Shown: piece after piece, positions 1-64,000 of the stretch | Position numbering within the stretch: position 1 is the first letter of the stretch | How the letters are laid out: the number at the start of each line of letters is the position of its first letter | Origin: Longimicrobiales bacterium | Lineage (GTDB): Bacteria; Gemmatimonadota; Gemmatimonadetes; Longimicrobiales; Gaopeijiaceae | NCBI GenBank assembly: GCA_041690395.1 | Contig: JAWLHJ010000003.1 | Location: 480,001 to 544,000, forward strand | Direction of reading: 5' to 3' | Length of the DNA stretch: 64,000 nt | The notes under the pieces: generated by a model | Databases searched by the model: none | Seen by the model: the letters and a program-made list of their open reading frames with translations, nothing else | Told to the model about the DNA's origin: nothing | Position numbers and translations under genes: made by a program

Positions 1-104
1 CGTCCGAAGGTCTCGTGCAGGTGGACCTCCGCGCCGCCGCTCTTCGGGTTCTCACGGTCGAGCCAGTTGACCACCAGAATCCTCAGAGGGCGGCCCGGGG
101 TCAC
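1..104 (-). CDS. Glycosyltransferase family 4 protein, 5' end only (runs off window)
   Basis: Manual translation from GTG at 104 (GTGA overlap with nusB stop): MTPGRPLRILVVNWLDRENPKSGGAEVHLHETFG, typical GT4 N-terminus. Confidence 0.75.
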   Translation of the reverse strand, partial: MTPGRPLRILVVNWLDRENPKSGGAEVHLHETFG

Positions 105-559
105 GCGTTCCGCCCTGCCCCGGTCTGCTTGTAGAGGGCGTCGAGCACGCCGTTCACGAAGCGCGGCGATTCCATGCCCCCGTAGGCCTCGGCGAGGCGG
201 ATCGCCTCCTGGATGGCCACCTTGGGCGGGATGTCCTCGCCGTACAGGAGCTCCGCGGCCCCGATGCGCAGCACCGCCCGGTCGATCGCCGCCAGCCGCT
301 CGAGCCGCCAGTTCTGAAGGGCTCCGCTGAGGGCCCGGTCTATCGCGGCTCCGTGGTCGTCCAGGGTCCCGAGCAGCTTGCGTACGTAGGGGACGCGGCT
401 CGGCGCGATGCGCCGCGTGGCCATGGTCTCGACCAGCGCGTCGCGCAGCAGACCGTCCCGGCCTGCGCTCTCCCACCGGTAGTGGATCTGGAGCGTCCAG
501 GCGCGCGCCCGGCTCCGGTCGATACGCTCGGCCCGGTCCAACCCCGTGGCGCCCCTCAT
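101..559 (-). CDS. nusB: Transcription antitermination factor NusB
   Basis: C-terminal part of ORF 101..1102; motifs NWRLERLAAIDRAVLR, EAIRLAEAYG, FVNGVLD; ATG at 559 overlaps ribH stop. Confidence 0.93.
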   Translation of the reverse strand: MRGATGLDRAERIDRSRARAWTLQIHYRWESAGRDGLLRDALVETMATRRIAPSRVPYVRKLLGTLDDHGAAIDRALSGALQNWRLERLAAIDRAVLRIGAAELLYGEDIPPKVAIQEAIRLAEAYGGMESPRFVNGVLDALYKQTGAGRNA

Positions 560-1043
560 CGTCCGGCCACGGTGCGGAAGACGCTCACCATCTCGACGGC
601 CGTCGTCGCGGCCTCGAAGCCCTTGTTGTCCGCGCCTTCCCGGGCTCGGGCGAGCGCCTGGTCGAGATCGTCCGTGGTGAGGACCCCGAACACGACCGGG
701 ATCTCCGACCGTGCGGCCACCTGTCCCAGCCCCAACGACGCGTGCTGGCAGACATAGTCGAAATGCGGCGTCTCGCCGCGGATGACGCACCCGAGCGTGA
801 CGACGGCGTCGAAGCGACCCGTGTCGACCACGCGCGCGGCCGTTTGCGGCAGCTCCCACGCGCCCGGAACCCGGAACACCTCGACCGAGTCGGCCGAGGC
901 ACCGTGCTCGTCGAGCGCGGCGCGAGCGCCCTCGAGCAGCCGCTCGGTCACGTCGGCGTTGAACCGGGAGACGACGACGGCGACGCGGAGTCCCGAGGCG
1001 TCCAGCTTGCCACGGTACTCGTCGACCGGTGATCCCTTGGAGC

Positions 1044-1047
<4 letters not shown>
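556..1047 (-). CDS. ribH: 6,7-dimethyl-8-ribityllumazine synthase
   Basis: [36 protein letters not shown] motifs. Confidence 0.97.
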
Positions 1048-2251
<1,204 letters not shown>

Positions 2252-2255
<4 letters not shown>

Positions 2256-2866
2256 GATCTATCGCTTTCCTGTGCGCGGGCGGCCAGCATCTTACCCACG
2301 TATTTTCCGATCAGGTCCCCCTCGACGTTGACGGGGTCCCCGGGCTCGAGCCGCCCCAGGTTCGTATGCTCGTAAGTGAACGGGATCAGACCGATCCCGC
2401 AGAGGGTGGGGTCCGGCATGTCGGCCACGGTCAGGCTCACCCCGTTGATGGTGATGGAGCCGCGCTCGACCGTCTGGCGCGCCACGTCCTCGGGGATTCG
2501 GACGGCGAGCCGCCAGAAGCTCCCGTCCTCTCGAATCGACTCGAGATGTCCGGTGCCATCTACATGCCCTTGCACAAGATGGCCGTCAAGCCTTCCAGTC
2601 ATCTGGAGGGCCCTCTCGAGGTTCACGATCGATCCCGGGCGGTACTGTCCGGCGACGGTCCGGCCGAGGCTCGTACCGATCACGTCGACCTCGAACGTGT
2701 CCGGCCCGAGGGCGGCCACCGTGAAGCAGGCTCCATCGACGGACACGGAGTCGCCGAGTCCCAGGGCCGGCGCGAGGTCTCCGCATTCGATGGTCACCCG
2801 ACGCGTCGTATCACCGTCGACGACGCTCCGGACCACTCCGGTCCGCTCCACGATACCGGTGAACAT
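2252..2866 (-). CDS. ribE: Riboflavin synthase (alpha chain)
   Basis: N-terminal [29 protein letters not shown]. Confidence 0.96.
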
Positions 2867-4011
2867 CAGGCGGCCGTCCGGTCGTAGGTGAGAAGCGTGT
2901 CCCGCCCGAACAACCTCGGCGACTCCACGGGCTCGAACGCGGTCCAGTCGAGGGAGTCCGCGTCGTCACCGAACGCCGGAAGCCCCTCCGCGCCGAGCGT
3001 TACGGGCGCGACGAACAGGTGCAGGCGTTGTACCCGGTCCTCGCGGAGCAGACGGTCCGCTACACGCCGGCCGCCCTCGCAGAAGATCGATCGCACCCCG
3101 ATGTCCCAGAGCACGGCCCAGACGGCCCCGAGGTCGAGGCCGTGCGGGCCCTCGCCCACCGGATGCACGTGGGCGCCGCGCTCCTCGAGCCGCTCGATCT
3201 CCGCCTCGGCGACGGCCTCACGGGTGAAGACGTGCACGGGCGCGTCCGTCCCTGTCTCGGCGAAGAGGGCCGCGTCCGACGGCGTCGACGCGCCGGAGTC
3301 CAGCACGACCCTCCGGAGCGGCCGCTCAGCGGCCGGCGCGAGCCGGACGGTGAGGCGGGGATCGTCGGCGCGCAGCGTCCCTGCCCCGACCAGCACGGCG
3401 TCGAAGCCGGACCGAAGACGATGGACCTCCCGTTCGGCCTCCGCACCGGTGATGCGGGTGCGCCGACCCGGAGCGGCCGCGATGCGCGCGTCCAGGCTCA
3501 TGGCGAGCTTGAGGGCGACGTACGGCGTGCCGTGGAGCTGGGTATGGAAGAACGCCGGGTTGTCCGCCCGGGCCTCGCGCTCCGACCAGACGGGACCCAC
3601 GACCTCCAGACCCGCGGAGCGGAGTCGCTCGCCGCCTCCGCCCGAACTCCGGCCGGGATCGGCCGCGCCGTAGACGACTCGGGTTATGCCCGCCTGAAGC
3701 AGGGCCTCGGAGCACGGGGGCGTCTTGCCGTGATGGTTGCACGGCTCGAGGCTGACGTACGCCGTGGCTCCTTCGGCCTCGCCGAGCGCTGCTTCGAGCG
3801 CCACGATCTCGGCGTGGGGCCCACCGAAGCGGGCGTGGAAGCCTTCCCCGACGACCTGTCCTTCCCGGACCAGCACGCACCCGACCAGGGGGTTCGGATG
3901 CACGCGCCCCCAGCCTCCCGCGGCCAGCTCGCGCGCGCGCTCCAGGTGCCGGAAATCCTCGTCGGTCAGCCCGCCCGTTCGCGAACCGCTGTGCCCCCCG
4001 TGCCCGCCCAT
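2866..4011 (-). CDS. ribD: Bifunctional diaminohydroxyphosphoribosylaminopyrimidine deaminase / reductase
   Basis: C-terminal part of ORF 2866..4944; PNPLVGCV, HAE, LEPCNHHGKTPPC, EGG; ATG at 4011 overlaps upstream TGA. Confidence 0.95.
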   Translation of the reverse strand: MGGHGGHSGSRTGGLTDEDFRHLERARELAAGGWGRVHPNPLVGCVLVREGQVVGEGFHARFGGPHAEIVALEAALGEAEGATAYVSLEPCNHHGKTPPCSEALLQAGITRVVYGAADPGRSSGGGGERLRSAGLEVVGPVWSEREARADNPAFFHTQLHGTPYVALKLAMSLDARIAAAPGRRTRITGAEAEREVHRLRSGFDAVLVGAGTLRADDPRLTVRLAPAAERPLRRVVLDSGASTPSDAALFAETGTDAPVHVFTREAVAEAEIERLEERGAHVHPVGEGPHGLDLGAVWAVLWDIGVRSIFCEGGRRVADRLLREDRVQRLHLFVAPVTLGAEGLPAFGDDADSLDWTAFEPVESPRLFGRDTLLTYDRTAA

Positions 4012-4976
4012 CAAGGCGTGAACCGGAGCGCGACCGAGGCGAACGCCGAACCGCGCTCCGGGTCGAAGCTCGAGGGGCTGCCGCCCGGGAGATCGGCGTA
4101 TCCTTCCGCCCATCCCCCTTCCAGGGAGAGCTGGAGGAGGAGGAAGTTCATGGAGAGCCCTCCGAAGTAGAGGCTCCGACTCGCGTCGAGCGTGCCCGTC
4201 ACGGTGGCCGGCTCCGGGCCGACACCCGCCACGGTCAGAGCGGCGTCGGTGGACGCGTCGTCCCACCCCCACCCCGCCAGCACGCCGAATCCCATCAGGT
4301 CCTTCCCCACGGTGACCCGGACCGACGTGACGGCCGGGTCGACGGTGACCGAAACGGGGTCCCCGAGCTCCATGGACCCGAGCGAGACGTCGCCGCCGAA
4401 GCGCCTCGAGGCCGAAACGGTGACCCCCGGCAGGGTGAACGACTCGCGGAGCACACCGAGCCTGGCGCCCAGGGTCGCCCCGGTCGCGCTCCCCTGAAAG
4501 CCTTCGGACGACGGTGGCATCACGAACGCCACGGAGCCGAAGACGTCGAGGGAGAGCACACCCCCGACGGTCGCCATCGGCGAGAACCCGTCGAAGACGC
4601 CGAGCCCGAGGCCCGCGTGGACCGCCGGCACGAGGAAGGACACGTCGGCCGCCGCGCCCAGGCCTTCGTCGAAGAGATCCGGAAGGCCGACGGACATGCC
4701 GCCCACACGGAGCGACGCGGACAGTCTCGGAGAGCTCCCGAGCTTCGTGCCGAGCGTCGACGAGGAGCCCGCGACCTCGGAGCCCAGACCCGCCAGGAGT
4801 CCGGTCTGTCCCACCAGGGTGCGCGCGGCGACCTCGGCGTTCGCGCACCGGTCCGGATCGCCGCCGCCGAGCGCGCACCGGCCGGCCAACTCGCCGGGCT
4901 CCTGGGCCTGCGTGCCGCCGGCCGCGGCCAGCCCCAGGACACACGCGACCAGAGCGGCCGTCCGTGACGGGATCAC
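4011..4976 (-). CDS. Hypothetical exported protein, possibly outer-membrane beta-barrel
   Basis: Signal peptide ending AQE, Gly-rich alternating strand pattern, C-terminal ALRFTP; overlaps both neighbours. Confidence 0.65.
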   Translation of the reverse strand: MIPSRTAALVACVLGLAAAGGTQAQEPGELAGRCALGGGDPDRCANAEVAARTLVGQTGLLAGLGSEVAGSSSTLGTKLGSSPRLSASLRVGGMSVGLPDLFDEGLGAAADVSFLVPAVHAGLGLGVFDGFSPMATVGGVLSLDVFGSVAFVMPPSSEGFQGSATGATLGARLGVLRESFTLPGVTVSASRRFGGDVSLGSMELGDPVSVTVDPAVTSVRVTVGKDLMGFGVLAGWGWDDASTDAALTVAGVGPEPATVTGTLDASRSLYFGGLSMNFLLLQLSLEGGWAEGYADLPGGSPSSFDPERGSAFASVALRFTP

Positions 4977-6013
4977 GTGTACCGGACCCCCGATCCTTCG
5001 GTCACCCGTCCGATGACCCTCGCGCCCAGGCCGGCCGCGGCGGCGGCGTCGAGCACCTCGCCGGCGTCGCCCTCGCGGGCCACGGCGATCATGCCGACGC
5101 CCATGTTGAAGACGCGGTCCATCTCGTCACGGGACACCTTCCCCGCCTCCTGGAGCGTCCGGAAGACGGCCGGGACCTCCCAGGAGCTCCGGTCCACGAC
5201 CGCGCCGAGCCCCTCGGGGAGCACGCGCGGCAGGTTGCCGGGAATGCCGCCGCCGGTGATGTGGGCGAGCCCCCGCACCCGGCCGGCCTCGAGCAGCGGC
5301 CAGAGGAGCGGGAGGTAGCTCCTGTGCACGGCGAGTAGCTCGTCGGCCACGGAGCGCCCCGTGCCCGGGAGCTCGTCGTCGACGCCGAGTCCCATGACCT
5401 CGAACACGATCTTCCGGGCGAGCGTGTATCCATTCGTGTGCAGCCCCGAGGCGTCGATGCCCACCAGAGCGTCTCCCTCACGGATGGCCGAGCCGTCGAG
5501 GATGCGGCCGTGCTCCACGACGCCCACGATGAAGCCCGCCAGATCGTATTCGTCCGCCGCGTAGAAGTCGGGCATCTGGGCCGTCTCGCCGCCCAGGAGC
5601 GCACACCGGTTCTCCTTGCACGCCGTCGCCACGCCGTGCACCACGTCGTGCACCACCGTCTCGTCCATCTCACCCGTGGCGAGGTAGTCGAGGAAGAAGA
5701 GCGGCTTCGCACCCTGCACCAGGATGTCGTTGACGCAGTGGTTCACCAGGCACTGACCCACGGTGTCGTGGCGGCCGGCCAGGAAGGCCACCTTGAGCTT
5801 CGTGCCGACGCCGTCCGCGCTCGACACCAGAACCGGCGCCTCCACGTCGTCCGGAACCTGGTAGAGACCGCCGAAGGCCCCGAGCTCGGAGAGCGTGAAT
5901 CGGTCGCGGGTCGAGGCCACCAGGGCCTTCAGCCGATCCTTGGTGCGCTCGGCGGCGTCCAGATCGACACCGGCGTCGCGGTAGCTCAGTCCCTCACGCG
6001 GCCCTTCGGTCAT
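4973..6013 (-). CDS. purM: Phosphoribosylformylglycinamidine cyclo-ligase (AIR synthetase)
   Basis: YRDAGVD, DGVGTK, LFFLDY, GGETAQMP, SGLHTNGY, HITGGG, FNMGVG. Confidence 0.97.
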   Translation of the reverse strand: MTEGPREGLSYRDAGVDLDAAERTKDRLKALVASTRDRFTLSELGAFGGLYQVPDDVEAPVLVSSADGVGTKLKVAFLAGRHDTVGQCLVNHCVNDILVQGAKPLFFLDYLATGEMDETVVHDVVHGVATACKENRCALLGGETAQMPDFYAADEYDLAGFIVGVVEHGRILDGSAIREGDALVGIDASGLHTNGYTLARKIVFEVMGLGVDDELPGTGRSVADELLAVHRSYLPLLWPLLEAGRVRGLAHITGGGIPGNLPRVLPEGLGAVVDRSSWEVPAVFRTLQEAGKVSRDEMDRVFNMGVGMIAVAREGDAGEVLDAAAAAGLGARVIGRVTEGSGVRYT

Positions 6014-6933
6014 CAGACGGCCTCCACCCGGGTCTCGAACGCGGTGATCTCGCGGAACTCGGCGACGCGCCGGCGCACGTCCTCGGCCGACAGGTCCACG
6101 AGCCGGTTCACCGAGAAGCTCTCCACCGCGAACGAGCCCAGCGCGGACCCGTGCACCATGGCGAGTCTGAGATCGTGCGGATCGAGGCTCCCGGCCGCGG
6201 CCAGGTAGCCCATGAATCCGCCCGCGAAGGAGTCTCCCGCGCCGGTCGGGTCGAAGACCTCCTCGAGCGGGTATCCCGGAACGAAGAAGAGCCAGTCATC
6301 GGCGAAGAGGATCGCGCCGTGCTCACCCTTCTTCACGACCACGACCTCGGGGCCGCGGTTCTGCACCCACCGCGCCGCCTTGAGAATGTTCGGCTCGTCG
6401 GCGAGCTGGCGGACCTCCTCGTCGTTGACGATCAGGATCCGCACGCGCCCCAGGAGCGAGAGCAGCGAGTCGCGCGCGCCGTCGATCCAGAAGTTCATGG
6501 TGTCGCAGGCGACCACGTCGGGGCTCGCGACCTGGTCGAGCACGTCGTGCTGAAGCGCCGGATCGATGTTTCCGAGGAAGACGTACTTCGACTCGCGGAA
6601 GGCGTCGGGGATCTCGGGCTGGAAGTCCGCGAACACCCCGAGCTTCGTCTCGAGCGTGTCACGGGAGTTCAGGTCGAAGTGGTACTTCCCGGCCCAGAAG
6701 AAGCTCTCGCCGTCGACCTTCTGGATCCCGGTGAGGTCGGCGCCCCGCTTCTCGAGGAAGCCCAGCTCGTCCATGGGATAGTCGTTCCCCACGACGCCCA
6801 CCATCTGGACCGGCTTGAAAAGCGTGGCGGCCGCGGAGAAGTACACGGCCGAGCCTCCGATGACCCGGTCTGCCTTGCCGAACGGCGTTTCCACGGAATC
6901 GAGCGCTACGCTACCTACACAGAGAATCGACAT
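6013..6933 (-). CDS. PfkB-family carbohydrate/nucleoside kinase
   Basis: GSVALD, GGSAVY, KKGEHGA, DPTGAGDSFAGG. Confidence 0.9.
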   Translation of the reverse strand: MSILCVGSVALDSVETPFGKADRVIGGSAVYFSAAATLFKPVQMVGVVGNDYPMDELGFLEKRGADLTGIQKVDGESFFWAGKYHFDLNSRDTLETKLGVFADFQPEIPDAFRESKYVFLGNIDPALQHDVLDQVASPDVVACDTMNFWIDGARDSLLSLLGRVRILIVNDEEVRQLADEPNILKAARWVQNRGPEVVVVKKGEHGAILFADDWLFFVPGYPLEEVFDPTGAGDSFAGGFMGYLAAAGSLDPHDLRLAMVHGSALGSFAVESFSVNRLVDLSAEDVRRRVAEFREITAFETRVEAV

Positions 6934-6993
6934 GTCGAGCTGACAACCTTGTTGGTACTGAAAAAGGGACGACGGATCGCGGCTGATGCAACG

Positions 6994-8688
6994 TCATTCC
7001 GCCACGTCGGCGTCTTCACGGATCATGCGCGTCGGGGCTTCGATGCCCAGAACGGCGAGCCCGTTGCGGAGCACGATCCGCACCGCGCGGGCCAACGCGA
7101 GACGCGCCCCCCGGAGGGCGGCGTCGTCCACCAGCACGGCGAGCTCCGGGTTCCGCGTGGGGTTCCCCGCGTGGTACCACGAGTTGGCCGCGCTGGCGGT
7201 CTGCTCCAGATAGTCGCACAGGACGTGGGGAGCCGTGTTCTCGGCGGCCCGCGCCAGCCAATCCGGGAACTCCCCGAGAAGCTTGAGCAGCTCCCGCTCG
7301 GTATCGGCGACGAGGAGCGCGACGTCGGCACCTTCCACGCCGACCTCGTCCGCGTCCAGCCCGGCCTTCGCGAAGATCGAGCACATGCGGGCGTGCGCGT
7401 ACTGGATCTTGTAGACGGGGTTCTTGTCCGACTGGTCGAGCGCGACGTCGAGGTCGAAGAGGAGGTGCGCGTCGGGCTTCCGCATCTGGAAGAAGTAGCG
7501 CGTCACGTCGACGCCGACCTCCTCGAAGAGCTCGCGGAGCGTCGTGTACGAGCCGGCGCGCTTGGAGAACTTGACCTCCTTGCCCTCCCGTTCGACGCGC
7601 ACCATCTGGTGCAGCACGTAGTCCGGATATCCGGCCGGAAGCCCCAGGGCCTGCAGCCCGGCCCGCACCCGCGAGACCGTTCCGTGGTGGTCCGACCCCT
7701 GGACGTTGACCACCCGCTCGTAGCCGCGTTCCCACTTGTTCATGTGGTAGGCGATGTCCGGCAGGAAGTAGGTCGGCATGCCGTTGCCACGGATCATGAC
7801 CCGGTCCTTCTGGTCGCCGAACTCGGTCGTGCGGAGCCAGGTGGCGCCCTCGTGCTCGTAGACGAGCCCCGTGCCGCGGAGCCGCTCGACCGTCTGGTCC
7901 ACGAGCCCCTCGGAGTAGAGCGAAGACTCGAGGAAGTACTCGTCGAAGTGGACGCGGAAGTCGTGCAGGTCCCGGTCCTGCTCGTCGCGGAGCATGGCCA
8001 CGGCGAAGTGCCGGACGACGTCGAGCGCGTCCTGGGAGTCGTCGTCCCGGTAGCGGTCGCCCGCCTCGTCGATCAGTGCCTGCGCGATGTCGATGACGTA
8101 CGCGCCCTGGTACCCGCCCTCGGGGACCGCCTCGTCCCGACCGAGCAGCTCCCGGTAGCGGGCCCGCACGCTGAGCGCGAGCAGGTCCATCTGATTGCCG
8201 CTGTCGTTGTAGTAGAACTCGCGGTGCACCTGGTGGCCGGTCCATTCCAGGAGCGCGGAGATCCCGTCTCCGAGGGCCGCCTGGCGTCCGTGCCCGAGGT
8301 GGAGCGGGCCGGTCGGGTTGGCCGAGACGAACTCGACCATGACGCGCCGACCGCCGCCGAGGTCACTCCTCCCGTAGTCCTCGTCGGCCTCGAGGATGTC
8401 CTCGATGACCGAGGCCACCGCGCCGGACGAGAGCCGGAAGTTCAGGAAGCCCGGACCCGCGACCTCGACCGCGTCGACACCGGCCGACGCGAGATCGAGC
8501 CGGTCGGCGATCTCGTCGGCGATCTGACGAGGTGCCTTGCGGAGGCGGCCGGCGAGGGTCATGGCCACGTTGCTGGCCAGGTCGCCGTGAGAGGGGTCAC
8601 GCGGCCGCTCGAGCTGGATCTCGTCCACCTCCGCGCCGAGTTCCTCGATCACCGCCCGGAGGGCGTTACGGATCGCGTCCTGGGCCAC
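6994..8688 (-). CDS. argS: Arginine--tRNA ligase
   Basis: GPGFLNF, EFVSANPTGPLHLGHGR (HIGH-like), FSKRAG, QYAHAR. Confidence 0.97.
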   Translation of the reverse strand: MAQDAIRNALRAVIEELGAEVDEIQLERPRDPSHGDLASNVAMTLAGRLRKAPRQIADEIADRLDLASAGVDAVEVAGPGFLNFRLSSGAVASVIEDILEADEDYGRSDLGGGRRVMVEFVSANPTGPLHLGHGRQAALGDGISALLEWTGHQVHREFYYNDSGNQMDLLALSVRARYRELLGRDEAVPEGGYQGAYVIDIAQALIDEAGDRYRDDDSQDALDVVRHFAVAMLRDEQDRDLHDFRVHFDEYFLESSLYSEGLVDQTVERLRGTGLVYEHEGATWLRTTEFGDQKDRVMIRGNGMPTYFLPDIAYHMNKWERGYERVVNVQGSDHHGTVSRVRAGLQALGLPAGYPDYVLHQMVRVEREGKEVKFSKRAGSYTTLRELFEEVGVDVTRYFFQMRKPDAHLLFDLDVALDQSDKNPVYKIQYAHARMCSIFAKAGLDADEVGVEGADVALLVADTERELLKLLGEFPDWLARAAENTAPHVLCDYLEQTASAANSWYHAGNPTRNPELAVLVDDAALRGARLALARAVRIVLRNGLAVLGIEAPTRMIREDADVAE

Positions 8689-8690
8689 GC

Positions 8691-9002
8691 TCAGCCGTCC
8701 GACTTCGGCGTCGCCGGGGTCGAGGCGGGCTTCTTGTCCCCGCCCTCGCCTCCGGAGCCACCACCACCGGAGCTTCCCCCGTCGCTCGCGGGCGCCTCCT
8801 TAGACGCCTTCTTCTTGTACTCGTCCGAGCGGTAGTCGGTGATGTAGAACCCGTCCCCCTTGAACAGGAAGCCGGCCCCGCCGGAGATCAGGCGCTCCGC
8901 CTCGGCCCCGCAGTCGGGGCACGAAGCGACCGGATCGTCCGACATCCTCTGGAAGACCTCGAAGCGGTGCCCCTTGGGGCAGCGGTACTCGTACGTAGGC
9001 AT
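8691..9002 (-). CDS. FmdB-family zinc-ribbon protein
   Basis: MPTYEYRC..GH, CPDCG, FKGDGFYITDY; low-complexity Gly/Ser tail. Confidence 0.9.
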   Translation of the reverse strand: MPTYEYRCPKGHRFEVFQRMSDDPVASCPDCGAEAERLISGGAGFLFKGDGFYITDYRSDEYKKKASKEAPASDGGSSGGGGSGGEGGDKKPASTPATPKSDG

Positions 9003-9138
9003 CGGATTTCGTTGGTGACAGACGTTCGAGCGGACGGTTCAAGCGACCCTCCCGAGCTCCGGGAAGCGCGCGCCGTCGTCAGTTCAAAGAGCCTTGAAAG
9101 TTAACGATTGTCCCGGCCGTGCGGAAATCAGGACCCGC

Positions 9139-10692
9139 TCAGCCATCGTACGTGCCCCAGACCTCCCGAAGCGCGTCGCTGATCTCGCCGAGCGTGACCT
9201 CCGCCCGGACCGCGTCGATGATCGGCGGCATGAGGTTCTCGTCGGTTCCGGCGGCCGAGCGGATGCGTTCGAGCGCGGCCCGGACGTCTTCGTCTCGTCG
9301 ACGCGCCTTGAGCGCGGAGAGCCGCTCCTGCTGTCCACCTTCGAGGGCGGAGTAGTCCGGCTGCCCGATCCGCGCGCCCTTCTCGTCCTCGACCTGCTCG
9401 TTCACGCCGACCACCTTCCGGCGGCCCGCCTCGACGTCCTGCTGGAACGCGTAGGCCGCCTTGTGGATCTCCTCCTGCATGAACTCGATGGCGCGGGCGG
9501 CGCCGCCCATCTCCTCGATGCGCTCGAGGTATTCCCGGGCCCGCTGCTCGACCTCGTCCGTGAGCGCCTCCACGAAGTGCGAGCCGCCGAGCGGGTCCGC
9601 CGTGCGGGTGATGCCCGACTCGGAGGCCAGGATCTGCTGCGTGCGGAGGGCCAGCTTCGCCGACTCCGTGGTGGGAAGCGCCAACGCCTCGTCGTACCCG
9701 TTCGTGTGGAGCGACTGGGTGCCTCCGAGGGTCGCGGCCAGCGCCTGCACGGCCACGCGCACGACGTTGTTCAGCGGCTGCTGGGCCGTGAGGGTGGAGC
9801 CCCCCGTCTGCGTGTGGAAGCGGAGCCGCGCCGCCTTGTCGGAGCCGCCGAACCGCTCGCGCATGATCGTGGCCCAGAGCCTCCGGGCCGCCCGGAACTT
9901 CGCGACCTCCTCGAAGAGGTCGTTGTGGGCCGCGAAGAAGAACGAGAGCCGCGGGGCGAAGGACTCGAGGTCGAGCCCGGACGCGAGCGCCCGCTCGACG
10001 TACTCGATGCCGTTGGCGAAGGTGAAGGCGATCTCCTGCGGGGCCGTCGATCCGGCCTCCCGGATGTGGTAACCCGAGATGGAGATCGTATTCCAGCGCG
10101 GCACCTCGGTGGAGCAGAACGCCATGATGTCCGAGACGAGCCGGAGGCTCGGGTCCACGGGATAGATGTACGTGCCCCTGGCGATGTACTCCTTCAGGAC
10201 GTCGTTCTGGATGGTTCCCGAGAGCTTCTCGCGCGGGACACCCTGCTCGTCGCCGAGCGCCACGTAGAGCGCCAGCAGGATGCCGGCCGTGGCGTTGATG
10301 GTCATCGAGGTCGAGACCTCGTCGAGCCGGATCCCCTGGAAGAGCCGCCGCATGTCCTCGAGGGAGTCGATGGCGACGCCGACGCGTCCCACCTCCCCTT
10401 GGGCCATCGACGCGTCCGAGTCGTACCCCATCTGGGTGGGCAGGTCGAACGCGACCGAAAGCCCGGTCTGTCCTCGCTCCAGGAGATACCGGAAGCGCTC
10501 GTTGGTCTCCTCCGCGGTCCCGAACCCGGCGTACTGCCGCATGGTCCAGACGCGCCCGCGGTACATGTCCGGGTAGACGCCCCGCGTGAACGGGTACTCC
10601 CCGGGAACGCCGGTCTCGCCGTGGGCGCTCTCTTCGTAGAGTGCCTCGACGGGGATCCCGCTGTCGGTCATGGCATCGCGCTCGTCGCTCAT
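9139..10692 (-). CDS. Methylmalonyl-CoA mutase, substrate-binding (large) subunit without B12-binding domain
   Basis: [45 protein letters not shown]; Tyr (RQY) and Arg (ARGT) are methylmalonyl-type specificity residues; start taken at ATG 10692. Confidence 0.92.
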
Positions 10693-10693
10693 C

Positions 10694-11242
10694 TCAGCCT
10701 TCCTCACCCTGGTCCGGCGCGTCACCCTGGTCCGGCGCCTCGAAGTCGACGAGCACCTGTCCCTTCTCGACCGTGTCGCCCGCGCTCACGTGCACGGAGG
10801 CCACCACGCCGGCGGCCTCGGCCTTGAGCTCGTTCTCCATCTTCATCGCCTCGACGATGACCACGCCCTGTCCCGGCTGGACCTCGTCGCCCTCGGCGAC
10901 CTCGATCTTCACCACGAGCCCGGGCATGGGCGCCTTGATCGGCTTAGGGCCCGCCGCTCCAGCCGCCGCGCCCGTGAGCTCACGGATGGCCCGCGTGCGC
11001 TCGTCGACCACCTCCGTCTCCACCCGGCGCCCGGAGACGTTGAGCCCCCACGCGCCCTTGCCGAGCCGATGGGCCACGATGCGGTGCGACGCGCCGTCCA
11101 GCGAGAGGCCGCGGACCGGCGTCCCGTCGAGCGTGGAGAGGTCGGTGTCGACCGAGCGGCCGTCGACCGACACGCCCTCGCTCCCGATGAGGACCTCGAA
11201 GGTCCGTTCGCCAATGGTCACGTGATACAGCAATTCACTCAC
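10694..11242 (-). CDS. Biotin carboxyl carrier subunit of acyl-CoA carboxylase
   Basis: APMPGLVV and EAMKMENE biotinylation motif. Confidence 0.93.
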
Positions 11243-12500
11243 TCCTCGGCAGATGGAGGTCCACGACCGTCTCGACGTGGGCCGTCTGTGGGAAAAGGTC
11301 GAAGCAGCGCAGGTCCGAGATGACGTACCGGCTCTTCAGCTCGGCCAGATCGCGGGCGAGCGTCGCCGGATCGCAGCTCACGTAGATCACGTGCTCCGGA
11401 GGCTCGGCCAGGATGGCCCGCACGATCTCCGGACCGAGACCCGCGCGGGGCGGATTGACGATCAGCAGCTCGGTGGGCAGGACGGACGGCAGGACGTCTT
11501 CGACCGCCCCTTGCCGCGTCTCGAACGTCGGCGGAGCGTCGCGTCGGGCCTCGGCGACGGCGTCCGGATCGAGCTCGATGCCGACCACCTCCGCTCCGGC
11601 GAGCGCGAGCGCGCGGCCGTAGGCTCCGCCGCCGGAGAACGCGTCGACGACGCGGGCGGGGCCCGCCGCCCGCGCGACCACGTGCTCACGCAGCAGCCGG
11701 GCCGCGCCTTCGTTCACCTGCTCGAAGCCGAGCCGGACGTCGTCCGGGCCGGCCCTGCCCTCTTCCTCGTCGCTCTCGGCCGGCCGGTGCACGATCGCGG
11801 AGATCTCGTCCACGCGCTCGAGCAGCGGCTCAGCCTTCCAGGGGGCGGCGCCCCCCTCCACGACGAGGGTCACCCGACGCGCGTCGTCCAGCCGGAGCGT
11901 GAGCCGCAGGCGGCCACCGGCGGGCAAGCGCGACGCACCGGCGCCCCAGCCCCGCCGGAGCGCCATCCACGCGGCCTCGATCCCGGGCTCGGGCAGGACG
12001 CACTCGTCGTCGATCTCGACCACATGGGTCGGGCGCCCCAGGGCGTGCAGCCCCGCGACGATGCGTCCGCCCCGAAGTCGTCGCAGCGTGAACGACATGC
12101 GGTTGCGGTATCCGACCGCCTCGGGCGAAGCCACGACCTCCGGAGGGTCCATCGCCTCGAAGCCGCCGATCCGCTCGAGCGCGTCGGACACGAAGCGTCC
12201 CTTCCACGCCCGCTGCTCCTCCTCGGGAATGTGCTGGAGCTGACATCCGCCACACACGTCGTAGCGCGTGCAGAGCGCCGGGCGCCGCGTCGGTGCCGGC
12301 TCGAGGACCTCTAGCAACTCGGCTTCGGCCCAGCGAGCCTTCACCCTGGCGAGCCGGACCCGGACGCGGTCGCCGGGCGCCGTGCGGGGCACGAAGACGG
12401 TGCGCCCGTCGGGGAGCCTGCCGACACCGGATCCCTGCGAAGAGAGCGCGTGGACATCGATCTCCGTGACCGTGCCCGCGCTGACGGTCTCCGTGCTCAC
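11235..12500 (-). CDS. rlmD: 23S rRNA (uracil-5-)-methyltransferase, RlmD/RumA family
   Basis: TRAM-like N-terminus, CxxxxxCGGC Fe-S motif, NPPRAG, YVSCDPATLARD, DLFPQTAHVE; GTG at 12500 overlaps upstream stop. Confidence 0.88.
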   Translation of the reverse strand: MSTETVSAGTVTEIDVHALSSQGSGVGRLPDGRTVFVPRTAPGDRVRVRLARVKARWAEAELLEVLEPAPTRRPALCTRYDVCGGCQLQHIPEEEQRAWKGRFVSDALERIGGFEAMDPPEVVASPEAVGYRNRMSFTLRRLRGGRIVAGLHALGRPTHVVEIDDECVLPEPGIEAAWMALRRGWGAGASRLPAGGRLRLTLRLDDARRVTLVVEGGAAPWKAEPLLERVDEISAIVHRPAESDEEEGRAGPDDVRLGFEQVNEGAARLLREHVVARAAGPARVVDAFSGGGAYGRALALAGAEVVGIELDPDAVAEARRDAPPTFETRQGAVEDVLPSVLPTELLIVNPPRAGLGPEIVRAILAEPPEHVIYVSCDPATLARDLAELKSRYVISDLRCFDLFPQTAHVETVVDLHLPRSE

Positions 12501-14011
12501 CGCGACCACGGGGCTCCGGCCCGGCGCCAGGCGGACATCTCCGTTCCGACGCCATGCCCCTGACCCACGCGAGGGGTGCCGTGCCGCTGCCGGTCTTCGT
12601 GCTCCAGAAGTGCGGCCGCCACCGCCGCCGCCGTCAGCACCTCTTCGGAGCCTTCGGGGGCGAGCAGCTCCGGATGCTCCTCCAGATACCGGATCGACAG
12701 GTCACCGGCGCGGAACTCCGGCTCGGCCATGACCTTGCGGTGGAAGTCCGCGCACGTCTCCACGCCCGCGACCACCAGCTCCTCCAGGGCGCGACTCATC
12801 CGGTCGATAGCGTGCGTGCGGTCGCTCCCGTGCACGATGAGCTTCGCGAGCAGTGGGTCGTAGTGCAGCGTGACCTCGGAGCCTTCGAGCACGCCGCCGT
12901 CCCAGCGAACGCCCGGTCCGGTGGGGATCCCGAGATGCGTGAGCGTCCCGGTCGAGGGGAGGAAGCCGTGAGCCGGATCCTCCGACGTGATCCGGCACTC
13001 GATGGCGTGCCCGCTCAGCCGGATGTCGTCCTGCGTGAAGGCGAGCTTCTCGCCCGACGCCACGCGGAGCTGCCAATCCACCAGGTCGATCCCCGTGACG
13101 AGCTCGGTGACGGGGTGCTCCACCTGGATGCGCGTGTTCATCTCGAGGAAGAAGAACTCACCATCCTGGTAGAGGAACTCGATGGTGCCGGCCCCGCGGT
13201 ACGAGACGGCCTGGGCGGCGAGGACTGCCGCCTGGCCCATGGCCGCGCGCTCCTCGCGGGTGAGCACCGGTGACGGCGCCTCTTCGATGAGCTTCTGATG
13301 CCGCCGCTGAATGGAGCACTCCCGCTCGGCGAGGTGCACCACGTTGCCGTGCGCGTCGCCGAGCACCTGGATCTCGATGTGGCGGGGGCGGCCCAGATAT
13401 CGCTCGAGGTAGACCGAGCCGTCTCCGAACGCTGCGAGCGCCTCACGCGCCGCCGCCTCGAAGGCGCGCGGCAGCTCGGCCGAGCTCTCGACGACCCGCA
13501 TCCCCTTCCCGCCGCCACCCGCCGCAGCCTTCAGCAGCACCGGGTAGCCGATCTCCTCCGCAGCGGCCACGGCCGCCTCCGGATCCGCGACCGCCTCCGT
13601 CAGACCGGGAACGATGGGCACGCCCGCCTCGGTCATCCGGCGGCGCGCCTCGGTCTTGTCGCCCATGGCCGAGATCGTCTCGGAGGTCGGCCCGACGAAC
13701 ACGAGGCCCGCGTCCTCGACCGCCTTGGCGAAGCCCGCGCGTTCGGCCAGGAAGCCGTATCCCGGATGGATGGCGTCGGCGCCGGCCTCCTTGGCCACCT
13801 CGATGAGCCGGTCGGCCTTCAGGTAGCTCTCGGCCGACGGCGCCGGGCCGATCAGATAGGCCTCGTCCGCCAGCAGCACGTGCGGCGCGAGTCGATCGGC
13901 CTCGGAGTACACGGCGACCGTGCGGATGCCACGCTCACGTGCCGCGCGCACGATGCGCACGGCGATCTCTCCACGGTTGGCGACCAGCAGCGACCGGATC
14001 AAGCGATTCAC
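12497..14011 (-). CDS. accC: Biotin carboxylase subunit of acetyl/propionyl-CoA carboxylase
   Basis: LVANRGEIA, HPGYGFLAE, GGGGKGMR, ERECSIQRRHQK, EMNTRIQVEHPVTE. Confidence 0.93.
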   Translation of the reverse strand: MNRLIRSLLVANRGEIAVRIVRAARERGIRTVAVYSEADRLAPHVLLADEAYLIGPAPSAESYLKADRLIEVAKEAGADAIHPGYGFLAERAGFAKAVEDAGLVFVGPTSETISAMGDKTEARRRMTEAGVPIVPGLTEAVADPEAAVAAAEEIGYPVLLKAAAGGGGKGMRVVESSAELPRAFEAAAREALAAFGDGSVYLERYLGRPRHIEIQVLGDAHGNVVHLAERECSIQRRHQKLIEEAPSPVLTREERAAMGQAAVLAAQAVSYRGAGTIEFLYQDGEFFFLEMNTRIQVEHPVTELVTGIDLVDWQLRVASGEKLAFTQDDIRLSGHAIECRITSEDPAHGFLPSTGTLTHLGIPTGPGVRWDGGVLEGSEVTLHYDPLLAKLIVHGSDRTHAIDRMSRALEELVVAGVETCADFHRKVMAEPEFRAGDLSIRYLEEHPELLAPEGSEEVLTAAAVAAALLEHEDRQRHGTPRVGQGHGVGTEMSAWRRAGAPWSR

Positions 14012-14191
14012 CCTCGGGATTTCTTGGCGGACGGCCCGGGACGAGCCCGGCGTTTCAAGCCCCGAAGTTTAGAGAAGCTCCGGCTTTGGCCAAAGGGCTA
14101 GCAGGTCGCGGCGGCCGAGGCCGGCGCCGACATCGGCCGCGAGGCGTCAGCCACGGCGCGGGGCGCGGGAGCGATCCTTTTTCGCCGGCTC

Positions 14192-14355
14192 GGGAATCGT
14201 TCGAACCTCGAAAGGGTGCCGCAGCCTCGTCCTCGCGCAGGGAGCCTTCGAAAAGCCCCGTGTGGCGCGGAGATACGCCCGGAGGTTCACCGGGAGAGAT
14301 CGTTCGAAAGTCGTTCGACTTTCGAACGACTTTCGAAGCCCGCACGGAAGGGACC
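14192..14355 (+). repeat. Dispersed intergenic 164-bp element, copy A, with nested palindromes
   Basis: Aligns without gaps to the reverse complement of 32399..32562 (about 112/164 identical by hand count); perfect inverted repeats 14300-14313/14316-14329 and 14303-14318/14322-14337. Confidence 0.85.
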
Positions 14356-14442
14356 GCAGCTCGGCCCCGGAAGCCGGTCGCCCTCTACGCCGCGACCGGC
14401 CACACATCCGCGCGTGCGGGCGGCCCGGGCGCGGCCCGCCGG

Positions 14443-15492
14443 TCAGCCCCCGCCAGATCTCCCGATCCTTCCGGACACGTCCATCTCCCGCCCGTCACGC
14501 CGAATCCGGAACGTCACCAGCTCGCCGTCATCGTACGTGGAGAGGATCGAGCGCACGCGGGCAGGGGTCTCGACCGTCCTGTCGCCGATCTCGAGGATCA
14601 CGTCCCCCGCCCGGAGTCCCAGCGCCGACTCTTCCGGCACCGCCGTGACCAGGACGCCGCGCTCGGTGCCGAAGTAGCTCCCGAGCTCCGGCCCGACGCG
14701 CACCAGCTCCAGTCCCGAGCCGAACCCGCGCCACATCCCGAAGCTCCGCAGCCCTTCCACCTCCGGGCCGTCGAAGCGGAAGTGGAACGCTCCCGGTGGC
14801 ATCGGCGCATCGGGAGCACCGGGGGCATCCGGCGCGTCCGGAGGTCGCGGCCCCCGGAACGAGCGCATCCGGTCGCCGAACTCACGCATGCGCTCACCGA
14901 AGCGCTCGGCGTCCCAGTCGGGCGCGTGGATGGTGAAGCTCCGTCCCCAGCCGGACAGGTCCTCCGCCTCCACCGTCATGCGCTCGGCCTGGCCGTCACG
15001 GAGGTACTCGATCTCGACGTCCTCGCCCGGCTCGATGTCCCGCACGATCTCGAGGAGCCGCTGCGGAGGCAGCGCGCGATCGGGATCGAGGTCACGCTCG
15101 ACCTCGAGGTCCAGCGGTGCGGTCAGGGGACGACCGTCAATCCGCGTGATCACGTCGCCCTCCCGCAAGCCGGCGCGCTCCGCCGGCCCATCGTCCATCA
15201 GCCCCGCGATGCGCGCGCCGTCCGCCTGCTCGTCGGGATCCGACATCTCCACCGACAGCCCCAGCCGCGGCCGCGTCGCGCCGAGGGCCCAGGCGTTCAT
15301 CACCACACCGTCGATGTCCGGCATCCGCAGGCAGGTGCAGTTCTCGAGCTCCTGCCCGTCCCGGTCCACACACCGGCACTCGGTCTCGCGCTCCTGGCCG
15401 CCGATCGACGCCGGCGCCATCAAAGGGGCCGCGCCCGCCAGCAGGAGCCCGACCATCAGAATCCTCGCCCATCCCGTCGTCATCATGATCAT
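14443..15492 (-). CDS. Exported tandem PDZ-domain protein without recognisable protease domain
   Basis: Signal peptide; RPRLGL..GPAERAGLREGDVITRIDG and GLEL..LGLRAGDVILEIG..IRRDG PDZ patterns; start uncertain among ATGs at 15483-15492. Confidence 0.8.
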   Translation of the reverse strand: MIMMTTGWARILMVGLLLAGAAPLMAPASIGGQERETECRCVDRDGQELENCTCLRMPDIDGVVMNAWALGATRPRLGLSVEMSDPDEQADGARIAGLMDDGPAERAGLREGDVITRIDGRPLTAPLDLEVERDLDPDRALPPQRLLEIVRDIEPGEDVEIEYLRDGQAERMTVEAEDLSGWGRSFTIHAPDWDAERFGERMREFGDRMRSFRGPRPPDAPDAPGAPDAPMPPGAFHFRFDGPEVEGLRSFGMWRGFGSGLELVRVGPELGSYFGTERGVLVTAVPEESALGLRAGDVILEIGDRTVETPARVRSILSTYDDGELVTFRIRRDGREMDVSGRIGRSGGG

Positions 15493-15575
15493 CCCGTGTT
15501 GAGGTTCGTACACCCCATGGGACGCGGGCTGGGGGCGGAACGGTTGCCCGGCCCACCCGGCGGATCGCGGCGTTC

Positions 15576-15600
15576 GGGCCGGCGCCTGGGCACCGGCCCG
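15576..15600 (-). terminator. GC-rich hairpin just downstream of the carboxyltransferase gene
   Basis: Arms CGGGCCGG / CCGGCCCG; no clear U-tract. Confidence 0.4.
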
Positions 15601-15606
15601 GACCCG

Positions 15607-17157
15607 TCAGAGCGGAATGTTGCCGTGCTTCCTGGGCGGATTCTCGTCGCGCTTGTTGGCGAGCATGTCGAGCGCGGAGATCAGGCGCGGCCGTGTCTCG
15701 CGCGGGTCGATCACGTCGTCGACGTAGCCCCGCGCGGCCGCCACATAGGGGTGCGCGAACTTCTCGCGGTACTCCTCGATGCGGCGCTCCGTGGCCGCCT
15801 CGGGATCGTCCGACGCGGCGATCTCCTTCCGGAAGAGCACCTCGACCGCCCCCTTCGGGCCCATGACCGCGATCTCGGCCTGGGGCCACGCGAGGTTCAC
15901 GTCTCCGCGGATGTGCTTCGAGTTCATGACGTCGTACGCGCCGCCGTAGGCCTTCCGCGTGATGACCGTGACCTTCGGGACGGTCGCCTCGGCGAAGGCG
16001 TACAGGAGCTTGGCCCCGTGCCGGATGATGCCACCGTGCTCCTGCGCGACACCGGGCAGGAACCCGGGCACGTCCTCGAGGACGACGAGCGGAATGTTGA
16101 ACGCGTCGCAGAAGCGGACGAAGCGCGCGCCCTTGTCCGACGAGTCGATGTCGAGCACGCCGGCGAGCACCGACGGCTGGTTGGCGACGATCCCCACGGC
16201 CCGACCACCGAAGTGGGCGAAGCCCACCAGCAGGTTGGCCGCGAAGTGCTCGTGAACCTCGTAAAACTCCCCGTGATCCGTGATCTTCCGAATGACGTCG
16301 CGCATGTCGTACGGACGGTTCGGATTCTCGGGGACGATCTCCAGGAGTCGCTCGTCCTGGCGGTCGTGCGGGTCCGAGCCGTCGATGGACGGCGGCAGCT
16401 CGCGGTTGTTCTGCGGGATGAACCGGATGAGCTCGCGGACGGCGCCGATGCACTCCGGCTCGGAGTCCATGGCGAAGTGCGCCACGCCCGAGGTGGACGC
16501 GTGCACGTCGGCGCCCCCGAGCCCCTCCATGTCGATGTCCTCGTGGGTGACCGTCTTCACCACGTTCGGCCCGGTCACGAACATGTAGCTCGTGCCCCGC
16601 ACCATGTAGACGAAGTCGGTGATGGCCGGGGAATACACGGCACCGCCGGCGCACGGCCCGAGAATGAGGCTGATCTGCGGGATGACCCCGGAGGCCAGGG
16701 TGTTCCGGAGGAAGATGTCCGCGTACCCGCCGAGGCTCACGACACCTTCCTGGATACGCGCGCCGCCCGAGTCGTTCAGACCGATGATCGGCGCCCCGTT
16801 CTTGAGCGCCATGTCCTGGATCTTCACGATCTTCTCGGCGTGCGTCTCCGACAGCGATCCGCCGAACACCGTGAAGTCCTGGCTGAACACGTAGACGAGC
16901 CGGCCGTGCACCGTGCCGTACCCGGTGACCACGCCGTCCCCGAGGATCTTCTGGTCCTCGAGGCCGAAGTCGCTCGACCTGTGGGTCACGAAGCGGTCGA
17001 GCTCCACGAACGACCCTTCGTCGAGCAGAAGATCGAGCCGCTCCCTCGCGGACAGCTTGCCTCGCGCATGCTGTGCCTCGACCCGCTTCTGGCCGCCGCC
17101 TTCCTCGGATGCGGCCCGGAGCTCACGTAACGTTTCCAGCTTCTCTTGGATCGACAT
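15607..17157 (-). CDS. pccB: Acyl-CoA carboxylase carboxyltransferase (propionyl-CoA carboxylase beta type)
   Basis: [62 protein letters not shown]. Confidence 0.93.
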
Positions 17158-19037
17158 CAACCTGTGGGTATCGGGTTCAATGTGCCTGACTGGATGCGCA
17201 CGACGCGCGTGCGCCGGACGACGCGGCCGTCGATGACGGAGAAGACACCGGTGGCGCCTTCGACGTCCTCGAGCCCCTCGAGAGCGGCCCGCACCTGGTC
17301 GGGGGAGCGGGCGCCTCTCCGGAATGCCTCGATCAACAGCAGCGCCGCGTCATAGCCCACCGCGGGTACCGGGCTCACGAGCGTGCGCTGGAAGTGCTCC
17401 TCGAACGCATCCCTGAAGCGTTGGTATCCCGGCGAATCCGTTCCGGCGCCGATGGGCGCGGTCGCCACGACGCCGTCGGTGTGCCGGGTGTCGACGCGGC
17501 GGAGCGTCTCGGTATCGGCCCATCCGGTGGTGCCGATCACGTCGACGGCCAGCGTGTCGAGACCGAAGTGGGTGATCTGGGGCGCGAGCAGCTCGACGTC
17601 CTCGGGCGGCACGGGCACGAAGACGGCTACGGGATCGAGCGTCTCGACCCTGAGCGTGTCGTCCTCGGTGAGGCCCAGGGCAGCGATCTCCGCGGTGCGG
17701 AGGGAATCGCGCACCGACCGCAGCTGCGGCTCGAAGAACGTGACGCCCTCCTGGTAGCGGAAGCGGCCCATCGTCGGGATGCCGAACCTCCGCAGCTCCC
17801 GCTCGAAGAGGTCGCCCTCCTCCGTCGAGAGCGGCGACGTCGATTCGATGAACGCCACGCGTTGGTAGCCCTGGGCGGCCGCGTGGCGCGCCAGCTCGTG
17901 GAGACCGACCGAATCCACGCCTTCGAGCGAGTAGACGCCGCGACCGCTCGAGGCACCCGACACCCGGGCCGTCGGAGACATCAACGGGAGCTCCCCGCTC
18001 CGCGCGTCCGCGGCCACGTCGAGCACGAGCTCCTGCAGGAAGCCGACCACCCCTCCCACCCCGGCTGCCTCCAGCTCCGCGACAAGCTCCGCGGTACGAT
18101 CCGGGTCCCCGCCGTCGTCCAGGACTTCGAGGGTGACGTCGAGATCGTCGCCGGCCATCATCGCGGCGACCTCGATCCCTTCCAGCACGAGCTCCGAGAA
18201 GCCGGCCAGGGCGGGCGCGCCCTCCAGTGGGAAGACCGCCGCCAGGGTGACCTCGCGGCTCGCGATGTACCCTTCCGGGAGCTCGCCGGCCAGAACGGCC
18301 TCCGCCAGGACCGCGTCCGGACCCCTGGCACCGTGCTCGAGCGCGGCGCGAGCCAGCGCGTCGGACACGCCTCGGTCCTCGGCGTCGAGCGCGAGGGCCG
18401 CGGCCCGGGCTTCGACCACGGGTCGCACGTCGGCATCCTCCGCCGCGGCCTCGAGCGCGGTCTCGAGGGTCGCGTCCGAAGCCTGGGTGACCACGACGCG
18501 GGCCAGCGCCACGACCCGCCCGGCTAGCGCATCGTCCGACATCCTCGGGAGGGCGGCCAGCCGCAACAGCGCCTCGTCCGGCTCCTCGGCGGCCGCTTCG
18601 GCCCGCAGCACGCTCAGCTCGGCGACGCGCGGATGGTCGCCCGACACGAGCGTCAGGTAGCGATCCGCCGCCTCTTCGGCCGTCGCGAGCTCACCCGCCT
18701 GCACACCCGCTCGAGCGCGGATCAACAGGGCCCAGCCCGAGACCGCCGCCGCCGGCATCTCTTCGACAACGCGTCCGGCGAGCCCGAGCGCCTCCTCAGC
18801 GTCGCCCGTGGCGAGCGCCGCCTCGGCCCGAGCCACGAGCTCGGACGCCTCGGACTGGCGTGCGCCCGAAATGGGTGCCGCGACCAGCACGGGATCGATC
18901 GGCTCGGCCGGAGCCGGCGCGGCATCCGGGGTCCGCGGCTCCGGCACCGCGCAGCTCACCATGGTCAATAGCGCGAGCGCGCAGACGAAGCGCCCGGACG
19001 CGGTGTGCGTCCGGGCGCTCGCACGACGCATCAGCAT
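17157..19037 (-). CDS. Putative lipoprotein with TPR-like N-region and type I periplasmic-binding fold (LpoA/LppC-like)
   Basis: Hydrophobic leader ending VSC; Ala-rich helical repeats; AVFPLEG, GYDAALL, EGATGVF in C-terminal half. Confidence 0.7.
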
Positions 19038-19068
19038 CGTTGGCCCCGCTTCGGGTCATTCACCGGGA

Positions 19069-20982
19069 TCAGTCGTCCTTGTCTCCGGAGGCTTCCCCGC
19101 CACCCTCTTCGGAAGCCGCCTCGGCCGCCCGAATCTTGGCCGCGTCGATCTCGTCCTGAGACTTCCGCTCCGGCACTTCCGTGACTTCGAGCACGATCCG
19201 GCGGTTGGCCGCGTCGGACTCGATGACGCGCAGCGACACCGTGTCGCCCTCGCCATAGTACTCGTCCAGGCGGTCGGCGTCCTCGATGCCCGTGTGCGAC
19301 GCGGGCACGAAGCCCTCGATGTCGTCGCCCAGGTCCATCACCACGCCCTTGTCCTGGACGCGCGCGACCTTGCCGTCCTGCTCCACGCCCGGTCCGAGGC
19401 GCTCGGAGATGTGCGGCCACGGATCGTCGCTGAGCTGCTTCATGCCCAGGCTGATCCGCTTGTTCTCGGCGTCCACGTCGAGGACCATGACCTCGAGGTC
19501 CTGACCCTTCTGCACGATCTCGGACGGATGCTCGACGCGGCGCGTCCAGCTCATGTCCGACACGTGCACCAGGCCGTCGATGCCCGGCTCGATCTCCACG
19601 AAGGCGCCGAAGGAGGTGAGGTTGCGCACCGTGCCCGTGAGCGTCGTGCCGGTCGGGTACTTCACCGGCAGCGCCAGCCACGGATCCTCCTCGATCTGCT
19701 TCATGCCGAGCGAGATCTTCTCGTCGTCCGGATCGACCTTCAGCACCACGGCTTCGATGTCGTCGCCGATGGTGACGACCTTCGACGGGTGACGGACGTT
19801 GCGGGTCCAGCTCATCTCGGAGATGTGGACCAGGCCCTCGACACCCTTCTCGAGCTCGATGAACGCACCGTAGTTGGTGATCGAGACCACCTTTCCACGG
19901 ACACGCGAGCCGACCGGGTACTTCTTGTCGATGTCCGTCCACGGGTACGGCAGGAGCTGCTTGAGCCCCAGGCTGATCCGCTCACGGTTCCAGTCGATGT
20001 CCAACACCTTCACGTCGATCGACTCACCGATGTTCACCACCTCGGACGGATGGCCGACGCGGCCCCACGACATGTCGGTGATGTGGAGCAGGCCGTCGAG
20101 CCCGCCCAGGTCGATGAAGGCACCGAAGTCCGTGATGTTCTTCACGATGCCCTCGCGTACCTGGCCGACCAGGAGCTCCTTCACCAGGGTCTCGCGCTTC
20201 TTCTCGCGCTCGGCCTCGAGGATCACGCGGCGCGAAACCACGATGTTCCGGCGACGCTTGTTGAGCTTGATGATCTTGAAGCGGTACGTCTCGCCGATGA
20301 GGTCCTCGATGTTCGGGACCCGGCGGAGGGCGATCTGCGAGCCCGGCAGGAAGGCGTCCACGCCCATGAGGTCGACGGTCACGCCGCCCTTGATCTTGCG
20401 GACGAGCGTGCCCTTGACCGGACGGTCGGCGTCGTGCGCCTCGCGGATCTTCTCCCAGACGCGGAGGAAGTCGGCCTTCTTCTTGGACAGGACGACCACG
20501 CCGTCGTCGTCCTCGAGGCTCTCGAGGAGGACTTCGACTTCGTCGCCTTCCTCGGGGGCCTCCTTGAACTCGTCGAGCGCGACCGCGCCCTCGCTCTTGA
20601 AGCCGAACTCGAGGATGACGACGGTGTCCGTGACCCGGAGGACCGTCGCATTGACGATCTCGCCCTCCCGGAACGCACCGAAGTCGCCGCTGAAGTCGGA
20701 GAGGAGGCGCTCGAACTCGTCCTTCGAGGTCGCGAGGCGCTCCTCGCCGTAGGGGTCGTGGTAGAGCTCGGGGGAGTGGCCCTCGGGGACACCCTCCATG
20801 GCGCGCTCTTCGTCCGCCTTGTCGGCGGCGATCTCTTCGTCGGTCAGCGTGCGGACTTCACCGGTCATCGCATCGACGACGACGATGTCTTCACCGTCTT
20901 CGTCATGCATGTCGGGTGCGTCCACGGCGGACTCGGGGGCTTCGGATTCCGTTTCCGGAATGGGGTTCTTCGTCTCGGCCAT
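19069..20982 (-). CDS. rpsA: 30S ribosomal protein S1
   Basis: Repeated S1 domains (FGAFIDLGGLDGLLHITDMSW, YGAFIELEKGVEGLVHISEMSW, RISLGLKQ); start taken at ATG 20982. Confidence 0.96.
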   Translation of the reverse strand: MAETKNPIPETESEAPESAVDAPDMHDEDGEDIVVVDAMTGEVRTLTDEEIAADKADEERAMEGVPEGHSPELYHDPYGEERLATSKDEFERLLSDFSGDFGAFREGEIVNATVLRVTDTVVILEFGFKSEGAVALDEFKEAPEEGDEVEVLLESLEDDDGVVVLSKKKADFLRVWEKIREAHDADRPVKGTLVRKIKGGVTVDLMGVDAFLPGSQIALRRVPNIEDLIGETYRFKIIKLNKRRRNIVVSRRVILEAEREKKRETLVKELLVGQVREGIVKNITDFGAFIDLGGLDGLLHITDMSWGRVGHPSEVVNIGESIDVKVLDIDWNRERISLGLKQLLPYPWTDIDKKYPVGSRVRGKVVSITNYGAFIELEKGVEGLVHISEMSWTRNVRHPSKVVTIGDDIEAVVLKVDPDDEKISLGMKQIEEDPWLALPVKYPTGTTLTGTVRNLTSFGAFVEIEPGIDGLVHVSDMSWTRRVEHPSEIVQKGQDLEVMVLDVDAENKRISLGMKQLSDDPWPHISERLGPGVEQDGKVARVQDKGVVMDLGDDIEGFVPASHTGIEDADRLDEYYGEGDTVSLRVIESDAANRRIVLEVTEVPERKSQDEIDAAKIRAAEAASEEGGGEASGDKDD

Positions 20983-21149
20983 GTGACTCCGGGCTCGCGC
21001 GGGAGCGCGATCCTCGTGTGCCGGGGCTCTGGGGACGAGCGCCGGGCTCGGGTTCATATACGAGAAAGGCGCCGAGCGTACGCTTCACGCCCAGCAGCCT
21101 TTCGGCGACAGCCGGCCCACCGACACTTCGCAGCGGACCAAGCCCTGAG

Positions 21150-21178
21150 AAGCTAGGCCGCCCTCAGGGGGGCGTCAA
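21150..21178 (-). promoter_or_regulatory. Putative sigma70 promoter for rpsA
   Basis: Minus strand TTGACG-N17-TAGCTT overlapping the cmk 3' end, about 165 nt upstream of the rpsA start. Confidence 0.65.
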
Positions 21179-21847
21179 CCGGCGCACGCGGTCGACCACC
21201 TCGCGAACCTGCTCCTCGAACGCGAGCGCCGTCGTGTCGATGCGAAGGGCCCCGTCCGGCTCTCGGAGCGGAGAGTGAGCGCGCTCCGTGTCCTGGCGAT
21301 CGCGCTCGCGGATCGAGGCGACCTGCTCGGCCAGGGCGTCCCGGTCGGGGCTGGCGACGCCCTCCTCGGCGAGCCGGCGGCGCGCGCGCTCCTCGAGGTC
21401 GGCGACCAGGAAGACCTTCACTTCCGCGTCGGGGAAGACGACCGTACCCATGTCCCGACCGTCGGTGACGAGCCCCCCCTCCGCGCCCACCGACCGCTGC
21501 AACCCGATCAGCGAGCGGCGGGCCTCGGGGAGTCCCGCCAGCCGTGACACGTGCTCCGTGACCTCGGGGGTGCGCAGCTCGTCGGTCACGGGCCGACCCG
21601 CGACCTCCACGAGGAGCGCCCCTTCGTCCTGGACCGCACGCACGTCGAGGTCCCGGAAGTCGTCCGCGGTCAGCTGCGGCCACCGCTCGGGCGGGATGTC
21701 CGCGTCGAGGAGCGCGAAGGTGAGGGCACGGTAGAGCGCGCCCGAGTCGAGATGCAGGAAGCCGAGCTCCCGGGCGACGGCCTTCGCCGTGCTGGACTTG
21801 CCGGAGCCGGCCGGTCCATCGAGCGTCACTACCGGCCTACGGCTCAT
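21164..21847 (-). CDS. cmk: Cytidylate kinase
   Basis: DGPAGSGKSS, LDSGALYRA, DGRDMGTVVFPDA, RDRQD..R..SPL. Confidence 0.96.
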   Translation of the reverse strand: MSRRPVVTLDGPAGSGKSSTAKAVARELGFLHLDSGALYRALTFALLDADIPPERWPQLTADDFRDLDVRAVQDEGALLVEVAGRPVTDELRTPEVTEHVSRLAGLPEARRSLIGLQRSVGAEGGLVTDGRDMGTVVFPDAEVKVFLVADLEERARRRLAEEGVASPDRDALAEQVASIRERDRQDTERAHSPLREPDGALRIDTTALAFEEQVREVVDRVRRLTPP

Positions 21848-23187
21848 CCGGCCTCGCCCGCGGACGCGATCCTCCGGATCAGCTCCCAGAAGCCGGGAAA
21901 GCTCACGCCCGCGGCCCCGGGATCGTCGATCTCCACCCGGTTGCCCGGAAGGGCGGCGAGGACGCCGAACGCCATCGCGATCCGGTGGTCCGCACGGGTG
22001 AGCACCGTGCCGAGGAGCGGCCGACCCGTCCCCTCGACCTCGAGACCGTCCTCGTACTCCTCCACCCGAACGCCGAGGGCACGCAGGTTGCCGACCATGG
22101 CGGCGATCCGGTCGGACTCCTTGGTCCGGAGCTCTTCAGCAGCCCGGATGCGGGTCACGCCCTGGGCCCTCGCGCCGAGCACGGCCACGAGCGGAAGCTC
22201 GTCGATCAGCCGCGGGACCTCCTCCGGCAGCACATCGGTCCCCTGTAGCTCGGAGGCACGCACGGTGACGGACCCGACGGGCTCGCCCGCCCCAGCGGCC
22301 TCGTCCCCGCTCCTTCCGCCCGCGCCGTCGGAGCCGGCCGGACCGTCGTGCTCGACGGTCACGGACGCGCCCATCCGTTCCAGCACGCCGAGGAACGCGG
22401 TCCGGGTCGGATTGAGGCCGACGCGCTCGACCGTCAGCGAGCCCCGCCCCGCCACCCCGCCCAACGCGGCGAGCGCGATCGGGAAGGCTGCCGACGAGAA
22501 GTCCCCCGGCACGTCGAAGTCGAGAGCGTCGATCCGGCTGGGCGGGTCCCGCAACTCCACCCGCCACCCGCCGGCCACCGCGTGAGAGATCACACGCGCT
22601 CCCAAGGCCGTGAGCATGCGTTCCGTGTGATCGCGCGACTTCCTGGGCTCGGTGACGAGCGCGTAAGCCCCGCCGACCAGGCCGGCCAGCAGGATCGCGC
22701 TCTTCACCTGGGCGCTCGCGACCGGGCTCTCCCAATCGATCGGGGAGAGCGGGCGCCGGCCCCGCACGGTCACGGGGAGCCTACCGTCGTGTTCGAGGAA
22801 GTCGAAGCCGGCTCCCATCGCGGTGAGGGGTTCAGTCACGCGTCGCATGGGTCGTGACCGGAGCGACTCGTCCCCCGTGAGGGTCGCGCTCCGACCGCTG
22901 CCGGCGAGCACCCCCATGAGGAGGCGCGTCCCGGTGCCGCTGTTCCCCAGGTCGAGCGCACCAGCCGGCTCCTTCAACCCGTCGAGCCCGACGCCCCGAA
23001 CCACGATCTCTCCTCCGTCGGCAGGGATCTCGGGGACGTCGACGCCGAGCGCGACCAGCGCCGAGCGGGTCGAGGCCGCATCGCCGCCGTACAGGAGTCC
23101 CCGCAGGCGGCTCTCGCCGGACGCCAAGCCGGCCAGGATCAGCGCTCGCTGGGTGAGCGACTTGTCGCCGGGAACGGTGATCCTCAT
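21844..23187 (-). CDS. aroA: 3-phosphoshikimate 1-carboxyvinyltransferase (class II EPSP synthase)
   Basis: PGDKS, GNSGT, GDESLRSRPM, SAQVKSA, RDHTE, KESDR, DHRIAM; ATG at 23187 overlaps upstream stop. Confidence 0.96.
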   Translation of the reverse strand: MRITVPGDKSLTQRALILAGLASGESRLRGLLYGGDAASTRSALVALGVDVPEIPADGGEIVVRGVGLDGLKEPAGALDLGNSGTGTRLLMGVLAGSGRSATLTGDESLRSRPMRRVTEPLTAMGAGFDFLEHDGRLPVTVRGRRPLSPIDWESPVASAQVKSAILLAGLVGGAYALVTEPRKSRDHTERMLTALGARVISHAVAGGWRVELRDPPSRIDALDFDVPGDFSSAAFPIALAALGGVAGRGSLTVERVGLNPTRTAFLGVLERMGASVTVEHDGPAGSDGAGGRSGDEAAGAGEPVGSVTVRASELQGTDVLPEEVPRLIDELPLVAVLGARAQGVTRIRAAEELRTKESDRIAAMVGNLRALGVRVEEYEDGLEVEGTGRPLLGTVLTRADHRIAMAFGVLAALPGNRVEIDDPGAAGVSFPGFWELIRRIASAGEAG

Positions 23188-24035
23188 GCCTCTTCCTTCC
23201 AGGTGCGGGTCTCGCGCATGAGCGCCTCGAGCCGGGCGAGGTCGCCGGACTCCAGCGCACCCGCCGCGGCCTCCAGGGTTCCGGCCACCCCACGCAAGGC
23301 GTTGGGAAGGCCCTCCGGCGCATGCCGGAAGAGATCGAGCCACATTCCCGGAGGGCTGGCCGCGAGACGCGTCATGTCCCTCCCACCGGGCCCCATCGCG
23401 TCGGTCTCGACGCCGCGCCGCGCCAACTCGGCCGCCAGCGCGTTGGCCACCAGCTGTGGGAGGTGGCTCACGAGCACCATCGAGCGGTCGTGCTCGTCGG
23501 CGTCGATGTCCCGCGGCTCGGCCCCGGCCGCCCGCCAGAGCGCGCGGACCCTCTCGACGTGTGACTCCCCCGCCCCGTCCGTCGTGATCCAGACACGCGC
23601 GCCGTCGAAGAGCGTCTCCCGCGCGTGCCGGAACCCCGACCCCTCCGAGCCGGCCATGGGGTGAGCGCCGACCCACCGGTCGGTGAGCCCCGAAGTCCGC
23701 GCGGCGTGCATCAGCGGCGCCTTGAGGCTCGCCACGTCGGTCAGCGTCGTGGCCGGACCCGTGAGTCCGGCCATCTCGGGCAGGACCCGCAGGCAGGCCT
23801 CGAGCGGCATCGCGAGCACCACGACGTCCGCTTCCTCCACGGCATCCTCCCACGCGGTCGGCGCCGCGTGGACCACACCTTCTTCGAGCGCCTGCTCGCG
23901 CTCCCCGATGGAGGGCGACCAACCGATCACGGTCGTTCCGGGGGCGTTCTCGGCCAGGACCCGCGCGAGCGACCCCCCGATCACACCGAGTCCGAGCACG
24001 GCCACCCTGTGGGCCGGCGCCTGGCCGCCCGTCAC
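23184..24035 (-). CDS. tyrA: Prephenate/arogenate dehydrogenase
   Basis: GLGVIGGS, TDVASLK, HPMAGSE, EHD....SHLPQ, DMTRLA; GTG at 24035. Confidence 0.9.
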   Translation of the reverse strand: MTGGQAPAHRVAVLGLGVIGGSLARVLAENAPGTTVIGWSPSIGEREQALEEGVVHAAPTAWEDAVEEADVVVLAMPLEACLRVLPEMAGLTGPATTLTDVASLKAPLMHAARTSGLTDRWVGAHPMAGSEGSGFRHARETLFDGARVWITTDGAGESHVERVRALWRAAGAEPRDIDADEHDRSMVLVSHLPQLVANALAAELARRGVETDAMGPGGRDMTRLAASPPGMWLDLFRHAPEGLPNALRGVAGTLEAAAGALESGDLARLEALMRETRTWKEEA

Positions 24036-24379
24036 GACCCCTGCCCGAAGACGTACACGAGCGGTACCTGCGACAGGATCGGGTCGTCGTGGGCGGCGGC
24101 CATGAAGCGCGCCTCGCGGGCCCGGTGCGTCTCCAGGTCGCGGAACGGAACGCCGAGCACGAGCAACCCACGGGCGTCGCCGAAGGGGCGAAGTCCCTTC
24201 AGCGTCGTCTCGGTCACGGCGCCGAAGACGGCTTCGGCCAGCTCCCGCGCGCGCCACTGCGCCGCCCGCACGGCCCAGCGCGCGCGAAGCTCGTTCCGGT
24301 CGAGGTCCCGCTCGAGAAGCTGCGGATGGTCGGCCTCGTTCGGCGCTCCGCGTCCCTGCGGAGGGAGGAGGGCGCTCAT
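24032..24379 (-). CDS. Hypothetical protein
   Basis: 115-aa ORF exactly filling the rnz-tyrA gap with 4-bp overlaps at both ends. Confidence 0.7.
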
Positions 24380-25329
24380 GCGTGCTCCGGCTCGGCGGCG
24401 ACCGGGCGTTCCAGCTCACCGGTGCGGAAGGGTACCTCGACAACCAGGCCGTCGTGGGCCACACGGGCCCGCGGAAAGACCTCCTTCGCCTCGCGCTCCA
24501 GGTCCCGGGGATCGTCCGAGTAACGGGCGGACAGGTGGGTCATGAAGAGCCGGCCGACGCCCGCGTCCTTCGCGACGGTGGCGGCTTCCTTCGCGGTGCT
24601 GTGGTATGTCTGGCGGGCACGGTCGCGCTCCTCGTCGCCGAACGTGGCCTCGTGCACGAGGACGTCCGCGGCCGTGGCGCTCCGGCGGGTCGCGTCGCAC
24701 GGCCGGGTGTCCCCCGTGTACACGACCGTGCGGCCGGGGCGCGGCTCACCGACGAGGTCCGCGGCCCGGATCACCCGGCCATCGACCTCGACGTCCTCGC
24801 CCCGGTGGAGCTTACCGAACAGCGGGCCCTCCGGAATCCCCAACTCCCGGGCCCGCTCGACGTCGAAGCGGCCGAGTCGGTCGTCCTCGACCAGCGCCCA
24901 CCCCACGGCCCTCGTCCCGTGGTCCACCGGGAAGGCGTGCACGGCGTACCCATCCCCCCGGTACGCCTCGCCCTCCCCGCACTCGACGAAGTCCAATGCG
25001 AAGGGGAGACGCTCACCGCCGAGCGCCACGGTCCGCCGGAGAAGCGACTCCGACCCGGGCGGCCCCACCAGAAGAAGCGGCTCGGTGCGGTCCTGGAGCT
25101 GCATGGTCCGAACCAGGCCCGTGATCCCCAGATAATGATCCGCGTGCATGTGCGTCACGAAGATGGCCCGGACACCGAACCCCGAGCCGTAACGCATCAT
25201 CTGCCGCTGCGTACCCTCGCCGCAGTCGAACAGGAACAGGTCGCCTTCACGCTGCACGGCGAGCCCGCTCACGTTCCGACGCACCGTGGGGCGCGCCGCG
25301 GCGGTTCCGAGGAAGGTCAGACGGATCAT
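24376..25329 (-). CDS. rnz: Ribonuclease Z
   Basis: [41 protein letters not shown]. Confidence 0.96.
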
Positions 25330-25419
25330 CGACTGCGCGGCCTGCTGGGATGGGGACGGCGGGCCCGGGGCGGCCCGTTACGTCAAGGTAGCCAACGGCC
25401 GGGGAGCCTCCAACCGGGC

Positions 25420-27849
25420 TCAGCCGGGGGTTCCGACCCGCTCGGCCAACGGCCGGTACATGAGCCCGTAGAACATCTCCAGGTAGCGCCGCGGCTCGTC
25501 CCGGTCGAGCGAGGAGATGTATCTCCAGAAGCCGTAGATGCGCGACAGCTCCAGCAGGCGGGATGCGTACAACGGCCAGTTGTAGCGCTCCGCCACGCGC
25601 GCGACGCCCGCCCGCGCGATCTCCATCCAGGCGTCTTGGTCGCCCCCGAACCGACCCATGACCTCGGCCATCCGCTCGGTGCTCTCGGGCCAGGCCGTGG
25701 GGTCGATGTGGAAGCCGCTCACCCCGTCCTCCACGATCTCCTCCGGCCCACCGAAGCGGGTGGCGAACACCGGCAGCCCCGAGCTCATCGCCTCGATCAC
25801 GGTCAGCCCGAACGCCTCGAACAGTGCCGGCTGCACGAACGCGCCCCGGCTGTCGGCCACCACCCGGTAGAACTCTCCCACCCGGCTCTTGTCCGTCTGC
25901 ATCTCGATCCAGCGGACGTCGTCGTCCAGTCCGAGCTCGTCCATGAGGTGATGGACCCTCTCGATCTGGCGGCGCTCGTCCACGTCCGAGGAGCGGTCCG
26001 CATCGATCCACCCTCCGACGAGGAGCAGGTTGGCGCGCTCCCGGAGCTCCTCCGAGCGTCCGTACGCCTCGAGGAGCCCCGCCACGTTCTTGATCTCGTC
26101 GAGGCGCGACATCGCGAACAGGATCGGGCGAGCGGGGTGCGTGAAGCGCCCGCGCGACCGGTCGTCGGGGTCGCCGAAGACCATAGCGCGGACCTCCTCG
26201 GTGAGCTCCGGAATGCGGCGCTCCTCCTCCCAGAACGGCCCGAAGACGTCGGGGTTCGCACCCGGCGACACGATGTTGAACTTCGGGTCGAAGCAGTCGA
26301 TGCCCGAGACCACCCGGTAGAGCCCGGGAAGGGTGAACGACCCGTAGCTCTCGTACTGCCCGACGCTCGTGTCCGTCCCGGCGATCTCCTGGTACGTGCT
26401 CGTGATGATGAAATCGGCGGTATTCATCGAGATCAGATCGGCCGTGAGCTGGCATGCGAAGTGGTGATCCTCCTCGTGCTCCTCCCAGAGGAGATCGGCG
26501 TCCCTGTACTTCGTCTTCTCGAGGGCGTGCGCGATGTTGCACTGGGTCACGCCCAGGCGGCGCGTCATGATGCTCGCCACCAGGTTTCCGTCCGAGTAAT
26601 TGCCGATGATCATGTCCGGCCGCTGGCCGAGCTCGGCCAGCAGCTCGCGCTCGGCGTCGACCGCGTAACGCTCCAGGTAGGGCCACACCTCGAAGCGGGA
26701 GATCCAGGGGCGCACCACCCCTCCGTCGGGGTCGCGGAACGGCACGCGCAGGATGCACGCATTCTCGGTCCCGAAGATCGGCTCGAGACGCTGGTCGCAC
26801 GTGGTGCCGTCGGCCTCCGGAATCAGCCTCGTCAGGACGACGATGCGCGGCTCGACGTCGATCCCCTGCTCGTGGAGCGTCTCCCTCATGGCTCGCTCGA
26901 GCGCGCGCACCTGGTCGAGGATGTAGACGACCTGCCCGCCGGTGTCCGGCTTCCCGAGAACGTCCGACTGACCGAAGTATCCGTGCGGCGACAGGATCGC
27001 GATGGAGGTGATCATCGGGATGCGTGCCAGGAAGTCGGCCAGGTGCACGGGGTCGGGCGCCTCGAGGAGGTCCAGAAGCAGCTCCATGGTCTCGCGCGTC
27101 CGCTCGGCCGTGCGCCCCCACCCGGGCTCGAAGCCGAGCCGCCGGAGGTCGGCCATCCACCTCGGCCGGTCGACTTCTCCCTCTTCATCGGCCAGCAGGT
27201 CGACCGCCCGCCGCAGCGCCGCGCGGAGCGCATCGGCCGAGTCGATTCCTTCCGAGAGCATGAGTGGCTGATCGCCCAGATGGTGCACACGGAGGAAGTC
27301 GACCAGCCGGGCCGTGCCGTTCCGTCCGTCGCGCTCTCCGGTCGGGGCGAGCCGGGTCCGGCGCTCCTCGAACAGGCCCACGGACAGGTAGCGGTTCAGG
27401 TGCTCCACACCGCGACCGATGGAACGAGCCTGGGTGAGGCGGGGGAAGCCACGCTCGAACGGCTCGAGGTCCACCTCGACGACGAAGCGGTCCTCGGCGC
27501 CCTCGCCCGTCACCAGCCGCTCCTTGACGTCCAGGAACTCCGCGACCGTGACCTCGGCGCAGCCGAGATCCTCCGCGCTCACCCGGACGTAACACCAGCT
27601 CGCGACCCGCTCCCGGAGCGCCAAGTACAACACGCCGTCCGTGACGACCACTTCCTGGATGCGCTCGATGAGCTCGTCGAGCGGGGGGGCGTCGAGGTCC
27701 CGCCACGCTTCGGTGGCCCGAAACGCGTCGTACTCGTGCCGGACGTCGACACCGGTCAGGAAGGGACGGGATTTGGCGCGAAGCCTCCGCAGCAGGACGT
27801 ACAGCGGTTCCCGGTGTCGGGCCCGGAGGTCGGCCAGCACATCGGTCAT
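25420..27849 (-). CDS. Sucrose synthase (GT4)
   Basis: 809 aa; SIGRGVEHLNR, SPHGYFGQ, PDTGGQVVYILDQVRALE, GNYSDGNL, HALEKTKY, STYQEIAG, EAFGLTVIEAM. Confidence 0.95.
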   Translation of the reverse strand: MTDVLADLRARHREPLYVLLRRLRAKSRPFLTGVDVRHEYDAFRATEAWRDLDAPPLDELIERIQEVVVTDGVLYLALRERVASWCYVRVSAEDLGCAEVTVAEFLDVKERLVTGEGAEDRFVVEVDLEPFERGFPRLTQARSIGRGVEHLNRYLSVGLFEERRTRLAPTGERDGRNGTARLVDFLRVHHLGDQPLMLSEGIDSADALRAALRRAVDLLADEEGEVDRPRWMADLRRLGFEPGWGRTAERTRETMELLLDLLEAPDPVHLADFLARIPMITSIAILSPHGYFGQSDVLGKPDTGGQVVYILDQVRALERAMRETLHEQGIDVEPRIVVLTRLIPEADGTTCDQRLEPIFGTENACILRVPFRDPDGGVVRPWISRFEVWPYLERYAVDAERELLAELGQRPDMIIGNYSDGNLVASIMTRRLGVTQCNIAHALEKTKYRDADLLWEEHEEDHHFACQLTADLISMNTADFIITSTYQEIAGTDTSVGQYESYGSFTLPGLYRVVSGIDCFDPKFNIVSPGANPDVFGPFWEEERRIPELTEEVRAMVFGDPDDRSRGRFTHPARPILFAMSRLDEIKNVAGLLEAYGRSEELRERANLLLVGGWIDADRSSDVDERRQIERVHHLMDELGLDDDVRWIEMQTDKSRVGEFYRVVADSRGAFVQPALFEAFGLTVIEAMSSGLPVFATRFGGPEEIVEDGVSGFHIDPTAWPESTERMAEVMGRFGGDQDAWMEIARAGVARVAERYNWPLYASRLLELSRIYGFWRYISSLDRDEPRRYLEMFYGLMYRPLAERVGTPG

Positions 27850-30800
27850 GCGTCGGGCTCCGGGTCGGCGCGGATATCACCGAAGAAGTCGTAGTGTTCG
27901 ATTCCTTCCAGGACGCCCCACGCGTGGCTCCCGTCCGCGAAATACACGCGGTGACTGTCGCGCAGATCCTCCAGCTCGTCGGTGTGGTTCCCGACCACGA
28001 CGCCGAGCGTCTCACCCGAGAGCATGTCCGCGTCGTTGCCCGAGTCACCTGCCACGAGCAGCCGCTCGGGCGGCAGATCCCACTTGAAGCCGAGGAAGCG
28101 AATGGCCATCCCGGGGGAGGCCCTGACTGGAATCACGTCGAGGAAGGAGCCGTGATCGAGGATGGTCGTCGCGCGCAGCCCTTCCTTGCGCAGCCTACGC
28201 CGCACGTCCGACGCGCCAGGACCGCCCGGGTCGCTCACGTACCGAAGACGGTACGGCGTTTGAGCTTCATCCGTGCCGAGGCGTAGGCCGTCGACCTGGG
28301 AGAGGAAGTCGCGAATGCGGTCGCGCTCCCAGCGGTGGTGGATCTGGCGCTCCCACGAGCGGTCCCGGATGAGCCGCTCACCGTAGTGGAGCTGCGTGCC
28401 CGTCCCGGTGATCAGGACGTCGGGCACCGGGATACCCAGATCCTCGATCATCTCGAGCGCGAGGTCGAGGGTTCGGCCGGTGGCGATCCCGAAGCCCACG
28501 TTCGGTCCCGCCGCGACGAGGCGCTCGATCAGGGCGCGGAGCCCCTCGTCGTCCCCCGTGAGCGTGTCGTCGATGTCGGTCACCACGATGCGGTCGAGCA
28601 CGGGCATGCGGCCGGCGCCGGCGTGCCGTCCGCTCGGCCGCCCTCCGCTCACGACCTGCTCCAGCTCCTCCAGGTAGCGCTCCGCGTGGCTCGACCAGGA
28701 GAAGTGCTGGTGCACTCGCTCCACGCCCCGCGCCGACCAACGCCTCCAGCGGTCCCGGTCCGCGAGCGCGGCTTCGAGGCCGCGGGCGATCTCCCGGGGC
28801 TCGGTCGCGTCCACCAGCAGGCCGTTCTCGCAGGCCGCGAGAATGTCCCGGGGCCCGCCGTCGTCCGTGGCGACGATCGGCACGCCGCTCGCGGCCGCCT
28901 CGAGCAGGGTCAACCCGAACGGCTCGGTGAACGCCGGGTTGACGAAGACGCCGCCGCTGGCGGCCGCCATCCGGTAGAGATCCGGCACGTCGGCCGAGCC
29001 GTGCGCCTTCGGGTAGGCGACCGAGCCGTGCAGGTCGTACCGGTCGATCAGGAGGAGCATCCTCGTGAGCACCGAGCGTGAGTTCGAAGGCATCTTGCGG
29101 ATGTCTTCCCGGTTCCCGGCGACCAGGACGAGGTTGGCCCACTTCCGGAGCTTTCCACTCCGACCGAACGCCTCGATGAGGCCCTCGAAGTTCTTCCGCT
29201 CGTCCGGGCGGGCGAGGGCGAGGATCATGGGCTTTCCGGGATCCCTGAGGAAGCGCGCCAGGTCGTCGGCGAGAGGGGGCGGCGTCCAGTCGTCGGCGGC
29301 TGTCGAGAAGCGGTCCAGGTCCACCCCCGGCGGGATCACGCGCATACCGTCGGGATGATAGTTGTCGTAGAGCTGATACTGCTCCTCCACCTCCTGATGC
29401 GTGCTCGCGATCACGACCGACGCCGTCTCGAGCGCTCGCTCCTCCGCCTCGATCCGGAGCGGGAAGTTGTAGCGCTCGTCCAGCTTGGCGGCGTCCTTCC
29501 CCGCGGAGAGGAGGCGGGCCTTCTTCACCCGGCCGAGCGAGTGTCCGGTGAAGAAGAACGGCACGCCGAGCAGCTGCGCCAGGCGCCCGCCGACGTAGCC
29601 CGCGTCCGCGTAGTGGCCGTGGACCAGGTCCGGAATCCGGCCGGTGCGACGTACGTGCCGGATCAGCCCGTCGAGCAGGCTGTCCAGATGCGGCCAGAGT
29701 GACTCCTTCCGCAGATATCGCCTCGGGCCGAACGGAAGCCGCACGATACGCGCACCCAGCGAGAGGGGCTCCTCCGGCACGGCATACTGGTCGTCCACGC
29801 GCTTGTCGAAGATCTGACGGGTCACTACCTCGACCCGCTCTACGGACGGATGCTCCGCGAGAGCCCGCGCCTCGTCGAGGACGTACGTGACCTGTCCGCC
29901 GGTGTCGGGATCGCGCCCGAGCTCGATATCGGTACCCCGCACCAGCCCGTGGATCGTGAGCGACAGCACGTGCAAACCGCCCCGTCTTCCTCTGGACGTC
30001 GCGCGCGCTTCGTCGCCCTCGCCACGGCCGGGCCCGCTCTCCCCTTCGGACCACGCCCGGAGGTGCCGCTCGTAGAGGGCGGCATCGCTCGTCGTCGCAC
30101 CGCGGACACCGCAGATGTCCGACGCGAAGCGCGTGGCCCGGTCGATGGTCATGCGGGGGCTCCACCCGCCCAGGATGCCCATACCCAACACGGAGCTGAA
30201 CGCGTCGCCGGCGCCGACGGTGTCGACGAGCTGCGGCACGACCGGCTCCTCTCCGACGACCGTCTCCGCTCCACGCGTGACGCAGACCGCGCCCTCGGGC
30301 CCGCGCGTGATCACCACTCGGTGGATGTCATGAGCTTCGGCGAGCTCTCTCGCGGCCTCCTCGCATGCCGCCAATGTGCTCGTGTCCCGACCGGAAACCT
30401 CGGCGAGCTCGGCTTCGGCCAGCTTCAGCCAGCGGGCTCCGCTCATGGCGGCCCGCACGTTCTCCGGCGTGGCCCAGGGCTCGCGCAGGTTCAGGTCGAC
30501 CAGCGCGGGCGCTCCGGACCGGAGGAGCTCTTCGAGCGCCCGCCGGCTCTCTTCGGAGCGCATGGCGAGCGTGCCGTGATAGATGAAGCGGACCGCACCC
30601 GGAAGGGTCTCTGCCGCCGCGCCGGCGTCGATGAAGTCCCACGCCTGATCGGGGTCGATCTCGTACCGGTTCTCACCGTCGCCCATCTCGACGCGAACCC
30701 GCCCCGTCGGGCGATCCTGGAGGGTCTGCACTCCGTTCCTGGAGAGTCCCCACTCCTCCATGCGCTGGAGGATGTCGTGACCGGCCTTGTCGAAGCCGAC

Positions 30801-31004
30801 CGCGCTGACGAACGCGGGGTCCGCACCGAATCCGCGCAGGTGCCACGCGACGTTGAACGGAGCGCCGCCGAGCACCCGCGTCCCGTCCGGAAACTCGTCG
30901 AACAGGACCTCGCCGAAGACGACGGGACGCCCCCTCGCGCGCGGGATCCCGTGGCCGCCGATCGCCGGCGCTCTCTCGAATGGCTTTCCCTTCATGGCTA
31001 TCAT
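27846..31004 (-). CDS. Fusion protein: PfkB (fructokinase-like) + sucrose-phosphate synthase + HAD-IIB phosphatase domain
   Basis: Single frame with FGEVLFD, GGAPFNVA, DTVGAGDAF; then GRDPDTGGQVTYV, HGHYADAG, TGHSLG, ARPDERKN, EPFGLTLLEA; then TDIDDTL, ATGR, AGDSGND. Start uncertain (30995, 31004 or 31031). Confidence 0.9.
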   Translation of the reverse strand: MIAMKGKPFERAPAIGGHGIPRARGRPVVFGEVLFDEFPDGTRVLGGAPFNVAWHLRGFGADPAFVSAVGFDKAGHDILQRMEEWGLSRNGVQTLQDRPTGRVRVEMGDGENRYEIDPDQAWDFIDAGAAAETLPGAVRFIYHGTLAMRSEESRRALEELLRSGAPALVDLNLREPWATPENVRAAMSGARWLKLAEAELAEVSGRDTSTLAACEEAARELAEAHDIHRVVITRGPEGAVCVTRGAETVVGEEPVVPQLVDTVGAGDAFSSVLGMGILGGWSPRMTIDRATRFASDICGVRGATTSDAALYERHLRAWSEGESGPGRGEGDEARATSRGRRGGLHVLSLTIHGLVRGTDIELGRDPDTGGQVTYVLDEARALAEHPSVERVEVVTRQIFDKRVDDQYAVPEEPLSLGARIVRLPFGPRRYLRKESLWPHLDSLLDGLIRHVRRTGRIPDLVHGHYADAGYVGGRLAQLLGVPFFFTGHSLGRVKKARLLSAGKDAAKLDERYNFPLRIEAEERALETASVVIASTHQEVEEQYQLYDNYHPDGMRVIPPGVDLDRFSTAADDWTPPPLADDLARFLRDPGKPMILALARPDERKNFEGLIEAFGRSGKLRKWANLVLVAGNREDIRKMPSNSRSVLTRMLLLIDRYDLHGSVAYPKAHGSADVPDLYRMAAASGGVFVNPAFTEPFGLTLLEAAASGVPIVATDDGGPRDILAACENGLLVDATEPREIARGLEAALADRDRWRRWSARGVERVHQHFSWSSHAERYLEELEQVVSGGRPSGRHAGAGRMPVLDRIVVTDIDDTLTGDDEGLRALIERLVAAGPNVGFGIATGRTLDLALEMIEDLGIPVPDVLITGTGTQLHYGERLIRDRSWERQIHHRWERDRIRDFLSQVDGLRLGTDEAQTPYRLRYVSDPGGPGASDVRRRLRKEGLRATTILDHGSFLDVIPVRASPGMAIRFLGFKWDLPPERLLVAGDSGNDADMLSGETLGVVVGNHTDELEDLRDSHRVYFADGSHAWGVLEGIEHYDFFGDIRADPEPDA

Positions 31005-31049
31005 GGTAGGCCGTTTCGCCGGAAAGTTCACCCCACGAGCGTACCGCGG

Positions 31050-31856
31050 ATGACGCGAGAGCCCATCATGCTCGCCTCGGATCTCGACGGGACCCTGATC
31101 CCGACCGACGTCGACGAGGCGCGCGCCGAGGAGATCCGGACCTTCCGGTCCGCCATGAGCGAGCGCGGCCTGAAGCTCGCGTACGTGACCGGTCGGGGGC
31201 GCGATCTGGCGCTGAAGGGCATCCAGCGTGTCGGACTACCCCTCCCCGAAGTCCTCGTGTGCGACGTGGGGACGAGCGTCTGGGTGCGCCGGGGCGGTCA
31301 CGACGCATGGTTCGTCGACGAGGTCTATCAGGAGCGCATGCGGGAAGCGCTCGGCGGCGTGGCCCGGGCGGACATCGTCGGGGGCATCGGCGCGCTCGAG
31401 GGGCTCGAGCTGCAGGAGCCCGGGAAGCAGACCGACTTCAAGATCAGCTATTACGTCGCGCCCGACCGCCTCGACGCTCTTCGCGACGGGGTCGGCGAGC
31501 GCCTCGCCCGCTTCCCGGTCCCACCCAAGGCCGTCTGGAGCCACGATCCCTACAGCGGTCGCATGCTCCTGGACGTCCTGCCGAGAAACGTGGCCAAGCA
31601 TGTCGCGCTCGGGCACCTGCGGGAGCGGCACGGCCACGCGCTGGACGAGATCGTCTACGCGGGTGACTCGGGCAACGACTTCGACGCGCTCCTCAGCGGC
31701 CACCCCGCGATCGTCGTCGCGAACGCTCCCGAGGCCCTGAAGCGCCAGTTGCGGGAGGAGGCGCTGGCGGCCGGGACGCTCGACCGCATGTACTTCGCGG
31801 AACGCCCGTTCGCCGGGGGCGTGATGGAGGGGCTACGCCACTTCGGCGCGCTGTGA
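31050..31856 (+). CDS. HAD-IIB hydrolase, sucrose-phosphate phosphatase-like
   Basis: C-terminal part of ORF 29850..31856; SDLDGTL, YVTGR, CDVGT, FKISYY, LDVLP, AGDSGND, VVANA. Confidence 0.88.
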   Translation: MTREPIMLASDLDGTLIPTDVDEARAEEIRTFRSAMSERGLKLAYVTGRGRDLALKGIQRVGLPLPEVLVCDVGTSVWVRRGGHDAWFVDEVYQERMREALGGVARADIVGGIGALEGLELQEPGKQTDFKISYYVAPDRLDALRDGVGERLARFPVPPKAVWSHDPYSGRMLLDVLPRNVAKHVALGHLRERHGHALDEIVYAGDSGNDFDALLSGHPAIVVANAPEALKRQLREEALAAGTLDRMYFAERPFAGGVMEGLRHFGAL

Positions 31857-31870
31857 GCTGGCCCGCCCGG

Positions 31871-32299
31871 TCAACGACCCGAGATGTAGGACATCAGATG
31901 CCGGTTGGCCTCCTCGCTCTCCGAGCGCAGCCGATTCACCACGTCCCCGATCGAGACGATGCCGACCAACCGGCCATCGGACAGGATCGGCAGGTGACGC
32001 ACTCGGTGGTTCGTCATGAGGTTCATGACGTGATCGAGGTCGTCGTCGGGCTCGCTCGTCACGATCTCGCGCGTCATCACCGCGCGCACCCGGATCGCGG
32101 CCAACGCCTCGGGCCCCCGCGCCGTGAGCTTGAGGATGTCCCGCTCCGAGACGATGCCCACGGGTCGGTCGTCCTCCACCACGACCGTCGCACCGATGTT
32201 GTGGCGGACGAGCGTCCGAACCACGTCGAGCACCGTTCGGTCGGGGTCGATCGTGACCACGTTCGAGCCCTTCGACCGCAGAACGTCCGAGATCCTCAT
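31871..32299 (-). CDS. Tandem CBS-domain protein
   Basis: MRISDVLRSKG, GIVSERD, RVRHLPI, GIVSIGDVV; GGAGG upstream of ATG 32299. Confidence 0.92.
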   Translation of the reverse strand: MRISDVLRSKGSNVVTIDPDRTVLDVVRTLVRHNIGATVVVEDDRPVGIVSERDILKLTARGPEALAAIRVRAVMTREIVTSEPDDDLDHVMNLMTNHRVRHLPILSDGRLVGIVSIGDVVNRLRSESEEANRHLMSYISGR

Positions 32300-32398
32300 G
32301 CTCAGATCCTCCCTCCGGGGTCCCCGGGGGTCCGCGCGCGGGGCGCGGCCCCACGAGGTCAAGGTATCGGTCGGTCGAGGGGCGCGAAACCGCGCCGG

Positions 32399-32562
32399 GG
32401 TACCTTTCGCGCGAGATGCGAAAGTCGTTCGAAAGTCGAAACACTTTCGCGAGGATCGTCGTGGTGAACCCGCGGCCGGATCCCAGCGCCACACGGAGCT
32501 TTCCGGCGTCTACGCCGTCCTGGGGGTGACTGCGCGGGTCGTTCGAAAGTCGAACGATCTCC
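32399..32562 (-). repeat. Dispersed intergenic 164-bp element, copy B (inverted relative to copy A)
   Basis: Reverse complement aligns to 14192..14355; contains GTCGTTCGAAAGTCGAA twice (near 32424 and 32538). Confidence 0.85.
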
Positions 32563-32608
32563 ATCACACCGAGACGCGCCCCCTTCCACCTCGAGACCCG
32601 CCTCCCGC

Positions 32609-33832
32609 CTAGGCCGACACCCGGTCCCGCCCGCCCCGCTTGGCCCGGTACAGCGCCTTGTCCGCCTTGGCGAGCACGACCGCCGGTGCGGCGTCGGCCG
32701 CCGCCTTCGAGTCCGCCGCCCCGACCGACACGGTCACCGACAGCGTGCGATCGGCCCGCGCGGGCTTCTTCGCACCCCCACTTCGCCTGGCCTTGCCGGC
32801 CTCCTTCCGCGCCGGCCGACTCCAGCGGCGTAGGGAGAAGCGGGCCGACGCCACGGAGGCGCGTACCGACTCCAGGTACGGTATGGCCTCCTGTCGCTCG
32901 AGCCCGCGGTAGAGGAGCGTGAACTCCTCGCCTCCGTACCGGTAGGCACGCCCGCCGGCCGGGGCCTTGGCGAGTCGGCTCGCCACGAGCCGGAGTACCT
33001 GGTCGCCGACGTCGTGGCCGTGCTTGTCGTTGAACTTCTTGAAGTGGTCGACGTCGACCATCGCGAGGGTGTAGGTCCCGCTGAGCCCGTCGAGATCGCG
33101 CATCAGCGAGCGGCGTCCGGGGAGACCGGTCAGCTCGTCCCGGTACGCCATGGCGTAGGACGTCTCGAGCACGGCGAGTCCGAGCGTCAGGGACGCCGCC
33201 ATGCGGAGCAGCGACGCCGTGGAGCCTTCCGCGCCGGGCAAGGCCGACCCGACCACGAGCGCGAAGCTCCACAACGCAGCGCGCTCCACAGGTCCCCTGC
33301 GCCGGTAGGCCGCCGCGATGGCCAGCAGGAGTCCGAGGGCGACCACCGCCAGCGCCTGCGGCGAGGCATTCAGCCAGGGGAAGGCGTCCGGTGGCTCCGC
33401 CGAGGTCGGAGCGAACGCGGTGAGCGCGGGAATTCCCCGGGACAGACCGATGGTCCAGGCCGCGGCGAACCCCAGAGCGCCGAGGAGGTGACCCACGCCC
33501 ACGACCGACGTCACGCCCCGGTCACGTGCCACCGCGCCCAGCCCCAGGAGCGCCGCCATCGCGACGCCGAGCGCGGGCCGGTCGGGCTCCGCCACCATCC
33601 CCGCCCGCGCCACCGCCTCGACGACGGCGAGCGCCGCCACGAGCGCGAGCACGCGGCTCCGGTGGAACGCGACGGCGAGCCCGGCCGCGACCACGTAGGC
33701 GATCGGACCGTACCAGCCGACGATCGTCGCGGCGAGGTCTTCCCGACCCGGCGGGGCGTAGAAGAGAACGGCGATCGCGAGGCCCGCTACCACCCCACCG
33801 GGGAAGAGCCAGCGAAGGAGGGTACGTATCAT
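32609..33832 (-). CDS. Membrane-bound diguanylate cyclase (GGDEF domain)
   Basis: Multiple TM segments, then RDELTGL, DVDHFKKFNDKHGHDVGD, RYGGEEF, ADKALYRAK. Confidence 0.92.
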   Translation of the reverse strand: MIRTLLRWLFPGGVVAGLAIAVLFYAPPGREDLAATIVGWYGPIAYVVAAGLAVAFHRSRVLALVAALAVVEAVARAGMVAEPDRPALGVAMAALLGLGAVARDRGVTSVVGVGHLLGALGFAAAWTIGLSRGIPALTAFAPTSAEPPDAFPWLNASPQALAVVALGLLLAIAAAYRRRGPVERAALWSFALVVGSALPGAEGSTASLLRMAASLTLGLAVLETSYAMAYRDELTGLPGRRSLMRDLDGLSGTYTLAMVDVDHFKKFNDKHGHDVGDQVLRLVASRLAKAPAGGRAYRYGGEEFTLLYRGLERQEAIPYLESVRASVASARFSLRRWSRPARKEAGKARRSGGAKKPARADRTLSVTVSVGAADSKAAADAAPAVVLAKADKALYRAKRGGRDRVSA

Positions 33833-33871
33833 CCTCGGGAGGGGCGTGGGGGAGGAAGGCGTGGCGGGAGG

Positions 33872-33899
33872 AAGGTAGGCTCGACGGCCCACCCGTCAA
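33872..33899 (-). promoter_or_regulatory. Putative sigma70 promoter for the GGDEF gene
   Basis: Minus strand TTGACG-N16-TACCTT about 40 nt upstream of ATG 33832. Confidence 0.5.
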
Positions 33900-33962
33900 C
33901 GCGCATACTCATATCGGTGGCGTGTCCGCCACCCGCTCCGCACATCCCCCGGAAACGACGCT

Positions 33963-34601
33963 TTGCGCGACCTCCTCCTCTTCTTCGTTTCGCTCTTTTC
34001 GATCGTGAACCCGCTGTCGGTCATCCCGACCTTCATGGGGCTCACGCACGACGCCACGAAGACCGAGCTGCGCCGCATCACGCGACAGGCTTCCTTCTCG
34101 GTCTTCCTGATTCTGATGGCGTCCTACACCGCCGGCGAGGCCGTGCTGGGCTTCTTCTCGATCAGCGTGGCTTCCCTGCGGATCGCCGGAGGAGTCCTGA
34201 TCTTCGGCATGGCGTGGTCGATGCTCCAGGCCACCGTCAGCCGGGCCAAGCAGACCCGGGAGGAGGCCGCCGAGGCGCCCGAGCGGCAGAGTATCGCCGT
34301 CGTGCCGCTGGCCATGCCGCTCCTCGCCGGACCGGGATCGATCAGCCTCATGATCATCGTCGCGGGACGGATGGACGGGATCTCCAACCACGTCATCGTC
34401 CTCCTCGGAACCGCCCTCCTCGCGCTCGTGACGTGGGTGGTCCTGCTCGCGGCCGGCCCCATCGCCCGCGCGCTGGGCCGGACCGGGCTCAACGTCGCGA
34501 CGCGGTTCATGGGACTCATCCTCGCCGCGATCGCCGTCGAGTTCATCACCTCCGGGCTGCTGGACATCTTCCCGGGATGGGCGGCCGGCACGGAACCCTG
34601 A
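33963..34601 (+). CDS. MarC-family inner membrane protein
   Basis: [42 protein letters not shown] start. Confidence 0.92.
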
Positions 34602-34659
34602 CCGTCGCCGAGGGGTTCGTAAAGCGGCCCCCGGACCGACCCTCCAGCCTCCACGATCC

Positions 34660-35616
34660 ATGATCATTCGCCGCCCCCCGCACATCCCGTCCTCGGAGAT
34701 CACGCCCGAGAGCGTGTACGTGAACCGCCGGACGTTCATCAAGGCGGCCGCGCTGGGCGGTGCCGGGCTGGCCATCGGTCCGGACGCGCTGGGCGCGCTG
34801 GACACGTCCGATGCTCAGGAGGTCCCCGCGCGCTTCAGGGACATGCGCTCGGAGCTCGACGAGGAGCTCAACTCGTACCGGGACATCACGACCTACAACA
34901 ACTTCTACGAGTTCGGTACCGGGAAGGACGACCCCCACAAGAACTCCGGGGATTTCCGGCCGCGCCCGTGGACCGTGAAGATCGACGGGCACGTCGACAA
35001 GCCGGGCGACTACCAGCTCGAGGACTTCCTGGCGCCTCACACCATGGAGGACCGGGTCTACCGGCTACGCTGCGTCGAGGCCTGGTCGATGGTGATCCCG
35101 TGGTACGGGTTTCCGCTCGCCGACCTGGTGAGGCGCGTCGAGCCCACGGGGAACGCGCGCTATCTCGAGTTCACGACGCTCGTGCGGCCTTCAGAGATGC
35201 CCGGCCAGCGCACCGGCGTGCTCGACTGGCCGTACGTCGAAGGGCTGCGCATCGACGAAGCCATGCATCCGCTGACGCTGCTCGCGACCGGCGTCTACGG
35301 CATGGACCTCCCGAACCAGAACGGCGCGCCCCTCCGACTGGTCGTCCCGTGGAAGTACGGCTTCAAGGGCATCAAGTCGATCGTGCGCATCCGGTTCGTC
35401 GAGGAGATGCCGCTCAACACATGGCAGCGGCAGACCCCGAGCGAGTACGGCTTCTACGCGAACGTGAATCCGAACGTCGATCATCCGCGCTGGAGCCAGG
35501 CGCGGGAACGGCGGCTCCCGGGGCTCTTCAAGAACCACGAGACGCTGATGTTCAACGGGTACACGGAAGAGGTGCAGCACCTCTACGCCGGCATGGATCT
35601 CCGTCGCTGGTACTGA
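34660..35616 (+). CDS. msrP: Protein-methionine-sulfoxide reductase, catalytic subunit
   Basis: SEITPE, Tat motif [52 protein letters not shown]. Confidence 0.97.
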
Positions 35617-35641
35617 GCCGGGCCGCGCGTCGGATCCCCCG

Positions 35642-36262
35642 ATGACGACGAAAGCGACCGTCCGCAGCCTGAAGGTCGTCCTCTGGATCGCCGCTCTGGC
35701 CCCCGCGGCCTGGCTCGTGCGCGGCGTCATGCAGGGCGAGCTCGGCGCCAACCCCATCGAGACGCTGACGCACACCACGGGCATGACCGCCCTGGTGCTC
35801 CTGCTGGTGACACTCGCCGTGTCTCCGGTGCGCAAGCTCTCCGGGTGGAACCCGGTGATCCGCCTGCGGCGCCCCCTCGGGCTGTTCGCGTTTTTCTACG
35901 CGGTGTGCCACTTCTCCATCTGGTTTGTGTTCGACATGGTCTTCAACGTCGGGTGGATGCTCGAGGACATCGCCGAACGCCCCTACATCACCGTGGGGAT
36001 GGCGGCTTTGCTGCTCCTCATCCCGCTGGCGGTGACTTCCACCAGGGGTTGGATCAGGCGACTCGGGAAGCGGTGGGCCAAGCTGCACAGGCTGGTATAC
36101 GTCGCGACCGGCCTGGGCGTCCTGCACTACTTCTGGCTGGTCAAGTCGGACTACCGGCTGCCCTCGTTCCTGGCCGTCTGCCTCCTGATCCTGCTGATCG
36201 CCCGGGCGCCGATCGCGCGTCTCACCGCACCGAGGAAGCCGGTGGAGCGCTCGACCGGCTGA
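35642..36262 (+). CDS. msrQ: Protein-methionine-sulfoxide reductase, heme-binding membrane subunit
   Basis: LGANP, RRPLGLFAFFYA..H, RPYITVG, PLAVTS, WAKLHRLVY; follows msrP. Confidence 0.95.
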   Translation: MTTKATVRSLKVVLWIAALAPAAWLVRGVMQGELGANPIETLTHTTGMTALVLLLVTLAVSPVRKLSGWNPVIRLRRPLGLFAFFYAVCHFSIWFVFDMVFNVGWMLEDIAERPYITVGMAALLLLIPLAVTSTRGWIRRLGKRWAKLHRLVYVATGLGVLHYFWLVKSDYRLPSFLAVCLLILLIARAPIARLTAPRKPVERSTG

Positions 36263-36278
36263 TCGAGCGCTCCACCGG
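36239..36278. terminator. Perfect 16-bp inverted repeat at the convergent msrQ / methyltransferase junction
   Basis: CCGGTGGAGCGCTCGA (36239-36254), 8-nt loop containing the msrQ stop, TCGAGCGCTCCACCGG (36263-36278). Confidence 0.65.
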
Positions 36279-36286
36279 GCCGTCCC

Positions 36287-37132
36287 TCAGTCGTTCGCGA
36301 AGACCGTCTCCATCACCTCGTCGGGAAGCGTCTCCGCGCATTTGCGGCCGACGATCGCGAAGTAGTTCAGCGGCGCTCCGTCGATGGAGAAGCGGTGCTG
36401 GTACCGCTCCAGGTGGTGCAGGTCCAGATACTCCGAGAAGATCAGCTGGCGCACCATCGTGCTGAAGCCGCTCTCGTCGCTCGCGTCGAGGAAGGAATCC
36501 TTGATGTTGAACGCGATCCACCCGCCGACCTCCACCAGGTTCATCGCCTCGGCGACGGCCCTTGGCGGAATGTCCCCGAAGCCGAGCGCGGCAACGGACA
36601 CCATGCAGTTGAACGACCACGACCGGAGCTCGGCTCGCAGCTCCTCCTGCACGTCCGTGAAGTCGGCCACGTAGTAGTGGTCGTAGATGCCGGGGCGATC
36701 GCGAATGGTCGCCTCCCGGGCTTCTTCGATGATGTCGACGCCCACCAGGCGGGACACGCCGCGGGCCGCGAGCTCCTCGCCGACCATGCCGTTTCCGGCG
36801 CCGAGATCGAGGACACGGAGCTCGGAGGGGTGTTCGTGATCCTTCAGGACGGCCGCCTGGAGCACGTCCGCGACCTTCGTCGGGGACTTGCACTTGAGCC
36901 GGTCATAGAAGAGTTGTTCGTAGAGGCCGCGTCGATCGTAGATCTCGGCGTAATCGTGGAACCGGATCCGCGTGCGGCCGTCGCCGTTGGCGAGAAAGAA
37001 GAAGGCCTCGTGCTGGTCGGGCTCGTCCCCGCCGGGAGGAGGGAATTCGATCCGGTACCTGGGCATGTCGAGGGGCTTGAGGGCTCCGCCGTTCATCTCC
37101 GGGAGGCGTTCTCGAGTCAGGGTATGCATCAT
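36287..37132 (-). CDS. Class I SAM-dependent methyltransferase
   Basis: RVLDLGAGNG motif I, LVGVDI, ADFT; start uncertain. Confidence 0.85.
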   Translation of the reverse strand: MMHTLTRERLPEMNGGALKPLDMPRYRIEFPPPGGDEPDQHEAFFFLANGDGRTRIRFHDYAEIYDRRGLYEQLFYDRLKCKSPTKVADVLQAAVLKDHEHPSELRVLDLGAGNGMVGEELAARGVSRLVGVDIIEEAREATIRDRPGIYDHYYVADFTDVQEELRAELRSWSFNCMVSVAALGFGDIPPRAVAEAMNLVEVGGWIAFNIKDSFLDASDESGFSTMVRQLIFSEYLDLHHLERYQHRFSIDGAPLNYFAIVGRKCAETLPDEVMETVFAND

Positions 37133-37207
37133 GGTCGCAGGCTTCACGTTTGAAAGGATGGCGTTCGACTCCGCGCTGATAGATGGTTGCCGGGTGCGGC
37201 CAAGTCG

Positions 37208-37999
37208 ATGATCGATCTGTTAAAGATAAGCAAAATATACACTTCGGGCTCACCCCCCGCCCTGGACGACGTCACGCTCTCCGTCGAGGAGGGAGAGACG
37301 CTGGCGCTTCTCGGATCGTCGGGGTCGGGCAAGACGACCGCGCTGAAGCTGGTGAATCGCCTCGAGGACCCCACCTCGGGCACCGTTCGCGTCGCCGGGC
37401 GCGACGTGTCCGGCGTGGACGTCCACGAGCTCCGCCGCTCCATCGGATACGTCTTCCAGGGGGTCGGCCTCTTCCCCCACCTGACCGTCGGCGAGAACGT
37501 GGGCGTGGTGCCCCGGCTGCAGGGTTGGGACGCGACCCGGATCCGGGCGCGAGCGACCGAGCTGCTCGACCTCGTCGGGCTCCCGGCCGACCGGTTCCGC
37601 GACCGGTATCCGGACCAACTCTCCGGCGGTCAGGCGCAACGGGTCGGCGTGGCGCGGGCCCTCGCCGCGGACCCGGAGATCCTCCTGATGGACGAGCCCT
37701 TCGGCGCCCTCGACGCGGTCACGCGGGTCCGCCTCCAGGACGAGCTCGTCGACCTCAAGGCGAGGCTCGGCCGCACCATCGTCTTCGTCACCCACGACCT
37801 GGTCGAGGCGCTGAAGCTCGGCGACCGGGTGGCGATCCTCCACCGCGGCGAGCTCCACCAGGTGGGCACCGGGCGGGAGCTGTACCGGAACCCGGAGACG
37901 CCGTTCGTGCGGGACCTGCTCAGCCAGCTCGAGAGCCAGATGCGCGAGGCGGAGCGGCTCCTGGGAGCGGACGCGCCCGCCCCCGGAGGCGATGCATGA
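37208..37999 (+). CDS. Osmoprotectant-type ABC transporter ATP-binding protein
   Basis: GSSGSGKTT, IGYVFQ..GLFPH, LSGGQAQRVGVARALAADP, LMDEPFGALD, FVTHD; no CBS domains. Confidence 0.93.
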   Translation: MIDLLKISKIYTSGSPPALDDVTLSVEEGETLALLGSSGSGKTTALKLVNRLEDPTSGTVRVAGRDVSGVDVHELRRSIGYVFQGVGLFPHLTVGENVGVVPRLQGWDATRIRARATELLDLVGLPADRFRDRYPDQLSGGQAQRVGVARALAADPEILLMDEPFGALDAVTRVRLQDELVDLKARLGRTIVFVTHDLVEALKLGDRVAILHRGELHQVGTGRELYRNPETPFVRDLLSQLESQMREAERLLGADAPAPGGDA

Positions 38000-39576
38000 G
38001 CGCGCTCGTCGAGGCGTTCGCGACACGAGCGCCGGAGGTGTGGCTGCGAACGCTCGAGCATCTCATGCTCACCGGCATCTCGACGGTGGCCGCGGTGCTG
38101 GTCGGGGTCCCCGTGGGGGTGCTCGCGTTCTTCCGACCCCGCCTGCGATCGGCGCTCCTCTCCGGGGTCGGCATCCTGCAGACCGTCCCGAGCCTGGCCA
38201 TGCTCGCGCTCCTCCTCGTCGCGTTCGGGCGCATCGGGGTCGCGCCGGCGCTCGCGGCGCTCACCCTGTACGCGCTCCTGCCGGTGGTCCGGAACACCCT
38301 CGTGGGGCTCGAGGGCGTGGACGACGACGTCGGGGCGGCCGCGCGCGGGCTCGGCATGACCCCGTCCCAGGAGTTGCTCCGCGTCCGGCTCCCCCTCGCC
38401 CTCCCCGTCCTCGCCGCCGGCGTCAGAACCGCCGCCGTGATCGGGGTCGGCATCGCCACGCTGTCGGCCTTCATCGGCGCCGGCGGGCTGGGTCAGTTCA
38501 TCAACCGCGGTCTGGCGCTCTCCGACACGGGCCTCATCCTGCTCGGCGCCGTCCCGGCCGGCATCCTCGCGCTCATCGTCGACGGATCGATCGCCGGCGT
38601 GGAGTGGGCGGCCGACGCGCGGCGCCACCGTGACGCCCGGACCGCGGGTCGCCGACTCCTCCGCATGGCGGTCGCCACGGCTCCGCTCGTGCTTCTGGTG
38701 GTGCCGTCCGTCCTGCTCGCCCTCGGCAGCCGCGGGGGTCCGACCTCCGGTGGCGGGCGTGTCACCATCTGCACGAAGAACTTCACGGAGCAGCTCGTGC
38801 TGGGCGAGCTCATGGCCCAGGTGATCGAGGCCCGCACCGACCTGTCGGTCGACCGCCGGTTCAACATGGGCGGCACGGTCATCTGTCACCGAGCGCTGGT
38901 GGCGGGTGAGGTGGACGTGTATCCCGAGTACACGGGGACGGCGCTCACGGCCATACTGGGAATGGAGCCCGGCCCGGACGACGGCCCCGACCAGGTCATG
39001 CAGGAGGTCCGAACCCGCTACGCCCGCGACTTCGACGTTCGGTGGCTCGAGCCGTTCGGCTTCGACAACACCTACGTGCTGCTCGCAGATCCGGACGTCG
39101 CGGATTCGCTCGACTGGTCGCGGGCGTCGGACCTCGCGGACGCGGCGTCCGGGCTGTCGGTCGGGTTCACCTCCGAGTTCGCGGAGCGCGCGGACGGGTA
39201 CCCCGGCTTCGTCGAGCACTACGGCTTCTCGTTCGGCGCCGAGCGCGACCTCGACCCGGGCATCCTCTACCAGGCCGTCGCCGGCGGGGAGGTCGACGTG
39301 GTGTTCGGCTTCGCCACGGACGGACGGATCGACAGCTACGGGCTGGAAGTCCTGGCCGACGACCGGGCCTTCTTCCCCCCGTACGAAGCCGCACCGCTGG
39401 CGCGAATGGACGCCCTCGAAGCGAACCCCGGGCTCGGGCCGGCCCTCTCCGCGCTGGCCGGCGAGCTCCCGGACTCCACCATGCGCCGCCTCAACCGGGA
39501 AGCCGACGAGGGAACGGGCAACGTCGCCGAGATCGTGCGGCGGTTCGTCGAGGAGCGCGGGCTCGGCGGGTCCTGA
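37996..39576 (+). CDS. Fused permease / substrate-binding protein of betaine/choline-type ABC importer
   Basis: QTVPSLAML, LYALLP, IGAGGLG; then KNFTEQ, YPEYTGT, FDNTY, EFAERADG, ATDG, FFPPY; ATGA overlap with the ATPase. Confidence 0.9.
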   Translation: MSALVEAFATRAPEVWLRTLEHLMLTGISTVAAVLVGVPVGVLAFFRPRLRSALLSGVGILQTVPSLAMLALLLVAFGRIGVAPALAALTLYALLPVVRNTLVGLEGVDDDVGAAARGLGMTPSQELLRVRLPLALPVLAAGVRTAAVIGVGIATLSAFIGAGGLGQFINRGLALSDTGLILLGAVPAGILALIVDGSIAGVEWAADARRHRDARTAGRRLLRMAVATAPLVLLVVPSVLLALGSRGGPTSGGGRVTICTKNFTEQLVLGELMAQVIEARTDLSVDRRFNMGGTVICHRALVAGEVDVYPEYTGTALTAILGMEPGPDDGPDQVMQEVRTRYARDFDVRWLEPFGFDNTYVLLADPDVADSLDWSRASDLADAASGLSVGFTSEFAERADGYPGFVEHYGFSFGAERDLDPGILYQAVAGGEVDVVFGFATDGRIDSYGLEVLADDRAFFPPYEAAPLARMDALEANPGLGPALSALAGELPDSTMRRLNREADEGTGNVAEIVRRFVEERGLGGS

Positions 39577-39602
39577 CGGCCGCGGCCGGCCGGCGCGGGC
39601 CC

Positions 39603-39668
39603 GGCGGGTGAGGAGGGGGGGCCGGCGGGTGAGGAGCGCCGGCCCGGGCGGGTGAGGAGCGCCGGCCC
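39603..39668 (+). repeat. Short tandem repeat, three copies of GGCGGGTGAGGAG
   Basis: Copies at 39603, 39624, 39647; copies 2 and 3 share 22 nt. Confidence 0.85.
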
Positions 39669-39719
39669 CGGGTGGCGCAAACCCGCCATCGGGTCGGCCC
39701 ACCGTACGCGAATGAAAGG

Positions 39720-39742
39720 TTGACCCCGCTCAGCGGGGTCAA
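39720..39742. repeat. 23-bp palindrome between convergent genes
   Basis: TTGACCCCGCT-C-AGCGGGGTCAA. Confidence 0.8.
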
Positions 39743-39849
39743 TCCACCATTTCCTCCCGCTGGGCCGCGGCGCCTGTGAGGTTCACCGCCGTCCACGGCG
39801 ACAAGCCGCCCGCCGACGCGTGACACCGGAGGATTGTCCGGTTCCCGCC

Positions 39850-41379
39850 TCAGCCCCGGGCGATCTCCTCGAGAAAGGCGCCGCCGTAGCGCTCGAGCTT
39901 GACCTCGCCGACACCCGGAACGTCGAGCAACTCGGTGGCCGAGCCGGGGCGCCGCCGCGCCATCTCGCGGAGCGTCCGGTCATTGAACACCACGTACGCC
40001 GGAACGCCCTGACGCTCGGCGACGTTCCGCCGCAGATCGCGCAGCCGCTCGAAGAGCTGCACGGATCCCTCGGGCAGTGGCTCGTCACCAACCGGCGAGC
40101 TCGACGACCGCCGCCGGGCACCCGCGCCGCGCGCCACGCCGTGCTCGACCATCGCCTCCGCCGCGGTGTCGGCGACGGCCTCCCCCGTGCACACGTCGCA
40201 CGAGAAGTCGCAGTCGCTCATCTCCTCGTCGAAATGCCGGAGGATGCTCCGGTGCCGACACGTCCCGGACTCCACCATACGGAACAGGTCGACCGTGGCG
40301 CGGTGTCGCCGCTCCCGCACGCCCGGGTCCTCGATGTCGCTCAGGAAGCGCTCGTGCAGCTTCACGTCCGCCCACGAATAGAAGAGCACGCAGTCGCTCT
40401 CCAGGCCGTCGCGGCCGGCGCGCCCCATCTCCTGGTACCACGACTCGACGTCCTTCGGCATGTCCCGGTGGATCACGAAGCGCACGTCCGGCTTGTCGAT
40501 GCCCATGCCGAACGCGACCGTCGCCACCACGACATCGACCTCGTCGTTGCGGAACGCATCCTGGTTCCGGATCCGCTGCTCGTCGGGTAGCCCGGCGTGG
40601 TACGGGAGCGCCCGCACGCCGTTCGCCTCCAGGAACTCGGTGGTCTGCTCGACGCCGCGCCGGCTGAGGCAGTACACGATGCCGCTCTCCCCCGCCCGCC
40701 GGCGGATCAGCGCGAGGATCTCGCTCTTCGTGTTCCCCTTCCCTTTCTTGCGGCATCCGACGAGCAGATTCGGGCGAAAGAAGGAGCCCTTGTATCCCGA
40801 GGGCTTCCGCATGCCGAGCTGCCGCAGGATGTCGCGCGCCACGGCGCGCGTCGCCGTCGCCGTGAGGGCGAGGACCGGGACGTCGAGCCCCTCCTTCAGA
40901 CCCGCCAGCCGCCGGTACGACGGACGAAAGTCGTGCCCCCACTGAGAGATGCAGTGCGCCTCGTCGACCACCACGAGCGAGATCGGACAGGACGAGACGA
41001 AGTCGCCCAGGTGCCCGTCCAGCGCCTCGGGCGCCAGGTAGACCAGCTCATAGTCGCCGCGGCGCAGCCCCGCCAGCCGCTCCCGCCGTTCCTCGTACGA
41101 CAGCGTCGAGTTGATCTCGACGGCCTGGAAGCCGAGCGCCTGGACGGCGTCGACCTGGTCCTTCATGAGGGAGATCAGCGGCGACACCACCAGCACCGTG
41201 CCCTGAAGCATGCGCGCAGGAAGCTGGTAGGTGAGCGACTTTCCGGCCCCGGTCGGCATGACCGCGATGCAGTCCTCGCCGGCCAGAACCGCGTCGATGA
41301 CCTCGCGCTGTCCGGGTCGGAAGGTGTCGAATCCGAAGATCTGTCGGAGGACGGCGGTCGGGTCGGTGGATTGCTGCAC
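39850..41379 (-). CDS. recQ: RecQ-family ATP-dependent DNA helicase (short form with HRDC)
   Basis: [51 protein letters not shown], Zn site CR..C...CDVC, HRDC. Confidence 0.92.
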
Positions 41380-41586
41380 GGCGCGGTGGGACGGGGTGGT
41401 CGGAGGGCGGTCTCCCTACATGAACCAAAACCCCACGCGAGGGACAGGCCCATGGTGTCACGGGCGCGCCGAGGGCGCTCGTCACGCCTGGCTCCGGCCC
41501 GCCCCCGATCCATTGCGAAACCCGGCCGGCGCGAGGCATCGTAGGAGCGTTCGCCGGCCTGCACTTCACACCCCGGGGAGGACCTC

Positions 41587-42006
41587 ATCTCACGCCGCCG
41601 CAACTCCGCGTTTCACGCGCTCGTGCTCCTCGCGATCCTCACCGTGACGGGGTGCTCCCGTTGGCAGCTCGCATCCTCCCCCACCCCGGCGGGACTCACC
41701 GACGAGCCGCCCGAACTCGTGCGGGTCACCCTCGGGAACGGTACACGCCTCGAGATCAGGGATCCGGTCGCCCGGAACGACTCCATCATCGGCACGACAC
41801 TCAGGCCCGTGTGCACGCTTGCCGATGCAATGAACCCGAATCGGGGATGCCCGGAGCGCCCCGTTCCCATCGGGGTGCAGGCCTCGGACGTGGCCGAGCT
41901 CGAGCTCCGCAGACGCAGCGTCATGCGGTCGACCGTGCTCATCACCGGCCTCCTGGCCGGCACGTACCAGGTCGTCCGTGTGAGCATCCGGGCGTTCGGA
42001 GCCTGA
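41587..42006 (+). CDS. Hypothetical lipoprotein (start at ATC 41587 or GTG 41623)
   Basis: Lipobox-like VTGC; in-frame upstream SRRRNSAFHAL completes a signal peptide; GGAGG 5 nt before ATC. Confidence 0.55.
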   Translation: MSRRRNSAFHALVLLAILTVTGCSRWQLASSPTPAGLTDEPPELVRVTLGNGTRLEIRDPVARNDSIIGTTLRPVCTLADAMNPNRGCPERPVPIGVQASDVAELELRRRSVMRSTVLITGLLAGTYQVVRVSIRAFGA

Positions 42007-42114
42007 AGACGCAGGCGCCGGGCCGTCCCGGTCGACGCACCGATCCGTCCTCAGAGTAGGACACACTCGAACCGCATCCGCCCGTCTTCCCTTTGATATC
42101 AGGGGATTTCCCGC

Positions 42115-42130
42115 TGGCACGCCCCCTGCA
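42115..42130 (+). promoter_or_regulatory. Putative sigma54 (-24/-12) promoter
   Basis: TGGCACG-N4-CTGCA, correct GG/GC spacing, 58 nt upstream of ATG 42189. Confidence 0.6.
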
Positions 42131-42188
42131 CTTCCGTATCGGCGAGGACACGACACGAACGGGTCCCGAGACGTGAGGAGCAGAGAAG

Positions 42189-42848
42189 ATGAATCGCTTT
42201 CTGGTTGGCACCCTGATCCTGGCTGGCGGCTTCGCGGCGAGTGACGCCCGCCCCGCGGCCGCCCAGCTCTCCGCGAACGTGCAGATCTCGTGGCACTGGA
42301 GTGATGACGGCTGGCGGTCCGGCCCCGTGGTGGACGGGTACGTGCGGACCGCCTACCGGGATCGCGCCCCCGTCAGGGTCCGCCCGGCGCCCAGGGCGCG
42401 CCTCCGGATCCCGCCGGGCCATATGCCGCCCACCGGGCTCTGCCGCGTCTGGGTCATGGGCGTTCCGCCGGGGCACCAGCCCCCGCCGCGCCCCTGCTCG
42501 CGCGCCCTGCTCGGGTATCGCGGCGCCGACGTGGTCATCCTCCACACCCCGGCCCGGGACGGCCGGTACTGGGCGCCCGATCACCGCTGGCGCGAGCGCG
42601 GTGATCGGGACCGCTGGAACCGTGACTGGGACGACGACTGGGACGATGACGACCGGTGGGACGATGACTGGGACGACGACGATCGTTGGGACGACGACGA
42701 TCGTTGGGACGACGACGATCGTTGGGACGACGACGATCGTTGGGACGACGACGATTGGGACGATGACGACAGGTGGGAGGACGACCGCCGCCGACCGGGC
42801 CGTGGCGGGCCTCCCGGACGAGGACGCGGCCGGGGCGGACGCGGCTAG
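42189..42848 (+). CDS. Secreted low-complexity protein with IPPGHMPP motif and WDDDDR repeats
   Basis: GAGGAG upstream, signal peptide ending AAAQ, IPPGHMPPTGLCRVW..GVPPGHQPPP..C, acidic repeat tract, Arg/Gly tail. Confidence 0.8.
   Translation: MNRFLVGTLILAGGFAASDARPAAAQLSANVQISWHWSDDGWRSGPVVDGYVRTAYRDRAPVRVRPAPRARLRIPPGHMPPTGLCRVWVMGVPPGHQPPPRPCSRALLGYRGADVVILHTPARDGRYWAPDHRWRERGDRDRWNRDWDDDWDDDDRWDDDWDDDDRWDDDDRWDDDDRWDDDDRWDDDDWDDDDRWEDDRRRPGRGGPPGRGRGRGGRG
42669..42755 (+). repeat. Coding 18-bp tandem repeat TGGGACGACGACGATCGT
   Basis: Four perfect copies (42669-42740) plus a partial fifth; degenerate copies on both sides. Confidence 0.95.
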
Positions 42849-42945
42849 CTGATACGCCGAACGGCGCGAGGGCGCTGCTGCTTGCAGCCCCCTCACCCGC
42901 TCCCTACCCTGGAGGCTCGGTCACCACCACCGGGGAGGAAGCCAG

Positions 42946-43686
42946 ATGCAGACCAGACGCGCGCTCTCGATGACCACCGCGACCCTCTTGGCCGCGAGCC
43001 TCGGCGCATGCGCGCCGGCGGACAACGACACCGAGGCCGAAGCCGCCTCGTCGGCCATGGAAGCGCCCGCCAGCCAGGCGCCCCAGCTCGACACCGGCTC
43101 GGACGAGCCCATGACGTTCTTCGTCACGAGCGCGGGGCCGGGTGACGGCGGCAACCTGGGCGGGCTCGAAGGCGCCGACAACCACTGCCAGACGCTCGCC
43201 GCGGCCGTCGGCGCGGACGACCGGACCTGGCGAGCCTACCTCAGCACCCAGGCCGCCGGCGGCCAGCCCGCGGTGAACGCCCGCGACCGGATCGGCGAGG
43301 GCCCCTGGCACAACGCCAACGGCCTCATCATCGCCACGAATCTCGAGAGCCTCCATTACGACAACTCGAACATCCGTTACGAGTACGCGCTCGACGAGCG
43401 CGGGGAGACGGTGAACTCGGGCGGCATGGGCGACTCGCCGAACATGCACGACATCCTGACGGGGACGCAGATGGACGGCACCGCCTACGCGGCGGGCGAG
43501 GACCGCACCTGCGGCAACTGGACGAGCAACGACGAAGGTGCGGCCTGGGTGGGCCACCACGACCGCATCACCAGGACCACGCCCGGCGGATCCTGGAACG
43601 CCCAGCACTCGTCCGCGGGATGCAGCCAGGAGAGCCTGGTCCAGACGGGCGGCGCCGGCCTCTTCTACTGCTTCGCGGCGAACTGA
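42946..43686 (+). CDS. Lipoprotein with conserved lectin/endostatin-like domain
   Basis: Lipobox LGAC; FFVTS, GNLGGLEGADNHCQTLA, WRAYLS, ARDRIG.GPW, HDILTG, TCGNWTS, GLFYCFA. Confidence 0.8.
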   Translation: MQTRRALSMTTATLLAASLGACAPADNDTEAEAASSAMEAPASQAPQLDTGSDEPMTFFVTSAGPGDGGNLGGLEGADNHCQTLAAAVGADDRTWRAYLSTQAAGGQPAVNARDRIGEGPWHNANGLIIATNLESLHYDNSNIRYEYALDERGETVNSGGMGDSPNMHDILTGTQMDGTAYAAGEDRTCGNWTSNDEGAAWVGHHDRITRTTPGGSWNAQHSSAGCSQESLVQTGGAGLFYCFAAN

Positions 43687-44879
43687 CCCGGGCCGGCGGG
43701 AAGGACCATGCCTTCCCGCCGCCCGGCACCGCCTCCCACGACCAGCTTCGCCAGCAGCACCAGGCCGAGGAACCCGAGGGGTATCGTCCACCCACCCGTC
43801 AGGTCGTAAATGAGACCGAACACCGTGGGGCCGGTGGCCGCGACGAGATAGCCGACGGACTGGGCCATGCCCGACAGGTCCCCGGCGGTCTCGGGATCGG
43901 GGCTCCGGAGGGCCAGCAACAGCAGGGCCAGGCCGAACGTGCCGCCCAGAACGAAGCCCAGCACGGCGACCCATAGCACCAGCCAGGCGTTGCCCGCGAC
44001 GAGGAAGCCGAGCAGGCTGGCCGCTTCCAGCAGTCCCAGGATCCAGATGATGCTCCGCTGGTCGGAGCGGCGGCCCGCCCACACCGGGACCACCGCCGTC
44101 CCCACCACGCCTGCCGCCTGGGACAGCGCCAGCAGCCATCCCGCCTCGGCCGGACCGAAGCCCCGGCTCGCCAGGAGGTCCGGCATCCACGCCAGCATGA
44201 CGTAGAACGTGAGGGACTGGAAGCCCATGAACAGGGCGATCTGCCAGGCCAGCAGGGAGCCCGCCAGCTCCCGGAGGCGGGAGCGCGGCCGCTCGGCCCT
44301 CGGAGCCCGGCGGCCACGGCGCGCGATGGGCACCCAGACCGCGAGCGCGACGAGGGCCGGCAGCACCCATGCGCCCAGCGCGAGCCGCCAGCCCATCTCG
44401 AGGGCGAGCGGCGCGGTGAGCCCGGCCGCCAGCGTCGCGCCGAGCCCCATCGTGCTCGAGTACACGCTGGTGACCGAGCCCATGCGCTCGGGGAAATAGC
44501 GCTTCGCCAGAGCCGGGAGCAGCACGTTGCCCATGGCGATGCCCACCCCGAGCAGGATGGTGCCGCCGAAGAGCAGCACGGACCCCGGCACCGAGCGGGT
44601 GAGGATCCCCAGGCCGATGAGCCCCAGGGCCAGCACCACGCCGCCCTCGACGCCTACCCGCCGGGTCACTCGAGGCGTGAACGCGGACAGGAAGCCGAAG
44701 GCCAGGAGCGGGAGCCCCGTGAGTAATCCCAGGGCCACGTTCGCCAGCCCCGTGGACGCCCGGATGTCCGCCACCACCGGACCGACCCCCGCCAGCGCGG
44801 CGCGCAGGTTGAGGGCGAGAAGGACGATGGCGGTGAGGACGAGTGCGCGGGGGATCTGGCGGAGCGGGTGCGAGCTCAC
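43665..44879 (-). CDS. CynX/NimT-family MFS transporter
   Basis: LALNLR, LLTGLPLLAFG, GNVLLP, FMGFQS..FY, LSGMAQSVGY; GTG at 44879. Confidence 0.9.
   Translation of the reverse strand: MSSHPLRQIPRALVLTAIVLLALNLRAALAGVGPVVADIRASTGLANVALGLLTGLPLLAFGFLSAFTPRVTRRVGVEGGVVLALGLIGLGILTRSVPGSVLLFGGTILLGVGIAMGNVLLPALAKRYFPERMGSVTSVYSSTMGLGATLAAGLTAPLALEMGWRLALGAWVLPALVALAVWVPIARRGRRAPRAERPRSRLRELAGSLLAWQIALFMGFQSLTFYVMLAWMPDLLASRGFGPAEAGWLLALSQAAGVVGTAVVPVWAGRRSDQRSIIWILGLLEAASLLGFLVAGNAWLVLWVAVLGFVLGGTFGLALLLLALRSPDPETAGDLSGMAQSVGYLVAATGPTVFGLIYDLTGGWTIPLGFLGLVLLAKLVVGGGAGRREGMVLPAGPGQFAAKQ
43694..43721. terminator. 11-bp stem hairpin after the lipoprotein gene, inside the 3' end of the convergent MFS gene
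   Basis: CGGCGGGAAGG-ACCATG-CCTTCCCGCCG. Confidence 0.55.
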
Positions 44880-45481
44880 GGGCCTCCGATCCCGAAGAAG
44901 TCCCCGATGCCCGTCAGCATCATCTTCGTCGCGATCGCGATCAGGATCATCCCCATGAGACGCTCGATCGCGACCAGGCCCCGCCGCTTCAGGATCCGTG
45001 CGAGATCCGTGGAGGCCAGCAGCACGCCCCCGGTCACGCCCCAGGAGATGAGCACGGCGGCCAGCCACTCCGGCCAACGGGTGGGATCGCTGCTCATGAT
45101 GAACAGGACGGCCGCGAGCGCCGACGGGCCCGCGACGAACGGCACGGCGAGCGGCACCAGCAGAGGCTCCTCGTCCGCCTCGGCCGCGTCCGTGGCGAAC
45201 GCGCCCCCCGGCGCCGGGAAGATCATCCGCAGCGCGATGAGGAAGAGAATGACCCCGCCCGCGACGGTGAGCGTGTCCTCCGTGATGTCGATCGCCTCGA
45301 GCAGGTACCGCCCGGCGAACAGGAACACCAGAAGGAACCCGAGCGCGATCAGCAGCTCACGCGCGATCACCCGCCGTCGGCGTTCCGGGGCGACCGGGTT
45401 CAGCACCGACAGGAACATCGGGACGTTTCCGAGCGGATCCATGACGAGGATCAGCAGCAGCGTCGCCGAGAAGAGGGTCAC
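44876..45481 (-). CDS. MarC-family inner membrane protein
   Basis: MDPLGNVP, AGGVILFLIA, VPLAVPFVAGPS, ERLMGMIL; GTG at 45481. Confidence 0.92.
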   Translation of the reverse strand: MTLFSATLLLILVMDPLGNVPMFLSVLNPVAPERRRRVIARELLIALGFLLVFLFAGRYLLEAIDITEDTLTVAGGVILFLIALRMIFPAPGGAFATDAAEADEEPLLVPLAVPFVAGPSALAAVLFIMSSDPTRWPEWLAAVLISWGVTGGVLLASTDLARILKRRGLVAIERLMGMILIAIATKMMLTGIGDFFGIGGP

Positions 45482-47901
45482 GGCGCGGCCGCCCCCCTCA
45501 CCGTGCAGAACCCGCCTTCCTCCGTGCACCCGGGCTCCCGCAAGGTACGCTCGAACAACTCGAAGATCCGGCGGTACTCGTCGGTCCAGGAGGCCGGCTC
45601 GACGAAGCCGTGATTCTCCACCGGATAGACCGCGAACTCCCAGTTCTCCTTACCCAGCTCGATGAGCCGCTGCGCCAGGCGCACCACGTCGGAGAAGTGC
45701 ACGTTCGTGTCGACCATGCCGTGCAGGATGAGGAGATGCTGGTCCGGCCGGAAGTTCTCGGCGAAGTAGATCGGGGAAGACTGCTCGTAGGCCTCCTCGT
45801 CGTCCTGCGGGAGGTTCAGAATGCGGCTCGTGTAACCGTGGTTGTAGTGGGCCCAGTCGGTGACCGACCGCAGCGCCGCGCCCGACTTGAACGTGTCGTC
45901 GGCGGTGAAGAGCGCCATGAGGGTGATGAAGCCGCCGTACGATCCCCCGTAGAGCCCGATGCGCGCCGGGTCGATGCCCTCCTGCTCCACCAGGTACCGG
46001 GCGCCGTCGACCTGATCGGACAGGTCCTTCCCGCCCATCCAGCGGTAGATCGCCGTGCGCCACTCCGCACCGTATCCCGCGGATCCCCGGTAGTCGATGT
46101 CGAGCACCGTGTATCCGGCCGCCGCCAGGAAGTGGTGGAACTGGTACTCGCGGTAGTACGACGACCAGTAGCTGTGGATGTTGTGCAGGTAACCCGCCCC
46201 GTGCACGAAGATCACCGCCGCCCCGTTCGACTCGGCGCCCATGTCCTCGGGCCGGTAGATACGCGCCGGCACCATGGTCCCGTCCTCGGCCTCGAAGCGG
46301 ACGATCTCCGGGCGGATCCATGGGAAGGCGAGCCAGTCGCCTGTCGGCGAGGTGGTGATGCGCGCCATGTCCGACACGTCGTCGGCGTCGGCCACGAACA
46401 GCTCGGGCGGCCGGTTGGCCACGTCGTGCAGCACCGCCATCCGCTCGCCGTCGGGCGACGGCGTGCCCACGTAGCGGCCCTCGCCCTCGGTGAGCGCCTC
46501 ATGGCCGGACCCGTCGAAGTCCATGCGGTACAAATGCTCGTTGAACGGCGATCCTTCGTTGGTGCGGAGGAGGAAGCGCGAGCGGTCCTCGGGGATCTCG
46601 ACGTCGAGGACCTCCCACTCGCCACTGGTGAGCGCCCGCTTGTCGGAGGCGTCGGCGTTCACCGCGTAGAGGTGCGCGTATCCCGTCTCCTCGCTCACGA
46701 ACCAGATGCGGTCGGAGTCTGGAATGAAGCCCACGCATGACGAGAAGCACGGGCCGGCCACCCACGCGTCGTCGTGCAGATGGTCGAGGAGCGTGGTCTC
46801 GCCCGTCTCGGCATCGTAGCCGAAGAGCCAGCGGTCCTTGTCGTCGAGCGAGACCATGAAGAGGAACGCCTTCGTGCCCGCGTCGTTCCAGCCAATGTTG
46901 CTCACGCGAGCGGGCTCGGGGGTGAGGTCGAGCCAGGTCACCTCGCCGGTCGCCGTCTCGAGGACGCCGGTGCGCGACGCGTCCTGTGCGTCGCCCACCT
47001 TGGTGCGCACCTCGAGCGGCGTCGTGTAGCCGTCCTCGGTGACCCAGTCGGGGACCATAGTCTGGAGCTCGTCCTCGGTGGGCGTCTCGGTCCGCACGAG
47101 CACCCGGGCGCCGTCCCGAGTGGGCACGAGCTCGTCCACGCGCTCGTCGCTCTCGAGATGCACGGGCACCGGGTCGCCGGCCTCCACGAGCTCCCGAATG
47201 GAGTCGGCACGCGCCTCGTCGCGGGCGCCGCGGCGGATATGCTCGAACAACTCGAGCTGCTGGCGCTCGAGGAAGCCGCGCTGGCCCTCCGCCTCCTCGT
47301 CCTCGTCGGCGGGGCCGCTCTCGATGCGCGTCAGTTGGGTGAGCTCGCCGCTCGCGATCCCGAGGCGGTAGAGCTCGTCGCCGCGCTGAAAGAGCACGGA
47401 AGCGCCGTCCTGCGAGAAGATCGGGTCGCTCTCGGCCTCCTCGGTGTGGGTCAGACGGCGCACGTCGAGGGTGCCTCGGTCGATCAGGTAGAGGTCGCCG
47501 TCCACCGAGGTCACCCGCCGGGTCCGGTCGAGCGAGAGGTCACCGCCCGCCACGAGGGGCGCCAGGCGGCGCGCCTCCACCTCGTCGATCCGCTCCGGCT
47601 CGCCGCCCTCCGCCGGCACGCGGTAGAGGGAACGACCGGCGTCCCACTCCAGCCCGCCCGGCTGCCACTGGAAGTAGATCCAGCGGGAGTCGTCGGTCCA
47701 GCGCACCTGCGTGGGGGCCTGCCCGACGTTCGCCTCCGCCTGCATGATGCTCTCGATGGACAGCTCGAAGTCGTGGGCGCTCGCGGGCGGCGGCACGTAC
47801 TCGGCCACGCTCTGGGCGCCGGCGGGGGCGGCTGCCGCGGCGGCCACCAGGGCGAGCACGAAGACCGCGCGGAATGAATAGCCCTCGGTCGTTCCCCTCA
47901 T
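45478..47901 (-). CDS. Exported S9-family (dipeptidyl peptidase IV-like) serine peptidase
   Basis: Signal peptide, beta-propeller-like region, HGAGY, DYRGS.GYG, GGSYGG nucleophile, HGMVDTNV, ENHGF; AGGAG upstream of ATG 47901. Confidence 0.92.
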   Translation of the reverse strand: MRGTTEGYSFRAVFVLALVAAAAAAPAGAQSVAEYVPPPASAHDFELSIESIMQAEANVGQAPTQVRWTDDSRWIYFQWQPGGLEWDAGRSLYRVPAEGGEPERIDEVEARRLAPLVAGGDLSLDRTRRVTSVDGDLYLIDRGTLDVRRLTHTEEAESDPIFSQDGASVLFQRGDELYRLGIASGELTQLTRIESGPADEDEEAEGQRGFLERQQLELFEHIRRGARDEARADSIRELVEAGDPVPVHLESDERVDELVPTRDGARVLVRTETPTEDELQTMVPDWVTEDGYTTPLEVRTKVGDAQDASRTGVLETATGEVTWLDLTPEPARVSNIGWNDAGTKAFLFMVSLDDKDRWLFGYDAETGETTLLDHLHDDAWVAGPCFSSCVGFIPDSDRIWFVSEETGYAHLYAVNADASDKRALTSGEWEVLDVEIPEDRSRFLLRTNEGSPFNEHLYRMDFDGSGHEALTEGEGRYVGTPSPDGERMAVLHDVANRPPELFVADADDVSDMARITTSPTGDWLAFPWIRPEIVRFEAEDGTMVPARIYRPEDMGAESNGAAVIFVHGAGYLHNIHSYWSSYYREYQFHHFLAAAGYTVLDIDYRGSAGYGAEWRTAIYRWMGGKDLSDQVDGARYLVEQEGIDPARIGLYGGSYGGFITLMALFTADDTFKSGAALRSVTDWAHYNHGYTSRILNLPQDDEEAYEQSSPIYFAENFRPDQHLLILHGMVDTNVHFSDVVRLAQRLIELGKENWEFAVYPVENHGFVEPASWTDEYRRIFELFERTLREPGCTEEGGFCTVRGAAAP

Positions 47902-48081
47902 CGTCATCACTCCTTCGCGTTGGACTCGTCGGTGACCCCATCCATGTAGGCCAGGGCGGATCGCCCCGGCAAGCTCGCACCCACATGGCGAAGCGGCCAG
48001 AACGACGGCGTCACGGAATGCGGTTCCGAATCGTTGCTCCTGTGTGACGCCCTGGACTCCGGCCCCGCCACCCCACGGACC

Positions 48082-48678
48082 GTGAAGCGCCCAAGCCTTC
48101 TGCTCCCCATGCTCGCGCTCGCCATCACCGCCTGCTCGAGTCCCGCCGAGCCCACCAGCCAGGAGATCCCCGTCTTGTGGTGGGCCGACGTCGGAAAGCC
48201 GTGTCCCGTGGACGCTCCCGCGCCCAGTCTCCCGGATTCCCTGCAGGTCCACTGGACATCGGCACGTCCCAACATGGACGACCGCTGGGCGGGAATCGCG
48301 CGCCGAACCCCCGGCGGCTGGGGGGGATACTTCATCGACGATGGGCGGTGGACGATGTATCTCACGGATCCCACGCAGGCCGAGGCCGCGGTCGACGCGC
48401 TGCGGGCCGCGGGCATGCCCGTCGGGTACGGCTACGTCGTCCGGCAGGGCCGCTGGGATTTCGCACAGATGTACGACTGGTACCGGTACCTCTCCTCCCA
48501 TGTCTCGGCCGTCGAGGGGAGGACCTTCAGCGACATCCAGGAGGCGAGGAACCGACTCGAGTACGGAGTGGTGGACGACGACGCGCGCGCCGAGCTCGAG
48601 GGCGTGCTGTCGGGGCTGGACGTGCCGTGCCACCTGGTGGCCATCCAACGTACCGGACACTGGATCCTCGATTCCTGA
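48082..48678 (+). CDS. Hypothetical lipoprotein
   Basis: GTG start, KRPSLLLPMLALAITAC lipoprotein signal; no family recognised. Confidence 0.7.
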   Translation: MKRPSLLLPMLALAITACSSPAEPTSQEIPVLWWADVGKPCPVDAPAPSLPDSLQVHWTSARPNMDDRWAGIARRTPGGWGGYFIDDGRWTMYLTDPTQAEAAVDALRAAGMPVGYGYVVRQGRWDFAQMYDWYRYLSSHVSAVEGRTFSDIQEARNRLEYGVVDDDARAELEGVLSGLDVPCHLVAIQRTGHWILDS

Positions 48679-48687
48679 CGGTAGCCC

Positions 48688-48936
48688 CTACCGCCGCTCC
48701 GCCGCCCGCCTCAGCTCCTCCGCCAGCTTGATCAGGTCGCTCGCCCGCTTCTGCGCAAGCTTCGCGACGGCCTTCTCCCACCCCTCGGGCGGCTCCCGGT
48801 AGGACTTGGACTCCGGGTCGAGACGGGCCCGGCGCAGGGTCTGGTGCTCGACGCCGACGGACTTGGCCATGTCGGCGAGCGTGATACGCGCCGCGGCGAC
48901 GCGGTCGCTGGCTCTCTTGAAGTCGATGCGGGACAC
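48688..48936 (-). CDS. Small basic helical protein with possible Cro-like HTH
   Basis: C-terminal 82 aa of ORF 48688..49299; ITLADMAKSVGVEHQTLRRARL; purine-rich SD-like sequence before GTG. Confidence 0.6.
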   Translation of the reverse strand: MSRIDFKRASDRVAAARITLADMAKSVGVEHQTLRRARLDPESKSYREPPEGWEKAVAKLAQKRASDLIKLAEELRRAAERR

Positions 48937-48975
48937 GTTCCTGTTCCTCGATTGCGTAGGGGGGGATCGCTGCAG

Positions 48976-49059
48976 TGCCGGGGGCGGGACTCGAACCCGC
49001 ATGGGATTGCTCCCGGGGGATTTTAAGTCCCCTGCGTCTACCGATTTCGCCACCCCGGC
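48976..49059 (-). tRNA. tRNA-Leu (anticodon TAA)
   Basis: GCCGGGG/CCCCGGC acceptor stem, discriminator A, anticodon arm GGGGA-CT-TAA-AA-TCCCC, long variable arm, GGTTCGAGTCC T arm; CCA not encoded. Confidence 0.97.
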
Positions 49060-49213
49060 GATAAGGGGAGAAGATGCCTCAGTCACGCGTCGGCGGCCAG
49101 ATATGGACGCTGGGCCCGACGCGTGCAGGAAGGATCCGCCCGTGCTGGTGTCTGCTGCAGGGCGACCCGGCGGAACCGCCTCGTGACCCGTTGCAACCCA
49201 TTGTCCCCGACTC

Positions 49214-49272
49214 TTGTCCGACTTGTATGACAGTGCTATACATCTGGCGCACTTGTATGACAACGTCAGGCA
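49214..49272 (+). promoter_or_regulatory. Putative promoter/operator of PadR-permease operon 1
   Basis: ACTTGTATGACA repeated at 49221 and 49251, each in an imperfect palindrome; overlaps TTGTCC-N17-TATACA. Confidence 0.6.
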
Positions 49273-49288
49273 TCTTGGAGTAGCGCAC

Positions 49289-49630
49289 ATGGCCCCCACC
49301 GTTCTCGGACAGTTCGAGCACCAGGTACTCCTGGCGATCCTCCGCCTCGGCTCCGAAGCCTACAGCGTGGAGATCGTCTCGGAGCTGGAGCGCAGCACCG
49401 GCAAGGAGGTAGCCACGTCGGCAGTGTTCGTTTCGCTGCGGCGCATGAAGGCGAAGGACCTGCTCCTGGATAGGATGGTGGAGCCCGGGGAGGAAGGAGG
49501 CCACTCGCGACGCTACTTCCGGCTCACCGAGGAGGCCCTCGACGCCCTGCGTGCCTCGCGCCAGAGCTTCCTCAAGCTCTGGGACGGCGTGGAGGCGGCC
49601 CTCGACGAGCCACGGCCTGACACGCCATGA
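49289..49630 (+). CDS. PadR-family transcriptional regulator
   Basis: [38 protein letters not shown] before ATG 49289. Confidence 0.9.
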
Positions 49631-52284
49631 CCGACTGGGAAGTTGGGTCGGGTCCGCCCAAGCTGGCCCGACGACTTCTGGCCCTGCTGGTGGACGAGGC
49701 GCAACGCGACGACGTGGATTCGACCCTCGCGGAGCTCTTCCGTGAGCGGGTGGCCCGAGATGGCGCAGGTGCGGCGACACGATGGTACTGGCGCCAGGTG
49801 GGCGGATTCGCTGCGCGCTGGCGCCCATTCAACACGGGAATGGGGGGGTGGACGACGATGGACATGTGGACCAGAGATCTCCGGCACGGGCTGCGCTCGC
49901 TGATCCGCGCACCGGGCTTCACACTCATCGCCGTGGGGACGCTGGCGCTGGGCATCGGTGCCAACACCGCCATCTTCAGCCTGATCGCGGGCACCCTCCT
50001 GAGACCCCTTCCCTACGACCAGCCCGAGCGGCTGGTCTGGCTCTCCGATGGCCACCCGAACTTCGGGGGTGGGGGCACGAACCAATCCGTCCCCAACCTC
50101 ATGGATCTGCAGGCGGGCTCCCGCCTCATGAGTTCGTCGGCCATCTACCGGGTCCTGGGCGGCAACCTCGCCACCGACGAGGACGCGGTGCGCATCCCGA
50201 TCCTGTTCACCTCGTCGCCGATGCTCGGCGTACTGGGTGTTCCGCCCCGCCTGGGGCGCGACCTGCTTCCTACCGACGACGGCGCGGGCGCGGAGCCCGT
50301 GGCGATCCTCACCGATGATCTCTGGCGGTCCACCTTCGGCGCCGACCCCGACGTGGTCGGACGAACGGTACAGGTGGACGCCCGGCCGGTGCGCGTCATC
50401 GGGGTGCTTCCTCGCGACTTCACTTTCGAGGACGATCCCAAGCTGGTCATGGCGCTCCAACACCTGGGCGCCGACCTGAGCCGGGGGGGCAGAGGCTACA
50501 ACGGAGTGGCCCGCCTGGCCCCAGGCGCTGACCCGAGGGCACTCACCGCCGAGTTGCAAGGCATCTTCTCAGGTCTGACCGACGAGTACCCGCAGGTGAA
50601 CGAGGGGTGGTTCACCATGGCCGAGCCTCTTCAGGAGCATGTCATCGGACAGAACCGTCATTCGCTGCTTCTCCTGGGCGGTGCGGCGGCCCTCGTGCTC
50701 CTCATAGCCTGCGTCAACGTCGCCAACCTGCTGCTGGTCCGGGCCGAGCGACGTCACCGGGAGTTGGCGGTGCGGTATTCCCTGGGGGCCCGTAGGTCGG
50801 GGCTCGTCTCCCTATTCCTCTCCGAAGGTCTGGTCCTGGGCCTGGCCGGAGGCGCGCTGGGGGTCGCCGGGGCGTACGGGGGCATCGACCTGCTCGTGTC
50901 CCTGTACGGCAGCACCCTGGCTCGAGCCGACGCCGTCGGCATCGACGGAACCGTCCTTGGCATCACTCTGGCGACGTCCCTCCTGGTGGGCATCGGGGTG
51001 GGGCTGGCCCCGCTGACCCGCGTGCGCCCTGACGAGCTCCAGGGCCACCTCCGAGAAGGCGCGCGGGGCTCCTCGGGACGCGGCAGCCGGCTGGGCAACG
51101 CCCTGGTCGTGGCGGAGGTGGCCCTCTCCGTCGTAGTCGTGGCCGGCGCCGGGCTTCTGGCCAACAGCATGTGGCGTCTCCAGCAAGTGGACCTGGGTGT
51201 GCACCGCGCCGACCAGGTCATGACCTTCACGCTGTCCCTGCCTGCGGCAGCGTACCCCACGTCCGAGACGATCGCGCAGTTCACCGGTGAGCTGGATGGT
51301 CGACTGATGGCCACCCCCGGGGTGGAGGCGGTGGGCTTCGTGAACCGGCTCCCTCTCGTGGGTGGGGACAACACCACCGTCTACGTGTGGGGCGACGAGG
51401 AGCGGAAGGCCGACTTCACGTCCATCCGCTCCATCACGCCCGGGTACTTCGACGCCGTTGGTGTCCCCCTCCTGTCGGGCCGATGGCTCACCGAGGATGA
51501 GTTCCGTGGGGAGACCTCGTCGGCGATCATCAACCAGACCCTCGCCCGACAGCTCTTCGGTTCGGAGGACCCCCTGGGACAGCGGATCGACGTCCGCGGG
51601 ATCGAAGGAGGTCTGGTCGTGGTGGGCGTGGTCGCCGACATCGCCGGGGGACGCCCGGACCGTCCGGCACCCGGTGCCTTCTACTACCCCATGCGCACGC
51701 GGCTGAAACTCGCGGCGTCCCAACCGCGCTCCGCCGACGACTTCTGGGGCATGGCCGCCCTCGTCCGGACCGCGGGTGAGCCCCAGGCGCTGGTTCCCGC
51801 CTTACGGGAGGCGGTGGGCGCTGGAGACCCGGGCATGCCCTTGAGCTACGTCCGCACCCTCCAGGACATCGCCACCGACCGCCTGGGAACCCGTCGCTTC
51901 GCCTTGTCCCTGTTCGGTGTCTTTGCCGGCCTCGCACTGCTCTTGGGTACCGTGGGAATCTATGGCGTCATGTCCTACAGCGTGGCCCAACGCGCCCGCG
52001 AGATGGGGGTGAGGATGGCCTTGGGGGCCAGCCGGGGATCGGTGCTCCGTCTGGTCCTGGGCGAGAGCGCCCGCCTCACCGTTCCGGGAGTGATCCTGGG
52101 CCTGTTGGGCGCCATGGCGTCGGCGCGGGTGCTGGGCAGCCTCCTCTTCGAGGTCAGCCCGCTCGACCTGTGGACGTACGCATCGGTGGCCGCGGTCCTG
52201 GCGTTGGTCTCCGTGGCGGCCACCTGGCTCCCGGCATGGAGGGCCACGCGGGTGGATCCCATGACGAGCATGCGCGCTGAGTAA
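49627..52284 (+). CDS. Duplicated MacB/FtsX-type ABC permease (ADOP family)
   Basis: [72 protein letters not shown]. Confidence 0.93.
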
Positions 52285-52524
52285 GACGGATCGCAGGGCA
52301 CGAGGTGGGTTCGCCTTGTAGCTCGGCTCCTCGTACGCGACCCGATGCCCCTTCCCTTCTCGGAGTCCCGCGGACGAGGGGCCAGACTCCCATCCCCCGA
52401 CCCACGTCCCGCCCTGTCACGAACCCCCGACCTCCCTCGTTCGAACGCATGAAACGCAGGGCGGCGGCCGACGCCATGCGCTCATCCAAGATCGATATCA
52501 CGAAGTTCGAAAGGAGTTGCTCAT

Positions 52525-52986
52525 ATGTTGCAGACGACGAAGGGGCGGAACCGGTGGGTGGGGAAGCTGGCGGCGGTGGCGTGCATCGCAGTGCTGGCCG
52601 GCGCGTGCGACGACGACCCGGTGGCACCGGATCCGGTCGTGTACGAGGGAGAAGTCGAGGGTGTGGGGGACTTCGGGGAGTTGAGCGGTGAGGTCGCCTT
52701 CGAGGTGACCGGCACGACGGTGGACGTCTCCGTGAGCCTCGCCGACTACCCGGACCAGGGTGACGGCTTCCCCTGGATCCTGCGCGAGGGGAGCTGCGCG
52801 ACGCCAGGAGACGCCCTGGGCGAGCTCGACGACTACCCGCTCATCGAGCTCGACGAGGAAGGCGTGTGGAGCGACGAGGTGACGGCGTCCATCGATGAAG
52901 AGGAGGACAGCTACGTCTTCGAGCTGCGCCGCTCCGCCGAGGACGACGCGACCGTCATCGCGTGCGGGGACCTCGCCCGCACGTGA
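52525..52986 (+). CDS. Acidic hypothetical lipoprotein
   Basis: AAGGAG SD, lipobox AGAC, WILREGSC and IACGDL motifs. Confidence 0.75.
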   Translation: MLQTTKGRNRWVGKLAAVACIAVLAGACDDDPVAPDPVVYEGEVEGVGDFGELSGEVAFEVTGTTVDVSVSLADYPDQGDGFPWILREGSCATPGDALGELDDYPLIELDEEGVWSDEVTASIDEEEDSYVFELRRSAEDDATVIACGDLART

Positions 52987-52997
52987 GCGCGGGGACG

Positions 52998-53026
52998 CGG
53001 CGCGGGAGGGAGATCCTCCCGCGCCG
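52998..53026 (+). terminator. 12-bp stem hairpin after the lipoprotein gene
   Basis: CGGCGCGGGAGG-GAGAT-CCTCCCGCGCCG. Confidence 0.6.
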
Positions 53027-53156
53027 GCGCTCCCTACGCCGGCACCGCCCCGATGGCACGGCGCTGCCGAACGTGACCGTGTCGCAACGCTGGCGCGTTC
53101 CCCGCAACACGGCTGCAGGGCCGTGCGCGGCCCCTTCCCATTCCAGGGGGTTCATC

Positions 53157-53579
53157 ATGACATGCGAGCTGTCCGAGACCGACCGCCGGTTCCGACGCGA
53201 CTTCGAAGCGGGCCTGGTCGAGCCTCACGAATTCGACCACATGGCTCACGTGCGCTTGGCGTACACGTACCTGGCCGAAGCCCCTCCCGACGCGGCAGCG
53301 GCCCGCATGCGGGCCGCCCTCTCGGACTTTCTTCGCCGTCACGGGCTTGGGCCCTCGAAGTACCACGAGACGCTGACGCGGGCATGGGTCCTCGCGGTTC
53401 GACACTTCATGGAAGCGTCTCCCGACACGCCCTCGGCCGACGGGTTCCTGGAAGCGAACCCTACCCTCCTGGACCGGGACGTCCTGCTCCGCCACTACTC
53501 CTCGAGCGTTCTTTCCTCGGAGCGCGCACGCGGCGAGTTCGTGGAACCCGACCTCGCGCCGATCCCCAGGTATCCCTGA
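53157..53579 (+). CDS. Conserved hypothetical protein
   Basis: FDHMAHVRLAY, KYHETLTRAW, HYS....S.RAR..FVEPD motifs; start at ATG 53157. Confidence 0.75.
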   Translation: MTCELSETDRRFRRDFEAGLVEPHEFDHMAHVRLAYTYLAEAPPDAAAARMRAALSDFLRRHGLGPSKYHETLTRAWVLAVRHFMEASPDTPSADGFLEANPTLLDRDVLLRHYSSSVLSSERARGEFVEPDLAPIPRYP

Positions 53580-53589
53580 CGCGGCGCTC

Positions 53590-54774
53590 CTACCCCACCC
53601 AGTGCTCCACAGGCTTCGCAAGGAACTCCTCCACGGGGATCCCGTCTCCGCCCACCACGAGCACGCGGTCAGCGTCGAACCGCCGGCGGAAGGACTCGAG
53701 GCCGGAGCGTCTGGCGGCCGCGCCGGTGCTCTTGACCTCGATCGCGGTCAGGGTGCGCCGGTGCTCCACCACGAAGTCCACCTCCTCGTCCCGGTCGCGC
53801 CAGTAGTACACGTCGCACGTGCCGCCGAGGGCCGCGTTGACCAGATGCGCGCCCACCGCCGACTCCACGAGCCGTCCCCACCACGCCTTGTCGGCCCGGG
53901 CCTCATCCGCATCATAGCCGGACTGGGCCGATACCAGCGCGGTGTTGAACACCTGGAGCTTGGGACTGGAGGCACGGCGCCGTACGTGCTCTCCGGCATA
54001 CTTCTGAAGGCCGGTGACCATTCCCGCTCGAGACAACAGGTCGAGGTAGTGGGCAAGCGTCGTGGTGTTTCCCGCATCCTGGAGTTGGCCGAGCATCTTG
54101 TTGTAGGACAGGATCTGGCCGGAATACCGGCAGCCCAGGTCGAAGAGCCTTCTCAGGAGGGCGGGCTTGTCGACACGGGTCAGCAGGAGCACATCCCGCG
54201 CGAGGGTGGTCTCGATGAGGGACTCCCGGATGTAGCGGGCCCAACGATCCGAGTCGTCGATGAGCGGCGCGGCGCCCGGATACCCTCCGAAGAAGACGTG
54301 CTGCTGGAAGCCCCAACCGAAGGCCTCGGCCATCTCCGTCATCCCCCAATGCGGGAGGTGGATGATCTCGAAGCGACCGGCCAAGCTCTCGGTCAGTCCC
54401 ATCTCGATCAGCCACGGAGCCGATCCGAGTAGGACCACCTTGAGCTTGCTCCCGGCGCCGGTATCCTCGTCCCAGAGTCGCTTCACCGACTCCGCCCACC
54501 CGGCGGCCTTCTGGACCTCGTCGATGACCAGCACCCCCGCACCACGGCCCGCCTCGAGACGGGCGGCGTGCCACTGCTCCGCGAGCCAACCCTCGCCCCG
54601 TAGCGTCGGCTCGTCGGCGGACGCGAAGCGGACGGGCACGCCGGTGCCACGGACGACCTGGCGGACCATGGTGGTCTTGCCCACCTGACGCGGGCCGGCT
54701 ACGACCTGGATGAACCGGCGCGGCTCCGCCAGGCGGCGGGCGAGGACTTCTGCCTGGGGACGTGTGTAGGTCAC
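53590..54774 (-). CDS. AAA+ ATPase with winged HTH and DUF4143-type PD-(D/E)XK domain
   Basis: GPRQVGKTT, IDEVQ, LGS, ESLAGR, GGYP, YLDLL, GRLVESAV, YWR...EVDFV....AIEVK. Confidence 0.9.
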   Translation of the reverse strand: MTYTRPQAEVLARRLAEPRRFIQVVAGPRQVGKTTMVRQVVRGTGVPVRFASADEPTLRGEGWLAEQWHAARLEAGRGAGVLVIDEVQKAAGWAESVKRLWDEDTGAGSKLKVVLLGSAPWLIEMGLTESLAGRFEIIHLPHWGMTEMAEAFGWGFQQHVFFGGYPGAAPLIDDSDRWARYIRESLIETTLARDVLLLTRVDKPALLRRLFDLGCRYSGQILSYNKMLGQLQDAGNTTTLAHYLDLLSRAGMVTGLQKYAGEHVRRRASSPKLQVFNTALVSAQSGYDADEARADKAWWGRLVESAVGAHLVNAALGGTCDVYYWRDRDEEVDFVVEHRRTLTAIEVKSTGAAARRSGLESFRRRFDADRVLVVGGDGIPVEEFLAKPVEHWVG

Positions 54775-54778
54775 AATT

Positions 54779-54818
54779 TACTCAGTATGGTGAGTAGTTT
54801 TACTCAATATGCTGAGTA
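54779..54818. promoter_or_regulatory. Tandem palindromic operator, 2 x TACTCA-N6-TGAGTA
   Basis: Boxes 54779-54796 and 54801-54818 (22-bp period), 4 nt from the GTG start at 54774. Confidence 0.8.
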
Positions 54819-54856
54819 CTACGGCCATGTCCAGTGACTCGTCCCGCCAGAAGATC

Positions 54857-57526
54857 CTACTCCTCCCGCAGCGCCTCCGTCGGCGCGATGCGCGTCGCCC
54901 GCAGCGCCGGCACGAGCGAGGCCGCCGTCCCGACCAGCAGGAGCCCCAGGGGGAGCACGGTGAACGTGACCGGATCGTTCTCCGAGACGCCGAACAGGAG
55001 CGAGGCCACCAACTCGCGGGCGAACCACGCCCCCGAGAGCCCGAGCAGGAGCCCCAGCACGACGGGCCGCACGCCCTCCCCGACGATCATGCGCGTGACG
55101 GCGTGCCGCCCGGCGCCCAGGGCCACGCGGATCCCGATCTCGCGGGTGCGACCGGCGACCGAGTACGACACGACGCCGTAGATACCCACGGCGGCGAGGA
55201 CGAGCGCGATCGCCGCGAACAGAACGAGGAGCGTGGTCACGAGCCGGGTGTCGGCATAGGCCGCGGTCACGGTCTCCTCGAGGGTGGTCACGTCATAGAG
55301 CGGGAGGTCGGCGTCGAAGTCCGCGACGGCACGGCGCACGGCCTCGTTCACGGTCTCCGGTCCGAGGGGGCTCCGCACGGCGACCTGATAGGTGCGGGGG
55401 AAGCCGTAGGCCGAGATCCCCGATTGGTGCGCCGGGAGATACACCTGCGGATTCGCGGCCTGGTCCACGCGGGTGTTCACCTGATCGGGGACGACGCCGA
55501 CCGCGGTGATCCACGTGGTCGCCGAGTCTCCCGTCGGATAGGCCCACCGCTTTCCGACGGCGCTCTCCCCGGGCCAGAAGGTCCGGGCCATGGTCTCGCT
55601 GACGATGCCCACCATGGCCCCGTCGGCGCGGTCGGCTTCGGTGAAGCCCCGCCCCTCCAGCACCGGGATCCCCAGGGCCTCGAAATAACCCGGGAGCACG
55701 AGGGCGATCTCCGCGCTCCAGGCCTGGTCCCCCTCCTCGCGAGGTGGACGGTCGTCGAGGAGGAAGTCCCACCGGGACGAGCTCCTCGAGTAGGGGAGCG
55801 CCGAGCTGGCGGCCACCGCGGTCACGCCCGGCAACGCCCGGAGGGACTCCACCATGCGGCCCATGTCCTCCGGCGCCTCGTCGTCCTCGGGATAGGACGC
55901 GGCCGGGAGGCTGACGGTGAACGTGAGGACGTTCTCCACCTCGAGTCCGGGATCGGCGGCGGTGAGCGCGGCCATGGTCCGGCCCATGAGCCCCGCCACG
56001 ATGACCACCACGAGCCCGAGGGCCACCTCACCCGTCACGAGCGCACGGCGCAACCTGGAGCGGGCGCGGCTCCCCGTGGACCGCGAGCCGGCCACGGCGA
56101 CCGACCGAGCGACCTTCCGACTCGCGAGGAGCGCCGGCGCCACGCCGAAGAGAAGGGTGGTCGCCACCGCCGCGGCCAGAGCGAAGAGGAGGACCGTGCC
56201 GTCCACCTGCACCTGGTCCAGCCGCGGAAGCGCGCCCGGATCCATGGCGATGAGCAGCCGCGTCCCGCCATACGCCAGAGCCAGGCCCAGCACGGCGCCA
56301 CCCGCCGCCAGAAGAAGCGACTCGGTCACCAGCTGCCGCGTGATGCGGCCGGCACCGGCCCCGAGGGCCGCCCGCACCGCCACCTCCGCGTGCCTGCGCT
56401 CACCCCGCGCCAGCAGGAGGTTGGCCACGTTGGCGCATCCGATGAGGAGGACCAACCCGACCGCGACCGAGAGGGAGAGCAGGATGCCCGGCGCGTCACC
56501 CAGCATATCCGCCTTCAGCGTCGCGGCCCAGGCGAAGTGAGCCACATTGTGCTCGAACTCCTGGGCCCATCGGTCTCCGATCAGGGTGAGCTCCGCGTCC
56601 AGGTCGGCCTGGGTCACCCCGGCTTGCCTGCGCCCCACCGCGCCCCACCCGTGGGCGCCCCGCCCGTAGCCCGACGCGGCCGCACGGTCGATCCCGAGGG
56701 GCAGATACGCTTCGGCCATCCCCGGAAACGCGAAGCCCCCGGGCATGACGCCCACCACCCGCGTGGCCTCACCGTTCACGTCGAGGGAGGTCCCGACCAC
56801 CTGCGGGTCGCCCCCGAACCGGCGCTGCCAGAGGTCGTGCCCCAACACGATGACCGGCGCCGCACCCGGGGTGTCGTCCTCGGCGGTGAACCACCGTCCG
56901 TGCAGGGGCGTCACGCCGAGAACGGGAAACATGTCCCGGGAGAAGAGCCCCACGGCCACGCGCTCGGCCTCGGCGCCGTCTCCGGTGAGCGTGCGGGTGG
57001 AGTTCGTCCACATCCCCAGGCGCTCGAAGCCTCGCACGCCCTCCTGGATGTCGTAGAACTCCGGCACCGAGAGGAAGAACTTCTCGATGTCGAAGCCGGA
57101 GGCCGGGAGGTACCGGGTCCAGACGATGGAGAGGCGGTCGGGCTCGGGATACGGTAGGGGCCGGAGCAGCACGGCGTTCAGGACGCTGAACACGGCCGTG
57201 CCCGCTCCGATGGCCACGGCGAGGGTCAGCACCGCGGTGGTCGCGAAGGCCGGCGCCCGGCGGAGCTGTCGCCATGCGAAGGCCAGGTTCTGCCGCGTCT
57301 CGTCCCAGAGGTGCCCTATCGTCGTCTTCATCTCCCGTCCCCTCCCCTGTTGGCGCATCCTCGCCTTCACCCGGTCCAGGTCCCCGAGGCGGCGCAGCGC
57401 CTCGGCCCGGGCGTCGTCTTCACTCCACCCCTGCCCGACCAGCTCCCTCACACGCATGTCCACGTGGAAGCGGAGCTCCTCCTCCACCTCCCGGTCCAGG
57501 GACGGACGCTCGATGCGCGGGTCCAC
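54857..57526 (-). CDS. Duplicated MacB/FtsX-type ABC permease (ADOP family) with N-terminal prefix domain
   Basis: EVEEELRFHVDMR..ARAEALRRLGD prefix; TLAVAIGAGTAVFS, LIGCANVANLLL, GIYGVVSYSV, REIGIRVALGA. Confidence 0.93.
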   Translation of the reverse strand: MDPRIERPSLDREVEEELRFHVDMRVRELVGQGWSEDDARAEALRRLGDLDRVKARMRQQGRGREMKTTIGHLWDETRQNLAFAWRQLRRAPAFATTAVLTLAVAIGAGTAVFSVLNAVLLRPLPYPEPDRLSIVWTRYLPASGFDIEKFFLSVPEFYDIQEGVRGFERLGMWTNSTRTLTGDGAEAERVAVGLFSRDMFPVLGVTPLHGRWFTAEDDTPGAAPVIVLGHDLWQRRFGGDPQVVGTSLDVNGEATRVVGVMPGGFAFPGMAEAYLPLGIDRAAASGYGRGAHGWGAVGRRQAGVTQADLDAELTLIGDRWAQEFEHNVAHFAWAATLKADMLGDAPGILLSLSVAVGLVLLIGCANVANLLLARGERRHAEVAVRAALGAGAGRITRQLVTESLLLAAGGAVLGLALAYGGTRLLIAMDPGALPRLDQVQVDGTVLLFALAAAVATTLLFGVAPALLASRKVARSVAVAGSRSTGSRARSRLRRALVTGEVALGLVVVIVAGLMGRTMAALTAADPGLEVENVLTFTVSLPAASYPEDDEAPEDMGRMVESLRALPGVTAVAASSALPYSRSSSRWDFLLDDRPPREEGDQAWSAEIALVLPGYFEALGIPVLEGRGFTEADRADGAMVGIVSETMARTFWPGESAVGKRWAYPTGDSATTWITAVGVVPDQVNTRVDQAANPQVYLPAHQSGISAYGFPRTYQVAVRSPLGPETVNEAVRRAVADFDADLPLYDVTTLEETVTAAYADTRLVTTLLVLFAAIALVLAAVGIYGVVSYSVAGRTREIGIRVALGAGRHAVTRMIVGEGVRPVVLGLLLGLSGAWFARELVASLLFGVSENDPVTFTVLPLGLLLVGTAASLVPALRATRIAPTEALREE

Positions 57527-57538
57527 GACCGGTCTCCG

Positions 57539-57874
57539 TCAGCCTGTTCCGAGCACCCGGCTCACCGCGCCCGAGAACGACGCCCACGCCTCGATCTCGG
57601 CCTCCAGACGGGCCCGCCCCTTGCGGGTAAGGTGGTAGAACTTCGCTCGGCGCTCGAGCTCGGAGACGCCCCACTCGGAGCGGAGAAGGCCCTTCTTCTC
57701 CATCCGATACAGGGCCGGGTAGAGCGAGCCCTCCTCCACCCTGAGCGCCTCGTCGGTCTCCTCCTCCAGCCAGCGGGCGATGGCGTAGCCGTGGCGAGGT
57801 CCGTGAGAGAGCGTCTTCAGGATGAGCGTGTCCAGCGTCCCGTGCAGGAGCTGGTTCCGTTCCCGCGGCGTCAT
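57539..57874 (-). CDS. PadR-family transcriptional regulator (acidobacterial type)
   Basis: LLHGTLDTLILKTL, HGYAIA, EEGSLYPALYRME, WGVSE..RRAKFY. Confidence 0.94.
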   Translation of the reverse strand: MTPRERNQLLHGTLDTLILKTLSHGPRHGYAIARWLEEETDEALRVEEGSLYPALYRMEKKGLLRSEWGVSELERRAKFYHLTRKGRARLEAEIEAWASFSGAVSRVLGTG

Positions 57875-57887
57875 GGCGGCTCCGTTA

Positions 57888-57935
57888 CCTAGGTTATCTA
57901 GGCTATAGACTAGACTGTCTAGGCATCGGGGTCAA
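57888..57935 (-). promoter_or_regulatory. sigma70 promoter overlapped by two CTAG-N5-CTAG operator boxes
   Basis: Minus strand TTGACC-N17-TAGTCT (57935-57907); boxes CCTAGGTTATCTAGG (57888-57902) and ACTAGACTGTCTAGG (57909-57923). Confidence 0.8.
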
Positions 57936-57981
57936 GTTTGACGGATTGCACCCAGTGAAGTGCCGGGGCCGACCCGACGGC

Positions 57982-58000
57982 CGGCCCCGGTCCGGGGCCG
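57982..58000 (-). terminator. GC palindrome at the end of the DUF3618-type operon
   Basis: CGGCCCCGG-T-CCGGGGCCG with flanking GACCCG/CGGGTC. Confidence 0.4.
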
Positions 58001-58007
58001 TCGCGGG

Positions 58008-58856
58008 TCAGTCCGTGAGCCGCTCGTCGGTGCGCTCGCTCGACGGTGCGCCCTGCTTCACCTCCCGGGTCACATCCTCGGCCAGGGATCCGGCTTCGTC
58101 CTTCACCACGTCCGCGGCCGCACCCATGGCTTCATCCTCCCACCTGCTCGTGGGCGCGGCGAGTCCACTCGCCAGTCCCAGGCCGAACGCGACCGCACCC
58201 AGCGCCAGAGGCTGCTCGTCCATCGCGGATCGCAGACCGTGCCTGGCTTTCTCCACACCGCGCCTGGCGCCTTTCCGTGCCCGGGCCGCCGCATGCCGGG
58301 CCCGCTCCGCCGTCTCGCCCGCTCCGTCGCCTTCCTCGGTGCCGTACCAGGCGGGGGCTTCGCCGTTGCCGGAATCGTCCTCGTCCGACGATCCGAAGCT
58401 GTCCTTGGCGTCGGCCAGCATCCCTTTGGCCTTCTCGGCCACTTCCGACGCCTTCTGTTTCGCCTTGTCCATGGAGGACGGCTCTGGCGACTTGTGGGCC
58501 GTATCGCCCCGATAGGGCCCTACGCGTCCCTCGGCGCGCCCATAGGTCCCCGGACCGACCCCACCATCCCGGGCATCCTCCCGATCCGAGCCCGTGACGC
58601 TGTCGACGGCCAACCACGCGACACCGAGTCCCATCAGGGCCAGCGGGACCGGATGGTCACGGATCGTGTGCCCGAGGTTCGAGACCGCGTCGCCCGCCGC
58701 CCGACGTCCGCCGACACGTCCCCACACCTCGTCGACGACCTGACCCAGCGAGAGCTTCCGCTCGAGGGCCGTGACCGTGTCGCGCAGCTCCGTACGCGTC
58801 CCCTCTATGTCGCGCCGGATCTCGTCGGAGCTCCGGTGAGTCTGTCGCTCAGCCAT
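58008..58856 (-). CDS. DUF3618-domain protein
   Basis: SSDEIRRDIEGTRTELRDTVTALERKLS; HPVPLALMGLG; QPLALGAVAFGLG..APTSRWED. Confidence 0.8.
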   Translation of the reverse strand: MAERQTHRSSDEIRRDIEGTRTELRDTVTALERKLSLGQVVDEVWGRVGGRRAAGDAVSNLGHTIRDHPVPLALMGLGVAWLAVDSVTGSDREDARDGGVGPGTYGRAEGRVGPYRGDTAHKSPEPSSMDKAKQKASEVAEKAKGMLADAKDSFGSSDEDDSGNGEAPAWYGTEEGDGAGETAERARHAAARARKGARRGVEKARHGLRSAMDEQPLALGAVAFGLGLASGLAAPTSRWEDEAMGAAADVVKDEAGSLAEDVTREVKQGAPSSERTDERLTD

Positions 58857-59337
58857 GCCGTACCTCCCGTACCTGCTGCTGGACCCAGTTCTTCTCCTCG
58901 CGGAGTGTCCGCATCGTCTGGGTCGGAGTGAGCCCCTCGCGCTTCATCTCGCTCTGCGCGTTGCGGGTCATGCCCCAACCGGTCACCCCGGCGACCAGCG
59001 CGAGAATCAGTGGCGCCATCCAGACCGCCACCTCCGCGGTCATGAACTGGCCCAGAAGGACGGTGAGGCCACGATTCACCGCGACGAGCAGGACGAAGAA
59101 GGCACCGAGTAGCATGGCGCCCCCCACCACCATCTTCACCGTATTGCGCTCGTAGACCTCCATCTTCTCCCGGAGCTCGGCCTTGGCGAGTTGGACCTCT
59201 TCTCGAATGAGGCGGCCACCTTCGTCACCCAGCTCCTTGATGAGACTCCCGAGGGATCGATCGTCGACGGGTCGGAGATACGGTTGCGTCTCACCGTTAC
59301 CGGTGCTGACCGGGGTCCGATCCTGGGGGCGTGCCAT
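58849..59337 (-). CDS. Phage-holin-like (YhjD/DUF1469-type) membrane protein
   Basis: RSLGSLIKEL, LIREEVQLAKAELRE, two TM helices, PTQTMRTLREE; ATG at 59337. Confidence 0.8.
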   Translation of the reverse strand: MARPQDRTPVSTGNGETQPYLRPVDDRSLGSLIKELGDEGGRLIREEVQLAKAELREKMEVYERNTVKMVVGGAMLLGAFFVLLVAVNRGLTVLLGQFMTAEVAVWMAPLILALVAGVTGWGMTRNAQSEMKREGLTPTQTMRTLREEKNWVQQQVREVRHG

Positions 59338-59831
59338 CAGCGCCTCCCCTCGTACAGAGGTGACGACGGATACTCGTCCCACAAGCTGGCTCCATCGGGA
59401 CCGCCGTTCCGTCGGTCAGGTCCCTCCTCGGGACGAGACGAGCGGAGGAAGCGACCGGCCGCGACTCCGGCGGCGAACGACGTCCCGAGGAACGTTCCCG
59501 GATTCTTCCGGGCCATGTCCTCGAGGTCCGCCAGCATCGCGGGCGCGTCTTCGTCATGGAGATACTGGGTCACGCGCTCGAGCTGACCGGCTGCCCGTCG
59601 GGTGTAGTCGGCGAGCCAGTCCTGGCCTTCGCCTTCGAGGTCCTCGGCCGCGAGCCTCATCGCGTGCCCGACCGACTCCAGTCCGTCCGCGAGCTTGGTC
59701 GATCGACGATCGATCGCGCCCTCGGCGGCCTGCTTGACCTGGTCGGCGACCTCCCTGCCCTGGACCTTCAGGTCTCTCACCTCGTCCTTCACCATCGCTT
59801 TGGCTCGGTCGGGTGGGTGCTGATCTGCCAT
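59337..59831 (-). CDS. Helical hypothetical protein with C-terminal membrane anchor (ElaB/YqjD-like tail)
   Basis: DLEDMARKNPGTFLGTSFAAGVAAGRFLRSS; GGAGG before ATG 59831. Confidence 0.75.
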   Translation of the reverse strand: MADQHPPDRAKAMVKDEVRDLKVQGREVADQVKQAAEGAIDRRSTKLADGLESVGHAMRLAAEDLEGEGQDWLADYTRRAAGQLERVTQYLHDEDAPAMLADLEDMARKNPGTFLGTSFAAGVAAGRFLRSSRPEEGPDRRNGGPDGASLWDEYPSSPLYEGRR

Positions 59832-60059
59832 GGGACCCTCCTGGTTCGCATCGATTTTTTGAAGCGCGTGGGAGCTACGTAGCGCAAGAAGGGGACCATG
59901 CATCGGACGGGTTCCGGACTCGGGTTTCGGCGAGGGAACGGCAGTGCGAAGCGTTCGAGGGACGCGACGAGTGGACCCCCGACTGTACCGCGCATGCACC
60001 ACTCCCCGGAGCCCGACGACGCCTCGACCGAGCTCGGGTGGGGGTCTGGACGAGCGAGA

Positions 60060-60089
60060 CCCCGGTCGAGGGCATCGCCTCGACCGGGG
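60060..60089 (-). terminator. 12-bp stem hairpin downstream of the lipoprotein gene
   Basis: CCCCGGTCGAGG-GCATCG-CCTCGACCGGGG, 12 nt after the stop at 60102. Confidence 0.6.
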
Positions 60090-60101
60090 CCTCCTCCGTC
60101 T

Positions 60102-60800
60102 CTAGTGGGCGTGGGCCGCGCCCTGATGGTGGGCGCAGGTGGCGTTCGGGTTGAACTGGGCGAACATCCCCCGAGGATTCTCCCGGTACAGCCACACGTG
60201 GAGGTCGTAGTGCGGCTCGAACATGTGCGCCTCGTCCAGAGCGGTGGCGGGATCGTCCGCCATGAGGTTGTACGGCACCCCCTGGAAGGACGGACGCTCA
60301 TGGTTGCCGGCCGCCTCCCAGGCCTCGATGAACACGAGGTTCTCCACCGCCACGAGCTCCCGGGAGCCGTCGGCCTGAGGCTCGTAGATGAGGATCGAGG
60401 GCCGCAAGAAGTCCGTGTGCGTTCCGGTCCCGCTCACACGTGGGTTGGGAGGGCCTGACACGCCGAGGAGGTCCGGGCGGAAGTAGTGGATGCCCATGAC
60501 CCCGTCCTCGGCGGGCCGGCCCATCATCTCGGCTGTGTCACACAGGTCCATGGGGTCCGGCACGTACCCCTCGGCCAGGGCGACCTGGACGTCGCGGAAG
60601 CGGAGGGTGGCCTCCCGCACGGCCTCCAGGCTCGGATCGGCGGTGGGACGAGCAGCCGCTTCCGGGGCATCCGCCGCGAGTCCGGAGCGGGACAGTTCCG
60701 GCTCTCGCGCATCGGAAGGCGTGCAGGCAGCGAGCGCCGTGAGGGCGAGGAGCACACGGCCCACCGGCATGATGAATCGAGATGTGGTGTTGCTGTTCAT
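60102..60800 (-). CDS. Uncharacterised His/Met-rich lipoprotein
   Basis: GGAGG SD, lipobox LAAC; MGIHY, PSILIYEP, LVAVE, HYDLHVW..NP.G.F..FNP...C, His-rich tail. Confidence 0.85.
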   Translation of the reverse strand: MNSNTTSRFIMPVGRVLLALTALAACTPSDAREPELSRSGLAADAPEAAARPTADPSLEAVREATLRFRDVQVALAEGYVPDPMDLCDTAEMMGRPAEDGVMGIHYFRPDLLGVSGPPNPRVSGTGTHTDFLRPSILIYEPQADGSRELVAVENLVFIEAWEAAGNHERPSFQGVPYNLMADDPATALDEAHMFEPHYDLHVWLYRENPRGMFAQFNPNATCAHHQGAAHAH

Positions 60801-60862
60801 GGAATCCTCCCATGTCGTCTATATGGATGTCGTACCGGGCCCCTGCCCGCGCACGTGACTCG

Positions 60863-60906
60863 ATGCTAGAAGGGAGGCGGTTACAGCCCGATTACTGGGG
60901 GATTAC
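60863..60906 (-). promoter_or_regulatory. SARP-type activator site: three heptamers at 11-bp period followed by a -10 box
   Basis: Minus strand GTAATCC-N4-GTAATCG-N4-GTAACCG-N9-TAGCAT; no -35 consensus. Confidence 0.75.
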
Positions 60907-63900
60907 CGGCGGGACCCGGCGGAGCCGGGCGGTGGGGTTCCACCTGCCCCGGCGCGCAACTCGTCGTACAGGGCGACCGTGGCCCGGTCGGGCTCGACGC
61001 CCAGCTCGTCCCGGAGGAGGACGCGGAGGGTCTCGTAGAGACGGAGTGCCTCGGTGCGGGCGCCGGTCCGCGCCATGCAGACCATGAGCTGCCGGCCCGC
61101 CTCCTCGTGCAGTCGGTCCGACGCCAGAACGGTCCGGAACGCCTCCGCGGCCGGCGCGAACCGCTCCCGCGAGACCTCGAAGAGCCCCAGCGCCATGAGC
61201 GCGTCGTGGCGGCATCTTCTCAGCCGCTCACGAAGCTCGAGGTGCCAGTCCCCGGCCGTCTCCCCCTCCAGGAAGTCCCCCCGGTAGAGGGCCAGGGCCG
61301 CCCGGAGGCGCTCCGCGGCATCGGACCGGTCCAGGGGGCGGCGGAGGATCGCTTCGATGCCCCGCTCGAACCGTTCCACGTCGAAGTCGACGGTGAGACT
61401 CGAATCCAGGCGGTAACGGTCGCCAGCCACCACGATCCAATCGGGACGGCCCAGGGCCTTTCGCAGACGATGCAGCGTCACGTGGAAGCTGTTCTTCACC
61501 TGCGACGCCGACGCGTCCGGCCAGAACGCCAGCCCGACCTGCTCGCGGGTGCGACCGTCCGCATGGCACAGGAGGAGCAGCAGGAGCTCGCGAGGCTTAC
61601 CGGACACGAAGGCCTCGCCCGGCAGGGGGCGCTCACCCACCAGGATCTCCAGTGGGCCGAGGGCCCGAACCCGAAGATCCGCCTCGTCGGACGGGCCGAA
61701 CCCCATAGGATCCGGAACGACCTCACCGGCGGCGTCCTGGTCGGCCTCCTTGTCCGGGCCCCCGACGACCGGGGTCGCGGGATCGACCGGCGAGCGCACG
61801 ACCGTCGACAGGATCGCTTGAACGGACGTGGCGGACCCCTCCGCCCGGGCACCCTCGAACGTCCCGGCGCCGAGGCCGTCTCGGAGGTCGTCCACCAGGC
61901 GCTGGCGCTCCGCCTGTTCGTGCGGGGCCGGCACGGCGCCGATGTCGGAGCGGATCCCGTCGGCCGCGCCCATGAGACGGGCCGCGAGCTCCCCCTGCCC
62001 CCGCATGGCCAGGAGCAGCGTCCCCACCTCGGCGGCCTGCAGGAGGCCCCACCGGTCTTCGTGGCGGAGCAGGAGCGGAATCGCTTCCGCGAGACACTCG
62101 CGAGCGCCGTCCGGGTCGCCCTGCAGCATGAGCGTCCGGGCCAGAGCGGTGAGCGGATGTCCGATGCTCGGATGGCTCCCGAAGCGCCGCGCCACGCCCA
62201 CCGAGGTCTGGTAGGCTGCCCGCGCCGTGTCGAGATCGCCGTGGGTCTGGGCAACCACCCCCCGCCAGTAGCTTCCGAACGCGTAAAGGAGCGCCCGCGG
62301 GAAATCGTCCGGAGGGAAGCGAGCGGGATCGCCGAGGGCGGCCTCCGCCTCGCCGAACAGCCGCCCCGAGGTGCCCGCGTCACCTCCCAGCCCCACGATC
62401 GTGGCGAGGCCCGACAGGGCGAAGGCCAGGTCCGTCGGCGCGCCCTCCGTCCGCAACAGCTCGACCGCCTCCTCCATGGGGCCCCGCACCGCTCCGTGAT
62501 CCCCCATCCAGAAGGCCAGGTACCCCAGGGCCGTCAGCGCACGTCCCCGAAGCCGCGGCGATGCGGAGCCGTCCGTGGCCAGGGCGGCTTCCAGCCGGCG
62601 ACGGGATTCCCCGAAATGACCGACGGCGAAGTGGAGCCAGTGGAGGGCCGCGCCGAACCGGAGCTCCAGCACGGCCCGCGCTTCCCCCTCCGCGCACCAC
62701 GCCATGGCCGCCCTGAGGTTCCCGTGCTCCCGCTCGAGGCGGTTCATCCAGGGCGTGCCGCGTGTGCCCCCCAGCACATGGGGCTCGGCCGTCTCGGCCA
62801 GATCGAGGAAGAAGCCGGCGTGGCGCCGTCGTAGCTCCTCGACGTCGTCACCCTCCAGGAGGCGTTCCTGGGCGTACTGACGCACGGTCTCGAGGAGCGC
62901 GTAGCGAGCCTCTCCCTGTTCCTCGCTCACCGCCACGAGTGACCGGTCGACGAGGCCCGAGAGCAGGTCCAGCACGTCCTCTGGACGGATGGGCTCGTAG
63001 GCCGTCACGGCTTCCGCCGCGTCCAGCGTGAAGCCGCCAGCGAAGACGGAGAGCCGCCGCATGAGGCATCGCTCTTCCGACGAGAGGAGCGTGTAACTCC
63101 AGTCGATGAGCGCGCGGAGCGTCCGGTGGCGCGGCAACACGACGTGAGAGCTGCTCGAGAGCAGATCGAGCATGGAGTCGAGGCGGCCGGCCAGCTGCTC
63201 CGGCGACAGCACGCGCAGGCGGGCGGCAGCGAGTTCCAGGGCCAGGGGAAGCCCGTCCAACATCCGGCAGATGCGGACCACGGCGGAGGCGTTCTCGGCG
63301 GTGAGCGTGAAGCCGGGCATCGCGTCCTGCGCACGCTCCACGAACAACCGCACCGAAGCCGCCTCGAGAGCCGCCGGGGTGTCTCCGGCCGGAACGTCCA
63401 GAGGCGGCACCGGCCAGACCTTCTCTCCGGCGATGCCCAACGCCTGGCGGCTGGTCACGACGACGTGCAACGCGGGACAGTCCCGTAGAAGCGCGTCCAC
63501 GAGCCGCGCACAGGCCTCGATCAGGTGCTCGCAGTTGTCCAACACCAGAAGGGGCGAACCCTCCCCCAGAACGTCCGCCAGGATCGCGAAGCTGGTGGCC
63601 CCCGCGTGCTCCCGGAGCCCCAGGCTGCAGGCCGCATGCTCGCCGACGAGCTCGGGCTCCCGGAGGGTCGTCAGGTCGATCCAGGCGACCGGGGTGTCGG
63701 GGCGACTTCCCACGGCTTCCGCCACCGCAGCGGCGAGACGGGTCTTTCCACTGCCTCCTGCCCCCACGAGGGAAATCAGGCGGCGACTCCGGAGGAGACG
63801 ACGGATCTCCGCGATCTCCCGGTCGCGACCGACCTGGGCGGTGAGGTAGGCAGGGACCCGGGCGGACGCGGGAAACGCGGTCGCTCGGGCACGCATGCGC

Positions 63901-63908
63901 GAGGGCAT
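60903..63908 (-). CDS. STAND-type ATPase / TPR / C-terminal OmpR-like HTH + BTAD transcriptional regulator
   Basis: GAGGSGKT, LVLDNCEHL, LDGLPLALELAAAR, RHRTLRALIDWSY; TPR-like region; LRVRALGPL, FWPD, LHRLRKALG, LYRGDFL, ELGVEP. Confidence 0.9.
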   Translation of the reverse strand: MPSRMRARATAFPASARVPAYLTAQVGRDREIAEIRRLLRSRRLISLVGAGGSGKTRLAAAVAEAVGSRPDTPVAWIDLTTLREPELVGEHAACSLGLREHAGATSFAILADVLGEGSPLLVLDNCEHLIEACARLVDALLRDCPALHVVVTSRQALGIAGEKVWPVPPLDVPAGDTPAALEAASVRLFVERAQDAMPGFTLTAENASAVVRICRMLDGLPLALELAAARLRVLSPEQLAGRLDSMLDLLSSSSHVVLPRHRTLRALIDWSYTLLSSEERCLMRRLSVFAGGFTLDAAEAVTAYEPIRPEDVLDLLSGLVDRSLVAVSEEQGEARYALLETVRQYAQERLLEGDDVEELRRRHAGFFLDLAETAEPHVLGGTRGTPWMNRLEREHGNLRAAMAWCAEGEARAVLELRFGAALHWLHFAVGHFGESRRRLEAALATDGSASPRLRGRALTALGYLAFWMGDHGAVRGPMEEAVELLRTEGAPTDLAFALSGLATIVGLGGDAGTSGRLFGEAEAALGDPARFPPDDFPRALLYAFGSYWRGVVAQTHGDLDTARAAYQTSVGVARRFGSHPSIGHPLTALARTLMLQGDPDGARECLAEAIPLLLRHEDRWGLLQAAEVGTLLLAMRGQGELAARLMGAADGIRSDIGAVPAPHEQAERQRLVDDLRDGLGAGTFEGARAEGSATSVQAILSTVVRSPVDPATPVVGGPDKEADQDAAGEVVPDPMGFGPSDEADLRVRALGPLEILVGERPLPGEAFVSGKPRELLLLLLCHADGRTREQVGLAFWPDASASQVKNSFHVTLHRLRKALGRPDWIVVAGDRYRLDSSLTVDFDVERFERGIEAILRRPLDRSDAAERLRAALALYRGDFLEGETAGDWHLELRERLRRCRHDALMALGLFEVSRERFAPAAEAFRTVLASDRLHEEAGRQLMVCMARTGARTEALRLYETLRVLLRDELGVEPDRATVALYDELRAGAGGTPPPGSAGSRR

Positions 63909-64000
63909 CGGCAGTGCCGGGTGAGCTGTGGATAGCCGGTGGCCGGGCGCTCCTCACGGCGTTCGGTCCCGTGCTTCTACTTGACGCGTCGCGGGCGGCG

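Follow-up and report, generated by a model that had tools for sequence, protein, structure and literature searches.

What is a 164-bp non-coding element that occurs twice in one stretch of a Longimicrobiales genome, and why has its length stayed fixed while its letters diverged? The window, by which we mean the whole 64,000-nucleotide stretch analysed, belongs to a genome designated here as G000. An earlier note on the window had described a gapless inverted match of about 68% overall and about 75% at one end, and measurement bears this out: copy A and the reverse complement of copy B are identical at 112 of 164 positions (68.3%) and at 80 of the last 106 (75.5%; BLAST E 7e-21). They share a 22-nt core with the same letters, again as described. 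A second core at the other end is also present, but its letters are perfect rather than degenerate, and it lies 114 bp away from centre to centre rather than about 118. The core had further been credited with two mutually exclusive stems. Both are perfect in copy A, but the longest perfect stem in copy B is 8 bp, so that a two-stem switch would be private to copy A. Family likeness continues past the borders first drawn for the element, for about 25 nt leftward and, weakly, for about 50 nt rightward. By Pfam names, copy A is flanked by a PDZ-domain gene and a biotin carboxylase gene and copy B by a GGDEF gene and a CBS-domain gene, in opposite orientations relative to their local genes. The coordinates of these and other features are collected in Table 1. 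Elsewhere, the window holds tandem 18-bp repeats (nine overlapping matches) in a frame that would encode Asp/Trp-rich repeats, and an inverted match of 99 nt at 77% identity, which is probably a paralogous coding stretch because its first arm lies within a MacB/FtsX permease gene.

Table 1. Positions of the features discussed. Plain numbers are positions in the window; entries beginning with G000 give contig and position in that genome.
Feature	Position	Strand	Remarks
Extra DNA holding copy A (approximate)	14080..14440	.	PDZ-domain gene stop to promoter word of biotin carboxylase gene
Copy A	14192..14355		
Copy A, remnant of marR-like translation-start region	14173..14191	-	purine-rich, precedes ATG in source locus; 25-copy consensus
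Copy A, gene-proximal palindrome TTCGA-N3-TCGAA, predicted operator 1	14200..14212	.	
Copy A, spacer, length-constrained, drifting at about the neutral rate	14213..14313	.	about 52% identity among copies
Copy A, extra inner half-site of this copy only, gives rise to the alternative stems of 14 bp and 16 bp	14303..14308	.	absent from family consensus
Copy A, perfect 16-bp stem	14303..14337		loop of 3
Copy A, alternative 14-bp stem	14300..14329		loop of only 2 nt
Copy A, gene-distal palindrome TTCGA-CTT-TCGAA, predicted operator 2, 114 bp from operator 1	14314..14326	.	
Copy A, conserved outer half-site, one 11-bp repeat past operator 2	14332..14337	.	83-100% per position, 24 copies
Copy B, same family	32399..32562	-	cores 32542..32554 and 32428..32440, 114 bp apart
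Tandem 18-bp repeats	42612..42800		
Inverted match, 99 nt	50695..50793 and 56354..56452		
Copy next to the marR-like gene	G000:C1:480160-480322		
marR-like gene, single intact copy in G000	G000:C1:480339-480749		ATG at 480339; 136-aa MarR-fold product P0001
Candidate LexA box (L194)	G000:C2:103575-103594		
Other young repeats	G000:C2:82178-82482, C5:10475-10755, C3:429054-429332, C1:555415-555594		
Integron-like array	G000:C1:983000-1018088 and C2:763000-775842		spans the ends of two contigs
Tyrosine integrase gene of the array	G000:C2:763019-764299		

The two copies belong to a larger family. Iterated nhmmer searches found 25 copies in the 4.33-Mb G000, 24 of them full-length and each scoring at least 107 bits, with no tail of weak family matches; related genomes hold others, as had been anticipated. 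The highest pairwise identity among the G000 copies does not exceed 73%. By our own codon-model gene calls all 25 are intergenic, two touching a gene end by 3 bp. Sixteen lie between tandem, five between convergent and four between divergent genes, which is no different from other intergenic regions (p=0.30), and copies show neither enrichment upstream of genes nor an orientation bias towards them. No common theme was found among the flanking genes. A coherent regulon is consequently not evident. A few neighbours do start close enough for regulation, such as a DUF427 gene at a distance of 21 bp from one of the copies, but the five copies between convergent genes also retain their cores. Copies are spread unevenly among contigs (p=0.03), with 12 of the 25 on the contig that carries the marR-like gene described below; no macrodomain pattern was found, and both replichores carry copies. 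The lineage-specific, dispersed, non-coding family proposed at the outset is real, while its reading as a structured RNA or as a REP/REPIN with a HUH/RAYT partner is not supported by the results below. At least four other, young repeat families in G000, of 170-310 bp and with copies 88-99% identical, resemble ordinary MITEs; no multicopy repeat of transposase length was seen in the genome.

What the copies keep is a pair of palindromes. TTCGA-N3-TCGAA occurs 52 times in G000, 49 of them inside the 25 copies, and the same half-sites with other spacer lengths give 0-23 sites. A matrix scan of G000 found no strong solo site outside the copies; the sites come as pairs. Of 500 core positions in the G000 copies only one is mismatched, where drift at the rate of the intervening spacer, whose pairwise identity is 52.5%, would have produced about 166 mismatches. 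Perfect cores make up 49 of 50 in G000, 34 of 38 in the related G002 (a set chosen by core pattern, in which one row is a misaligned short copy) and 13 of 32 in G003. Compensatory changes are absent from the cores, which points to recognition of specific letters rather than to pairing. Palindrome repair by template switching was likewise rejected as the cause of conservation, because it should leave changes in both arms, and the cores have none.

Eight G002 copies, including that at the site of copy B, were compared with their G000 counterparts at the same sites. Over the seven full-length pairs, identity is 81% in the 27-bp ends and 61% in the spacers, compared with 70% at 14,356 four-fold degenerate sites. 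The spacer of the positional orthologue ranks only 2nd to 19th among 24 spacers and the copy tree is star-like for both genomes, which fits one old burst followed by vertical inheritance.

The suspicion that fixed length reflects a constraint on spacing holds up well. The cores are 111-114 bp apart in 24 of the 25 G000 copies (69 bp in the other), and between same-site copies of G000 and G002 the distance has changed by 0-2 bp in seven of eight pairs and by 33 bp in the eighth, with the flanks of the same eight pairs shifted by 0-109 bp. Thirteen off-mode spacings (46, 46, 69, 69, 70, 71, 79, 88, 92, 93, 105, 129 and 148 bp) fit an 11-bp phase relative to 113 (p=0.006), a post hoc result for one of seven periods tried; the same test at 10.5 bp gives p=0.36, and spacings 105, 129 and 88 are off phase. 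Within the spacer, neither an 11-bp periodicity of conservation (p=0.50) nor hidden half-sites were found; a central 10-mer, GGCGCGGAGA in copy A, is somewhat better kept (central block p=0.006). Several of the G002 copies L037, L038, L042, L045 and L049 differ from their G000 orthologues at one shared base of the outer half-site, which suggests that in this species the preference of the binder has shifted or relaxed.

A candidate binder is encoded beside one of the copies, which ends 17 bp before a 136-aa open reading frame, P0001. The gene-side consensus of all 25 copies corresponds to the GGAGG ribosome site and the letters that precede the ATG of this gene. These letters mark the element as derived from the control region that precedes a MarR-type gene elsewhere in the genome. 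No sigma-70 consensus promoter was found in the source copy. P0001 scores above the Pfam cut-off for MarR/MarR_2 and also matches an ArsR-type helix-turn-helix. Its model has a MarR winged-helix fold (pLDDT 84.9; Foldseek top match MepR, E 4e-6) and no catalytic domain. It is predicted as a homodimer (score 0.74 against 0.00 for the best control), by a mark that 20 of 30 solved homodimers and one of 23 monomers reach and that P0001 may pass because it resembles MarR dimers already solved; between runs, at least 92% of contacts are shared, with pLDDT of at least 78. The subfamily is small, with 17 representatives at E<=1e-30 among 1.84 billion, and its homologues have variable C-terminal tails after an RRFTSG-like point. 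Relatives gave one weak match in viral contigs and none in plasmids.

Gene and doublet also occur together. Among 401 genomes of the order, P0001 has nine matches at E<=1e-8, seven of which reach E<1e-20, and in all seven genomes with such a close orthologue a doublet lies directly upstream of the gene, with spacings of 113, 113, 129, 112, 148, 115 and 112 bp. One of the two weaker matches has a single core, the other none. Metagenome contig L106 repeats the arrangement of the seven. A loose doublet pattern was found in 12 of the 401 genomes, namely the seven with an orthologue (2-24 doublets each), G003 and four others whose matches, single or tandem, look unrelated as judged from sequence alone; with those four set aside, doublets occur in eight of 401. 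Within genera g1 and g50, six genomes have both, nine have neither and one has copies with gene fragments only (Fisher p=9e-4, which is overstated because related genomes are not independent). The same four of nine g50 genomes have gene and doublet, and in g1 both are missing from G001, G004, G005 and G006. The counts themselves are not independent, since the genomes all come from a single family, in three of its genera. A sample of 330 other genomes from the phylum, which overlaps that of the order, yielded neither the gene nor the doublet. Exact-core scans found one locus in genome contigs and none in viral contigs. A metagenome doublet scan gave 42 loci, mostly unrelated tandem or satellite repeats, of which about nine high-GC loci resemble the family on inspection. 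As read from the genomes, then, the link between protein and sites rests on position and on co-occurrence in three genera of one family. In three metagenome contigs whose genes look archaeal (L077, L097 and L101), palindrome pairs 107-112 bp apart adjoin small antitoxin-like or catabolic genes, without a marR-like gene or spacer similarity, and are probably operators of a different regulator.

Copies and gene alike have arrived by insertion. The empty orthologous sites that had been sought exist: at the site of copy A, the element is missing in G003, G004 and G005, and the distance from upstream stop to downstream promoter is 371 bp in G000 against 59 bp (G003), 37 bp (G004) and 261 bp (G005, with other DNA), the downstream gene's promoter word being kept in all. 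Similarly, the site of the gene and its doublet in G000 and G002 is empty in G001, G004, G005 and G006. The neighbours of this cassette differ between G000/G002, G267/G358/G384, G008 and G330, where it lies beside a tRNA-Pro gene. Judged by these flanks, gene and doublet have been inserted as a unit, and at least four different neighbourhoods hold them. No target duplication was seen at the one complete young copy (L137), and six empty-site alignments are too eroded for their junctions to be read.

The shape of the mobile unit is clearest in G003, where the flank on the gene side continues into marR codons. Three of 22 loci there match the protein profile, and six distinct loci match the marR-like DNA profile (E<0.01) and retain different parts of the gene. 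In G000, no significant MarR coding remnant was found next to the 24 copies away from the gene. The G003 copies are younger, with spacer identity of 74%, and the youngest are about 340 bp long with sharp ends, two of them 96.8% identical. One end of these reads RRFTSG, like the C-terminus of a P0001-type protein, and the copies look like internally deleted forms of the cassette, which itself would extend from the gene end through the doublet to about 120 bp beyond. Their true ends share only 4 bp and carry no long terminal inverted repeats. The far end of the cassette matched only other copies (five genomes). Much of the core decay in G003 is one inherited change common to many copies. Only gene fragments were found in this genome, which is 87% complete and has a sequence gap at the site of the G000 gene, so that an intact marR-like gene may be unassembled. 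In the tree, one G002 copy, L259 (G002:C163), falls among the G003 copies; it carries their core change, and its right-hand neighbour is also that of G003 copy L144 (G003:C183), as would result from transfer between lineages or from an error in binning. Contigs are often broken within the element or the marR-like gene (G003 L138, L140 and L149-L153; G267:C6/C330; G330:C91/C130), which may reflect near-identical copies or within-population variation.

We consider it reasonably likely that the element is the copied control region of a MarR-fold gene, and that its palindromes are operators which the dimer of the encoded protein would bind and probably bridge across about ten helical turns. The parts of this reading differ in strength. 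Binding of the cores by P0001 seems quite probable. That the paired sites are bridged into a loop, for which the MarR protein ScoC offers a precedent, has about an even chance; that the benefit would be local silencing or insulation is a tentative suggestion. We propose that many sites received copies of a mobile cassette, consisting of the gene, its operator pair and about 120 bp of far flank, through an enzyme acting in trans. Copying in the G000 lineage would have been a single old burst that preceded the split from G002. Deletion would then have eroded the gene part, with operators and spacing kept by selection in place. Each bound pair would form a small repressor loop that silences the copied promoter, insulating its neighbours or at some sites regulating them. 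This loop function would be the weakest step of the explanation. G003 offers a partial natural experiment, since only fragments of the gene were found in it and its cores are decaying although its copies are younger.

A different account would make the family a selfish MITE- or REPIN-like element, with the palindromes as sites of some transposase and the MarR-type gene as a passenger. The two cores do form terminal inverted repeats, some orthologous sites are empty and the young G003 copies are sharp-ended and nearly identical; further, a single gene beside a doublet with dispersed doublets elsewhere parallels RAYT and REPIN in the available text of PMC3337134 and PMC3116915. However, the G000 copies are well diverged, the eight checked share their sites with G002 and their cores are still intact, which indicates that selection acts without movement. 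The youngest G003 copies, in turn, have broken cores, so that movement does not need the cores, and the mobile unit ends far outside the palindromes. Y1_Tnp (PF01797), the mark of the suggested HUH/RAYT link, was not found in any of six element-bearing genomes searched (G000, G002, G003, G008, G267 and G330; 71-98% complete), nor DDE_Tnp_1 in any of five tested. IS110 occurs in G003 and G330 only, shares no 11-mer with a young copy and was rejected as the mobiliser for want of any sequence link to the element in either genome. As far as these genomes tell, none of the three transposase families tracks the element, and we regard the selfish reading as improbable.

The comparison with REPINs and MITEs is nonetheless instructive. 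As described in the accessible parts of PMC3116915 and PMC3337134, REPINs too are dispersed extragenic palindrome doublets with few preferred spacings and divergent spacers, in which the doublet rather than the singlet is conserved, a single-copy gene lies beside a doublet and occurrence is patchy among close relatives. Their spacers are defined there by hairpins with compensatory changes. The present spacer has neither, its copies number 2-25 per genome, and the partner is a MarR-fold regulator instead of a HUH tyrosine transposase; moreover, unlike the REPINs of those texts, the doublet is itself the region upstream of the partner gene, and pieces of that gene occur in copies. REPIN membership was accordingly rejected: the doublet is there, but the spacer hairpin is not, and no RAYT gene was found in the six genomes. 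With MIC231 and MITEs, as portrayed in the text available from PMC6199540, the element shares a unit of about 700 bp, a passenger gene, the lack of a transposase and presence at several sites, together with shorter, internally deleted derivatives that keep both ends, here in G003. It is multicopy and non-autonomous, with filled and empty sites. It departs from that portrait in having 4 bp in place of long terminal inverted repeats at its true ends; no target duplication was seen at the one complete young copy, and no cognate transposase was found among Y1, DDE_Tnp_1 and IS110. Further, its most conserved part is internal and has been under selection long after movement stopped.

Another way to dispense with a transposase would be to make the MarR-type protein itself the mobility machinery, bridging the palindromes and recruiting a host recombinase or topoisomerase to copy or move the cassette. 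It is the only open reading frame in the unit, the youngest G003 copies have their left end at its last codons, the very point after which its homologues' tails vary, and no tested transposase tracks the element. Yet P0001 has a plain MarR fold with no catalytic domain, the latest spread took place in G003, a genome that yielded only fragments of the gene and broken cores, and recent copies are lacking in G000 despite its gene and perfect sites. We think this quite unlikely.

The palindromes might alternatively be bound by a host-wide regulator such as LexA, with the marR-like gene merely one target. A candidate LexA box of the order, the direct repeat TTCGG-N6-TTCGG, often present twice, precedes lexA in 27 of 29 genomes (lexA loci L195-L223), and in G000 it is also found upstream of recA, a dnaE2-like polymerase gene and other genes; we found no description of this box in the part of the literature held as open-licence PMC and bioRxiv text. 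The element resembles it in having TTCG repeats 11 bp apart, and at 13.1 bits the source copy's far flank outscores one putative SOS promoter (11.6). On the other hand, the 25 elements average 5.2 bits, with that 13.1 as their maximum, compared with 11.6-32.3 for seven putative SOS promoters, and their invariant feature is a palindrome ending in A rather than a direct repeat ending in G. LexA is moreover present in 39 of 41 relatives, and doublets in only eight of 401 genomes. Given the poor matrix scores and this distribution, LexA does not explain the doublets; as an SOS box the element fails in both motif and range, and a host-wide regulator is very unlikely. A structured RNA or single-strand DNA switch with two alternative hairpins is hardly credible: beyond the perfect stems of copy A and the pairing of 88.6% of cells in two local hairpins, an Rfam scan of the window returned only tRNA, none of 20 pairs predicted by RNAalifold over 24 copies covaries, the one double change in the 22 pairs of the local hairpins is reached by 328 of 500 shuffles, the two window copies show no notable folding as RNA (z -1.33 and -1.16), spacers show none as single-stranded DNA (mean z 0.14, with 0 of 48 strands under z -2), copies have no orientation bias to genes, and the alternative stems are missing in copy B.

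SlmA/SBS, MatP/matS and RacA/ram are widely conserved chromosome-organising systems that use single sites with macrodomain-specific placement. With these, and with the GalR mega-loops as outlined in the available text of PMC5110547, the element shares some two dozen scattered palindromes and one small DNA-binding protein. As in such sets, many sites are not placed to regulate a promoter; unlike them, the sites here are homologous fixed-spacing pairs, confined to few genera and placed unevenly without being clearly domain-specific. Integron attC sites carry RYYYAAC...GTTRRRY ends on one long imperfect hairpin and are arrayed between cassettes. An attC identity was rejected, the copies being dispersed and the spacer not folding. 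G000 does have attC-like repeats, of a different sequence family, in a large integron-like array that includes a tyrosine integrase gene and in which dozens of repeats of 155-165 bp separate small cassettes, many of them resembling toxin-antitoxin pairs. At L293 (G003:C32), an IS110-family transposase gene directly follows a piece of the attC-like repeat of this array (first 55 nt upstream). Some IS110 elements target attC sites, and the layout at L293 is as expected for such an insertion sequence.

The copied MarR control region also has a parallel in MarR autoregulation. In the available text of PMC12297555, the MarR protein ScoC loops DNA between two operators. P0001 is predicted to have the same winged-helix dimer fold, its palindromes lie just upstream of its own gene and, as with ScoC, two sites are separated by a near-integral number of helical turns. 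That text calls ScoC the only known natively tetrameric MarR protein, and P0001 is predicted as a dimer; P0001 is also shorter, its model lacks the sixth helix, and here the whole operator pair has been multiplied by copying, with sites only as pairs. By analogy, the element would work like a MarR operator pair multiplied in the fashion of a MITE or of the mobile insertion cassette in the accessible portion of PMC6199540. No description of the family or of its arrangement was found in open-licence PMC and bioRxiv text, although one may still be in print.

How a new bacterial transcription factor gains many binding sites at once is an open question. Here genome sequences alone reveal the gene, its source operator pair, the dispersed copies, the empty sites and a lineage whose sites are decaying, and the system predicts a specific protein-DNA pair and a dependence on helical phase. 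Further, a REPIN-like doublet pattern can be tied to a regulator instead of a HUH transposase. A bolder and rather doubtful extension is that a lone MarR-type protein, in the place of a RAYT, seeds its own fixed-spacing operator pairs, which the host then keeps as protein-bridged microloops with insulating or architectural roles. If true, this would be a case of a bacterial transcription factor's site network arising through the copying of its own promoter.

Follow-up and report, generated by a model that had tools for sequence, protein, structure and literature searches.

The window, the whole stretch of 64,000 nucleotides that was analysed, carries a fusion gene (P0001) at 27846..30995 (-), read as a single frame of 1049 aa without internal stop. 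This bears out an earlier note on this DNA, which had described one uninterrupted frame of about 1050 aa. The start codon was placed at the ATG at 30995, and alternative in-frame starts lie upstream (ATG 31004 and GTG 31031). The protein comprises a PfkB kinase domain, likely a fructokinase (residues 23-315; 30051..30929), a linker rich in Gly, Arg and Glu (residues 316-340; 29976..30050; pLDDT below 50 for 317-338), a predicted sucrose-phosphate synthase (SPS) GT-B domain (residues 341-780; 28656..29975) and an SPP-like HAD domain (residues 802-1037; 27885..28592), all encoded on the (-) strand. In the profile search PF00294 covered residues 36-303, TIGR02472 341-778 and TIGR02471 803-1037. 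The kinase motifs pointed out in the earlier note, GGAPFNVA and DTVGAGD with its catalytic Asp, were found at residues 43-50 and 258-264, and the intact DxDxT motif of the HAD domain at 807-811 (DIDDT). The ATGA overlap with the sucrose synthase (SuSy) gene, also mentioned there, was located at 27846-27849; this second gene (P0002, 809 aa) occupies 25420..27849 (-). On the other side, a divergent intergenic region of 54 nt (30996..31049) separates the fusion from a stand-alone SPP-like gene (P0003, 268 aa; 31050..31856, (+)). No sigma-70 consensus site was found in these 54 nt, and a scan for promoters and terminators gave nothing. P0003 lies within the coordinates of the earlier note, yet it was absent from its description, as was Pro961 of the fusion.

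The kinase-SPS-HAD fusion is genuine. PfkB, GT and S6PP domains were present in 120 of 120 homolog clusters among the matches listed, the same frame is open in three genomes of the same genus and an independent contig from run X4, spanning 28685-31549, bridges the linker in frame, its sole change being an in-frame deletion of 27 nt in the linker. An assembly or frameshift artefact was thus excluded, including the stop or frameshift in the linker for which the earlier note had proposed a check. A public protein collection also contains the exact P0001 sequence. Sequencing runs contained only small fractions of the sequence words, so that no habitat can be assigned, and contigs from RNA runs are no proof of transcription.

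The architecture is recurrent and not unique. It appeared in 3 of 401 genomes sampled from the phylum, 150 long proteins match the kinase part, about 150 sequence clusters carry the fusion and it is common to many environmental bacteria. The earlier note had held that the finding would be refuted if the architecture were common and already described; it is recurrent, but no published description of a PfkB-SPS-HAD fusion was found in the literature searched, although one may exist in subscription papers or in Table S1 of PMC9971976. Nor did the literature search give any paper on sucrose metabolism in the host lineage, in line with the earlier note. Split operons of kinase and SPS genes occur in the same clade, at Gemmatimonadota loci L005, L023, L029, L045 and L098 and also in Planctomycetota/Verrucomicrobiota, and the fusion is a variant of a known pathway in which two neighbouring genes have been joined. 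In the split operons of the clade the kinase stop overlaps the SPS start, without read-through. In the tree two of the split genes fall inside groups of fused ones, and a single origin without reversals was discarded, since a clade of fused genes only is rejected by the AU test (p 0.0185). Overlapping neighbours within one operon were the likely starting point of the fusion. The span from Trp315 to Val343 has 27 residues here and in one close relative, against 14-19 in the other 119 of the 121 fusions; it contains no Met, in agreement with the Gly/Arg linker of about 25 aa without internal Met reported before. Given the flexibility of the linker, little channelling between the two halves would be expected. 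Nor was a conserved internal restart of SPS found, no start codon being shared over 17 fused locus rows.

The kinase domain matched PF00294 with 123 bits (threshold 25.8) and retains DxNxR, GGAPxNV, the GGxxxN sugar site and the GAGD anion hole with the catalytic Asp. In the alignment, Asp264, Gly261 and Gly263 are found in 121/121 fusions, and Gly43, Gly44, Asn48, Asp167, Asn169 and Glu196 in 120/120 rows with letters. N/S-x-x-E is the metal/phosphate motif of PfkB kinases; at position 193 of the corresponding KxNxxE motif there is Ala here, with Asn in 102 and Ser in 16 of the 121 fusions, Glu196 being retained. Ala193 is confined to two fusions (2/121), those of the present species and its closest relative. 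The closest solved structure, 2QHP, is labelled fructokinase (fold match, rmsd 2.5), and the neighbouring SPS and SuSy also favour fructose as the likely substrate. The glycosyltransferase domain scored 660.7 bits with TIGR02472 (bacterial SPS), above the cut-off of 576. His485 (GHSLG), Arg596, Lys601, Glu691 (EPFG) and Glu699 are invariant (121/121); His485 and Glu691 align with H. orenii SPS and, from the motif, would be equivalent to His158 and Glu331 of TeSPS. This domain is the predicted maker of sucrose-6-phosphate from NDP-glucose and fructose-6-phosphate. All three domains are under purifying selection, with dN/dS in three pairwise comparisons of 0.11-0.18 for the kinase, 0.07-0.11 for the glycosyltransferase and 0.08-0.15 for the HAD tail, the tail being as constrained as the kinase.

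In the tail, Asp807, Asp809 and Thr811 of motif I are present in 121/121 fusions, as are Thr839 (motif II), Arg841 and Asp988, with Asp984 in 120/121; P0001 also has GDSGND, the motif III/IV Asp pair. The motif III Lys is missing from 120/121, and P0001 has Pro961 (codon 28113..28115, (-)) at the position where Synechocystis SPP carries this Lys. The sole Lys-bearing fusion, P0120, matches P0020 at 98-100% identity as far as about residue 700 and at only 36-62% thereafter, a drop that marks it as a chimera. GDSGND is deleted from five fusions, which measure 985-994 aa, and several of these are also without a motif I Asp. The Gln/Lys/Ser triad of the SPP cap is said, in work attributed to Fieulaine in 2005, to have a sugar-binding role; position by position, the P0001 tail has Gln912/Arg916/Arg918, position 912 being variable, Arg916 present in 120/121 and Arg918 in 118/121 fusions. 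A review (PMC9971976) describes the motif III Lys as stabilising the phospho-Asp intermediate. The fused tail is likely a weak or inactive phosphatase retained for binding or structure.

The stand-alone P0003 has DxDxT, Thr47, the cap residues Gln122/Lys131/Ser133, Lys183 and GDSGND; in 30/30 aligned sequences its HAD motifs are all invariant, as are the Lys of motif III and the triad of the cap, and these residues were also aligned with 1S2O. PF05116 gave 160 bits, while the curated SPP cut-offs were not reached (TIGR01485, 91 vs 183.65; TIGR01482, 79 vs 107.15), so P0003 is likely SPP-like by motif and context and stays outside formal family membership at both cut-offs. At 16/16 fused loci there was a separate SPP in divergent orientation that carries the Lys. 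The Lys is kept in 45 of 46 SPP-labelled rows, the exception being the tail of an SPS whose contig is cut short. Over 70 SPS loci, a complete HAD occurred 14 times without and never with an SPP, and a degenerate one 46 times with and 10 times without; the phylogenetically independent pairs behind this pattern number only 2, and it lacks significance. When SPS-HAD (341-1040) and the separate SPP were modelled as a complex, the score was 0.00, which is evidence in neither direction.

SuSy was assigned by TIGR02470 (1049.4, cut-off 810.4), by the N-terminal SUS domains PF24861 and PF24862 and by its match to the SuSy structure 4RBN (E 1.5e-267). At the positions of nucleotide preference, plant enzymes have Gln/Asn (UDP) and that of N. 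europaea has Arg/Ala (ADP); P0002 has Gln651/Val657 and is half plant-like. An amylosucrase is encoded on another contig, near a sugar-type ABC transporter. It was found in 6 of 41 genomes, all six among the 8 SuSy-positive ones. The genome, 98% complete, gave no match to OtsA, GH32 or GH100.

With a probability of about two in three, we propose that the four genes form a sucrose synthesis-and-recycling module. The fused protein would convert fructose into fructose-6-phosphate and this into sucrose-6-phosphate. As the tail has no catalytic Lys, free sucrose would come from the separate phosphatase of the adjoining divergent gene and probably not from the fused tail. Cleavage of sucrose by sucrose synthase and the remote amylosucrase would then yield fructose, to be recaptured by the fused kinase, along with NDP-glucose or glucan. 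Sucrose probably acts as a protectant against osmotic stress or desiccation and as a store of carbon tied to glycogen, buffering its supply. What was observed directly is which genes are present and co-occur, the fusion itself, the state of the motifs and the selection on the three domains; the activities are all inferred from this, as are the specificity for fructose, the nucleotide of the donor and the role in physiology. The module is supported by SPS and SuSy passing curated cut-offs, by the missing OtsA, GH32 and GH100 and by amylosucrase occurring only with SuSy. Against it count the kinase score far below the NCBIfam fructokinase cut-off (NF006957, 65 against 450), Ala193 and at least two other strong PfkB genes in the genome, together with a tail whose invariant motif I Asp, Thr839 and Asp988 and whose constraint exceed the needs of a dead domain, and whose Arg916/Arg918 could supply the missing charge. 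The non-significant pattern of complete HAD and SPP also counts against it, as does the lack of a canonical GalU or GlgC among the genes found as a source of the donor, for which the genome has three candidate glucose-1-phosphate nucleotidyltransferase-like genes (G000 C4:623354-624049, C6:119341-120039 and C7:36876-37475). The term "self-contained", applied to the cycle in the earlier note, is too strong, since the glucose donor must come from outside the cluster and an amylosucrase on another contig accompanies it.

It is improbable that storage comes first and osmoprotection second. Glucose would here reach glycogen without GlgC, from NDP-glucose through sucrose-6-phosphate to sucrose and then by amylosucrase or SuSy to glucan, with fructose as the recycled carrier, or else imported sucrose would be used. 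The genome encodes GlgA, GlgB and glucan phosphorylase and neither canonical GalU nor GlgC was found in it; GlgA is present in all 8 SuSy-positive genomes of the 41, GlgC and GalU in 1/24 cluster-bearing genomes each, and the location of amylosucrase near the transporter and its restriction to SuSy-positive genomes also fit, as does the amylosucrase route described for Synechococcus PCC 7002 (PMC11046441). However, GlgC is absent from 24/24 family genomes, cluster-bearing or not (GalU is present in 1/41 genomes), and nine genomes have GlgA without GlgC or SuSy, their glycogen synthase thus being independent of a SuSy route. For this reason SuSy as the required source of ADP-glucose in place of GlgC was downgraded, the missing GlgC and GalU being lineage background. 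Furthermore, amylosucrase was found in only 5/18 other cluster genomes, the first nucleotide-preference position of SuSy is a plant-like Gln, and GlgA fed by UDP-glucose without GlgC is known (PMC11046441).

Quite improbable is a trifunctional enzyme, in which Arg916/Arg918 or Arg841 would replace the lost Lys in an active tail and the separate SPP would be a back-up. The invariant motif residues, the strong purifying selection, a TIGR02471 score of 286.5 bits (cut-off 209.75), a good fold match to SPP 1S2O and the bifunctional SPS/SPP of Synechococcus elongatus PCC 7942, reported in PMC9971976, speak for it. The earlier note had drawn from the motifs one chain that could lead from fructose to sucrose, but an intact DxDxT is insufficient for an active tail, and this claim is made doubtful by the Lys missing from 120/121 fusions, the x/Arg/Arg triad, the five deletions of GDSGND and the complete SPP kept at 16/16 fused loci, when 0/14 complete-HAD loci with enough flank keep one. 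We regard as very unlikely its extended form, a re-wired tail where the cap Arg pair replaces the HAD Lys and a single chain takes fructose to sucrose in three steps, amylosucrase feeding glycogen in a lineage without canonical GlgC and GalU. Least credible of all is a functionally minor fusion, with a kinase weakened or regulatory here (Ala193) or SPS also made alone from an internal TTG or GTG: conservation is lowest in the kinase domain (mean majority frequency 71%, vs 80% and 77% for the others), in-frame TTG341 and GTG343 are preceded by a AGAGGAAG stretch in the window and split genes nest among fused ones, but kinase dN/dS is 0.11 against the closest relative, Asp264 and Glu196 are kept, and that relative has CTG/GTC at the matching codons, no start being conserved over the 17 rows.

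The closest known systems were compared on the basis of PMC9971976, PMC4390843 and PMC11046441. The Synechocystis sp. PCC 6803 type has a bidomain (GTD-PHD) SPS with a non-functional PHD and a separate SPP (PMC9971976, PMC4390843). The present locus likewise joins a GT4 synthase to a defective SPP-like HAD beside a separate SPP gene, but it adds an N-terminal PfkB, its defect lies in the motif III Lys and cap triad instead of the motif I Asp, and its host is non-photosynthetic (reaction-centre gene in 0/7 genus genomes). S. elongatus SPS/SPP shares the two domains and both motif I Asp, whereas here the motif III Lys is gone, a stand-alone SPP is always retained and a kinase domain is added. 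As in the spsA-sppA-frkA-amsA operon of Synechococcus sp. PCC 7002 (PMC11046441, PMC9971976), the genome has SPS, SPP, a likely fructokinase and amylosucrase, except that the kinase is fused to SPS, SPP is divergent, SuSy is in the operon and amylosucrase lies on another contig. Beside the GT alone and the GT plus phosphatase domain described in the reviews consulted, the fusion is a third SPS architecture, and with it sucrose metabolism reaches into Gemmatimonadota and myxobacteria; for producing sucrose-6-phosphate from fructose, a chain that naturally joins fructokinase and SPS could be of use. The Nitrosomonas-type proteobacterial sps-spp-frk-sus clusters (L092, L094, L060 and L061) group the four activities predicted here, but have a separate kinase gene after SPP, an SPS tail defective at other positions and a SuSy with Arg/Ala where P0002 has Gln/Val. 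The co-evolution of bidomain SPS with and without phosphatase activity is listed as an open question in PMC9971976, and a single clade with intact, Lys-less and motif-deleted tails and with fused and split kinases offers a natural series for it. The Gemmatimonadota split operons have the same order as the fused locus (SPP divergent, kinase, SPS, then SuSy) and differ from it in the overlap that replaces read-through; in the split operons of the clade the motif III Lys has already been lost (Pro or Ser).

The fusion gene (27846-30995, minus strand) is a single open frame of 1049 aa, and an identical protein is present in the public collection. PF00294 (PfkB) matched residues 36-303 of its product, P0001, TIGR02472 residues 341-778 (660.7 bits, cut-off 576) and TIGR02471 residues 803-1037 (286.5, cut-off 209.75). 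All the motifs that an earlier note had quoted for an uninterrupted frame of about 1050 aa were found in this translation; the linker contains no Met, as had been said, and the stop codon overlaps the ATG of the sucrose synthase gene (SuSy, 809 aa; TIGR02470 1049.4, cut-off 810.4) by ATGA, in agreement with the proposed coupling. The span 25420..31856 first assigned to the cluster held for the fusion and SuSy, and also includes the gene of an S6PP-family phosphatase of 268 aa (31050-31856, plus strand), divergent from the fusion and 54 nt from its start, which had gone unmentioned. Read mapping over the linker had been proposed as well, and a contig of sequencing run X4 covers 28685-31549; it shows 171 differences and a single in-frame deletion of 27 nt, located in the linker. 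The AlphaFold model of the fusion (mean pLDDT 84.6, pTM 0.69) displayed three confident domains, whose Foldseek counterparts were SPS 2R60, SPP 1S2O and fructokinase 2QHP, and both linkers were below 50. Since the GC3 of the cluster (0.87-0.92) is like that of its neighbours (0.88-0.92) and the surrounding gene order is common to three same-genus genomes, the cluster is no recent arrival in the genus. One member of the 90% cluster of P0001 bears the name Gemmatimonadota, presumably the phylum of the host. After the phosphatase, a stretch syntenic in the genus (31871-36262) encodes a CBS-domain protein and a membrane GGDEF protein; by family resemblance, it presumably also includes MarC-like and MsrPQ-like genes.

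With a probability of about 0.66, we infer every step of a route in which the N-terminal domain would convert fructose and ATP into F6P, the GT domain would combine F6P with NDP-glucose into sucrose-6P, the divergent SPP would free sucrose, and SuSy and amylosucrase would give back fructose. Fusion would fix the stoichiometry and hold the recycled fructose close to the synthase; a tunnel between both domains is disfavoured because the linker is disordered. The genome carrying the window (98% complete) gave no match for OtsA, GH32, GH100 or GalT and nothing above cut-off for GlgC or GalU. It carries PGI, four NTP-transferases, one being ManC, and a glycogen locus with GlgA, GlgB and glucan phosphorylase (L115:8856-15071, corresponding to C6:72855-79070 of this genome). 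In addition, an amylosucrase-family GH13 of 652 aa (L116:7752-9710, corresponding to C1:609751-611709, minus strand; E 8e-197 to solved amylosucrases) has the catalytic motifs and lies about 0.8 kb downstream of a sugar-type ABC transporter. Amylosucrase was found in 6 of 41 genomes, all within the eight having SuSy, and in 5 of 18 other cluster-bearing genomes, both counts including kin that are not independent. A storage-first route to glycogen is a rather unlikely alternative. GlgA is present in 8/8 SuSy genomes and in 17/41 relatives, with GlgC in 0 of those 17, and the genome and family of the glycogen locus lack a canonical GlgC and nearly lack GalU. However, nine further GlgA genomes have neither SuSy nor GlgC, so glycogen synthesis does not require the sucrose cluster. 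SuSy has Gln651 and Val657 where Arabidopsis has Gln and Asn and N. europaea has Arg and Ala, positions bearing on nucleotide preference according to PMC10465243. Finally, an osmoprotectant-type ABC transporter (window 37187-39576, plus strand; an ATPase and a fused permease/substrate-binding protein, ProV-/OsmF-like, below cut-offs) lies 5 kb from the cluster and adjoins it in two of three same-genus loci, a weak hint of osmotic stress. A search of 7 genus genomes found no photosynthetic reaction-centre gene.

The earlier note had placed kinase, synthase and phosphatase in one chain. The three domains and their motifs are there; what became doubtful is the tail as a working phosphatase, a role it probably does not have. 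The motif III Lys, which steadies the phospho-Asp intermediate (PMC9971976), is missing in 120 of 121 fusions, the column holding Pro in 96, Cys in 11, Leu in 6, Ser in 5, and Val, Ala and Lys in one each; Pro961 of P0001 aligns with this Lys of Synechocystis SPP. The cap triad Gln/Lys/Ser of SPPs is variable/Arg/Arg in the fusions. A divergent SPP stands beside 16/16 fused loci (of 101 loci, 13 had been set aside because they were repeats, belonged to the window or did not encode an SPS), whose tails lack the Lys in 14 cases and are cut or frameshifted at that position in 2. Of 46 SPP-labelled rows, 45 keep the Lys; the one without it is the tail of an SPS on a cut contig. In the comparison of 70 SPS loci (14 removed for short flanks, 3 for gaps), an SPP adjoined 0/14 complete-tail loci vs 46/56 degenerate-tail loci, a pattern with 2 independent pairs behind it and not significant. 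Because Asp807, Asp809, Thr839, Arg841 and Asp988 are kept in 121/121 tails and the tail is strongly constrained (dN/dS vs three relatives 0.08-0.15; kinase 0.11-0.18, GT 0.07-0.11), it may retain a residual or re-wired activity. A true trifunctional enzyme is an unlikely alternative. In the favoured reading, the tail would bind sucrose-6P or keep the fold, roles proposed for inactive PHDs (PMC9971976). Five fusions of 985-994 aa (P0211, P0216, P0219, P0220 and P0222) lost GDSGND and the C-terminal part, and some also a motif I Asp, keeping the cap and following helix; these tails appear to be natural pseudo-phosphatases. The Lys-bearing P0120 forms a single-member cluster, and its HAD tail is complete and canonical. 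It matches P0020 at 98-100% identity as far as about residue 700, beyond which it is nearest to gammaproteobacterial SPS, and is therefore a recombinant or a mis-assembly; if recombinant, it could be truly trifunctional.

The kinase and synthase domains seem intact. All 121 fusions keep Asp264 and the GxGD anion hole, all 120 rows with letters at the columns concerned keep GG43-44, Asn48, Asp167, Asn169 and Glu196, and SPS His485, Arg596, Lys601, Glu691 and Glu699 are invariant. T. elongatus SPS requires the His and Glu of these motifs (PMC7264703), to which those of P0001 would correspond on the basis of motif. Gene context and the labels of the best solved matches suggest fructose as the kinase substrate; the NCBIfam fructokinase model scored 65 vs a cut-off of 450. 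A weakened kinase, to which Ala193 would point (only in P0001 and its closest relative; Asn in 102 and Ser in 16 of 121), or separate translation of SPS, against which stands the lack of a conserved start codon at the junction over 17 fused locus rows, is very unlikely. A second PfkB-family kinase is encoded at window 6013-6933 (minus strand).

The fusion is real, recurrent and mechanistically conservative. A search with the kinase part scored 7993 candidates, of which 150 were long proteins, and PfkB, GT and S6PP domains occurred in 120/120 homologs listed (best 120 of 7960 matches). Among 41 related genomes, the fused frame was found in 4/7 from the genus. In two family members the genes for kinase and SPS are separate neighbours, and in another SPS lacks a kinase next to it. 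At L006:515-3699, a family locus without kinase gene, SPP diverges directly from SPS. A phylum sample of 401 genomes gave 3 fused and 2 split loci, a sixth match being a shorter GT only. The best 80 of at least 593 loci in the species-genome collection included 12 fused, by name seven Myxococcota-type, two Gemmatimonadota, one Vicinamibacterales, one delta proteobacterium and one bacterium. Four Planctomycetota loci (L040, L041, L048 and L081) have SPP within a 900-1000-aa open frame, possibly an other-domain fusion or merely a long GC-rich frame. NCBI and JGI names for these fusions cover one domain only. Literature searches outside subscription journals brought up no article describing a fusion of kinase and SPS or the synthesis of sucrose by Gemmatimonadota; the available parts of PMC9971976 and PMC4390843 describe only one- and two-domain SPS, and the fusion is likely undescribed in print.

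In the SPS tree, all 55 fused rows grouped with 8 split Gemmatimonadota-type rows in a single clade (support 1.0), whose sister clade, of Planctomycetota/Verrucomicrobiota, has Ser at the Lys position. In the kinase+SPS tree of 35 rows, 23 fused and two split rows (L027, L097) formed a 99% clade, with five split rows outside it and three changes required; a fused-only clade was rejected (AU p 0.0185). One fusion followed by two fissions is the simplest reading, and several fusions are conceivable. Because Pro already stands in place of this Lys in the split relatives, the Lys was likely lost before the fusion arose, which would likely never have been a three-step enzyme. Split relatives also share the gene order of fused loci, and four of them show an 11-nt overlap of the SPS ATG with the kinase stop, from which a small indel would suffice to fuse both genes.

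Follow-up and report, generated by a model that had tools for sequence, protein, structure and literature searches.

AbiEi, of the AbiE type IV toxin-antitoxin system, is described as repressing its own promoter through inverted repeats (PMC7319586, available text), and BrxR is presented as a winged-helix repressor with inverted repeats beside the -10 element (PMC9122601, available text). Less well understood is PDC-S01 of the PADLOC collection, which is ranked as the fourth most common defence candidate in the available part of a survey that also states that most PDCs still await validation (PMC12988326). When one PDC-S01 was challenged with T4, T5 and T7 in E. coli, it fell outside the four candidates that the available text gives as protective (10.1101/2024.09.26.614923), and S01 goes unnamed in the main text, as available, of the PADLOC source preprint (10.1101/2024.01.29.577857). 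One of its domains, DUF4143, is classed as PD-(D/E)XK (PMC3424549).

Two other groups of described systems have to be kept in mind here. Orc1-type proteins load on DNA in helical phase. Phages, in turn, are known to use nucleic-acid decoys, such as the pseudo-ToxI repeats of phage phiTE and the Racr repeat mimics; these act as RNA, and each mimics one ligand. Decoy DNA binding sites are said, by the title of a paper (PMC8599769), to be a further kind.

The present locus combines features of these systems. A 40-bp double palindrome overlaps the predicted promoter and start of a PDC-S01 gene. We consider it probable that the predicted winged helix of the gene product binds this palindrome and thereby shuts off its own transcription; an array on phage contigs, which may serve as a decoy, belongs to the same reading. 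No description of an operator, of self-regulation or of a phage counter-measure of PDC-S01 was found in the open-access and bioRxiv literature. The features are compiled in the table.

Table. Features of the PDC-S01 gene and its upstream region (positions in the window)
Feature	Position	Strand	Remarks and basis
PDC-S01 / COG1373 gene	53590..54774	-	394 aa, GTG start; profile matches and model
Domain order of the 394-aa protein			AAA_14 ATPase, helical lid, winged helix, DUF4143 PD-(D/E)xK-type domain
Walker A, G27-PRQVGK-T34	54673..54696	-	translation; family alignment
Walker B, LVIDEVQ (D85, E86)	54511..54531	-	translation; family alignment
Predicted winged helix-turn-helix, residues 221-275	53950..54114	-	model secondary structure, structural alignment, clade conservation
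Winged-helix elements			helices 224-230 and 237-249; wing strands 253-256 and 272-275 (model)
Nuclease-type motif, E331-V-D333 ... E346-V-K348	53731..53784	-	family alignment
Operator box 2, TACTCA-N6-TGAGTA	54779..54796	.	perfect half-sites; ends 4 nt before start codon
Inner dyad, TGAGTA-N4-TACTCA	54791..54806	.	best-conserved core; sole part kept in sister clade and many phage arrays
Clade consensus -10 position (TAAAAT)	54797..54802	-	reads TAAAAC here; predicted
Operator box 1, TACTCA-N6-TGAGTA	54801..54818	.	perfect half-sites
Alternative sigma-70-like promoter, TGGACA-16-CATATT	54806..54833	-	-10 = box 1 spacer; 1 found, 0.1 expected; predicted

The window, i.e., the whole stretch of 64,000 nucleotides that was analysed, stems from a genome of 4,329,812 nt in which the gene is single-copy. 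By every sequence test the gene is a member of PDC-S01, a family that an earlier annotation from the letters alone had not named. The PADLOC profile PDLC04791 aligns practically from end to end (residues 3-393 versus 2-394 of 395, E 2.3e-173), and AAA_14 (22-147) and DUF4143 (193-349) are the Pfam families above cut-off. A first-pass annotation, made from the letters alone, had seen Walker A and B motifs, a central HTH-like segment and an EVDF..IEVK-type motif; all of them are present and conserved. Across 138 aligned family members G27, G32, K33 and E331 are invariant, while E304, D333, E346 and K348 are conserved to at least 90%. Within the clade that carries the double box, the predicted recognition region is near-invariant, and K226, M227, G229, G235, N236, T239, Y243 and L247 are identical in 95 of 95 proteins.

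The structural comparison was based on a model built from an alignment (pLDDT 95), the fold predicted from the single sequence being uninformative (pLDDT 42). The model best resembles the archaeal ATPases 2QEN (PAB2304) and 2FNA (SSO1545), both with a Z of 16.8; Orc1/Cdc6 2QBY scores lower (Z 14.5, rmsd 9.0, 250 aligned residues). These matches cover residues 1-286, the winged helix at about 221-275 included, and barely probe the C-terminal domain. A sequence search of the PDB with the protein yielded nothing significant.

The first-pass annotation had also reported two perfect boxes with a period of 22 bp, 4 nt away from the GTG at 54774, and their position was confirmed. Its other remarks on the region hold as well. 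The patch is AT-rich (48 nt at 33% GC versus 68% for the gene), an AGGAGG-type Shine-Dalgarno sequence is absent before the GTG, and the box differs from the sites of both PadR genes, whose upstream regions by inspection carry other repeats. With up to two mismatches, the window contains 2 box matches against 0.21 expected; the entire source genome contains 2 perfect boxes, both of them here, none with one mismatch and 14 with two. A 44-bp profile built from homologues scores 66.9 bits at this site and 0.3 at the best other position of the genome. The half-site is really about 9 bp long (TTTACTCAA/TTGAGTAAA), and the whole 40-mer forms one dyad centred on the central N4.

Some observations on the surroundings may be added. 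The PDC-S01 gene is flanked by two pairs of a PadR gene and an FtsX/MacB permease gene (window 49214-52284 and 54857-57874), which face each other; both PadR genes have an upstream repeat of their own. A tRNA-Leu(TAA) gene is found at window 48975-49059, and no duplicated end that would mark an island was detected near it. A STAND-like NTPase-TPR-BTAD regulator of 1,001 aa is encoded at 60903-63908. Elsewhere in the genome (C1:680155-680198, L346), weak look-alike half-sites with another spacing lie over the start of a small unrelated gene, labelled by eye as resembling a ribbon-helix-helix protein.

A search upstream of close homologues had been proposed as a check of the annotation's claim of self-repression. 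A total of 110 loci was compiled from the best 80 genome-contig matches and 30 from the own phylum, the window included, and 107 of them had enough upstream DNA. The double box, at up to 6 mismatches of 24, precedes the gene at 95 of these 107, against a single match in 819,866 nt of other flanks; the remaining 12 are sister-clade genes with altered sites. Its carriers span 19 phylum-level groups, some entries being near-copies, and throughout these groups the same site goes with the PDC-S01 clade. A few plasmids carry close homologues, with the site or a variant of it. A homologue on a Coxiella plasmid (L187), for instance, has variant half-sites, TGTTCA/TGAACA, about 60 nt upstream. The homologue of Thermus oshimai (L184) shows a compensated box 1, TACTAG/CTAGTA.

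Scanning 301 genomes of the own phylum for the 40-mer at up to 3 mismatches gave 21 sites, one per genome, and none for the reversed pattern. Twenty of them lie directly upstream of a PDC-S01 homologue, one before a peptidase-like gene. In metagenomes, where at least 120 exact sites exist, 81 of the 120 listed abut a PDC-S01 gene, 6 abut a remnant and 33 have no remnant; 22 of these 33 are firm orphans, flanked on either side by 300 nt or more. No regulon unites the orphans, and several are placed between convergent genes. Perfect orphan double boxes without any gene remnant were seen on chromosome-like contigs (L363, L365, L371, L376, L388, L401, L408 and others), and L371 has four boxes in phase. 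Internally deleted gene copies also occur (L422, L425, L406, L327), in which the operator, the 3' end or both are retained.

The presence of the box at unrelated genes would speak for the site of another regulator. It was found in part: roughly one fifth to one quarter of the exact sites are orphans, yet a regulon common to them did not emerge. The orphans thus weaken a strict one-to-one link between site and gene but do not point to another regulator. That the boxes belong to an unrelated host protein, e.g., a neighbouring PadR, is extremely unlikely in our opinion. Two PadR genes within 4.5 kb and the orphan sites upstream of unrelated genes may invite the idea; the PadR upstream repeats, however, differ from the box, and a foreign regulator would hardly be met with one site per genome and with the PDC-S01 clade throughout 19 phylum-level groups that have neither a neighbour nor a regulon in common.

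How is the site built? Among the 95 loci the half-sites are perfect in 55 (outer left), 75 (inner left), 77 (inner right) and 69 (outer right) cases. The sister clade retains mainly the inner dyad, and six loci possess a third box in phase. The junction of the boxes reads as a -10 element (TAAAAT), with its T in 84, its A in 93 and its last T in 73 of the 95 loci; a TTG is found 16-18 nt upstream of this hexamer in 53. As predicted from these sequences, box 1 would fill the spacer of the promoter and box 2 would cover the transcription start site. In 54 of the 95 loci the first in-frame start codon is located inside box 2, 8 or 11 nt past the -10, and we infer that these homologues are leaderless or nearly so. 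The annotation had suggested a leaderless transcript for the window gene. This suits the 54 homologues but probably not the window copy, which starts 14 nt further downstream and has TAAAAC at the -10 position. Whichever of the two predicted promoters of the table applies, the boxes cover the predicted promoter of the window gene.

Palindromes may, of course, also fold, and the boxes could work as hairpins, in RNA or in single-stranded DNA, with a role in translational control or as a nuclease substrate. A stem of 6-9 bp is conceivable for each box, box 1 has 6 compensated changes where 2.5 are expected (p 0.03, with kin that are not independent), and spacers 1 and 2 resemble each other within a locus more than by chance. 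Half-site changes are, however, mostly one-sided (46-88 versus 1-10 two-sided, a roughly 7- to 40-fold excess), which is expected of a protein site and not of a hairpin. Moreover, an mRNA would contain part of one stem only, since the predicted start site is inside box 2. We regard hairpins as very unlikely.

The alternative that we favour, binding of the protein itself, can be described as follows. Protomers would load on the half-sites in helical phase, as Orc1-type proteins do, with a period of 22 bp here and of 32-33 bp in distant paralogues, and would be centred on the -10. In the operator-bound state expression would be low and the nuclease likely off. If this state were lost or titrated out in the course of an infection, a toxic nuclease would be freed. 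That the PDC-S01 protein represses its own promoter by means of its winged helix is a conclusion in which we have good confidence. The odds are about even that the protein acts on its own as a defence or addiction nuclease and is held off as long as it is bound to the operator.

The annotation's proposal of self-repression has thus gained from the linkage of box and gene across phyla, from the single site per genome, from the overlap with the predicted promoter and from the near-invariant predicted helix; it has not gained much from covariation of helix and box, which had been suggested as a check. In 1,296 pairs of distant paralogues, which are not independent of each other, the partial rho does not exceed 0.11, the highest values being seen in the wing and the recognition helix. 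GNTTTLA is retained in a fused sister clade although the site there is another one, which speaks against a match between helix and box. Distant paralogues nevertheless have repeats of their own: a lag of 32-33 was best in 32 of 111 upstream regions, versus 0 of 107 downstream regions and 1 of 444 upstream regions of other genes. Two genomes (G329 and G337) contain 31 DUF4143 matches each, many of the paralogues with private 32-33-bp repeat arrays and several on one contig.

The unit reaches from about -35 to the stop codon and has no partner gene. The scan of nearest neighbours covered 75 of 79 calls upstream and 84 of 89 calls downstream, near-duplicates and one mis-call being dropped. They are mostly housekeeping genes, and none is conserved among the 75 upstream and 84 downstream genes, which indicates a single-gene system; by raw count some 20 of the 159 are toxin-antitoxin, restriction-modification, CRISPR, paralogue or mobile genes. 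When occupied and empty sites were compared in three genera, a cassette from about -35 to the stop codon proved to be gained and lost; these comparisons, all between diverged genomes, revealed no clear target-site duplication. For the window locus itself an empty site was not obtained: the downstream neighbour was found in just 2 of 40 relatives, and one search with a flank matched nothing beyond the genome that the flank came from. The comparison of homologue loci detected neither terminal repeats nor a box nor conserved DNA after the stop codon.

Sister clades are organised differently. In one of them (L073, L100-L104, L112-L142) the PDC-S01 gene runs into the beginning of a P-loop NTPase gene at 33 of 45 loci, the product measuring 1,373 aa in L073; this is the clade that retains mainly the inner dyad. 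In other members (L105-L110, L141, L149, L150) PDC-S01 is fused to a tail of 450-530 aa, and most have an outer TGTAA...TTACA palindrome. Neither the partner NTPase nor the fused C-terminal tails gave a Pfam or PADLOC match.

The cassette of promoter and PDC-S01 gene could also be a selfish mobile unit. The boxes would then be its cis-site, on which an Orc1-like ATPase-HTH loads, while the nuclease cuts or primes a recombination that moves promoter plus gene; self-repression would be secondary and the function would not be defence. Much of the genomic distribution can be read this way. Homologues are patchy: of the 301 genomes searched in the own phylum, 44 have one. In the gene tree (77 proteins, FastTree) the phylum label changes 33 times, where 18 changes would be the minimum and shuffled labels need 52.7 on average. 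Also in agreement are the up to 31 paralogues per genome, the random housekeeping neighbours, the sharp ends at -35 and stop codon that emerge when occupied and empty sites are compared, the basal position of gene-less Balneola alleles relative to the occupied ones, and the internally deleted copies that retain the operator. On the other side, there is no terminal repeat or box past the stop codon, and the one clean empty site is only slightly operator-like (14/27, in AT-rich DNA). Nor is it obvious what a phage would gain by storing a mobilisation site among those of AbiEi and SoFic. We judge this alternative to be unlikely.

This brings us to the phage-borne copies of the site, which the first-pass annotation had not noticed. 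Eight IMG/VR contigs contain the exact 40-mer, and all eight lack PDC-S01 on the contig DNA examined. Seven are related tailed phages with terminase large subunit, portal, DnaB and replication initiator; they are L475, L476 and L478-L482, to whose array group L551 belongs as a more distant member. The box resides in a non-coding spacer of 528-1,340 nt, between a gene for 175 aa and terL. There it is one of many modules, single sites of 20-45 bp set end to end in a shared order, which are gained or lost between isolates and whose half-sites are kept while spacers and neighbours vary. Each array contains 9-21 inverted repeats, versus 4-8 in shuffled sequences. A viral search via a different module yielded 121 loci, 33 of which share the array; the exact inner dyad is present in 14 of these 33 and in none of the 88 others. 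Often a single outer half-site accompanies it there, so that the inner dyad again stands out as the core. The eighth contig, L477 (L349:1373-1412), is an unrelated phage with portal and major head genes and has an exact double box between convergent genes. In L479 (5058-5525) a MUG113/T5orf172 plus HTH_3 gene is inserted in the array, beside a module that matches XRE-HTH upstream sites (L525, L529); the genes linked to the latter are of the kind labelled 'mobile mystery protein A'.

To what do the other modules correspond? The arrays were compared by BLAST with 301-361 genomes from the family to which G330 belongs (Chitinophagaceae, going by the tree label). The best matches are the double box: of 13 examined, 8 lie upstream of PDC-S01, 2 upstream of an N-terminal fragment, and 3 are orphans. 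The TGTCCAG...CTGGACA module has 9 matches, 6 of them no more than 30 nt from the start of an AbiEi (DUF6088) gene, and two more modules precede two other AbiEi clades, which makes three. Another module overlaps the start region of a SoFic gene, and one precedes HTH_3 (XRE-HTH) genes. The modules assigned in this way are a minority of the array. Counted by loci, 8 of 29 are AbiEi upstream sites and 21 are without a defence gene; in a separate set of 8 new loci one belongs to SoFic and 7 to none. The BLAST matches without a defence gene are likely due to chance. So, mostly, are the sites found when one phage module was used as a search pattern that tolerated one mismatch; of 30 examined, 23 lie inside ORFs and one is operator-like. 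Against the 111 upstream regions of paralogues the phage modules did not score above shuffled sequences (12-mers: 5 versus 5.1).

The array may be a decoy, and we rate the chance of this as approaching even. As the phage genome amplifies, it would soak up several host DNA-binding defence proteins at once. The phage would profit only if the operator-bound protein is inactive, as is assumed here, because titrating a repressor should raise the expression of the defence gene. Since AbiEi is known to bind inverted repeats of its own promoter, the company that the PDC-S01 site keeps in the phage supports it as the operator of a defence protein. At the level of sequence, the array thus points independently to a role of PDC-S01 in phage conflict.

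A bolder version is tentative. Freshwater-type tailed phages would carry an "operator sponge", in which some 20 host sites are gained and lost like spacers and several self-regulated defence proteins are disarmed; the contents that can be named are PDC-S01, at least three AbiEi clades, SoFic and an XRE-HTH system. Operator DNA would be the antitoxin of PDC-S01, which would be off while bound to the box and fire when the box is lost, and the phage would supply hundreds of copies to keep the nuclease off. If this were true, the array would be a ready list of uncharacterised host genes that truly act against phage.

The array might also have nothing to do with decoys, a view that we find doubtful but worth serious attention. 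It could be a sensor board for host repressors that hold the terminase operon down, as they might in a lysogen, or a graveyard whose promoters stem from genes once inserted at this hotspot and then deleted. Its place directly upstream of terL, the one isolate with a MUG113/T5orf172-HTH_3 gene inside the array, and the fact that chromosomes hold orphan operators too would agree with this. Remnants of PDC-S01 coding sequence, however, are not found on the array phage contigs, and neither a board nor a graveyard readily accounts for single short modules that adjoin one another in a shared order and preserve their half-sites amid variable spacers and neighbours, or for the restriction of the exact inner dyad to array-sharing loci in the search that started from another module.

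Why should one care? PDC-S01, for which no mechanism is known, ranks with the most abundant defence candidates of bacteria and archaea. Its operator, once defined, offers a direct handle on binding, repression and ATP dependence, and it suggests a reason why activity may be missed when the coding sequence is cloned on its own. From the sequence side, the array is independent evidence of selection on phages to carry the PDC-S01 site, and it ties PDC-S01 to the validated AbiE-type systems. It may represent an undescribed kind of DNA-decoy anti-defence, whose remaining modules point to further host defence regulators; our search of the open-access and bioRxiv literature found no description of such a phage array.

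When the locus is compared with what has been described, the PADLOC family itself comes first: the window gene shares with PDC-S01 the full-length profile match and the stand-alone fusion of an ATPase with a PD-(D/E)xK domain. With AbiE it has in common the inverted repeats over its own, here predicted, promoter, the AbiE locus being repressed by its own winged-helix protein, and AbiEi upstream sites co-occur with the PDC-S01 operator in the phage array. PDC-S01, however, is a single ORF without AbiE domains and without separate genes for an antitoxin and a nucleotidyltransferase toxin; regulator and putative effector are united in one polypeptide, with the ATPase between them. BrxR and the WYL repressors resemble it by the inverted repeats near the -10, and the PDC-S01 of a sister clade heads an operon with a large P-loop NTPase (33/45 loci). 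In contrast to them, PDC-S01 has no WYL domain (no match at E up to 0.01) but ATPase and nuclease motifs, and in the clade of the window it is a lone gene. By analogy, PDC-S01 would work like AbiE or BrxR in its regulation, while belonging to neither.

SSO1545 (2FNA), PAB2304 (2QEN) and Orc1/Cdc6 (2QBY, 2V1U, 1W5S) share the AAA+/helical/winged-helix layout of residues 1-286, and phased repeats beside a gene are reminiscent of ORB and iteron arrays. The identity to these proteins is, however, only 10-16%, and PDC-S01 has an extra C-terminal domain of nuclease type. Unlike Orc1/Cdc6, a core initiator that is vertically inherited, it is patchy and horizontally spread (44/301 genomes, with phyla mixed in the tree). 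From insertion sequences and transposons it differs in that the unit lacks terminal repeats at both ends.

The phage array, finally, resembles the phiTE pseudo-ToxI and Racr decoys in being a non-coding repeat array that imitates the host ligand of a defence protein, and, as in a phage anti-defence decoy, the copy of the ligand is phage-borne without the cognate gene (8/8 viral contigs). Unlike these RNA decoys, it consists of double-stranded, operator-like DNA for several unrelated systems. It may be categorically new, whereas the feature in the window would be a self-regulated gene of the defence type.

What the first reader, a model, noticed from the sequence alone, without database searches (positions are those of the whole stretch)
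60102..63908. Reversed AfsR-like STAND-SARP activator with a visible target promoter overlapping its own stop codon
Seen: the regulator has ATPase-TPR first and the OmpR-like HTH + BTAD module last, the reverse of Streptomyces AfsR. Directly behind it lie three heptamers GTAA(T/C)C(C/G) at exactly 11-bp period, 9 nt before a TAGCAT -10 box with no -35. The first heptamer contains the regulator's TAA stop, although TGA dominates in this window. Known: SARPs bind 11-bp-phased direct repeats ending about 8 nt above the -10, and AfsR activates the adjacent afsS. Inference: a two-gene sensor/effector module in which a ligand-gated STAND protein switches on a single exported lipoprotein, bounded by a hairpin at 60060-60089.
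Basis: partly seen in the sequence, partly recalled or inferred. Interest (0 to 1): 0.82.

Follow-up and report, generated by a model that had tools for sequence, protein, structure and literature searches.

The report
Back-to-front AfsR activator with its operator
A probable Gemmatimonadota bacterium encodes the modules of the Streptomyces antibiotic activator AfsR in swapped order, and a helically phased DNA repeat that recurs beside dozens of related genes likely marks where this protein binds to switch on a neighbouring gene for a predicted exported protein.

Summary
Observation confirmed. The 1001-aa protein is AfsR with its halves swapped (NOD-TPR first, SARP module last); AfsR is the best solved relative of both halves. 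The three GTAA boxes are the only such triple in the genome, and the same box (11-bp period, 8-9 nt above a -10) recurs beside related regulators in held-out genomes (6 of 20 loci, 0 in shuffles). Leaderless starts 6-7 nt behind the hexamer in relatives support the -10. The regulator-lipoprotein pair is kept in the regulator's own clade, but across the family the box fronts about five exported-protein families, adjacent or unlinked, and a small gene upstream of the regulator. The stop-codon overlap is likely incidental read-through: 11 of 15 downstream arrays lie behind TGA/TAG stops. The hairpin lacks a U-tract. AfsR's HD latch is replaced by LE; binding, activation and ligand are untested. 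No paper on this family was found. The scan noted related reversed (MalT-type) SARP regulators with phased repeats on other DNA. Verdict: new variant of a known kind.

The parts
60903..63908 (-). Regulator gene, 1001 aa: NOD (STAND ATPase) - TPR - linker - OmpR-type wHTH + BTAD (SARP module); P0001
62874..63851 (-). NOD, about aa 20-345: Walker A GAGGSGKT, Walker B LLVLDNCE, sensor R154, GLP motif; LLE where AfsR has FHD
   Evidence: K55 105/106, D124 104/106, R154 106/106, E340 105/106
61794..62843 (-). Arm and TPR helical repeats, about aa 356-705; predicted sensor
   Evidence: sensor role inferred from PH0952/MalT (PMC6468293 abstract)
60954..61676 (-). C-terminal SARP module, about aa 745-985; recognition helix aa 801-819 with H809, V810, R814, R816, K817
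   Evidence: (TM 0.81-0.82 to AfsR SARP chains, rmsd 2.9-3.0)
60900..60906 (-). Box 1 GTAATCC; holds the regulator's TAA stop (60905-60903)
60889..60895 (-). Box 2 GTAATCG (upstream member of the promoter-proximal pair)
60878..60884 (-). Box 3 GTAACCG (promoter-proximal), 9 nt above the -10
60863..60868 (-). Predicted -10 element TAGCAT
   Evidence: T, A, T positions kept in L001 as TAACGT; leaderless starts 6-7 nt behind the equivalent hexamer in relatives
60855..60856 (-). Predicted transcription start (A60856 most likely)
   Evidence: inferred from the 6-7 nt hexamer-to-start-codon distance in 11 of 17 leaderless relatives; not measured
60806..60810 (-). Shine-Dalgarno-like GGAGG
60102..60800 (-). 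Predicted lipoprotein, 232 aa (lipobox LAAC, Cys26), no Pfam/NCBIfam family; conserved Cys87/Cys222, Met102, His105, His192, His197, His201, Trp203; weak fold likeness to TTHB210; P0002
60060..60089 (.). G+C-rich hairpin (12-bp perfect stem, extendable to 16 pairs) behind the lipoprotein stop, no U-tract

Best explanation
The gene at 63908-60903 encodes an AfsR-like STAND protein whose SARP module sits at the C-terminus, and it likely activates the adjacent lipoprotein gene by binding the phased GTAA boxes in place of a -35 element. Shown: domain order, intact ATPase motifs, the boxes, their recurrence beside relatives. Inferred from AfsR structures: two SARP modules would sit side by side on boxes 2 and 3, contact sigma region 4, the beta flap and alphaCTD, and open a weak -10-only promoter starting near 60856; box 1 would admit a third protomer. 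Inferred from MalT/PH0952/AfsR: the NOD-TPR part would hold the protein off until an unknown cytoplasmic signal allows ADP/ATP exchange; a likely consequence of the swapped order is that output hangs on a flexible linker behind the sensor, as in MalT. The TAA overlap likely arises because the disordered tail runs on to the first in-frame stop, which the AT-rich box supplies. Family-wide, the same box likely defines a small regulon of exported proteins and, in many relatives, a positive feedback loop through a leaderless gene upstream of the regulator.
For: AfsR is the top PDB match for both halves in swapped order (profile 8-631 to AfsR 279-924; 719-969 to 18-265; E 3.8e-36). AfsR DNA/RNAP-contact residues named in PMC10936776 are kept (read from the alignment, counts): W74=W796 106/106, R92=R814 103/106, R94=R816 106/106, K95=K817 95/106, E76=D/E798 105/106, R173=R895 95/106, E213=E935 106/106, E246=E968 100/106. 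A pattern built from 7 sites matched 6 of 20 regulator loci from other orders and 0 times in 100 shuffles; 9 of 47 metagenome loci at >=45% identity and 0 of 7 more distant BTAD loci. TAA[GTC][CGA] pairs in 56 downstream regions: 12 at 11 bp against 0.1 expected. Among 33 sites, period 11 in 28 and spacer 8 in 26, 9 in 7, none at 7 or 10 although allowed. With the common spacer the hexamer GTAAGC lies in the same register as AfsR's TTCAGC core (4 of 6 identical). A matrix trained on 32 sites from other genomes ranks the window site first in G000 (28.0 bits; reversed-sequence control maximum 18.8). The regulator's clade L065/L084/L085 (100/100) carries the same lipoprotein family behind boxes in all 3, as does L250. 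The genome's other SARP genes have different adjacent repeats.
Against: No binding, transcription or expression data. Genome-wide the strict pattern is at chance level (36 matches in 351 genomes against about 36 reversed-pattern controls, counted by eye); the signal is its position next to regulators. 14 of 20 held-out loci and 38 of 47 metagenome loci lack a strict match in the DNA held. Only 2 of 23 family homologues of the lipoprotein carry the box and none of 59 wider homologues has the regulator nearby. In G001 the boxes persist without an adjacent regulator and no close orthologue was found in that 89%-complete assembly. The window's spacer is 9 nt, the minority form. AfsR contacts D71, E176, R252 are not kept, and the HD latch is LE.
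Confidence: 0.77

Rival explanations
1. The boxes are a SARP operator, but the second reversed regulator of this genome (G000 C1:671-674 kb, 37-39% identical) drives or shares the promoter, so adjacency does not identify the activator.
For: The paralogue has nearly the same helix. Unlinked boxes exist before homologous targets in G328, G284, G036, G236 and G001, so action in trans is likely in the family.
Against: The paralogue has His at the R814 position and its own adjacent repeats begin with T (TTAACCG/TCAACCG); R-type regulators go with G-first boxes in 35 of 48 loci, H-type with T-first in 9 of 11 (only 2 changes on the tree). The pair is conserved in the clade of P0001.
Confidence: 0.12
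2. The repeats are read by an unrelated winged-helix regulator (an OmpR/PhoB-family response regulator) or another sigma factor, and sit near these genes for another reason.
For: OmpR-family sites also have an 11-bp period (general knowledge); two GTAAC pairs occur elsewhere in G000, one before a phosphate-binding-protein-like gene next to a sensor kinase.
Against: The box follows the regulator family across orders on both flanks and both strands, is absent beside more distant BTAD proteins (0 of 7), and keeps the SARP geometry.
Confidence: 0.05
3. The overlap of box 1 with the stop codon is selected: bound regulator limits its own transcription or couples it to the lipoprotein gene.
For: Stop inside a phased box in L065, L077, L087, L244, L250, L301; P0003 keeps the same last residues SRR; TAA stops are 15 of 47 in the metagenome set.
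Against: 11 of 15 downstream arrays in the genome sets lie behind TGA/TAG stops; TAA is 5 of 56 there against 5.4% genome-wide; 20 of 117 TAA stops in G000 look box-like anyway. L001 keeps all three boxes with no gene ending there. The window DNA read in another frame gives LRRVPPVIPQ-stop, like the end of the close homologue P0004 (RRPPVISE), which suggests the tail simply runs to whichever box supplies a stop (protein-level inference; that DNA was not seen).
Confidence: 0.04
4. The promoter is a non-functional relic in this genome.
For: A decayed regulator followed by a box exists in G116; no RNA data are available.
Against: Both ORFs are intact; between the window and L001 the GTAA cores are 12/12 identical while the other array positions are 10/17, and the -10 keeps its T, A, T (read by eye).
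Confidence: 0.02

Closest known systems
AfsR and the afs box of afsS, Streptomyces coelicolor (PDB 8HVR, 8K60, 8JKE; PMC10936776, PMC11301090)
   Same: Same three modules, each the best PDB match; conserved DNA- and RNAP-contact residues; 11-bp direct repeats replacing -35, in the same register; adjacent target gene.
   Different: Module order swapped (SARP last); F/Y-HD latch replaced by LLE; T88 replaced by invariant Val and core hexamer GTAAGC-like instead of TTCAGC; three boxes; target is an exported protein, not a small regulator; host is not an actinomycete.
MalT of E. coli and PH0952 (STAND with TPR sensor; PMC6468293, PMC10427625)
   Same: NOD first, TPR sensor next, DNA-binding output last; PH0952 is the top Foldseek match of the whole model (E 3.2e-12). 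MalT is inhibited by partner proteins such as the esterase Aes, a possible parallel to the small upstream gene of many relatives.
   Different: Output is wHTH+BTAD, not LuxR; by sequence the NOD matches AfsR and no MalT chain is among the 60 rows shown.
SARP-LAL regulators (PimR, SanG) and EmbR
   Same: SARP module fused to regulatory domains; EmbR matches the SARP module.
   Different: The reviews read place the SARP module at the N-terminus in all classes (PMC10972967 passages; bioRxiv 10.64898/2026.09.02.748808 section 8).
TTHB210 of Thermus thermophilus (PDB 3VG8; Pfam PF18197)
   Same: Top fold match of the lipoprotein in two searches (Foldseek E 0.028; Z 4.3, rmsd 3.8, 83 aligned); 4 of 4 scanned members of another box-fronted target family pass the PF18197 cut-off.
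   Different: The lipoprotein has no Pfam match and profile comparison shares only an MG[IV]H motif (probability 1.6%); kinship is a lead only.

Membership tests
Large SARP / AfsR-like regulators | SARP module (OmpR-type wHTH followed by BTAD) | tested here: met
   BTAD E 2e-24 over cut-off; AfsR match E 1.9e-9; TM 0.81-0.82 to AfsR SARP
Large SARP / AfsR-like regulators | N-terminal SARP, central NB-ARC, C-terminal TPR order | tested here: not met
   Order is NOD-TPR-SARP; NCBIfam AfsR model 47.5 bits against cut-off 1430
Large SARP / AfsR-like regulators | F/Y-HD autoinhibition latch in the NOD | tested here: not met
   AfsR FHD aligns to LLE; L339 104/106, E340 105/106; latch described in bioRxiv 10.64898/2026.09.02.748808 sections 5, 8
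SARP-activated promoters | Direct repeats at 11 or 22 bp, 3' repeat about 8 bp above the -10, poor -35 | tested here: met
   Window: 11, 11, 9 nt; family: period 11 in 28/33, spacer 8 in 26/33; definition from PMC10936776 Introduction
SARP-activated promoters | Binding and activation by the SARP module | not testable with these tools
   Needs EMSA and transcription assays
STAND NTPases | NOD with Walker A/B, sensor Arg, GxP, winged helix, followed by a repeat sensor | tested here: met
   fold matches PH0952, Apaf-1, ZAR1
STAND NTPases | Inducer-triggered ADP/ATP exchange and oligomerisation | not testable with these tools
   Inferred by analogy only; no ligand identified
MalT/LAL regulators | C-terminal LuxR helix-turn-helix | tested here: not met
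   No LuxR/GerE family among the 15 Pfam matches at E <= 0.1; C-terminus is wHTH+BTAD
TTHB210-like proteins (PF18197), for the lipoprotein | Sequence or fold match to the family | tested here: inconclusive
   No Pfam hit; weak rank-1 fold match; hhalign 1.6%
Bacterial lipoproteins | Signal peptide with lipobox and Cys | tested here: met
   LLALTALAAC, Cys26; 55 of 59 homologues have a hydrophobic leader, 8 of 59 a lipobox by a simple rule; lipidation not measured
Intrinsic terminators | G+C hairpin followed by a U-tract | tested here: not met
   Hairpin present, U-tract absent

The most novel reading that the evidence does not exclude
Gemmatimonadota run a class-wide regulon on a module-swapped AfsR that has lost the NLR-type HD latch and is instead restrained by a small alpha/beta-hydrolase-like partner made from a leaderless mRNA under the activator's own box (a feedback loop, weakly supported by a complex prediction: 0.49 against best control 0.01). 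Its outputs are exported proteins, two families of them His/Met-rich TTHB210-like candidates for metal binding, and its operator can be read from two helix residues (Val for AfsR Thr88; Arg or His for Arg92).
Probability: 0.25. Interest if true: 0.72.

Novelty: new variant of a known kind. Interest (0 to 1): 0.52.

Why it matters
The SARP papers read describe these activators as actinomycete antibiotic regulators with the SARP module in front. Here the same modules work, by all sequence signs, in swapped order in another phylum and on envelope genes, with a definable operator. That gives a ready test of whether SARP activation geometry is portable to a C-terminal position and a non-actinobacterial polymerase, a natural STAND without the HD latch, a candidate two-residue recognition code, and one of the first predicted regulons for a common but little-studied phylum. 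It extends a known mechanism; it does not reveal a new one.

Tried and rejected
Stop-codon overlap as a conserved feature: rejected (see rivals). Genome-wide count of the strict pattern as evidence: equals its control. Second matrix hit in G000 (C1:65970, 26.9 bits, before an ArsR gene and metal ATPase): rejected as a target, because the GTAAG pair is also seen in G002, G005 and G006, where no reversed regulator was found with this query, and the proposed -10 is not kept. GTAAC pairs on C6: one lies before a phosphate-binding-protein-like gene beside a sensor kinase, likely another regulator's site; the other was not examined. Box as a property of the lipoprotein family: 2 of 23 only. Helix/box covariation as independent proof: 1 change on the SARP-only tree, 2 on the full-length tree; a lead only. 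Lipoprotein function: no Pfam/NCBIfam family, no PDB sequence match, Atlas neighbours all hypothetical, neighbours of 59 homologues recur only as divergent LysR-like genes in 9 loci (family name by eye). Hairpin as a repeat element: no full-length second copy. RNA runs: no RNA holder listed. Five non-Gemmatimonadota genomes holding the lipoprotein gave only SARP-module-length matches; the range of the architecture outside the phylum was not surveyed. Literature: nine searches listed no paper on this architecture or box; supplements were not read, and those of PMC13581612 (STAND survey) and of the bioRxiv AfsR paper could bear on this.
Full report
Observation. On the minus strand the 1001-aa ORF 63908-60903 is followed by GTAATCC, GTAATCG and GTAACCG at an exact 11-bp period, 9 nt, TAGCAT, a GGAGG and the 232-aa ORF 60800-60102. 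The TAA of box 1 is the regulator's stop. The triple is unique in the window (0.01 expected) and in the 4.33-Mb, 98%-complete genome. TAA is rare as a stop (117 of 2154 long ORFs; 2 of 37 in the window). The host is probably a Longimicrobiales member of Gemmatimonadota, inferred from source labels of homologues.

The protein. Pfam gives AAA/STAND, TPR and BTAD in that order. A profile of 106 homologues finds AfsR as best PDB match twice, in swapped order: positions 8-631 to AfsR 279-924 and 719-969 to AfsR 18-265. The model (pLDDT 90.9) shows NOD, helical repeats, a disordered linker (707-732), the SARP module and a disordered tail; Foldseek ranks PH0952 first and AfsR's SARP chains next (TM 0.81-0.82). 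Walker A/B, the sensor Arg and GxP are nearly invariant. AfsR's F/Y-HD latch, whose mutation autoactivates AfsR (bioRxiv 10.64898/2026.09.02.748808, abstract and sections 5, 6, 8 read), aligns to LLE. Of the AfsR residues that contact DNA or polymerase (PMC10936776, passages and Results parts 1-2 of 3 read; mapping read by eye), W74, E76, R92, R94, K95, R173, L211, E213, L243, E246 and L247 have conserved counterparts; R87, T88 and S91 are H809, V810 and H813 (106, 106, 105 of 106); D71, E176 and R252 are not kept. The architecture is a sizeable family: 752 proteins at E <= 1e-30 over the TPR+SARP half among 8000 scored; full-protein matches in 48 of 351 genomes of the order, not all reversed; C-half matches in 23 of 401 genomes of the phylum.

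The box follows the regulator. Of 37 complete reversed loci first examined, ten showed downstream repeats by eye, each before a co-oriented gene with a hydrophobic leader. A pattern built from seven sites (window, L067, L069, L085, L101, L102, L001) was then tested on other DNA. Across 351 genomes it gave 36 matches against about 36 controls, so the count alone means nothing; but unused matches lay within 2 kb upstream of regulators in G088 (two, divergent), G100 and G290, and behind a decayed regulator in G116. In 20 loci from other orders it matched 6, against 0 in 100 approximate dinucleotide shuffles. In 80 metagenome loci, after dropping duplicates, incomplete ends and short flanks, it matched 9 of 47 at >= 45% identity and 0 of 7 below. 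Pair distances in 56 downstream regions peak at 11 bp (12 observed, 0.1 expected; 5 against 0.1 in the 20 held-out). In 33 distinct sites the period is 11 in 28 and the spacer 8 in 26, 9 in 7. A matrix from 32 sites outside G000 ranks the window site first in its genome.

The -10. In many relatives the box precedes a ~170-aa gene directly upstream of the regulator; its start codon lies 6-7 nt behind the hexamer in 11 of 17 cases, the position expected of a leaderless transcript. This supports the -10 assignment independently and predicts a start at 60855-60856 here. With the 8-nt spacer the hexamer GTAAGC falls in the register of AfsR's core (TTCAGC at -38 to -33, repeat 11 bp on; PMC10936776), 4 of 6 identical. 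The two differing positions are those that AfsR reads with R92 and T88. Val at the T88 position facing a template thymine is a plausible code (inference). Regulators with Arg at 814 go with G-first upstream boxes (35 of 48 loci), those with His with T-first boxes (9 of 11); this rests on two changes on the tree.

Module or regulon. The regulator's clade (L065, L084, L085; 100/100) has the same lipoprotein family (83% and 68% identical) behind boxes in all three members; so does the closest metagenome hit L250, which has assembly gaps. Beyond it, targets fall into about five exported families: this one, Big_2+PD40 lipoproteins, an unnamed lipoprotein, TTHB210-like proteins, and an unnamed secreted protein. 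Unlinked boxes in G328, G284, G036 and G236 precede homologues of genes that are adjacent elsewhere. In G001 (same genus) the lipoprotein keeps all three boxes, but a divergent glycosyltransferase-like gene replaces the regulator, and only a more distant regulator in two contig-end pieces was found. Conversely only 2 of 23 family homologues of the lipoprotein carry the box and none of 59 wider homologues has the regulator in its flank. In G000 no further credible target was found, so here the regulon may indeed be one gene. The genome has 4 BTAD matches: this gene, a reversed paralogue ending in TAA within its own T-first repeats before another lipoprotein, a forward SARP divergent from a paralogue of the lipoprotein with a different 11-bp repeat, and a TPR protein without a SARP-like helix by eye.

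Stop codon and hairpin. In the genome sets the stop lies in box 1 in 4 of 15 downstream arrays (L065, L077, L087, L244); the other 11 follow TGA or TAG (tallied by eye). The window DNA in another frame reads LRRVPPVIPQ-stop at box 2, much like the end of P0004, which suggests read-through to whichever box is in frame. The hairpin is stable (z -3.06) but lacks a U-tract; in G169 and G083 another co-oriented ORF starts within about 55 nt of the lipoprotein stop.

The lipoprotein. Confident model (pLDDT 93.3); top match TTHB210 in two searches but weak. Conserved Cys pair, Met102 and four His suggest a metal site; a preprint predicts metal sites in TTHB210-like proteins (bioRxiv 10.64898/2026.10.18.759936, two passages read). 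This is a lead.

The small upstream protein. Absent from G000 by tblastn; weak Abhydrolase_1 match in 1 of 8 (E 0.027). A complex prediction with the NOD-TPR of its own regulator (L226) gave weak support: 0.49, best control 0.01; runs agree in at least 75% of contacts, partner pLDDT at least 72; the mark was reached by 116 of 157 solved complexes and 2 of 215 mismatches, but at or below 0.60 by only 18 solved ones and both mismatches. MalT is inhibited by the esterase Aes (PMC10427625, passages read), which makes an anti-activator role a reasonable guess.

Known and new. It works like AfsR at the promoter and is ordered like MalT (PMC6468293, abstract read). It fails two defining features of large SARPs (order; HD latch). 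Passages of PMC10972967 and PMC11301090 place SARP modules at the N-terminus and in actinomycetes; passages of PMC13581612 name AfsR only as a reference. Nine searches listed no study of this architecture; automated annotation already names the two domains in this order. Earlier notes of this scan describe reversed MalT-type STAND-SARP proteins with phased repeats in other genomes; they are unchecked and not counted as support. Verdict: a real, well-supported operator prediction for an undescribed module-swapped AfsR family; new variant of a known kind; interest 0.52.

Noticed in passing
L226:5998-6516, L227, L232, L237, L241, L270, L272, L289 and others: A ~170-aa alpha/beta-hydrolase-like gene, mostly leaderless, sits under the same box directly upstream of many reversed regulators; candidate feedback partner; weak complex-prediction support; not found in G000.
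   Followed up: partly
L061:6209-9405 (G000 C1:766-769 kb): A forward SARP-TolB-like-TPR membrane regulator is divergent from a paralogue of the lipoprotein; the promoter has GGCGAC twice at 11 bp above CATACT, a different box.
   Followed up: partly
L060:6618-10208 (G000 C1:670-674 kb): Second reversed regulator with TAA stop inside TTAACCG/TCAACCG repeats (period 12) above CACGTT, before an unnamed lipoprotein with homologues under the box in G058 and G236.
   Followed up: partly
L330 around 5900-6000 (G000 C1:65970): GTAAG pair between an ArsR/metal-ATPase operon and a divergent aldo/keto-reductase-like gene, also seen in three same-genus genomes; probably another element.
   Followed up: partly
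L063:1089-1955 (just beyond the window's right end): Divergent secreted protein with no Pfam match; a stretch recalls phage tail-tube proteins (recalled likeness, by eye).
   Followed up: no
L064 around 4480 (G000 C6:109487): Phased GTAAC repeats before a phosphate-binding-protein-like gene beside a sensor kinase; likely a Pho-box-type site (label recalled).
   Followed up: no
L236, L239, L242, L243, L265, L269, L278: Longer arrays of 4-6 boxes in two phased pairs behind some regulators, suggesting higher oligomers on DNA.
   Followed up: no
window 57946-59830 (-): Cluster of three small genes with phage-holin-like/DUF3618-like features typical of general stress loci (labels recalled) downstream of the hairpin.
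   Followed up: no
window 49627-52284 (+) and 54857-57874 (-): Two large ABC-permease genes of the duplicated orphan permease type, one behind a PadR-like regulator (labels recalled).
   Followed up: no
L004, L009, L011, L016, L020, L028, L036, L054, L057: Homologues of the lipoprotein in other phyla often have a LysR-like gene nearby, mostly divergent (9 of 59 loci), so the family is recruited by different activators.
   Followed up: no
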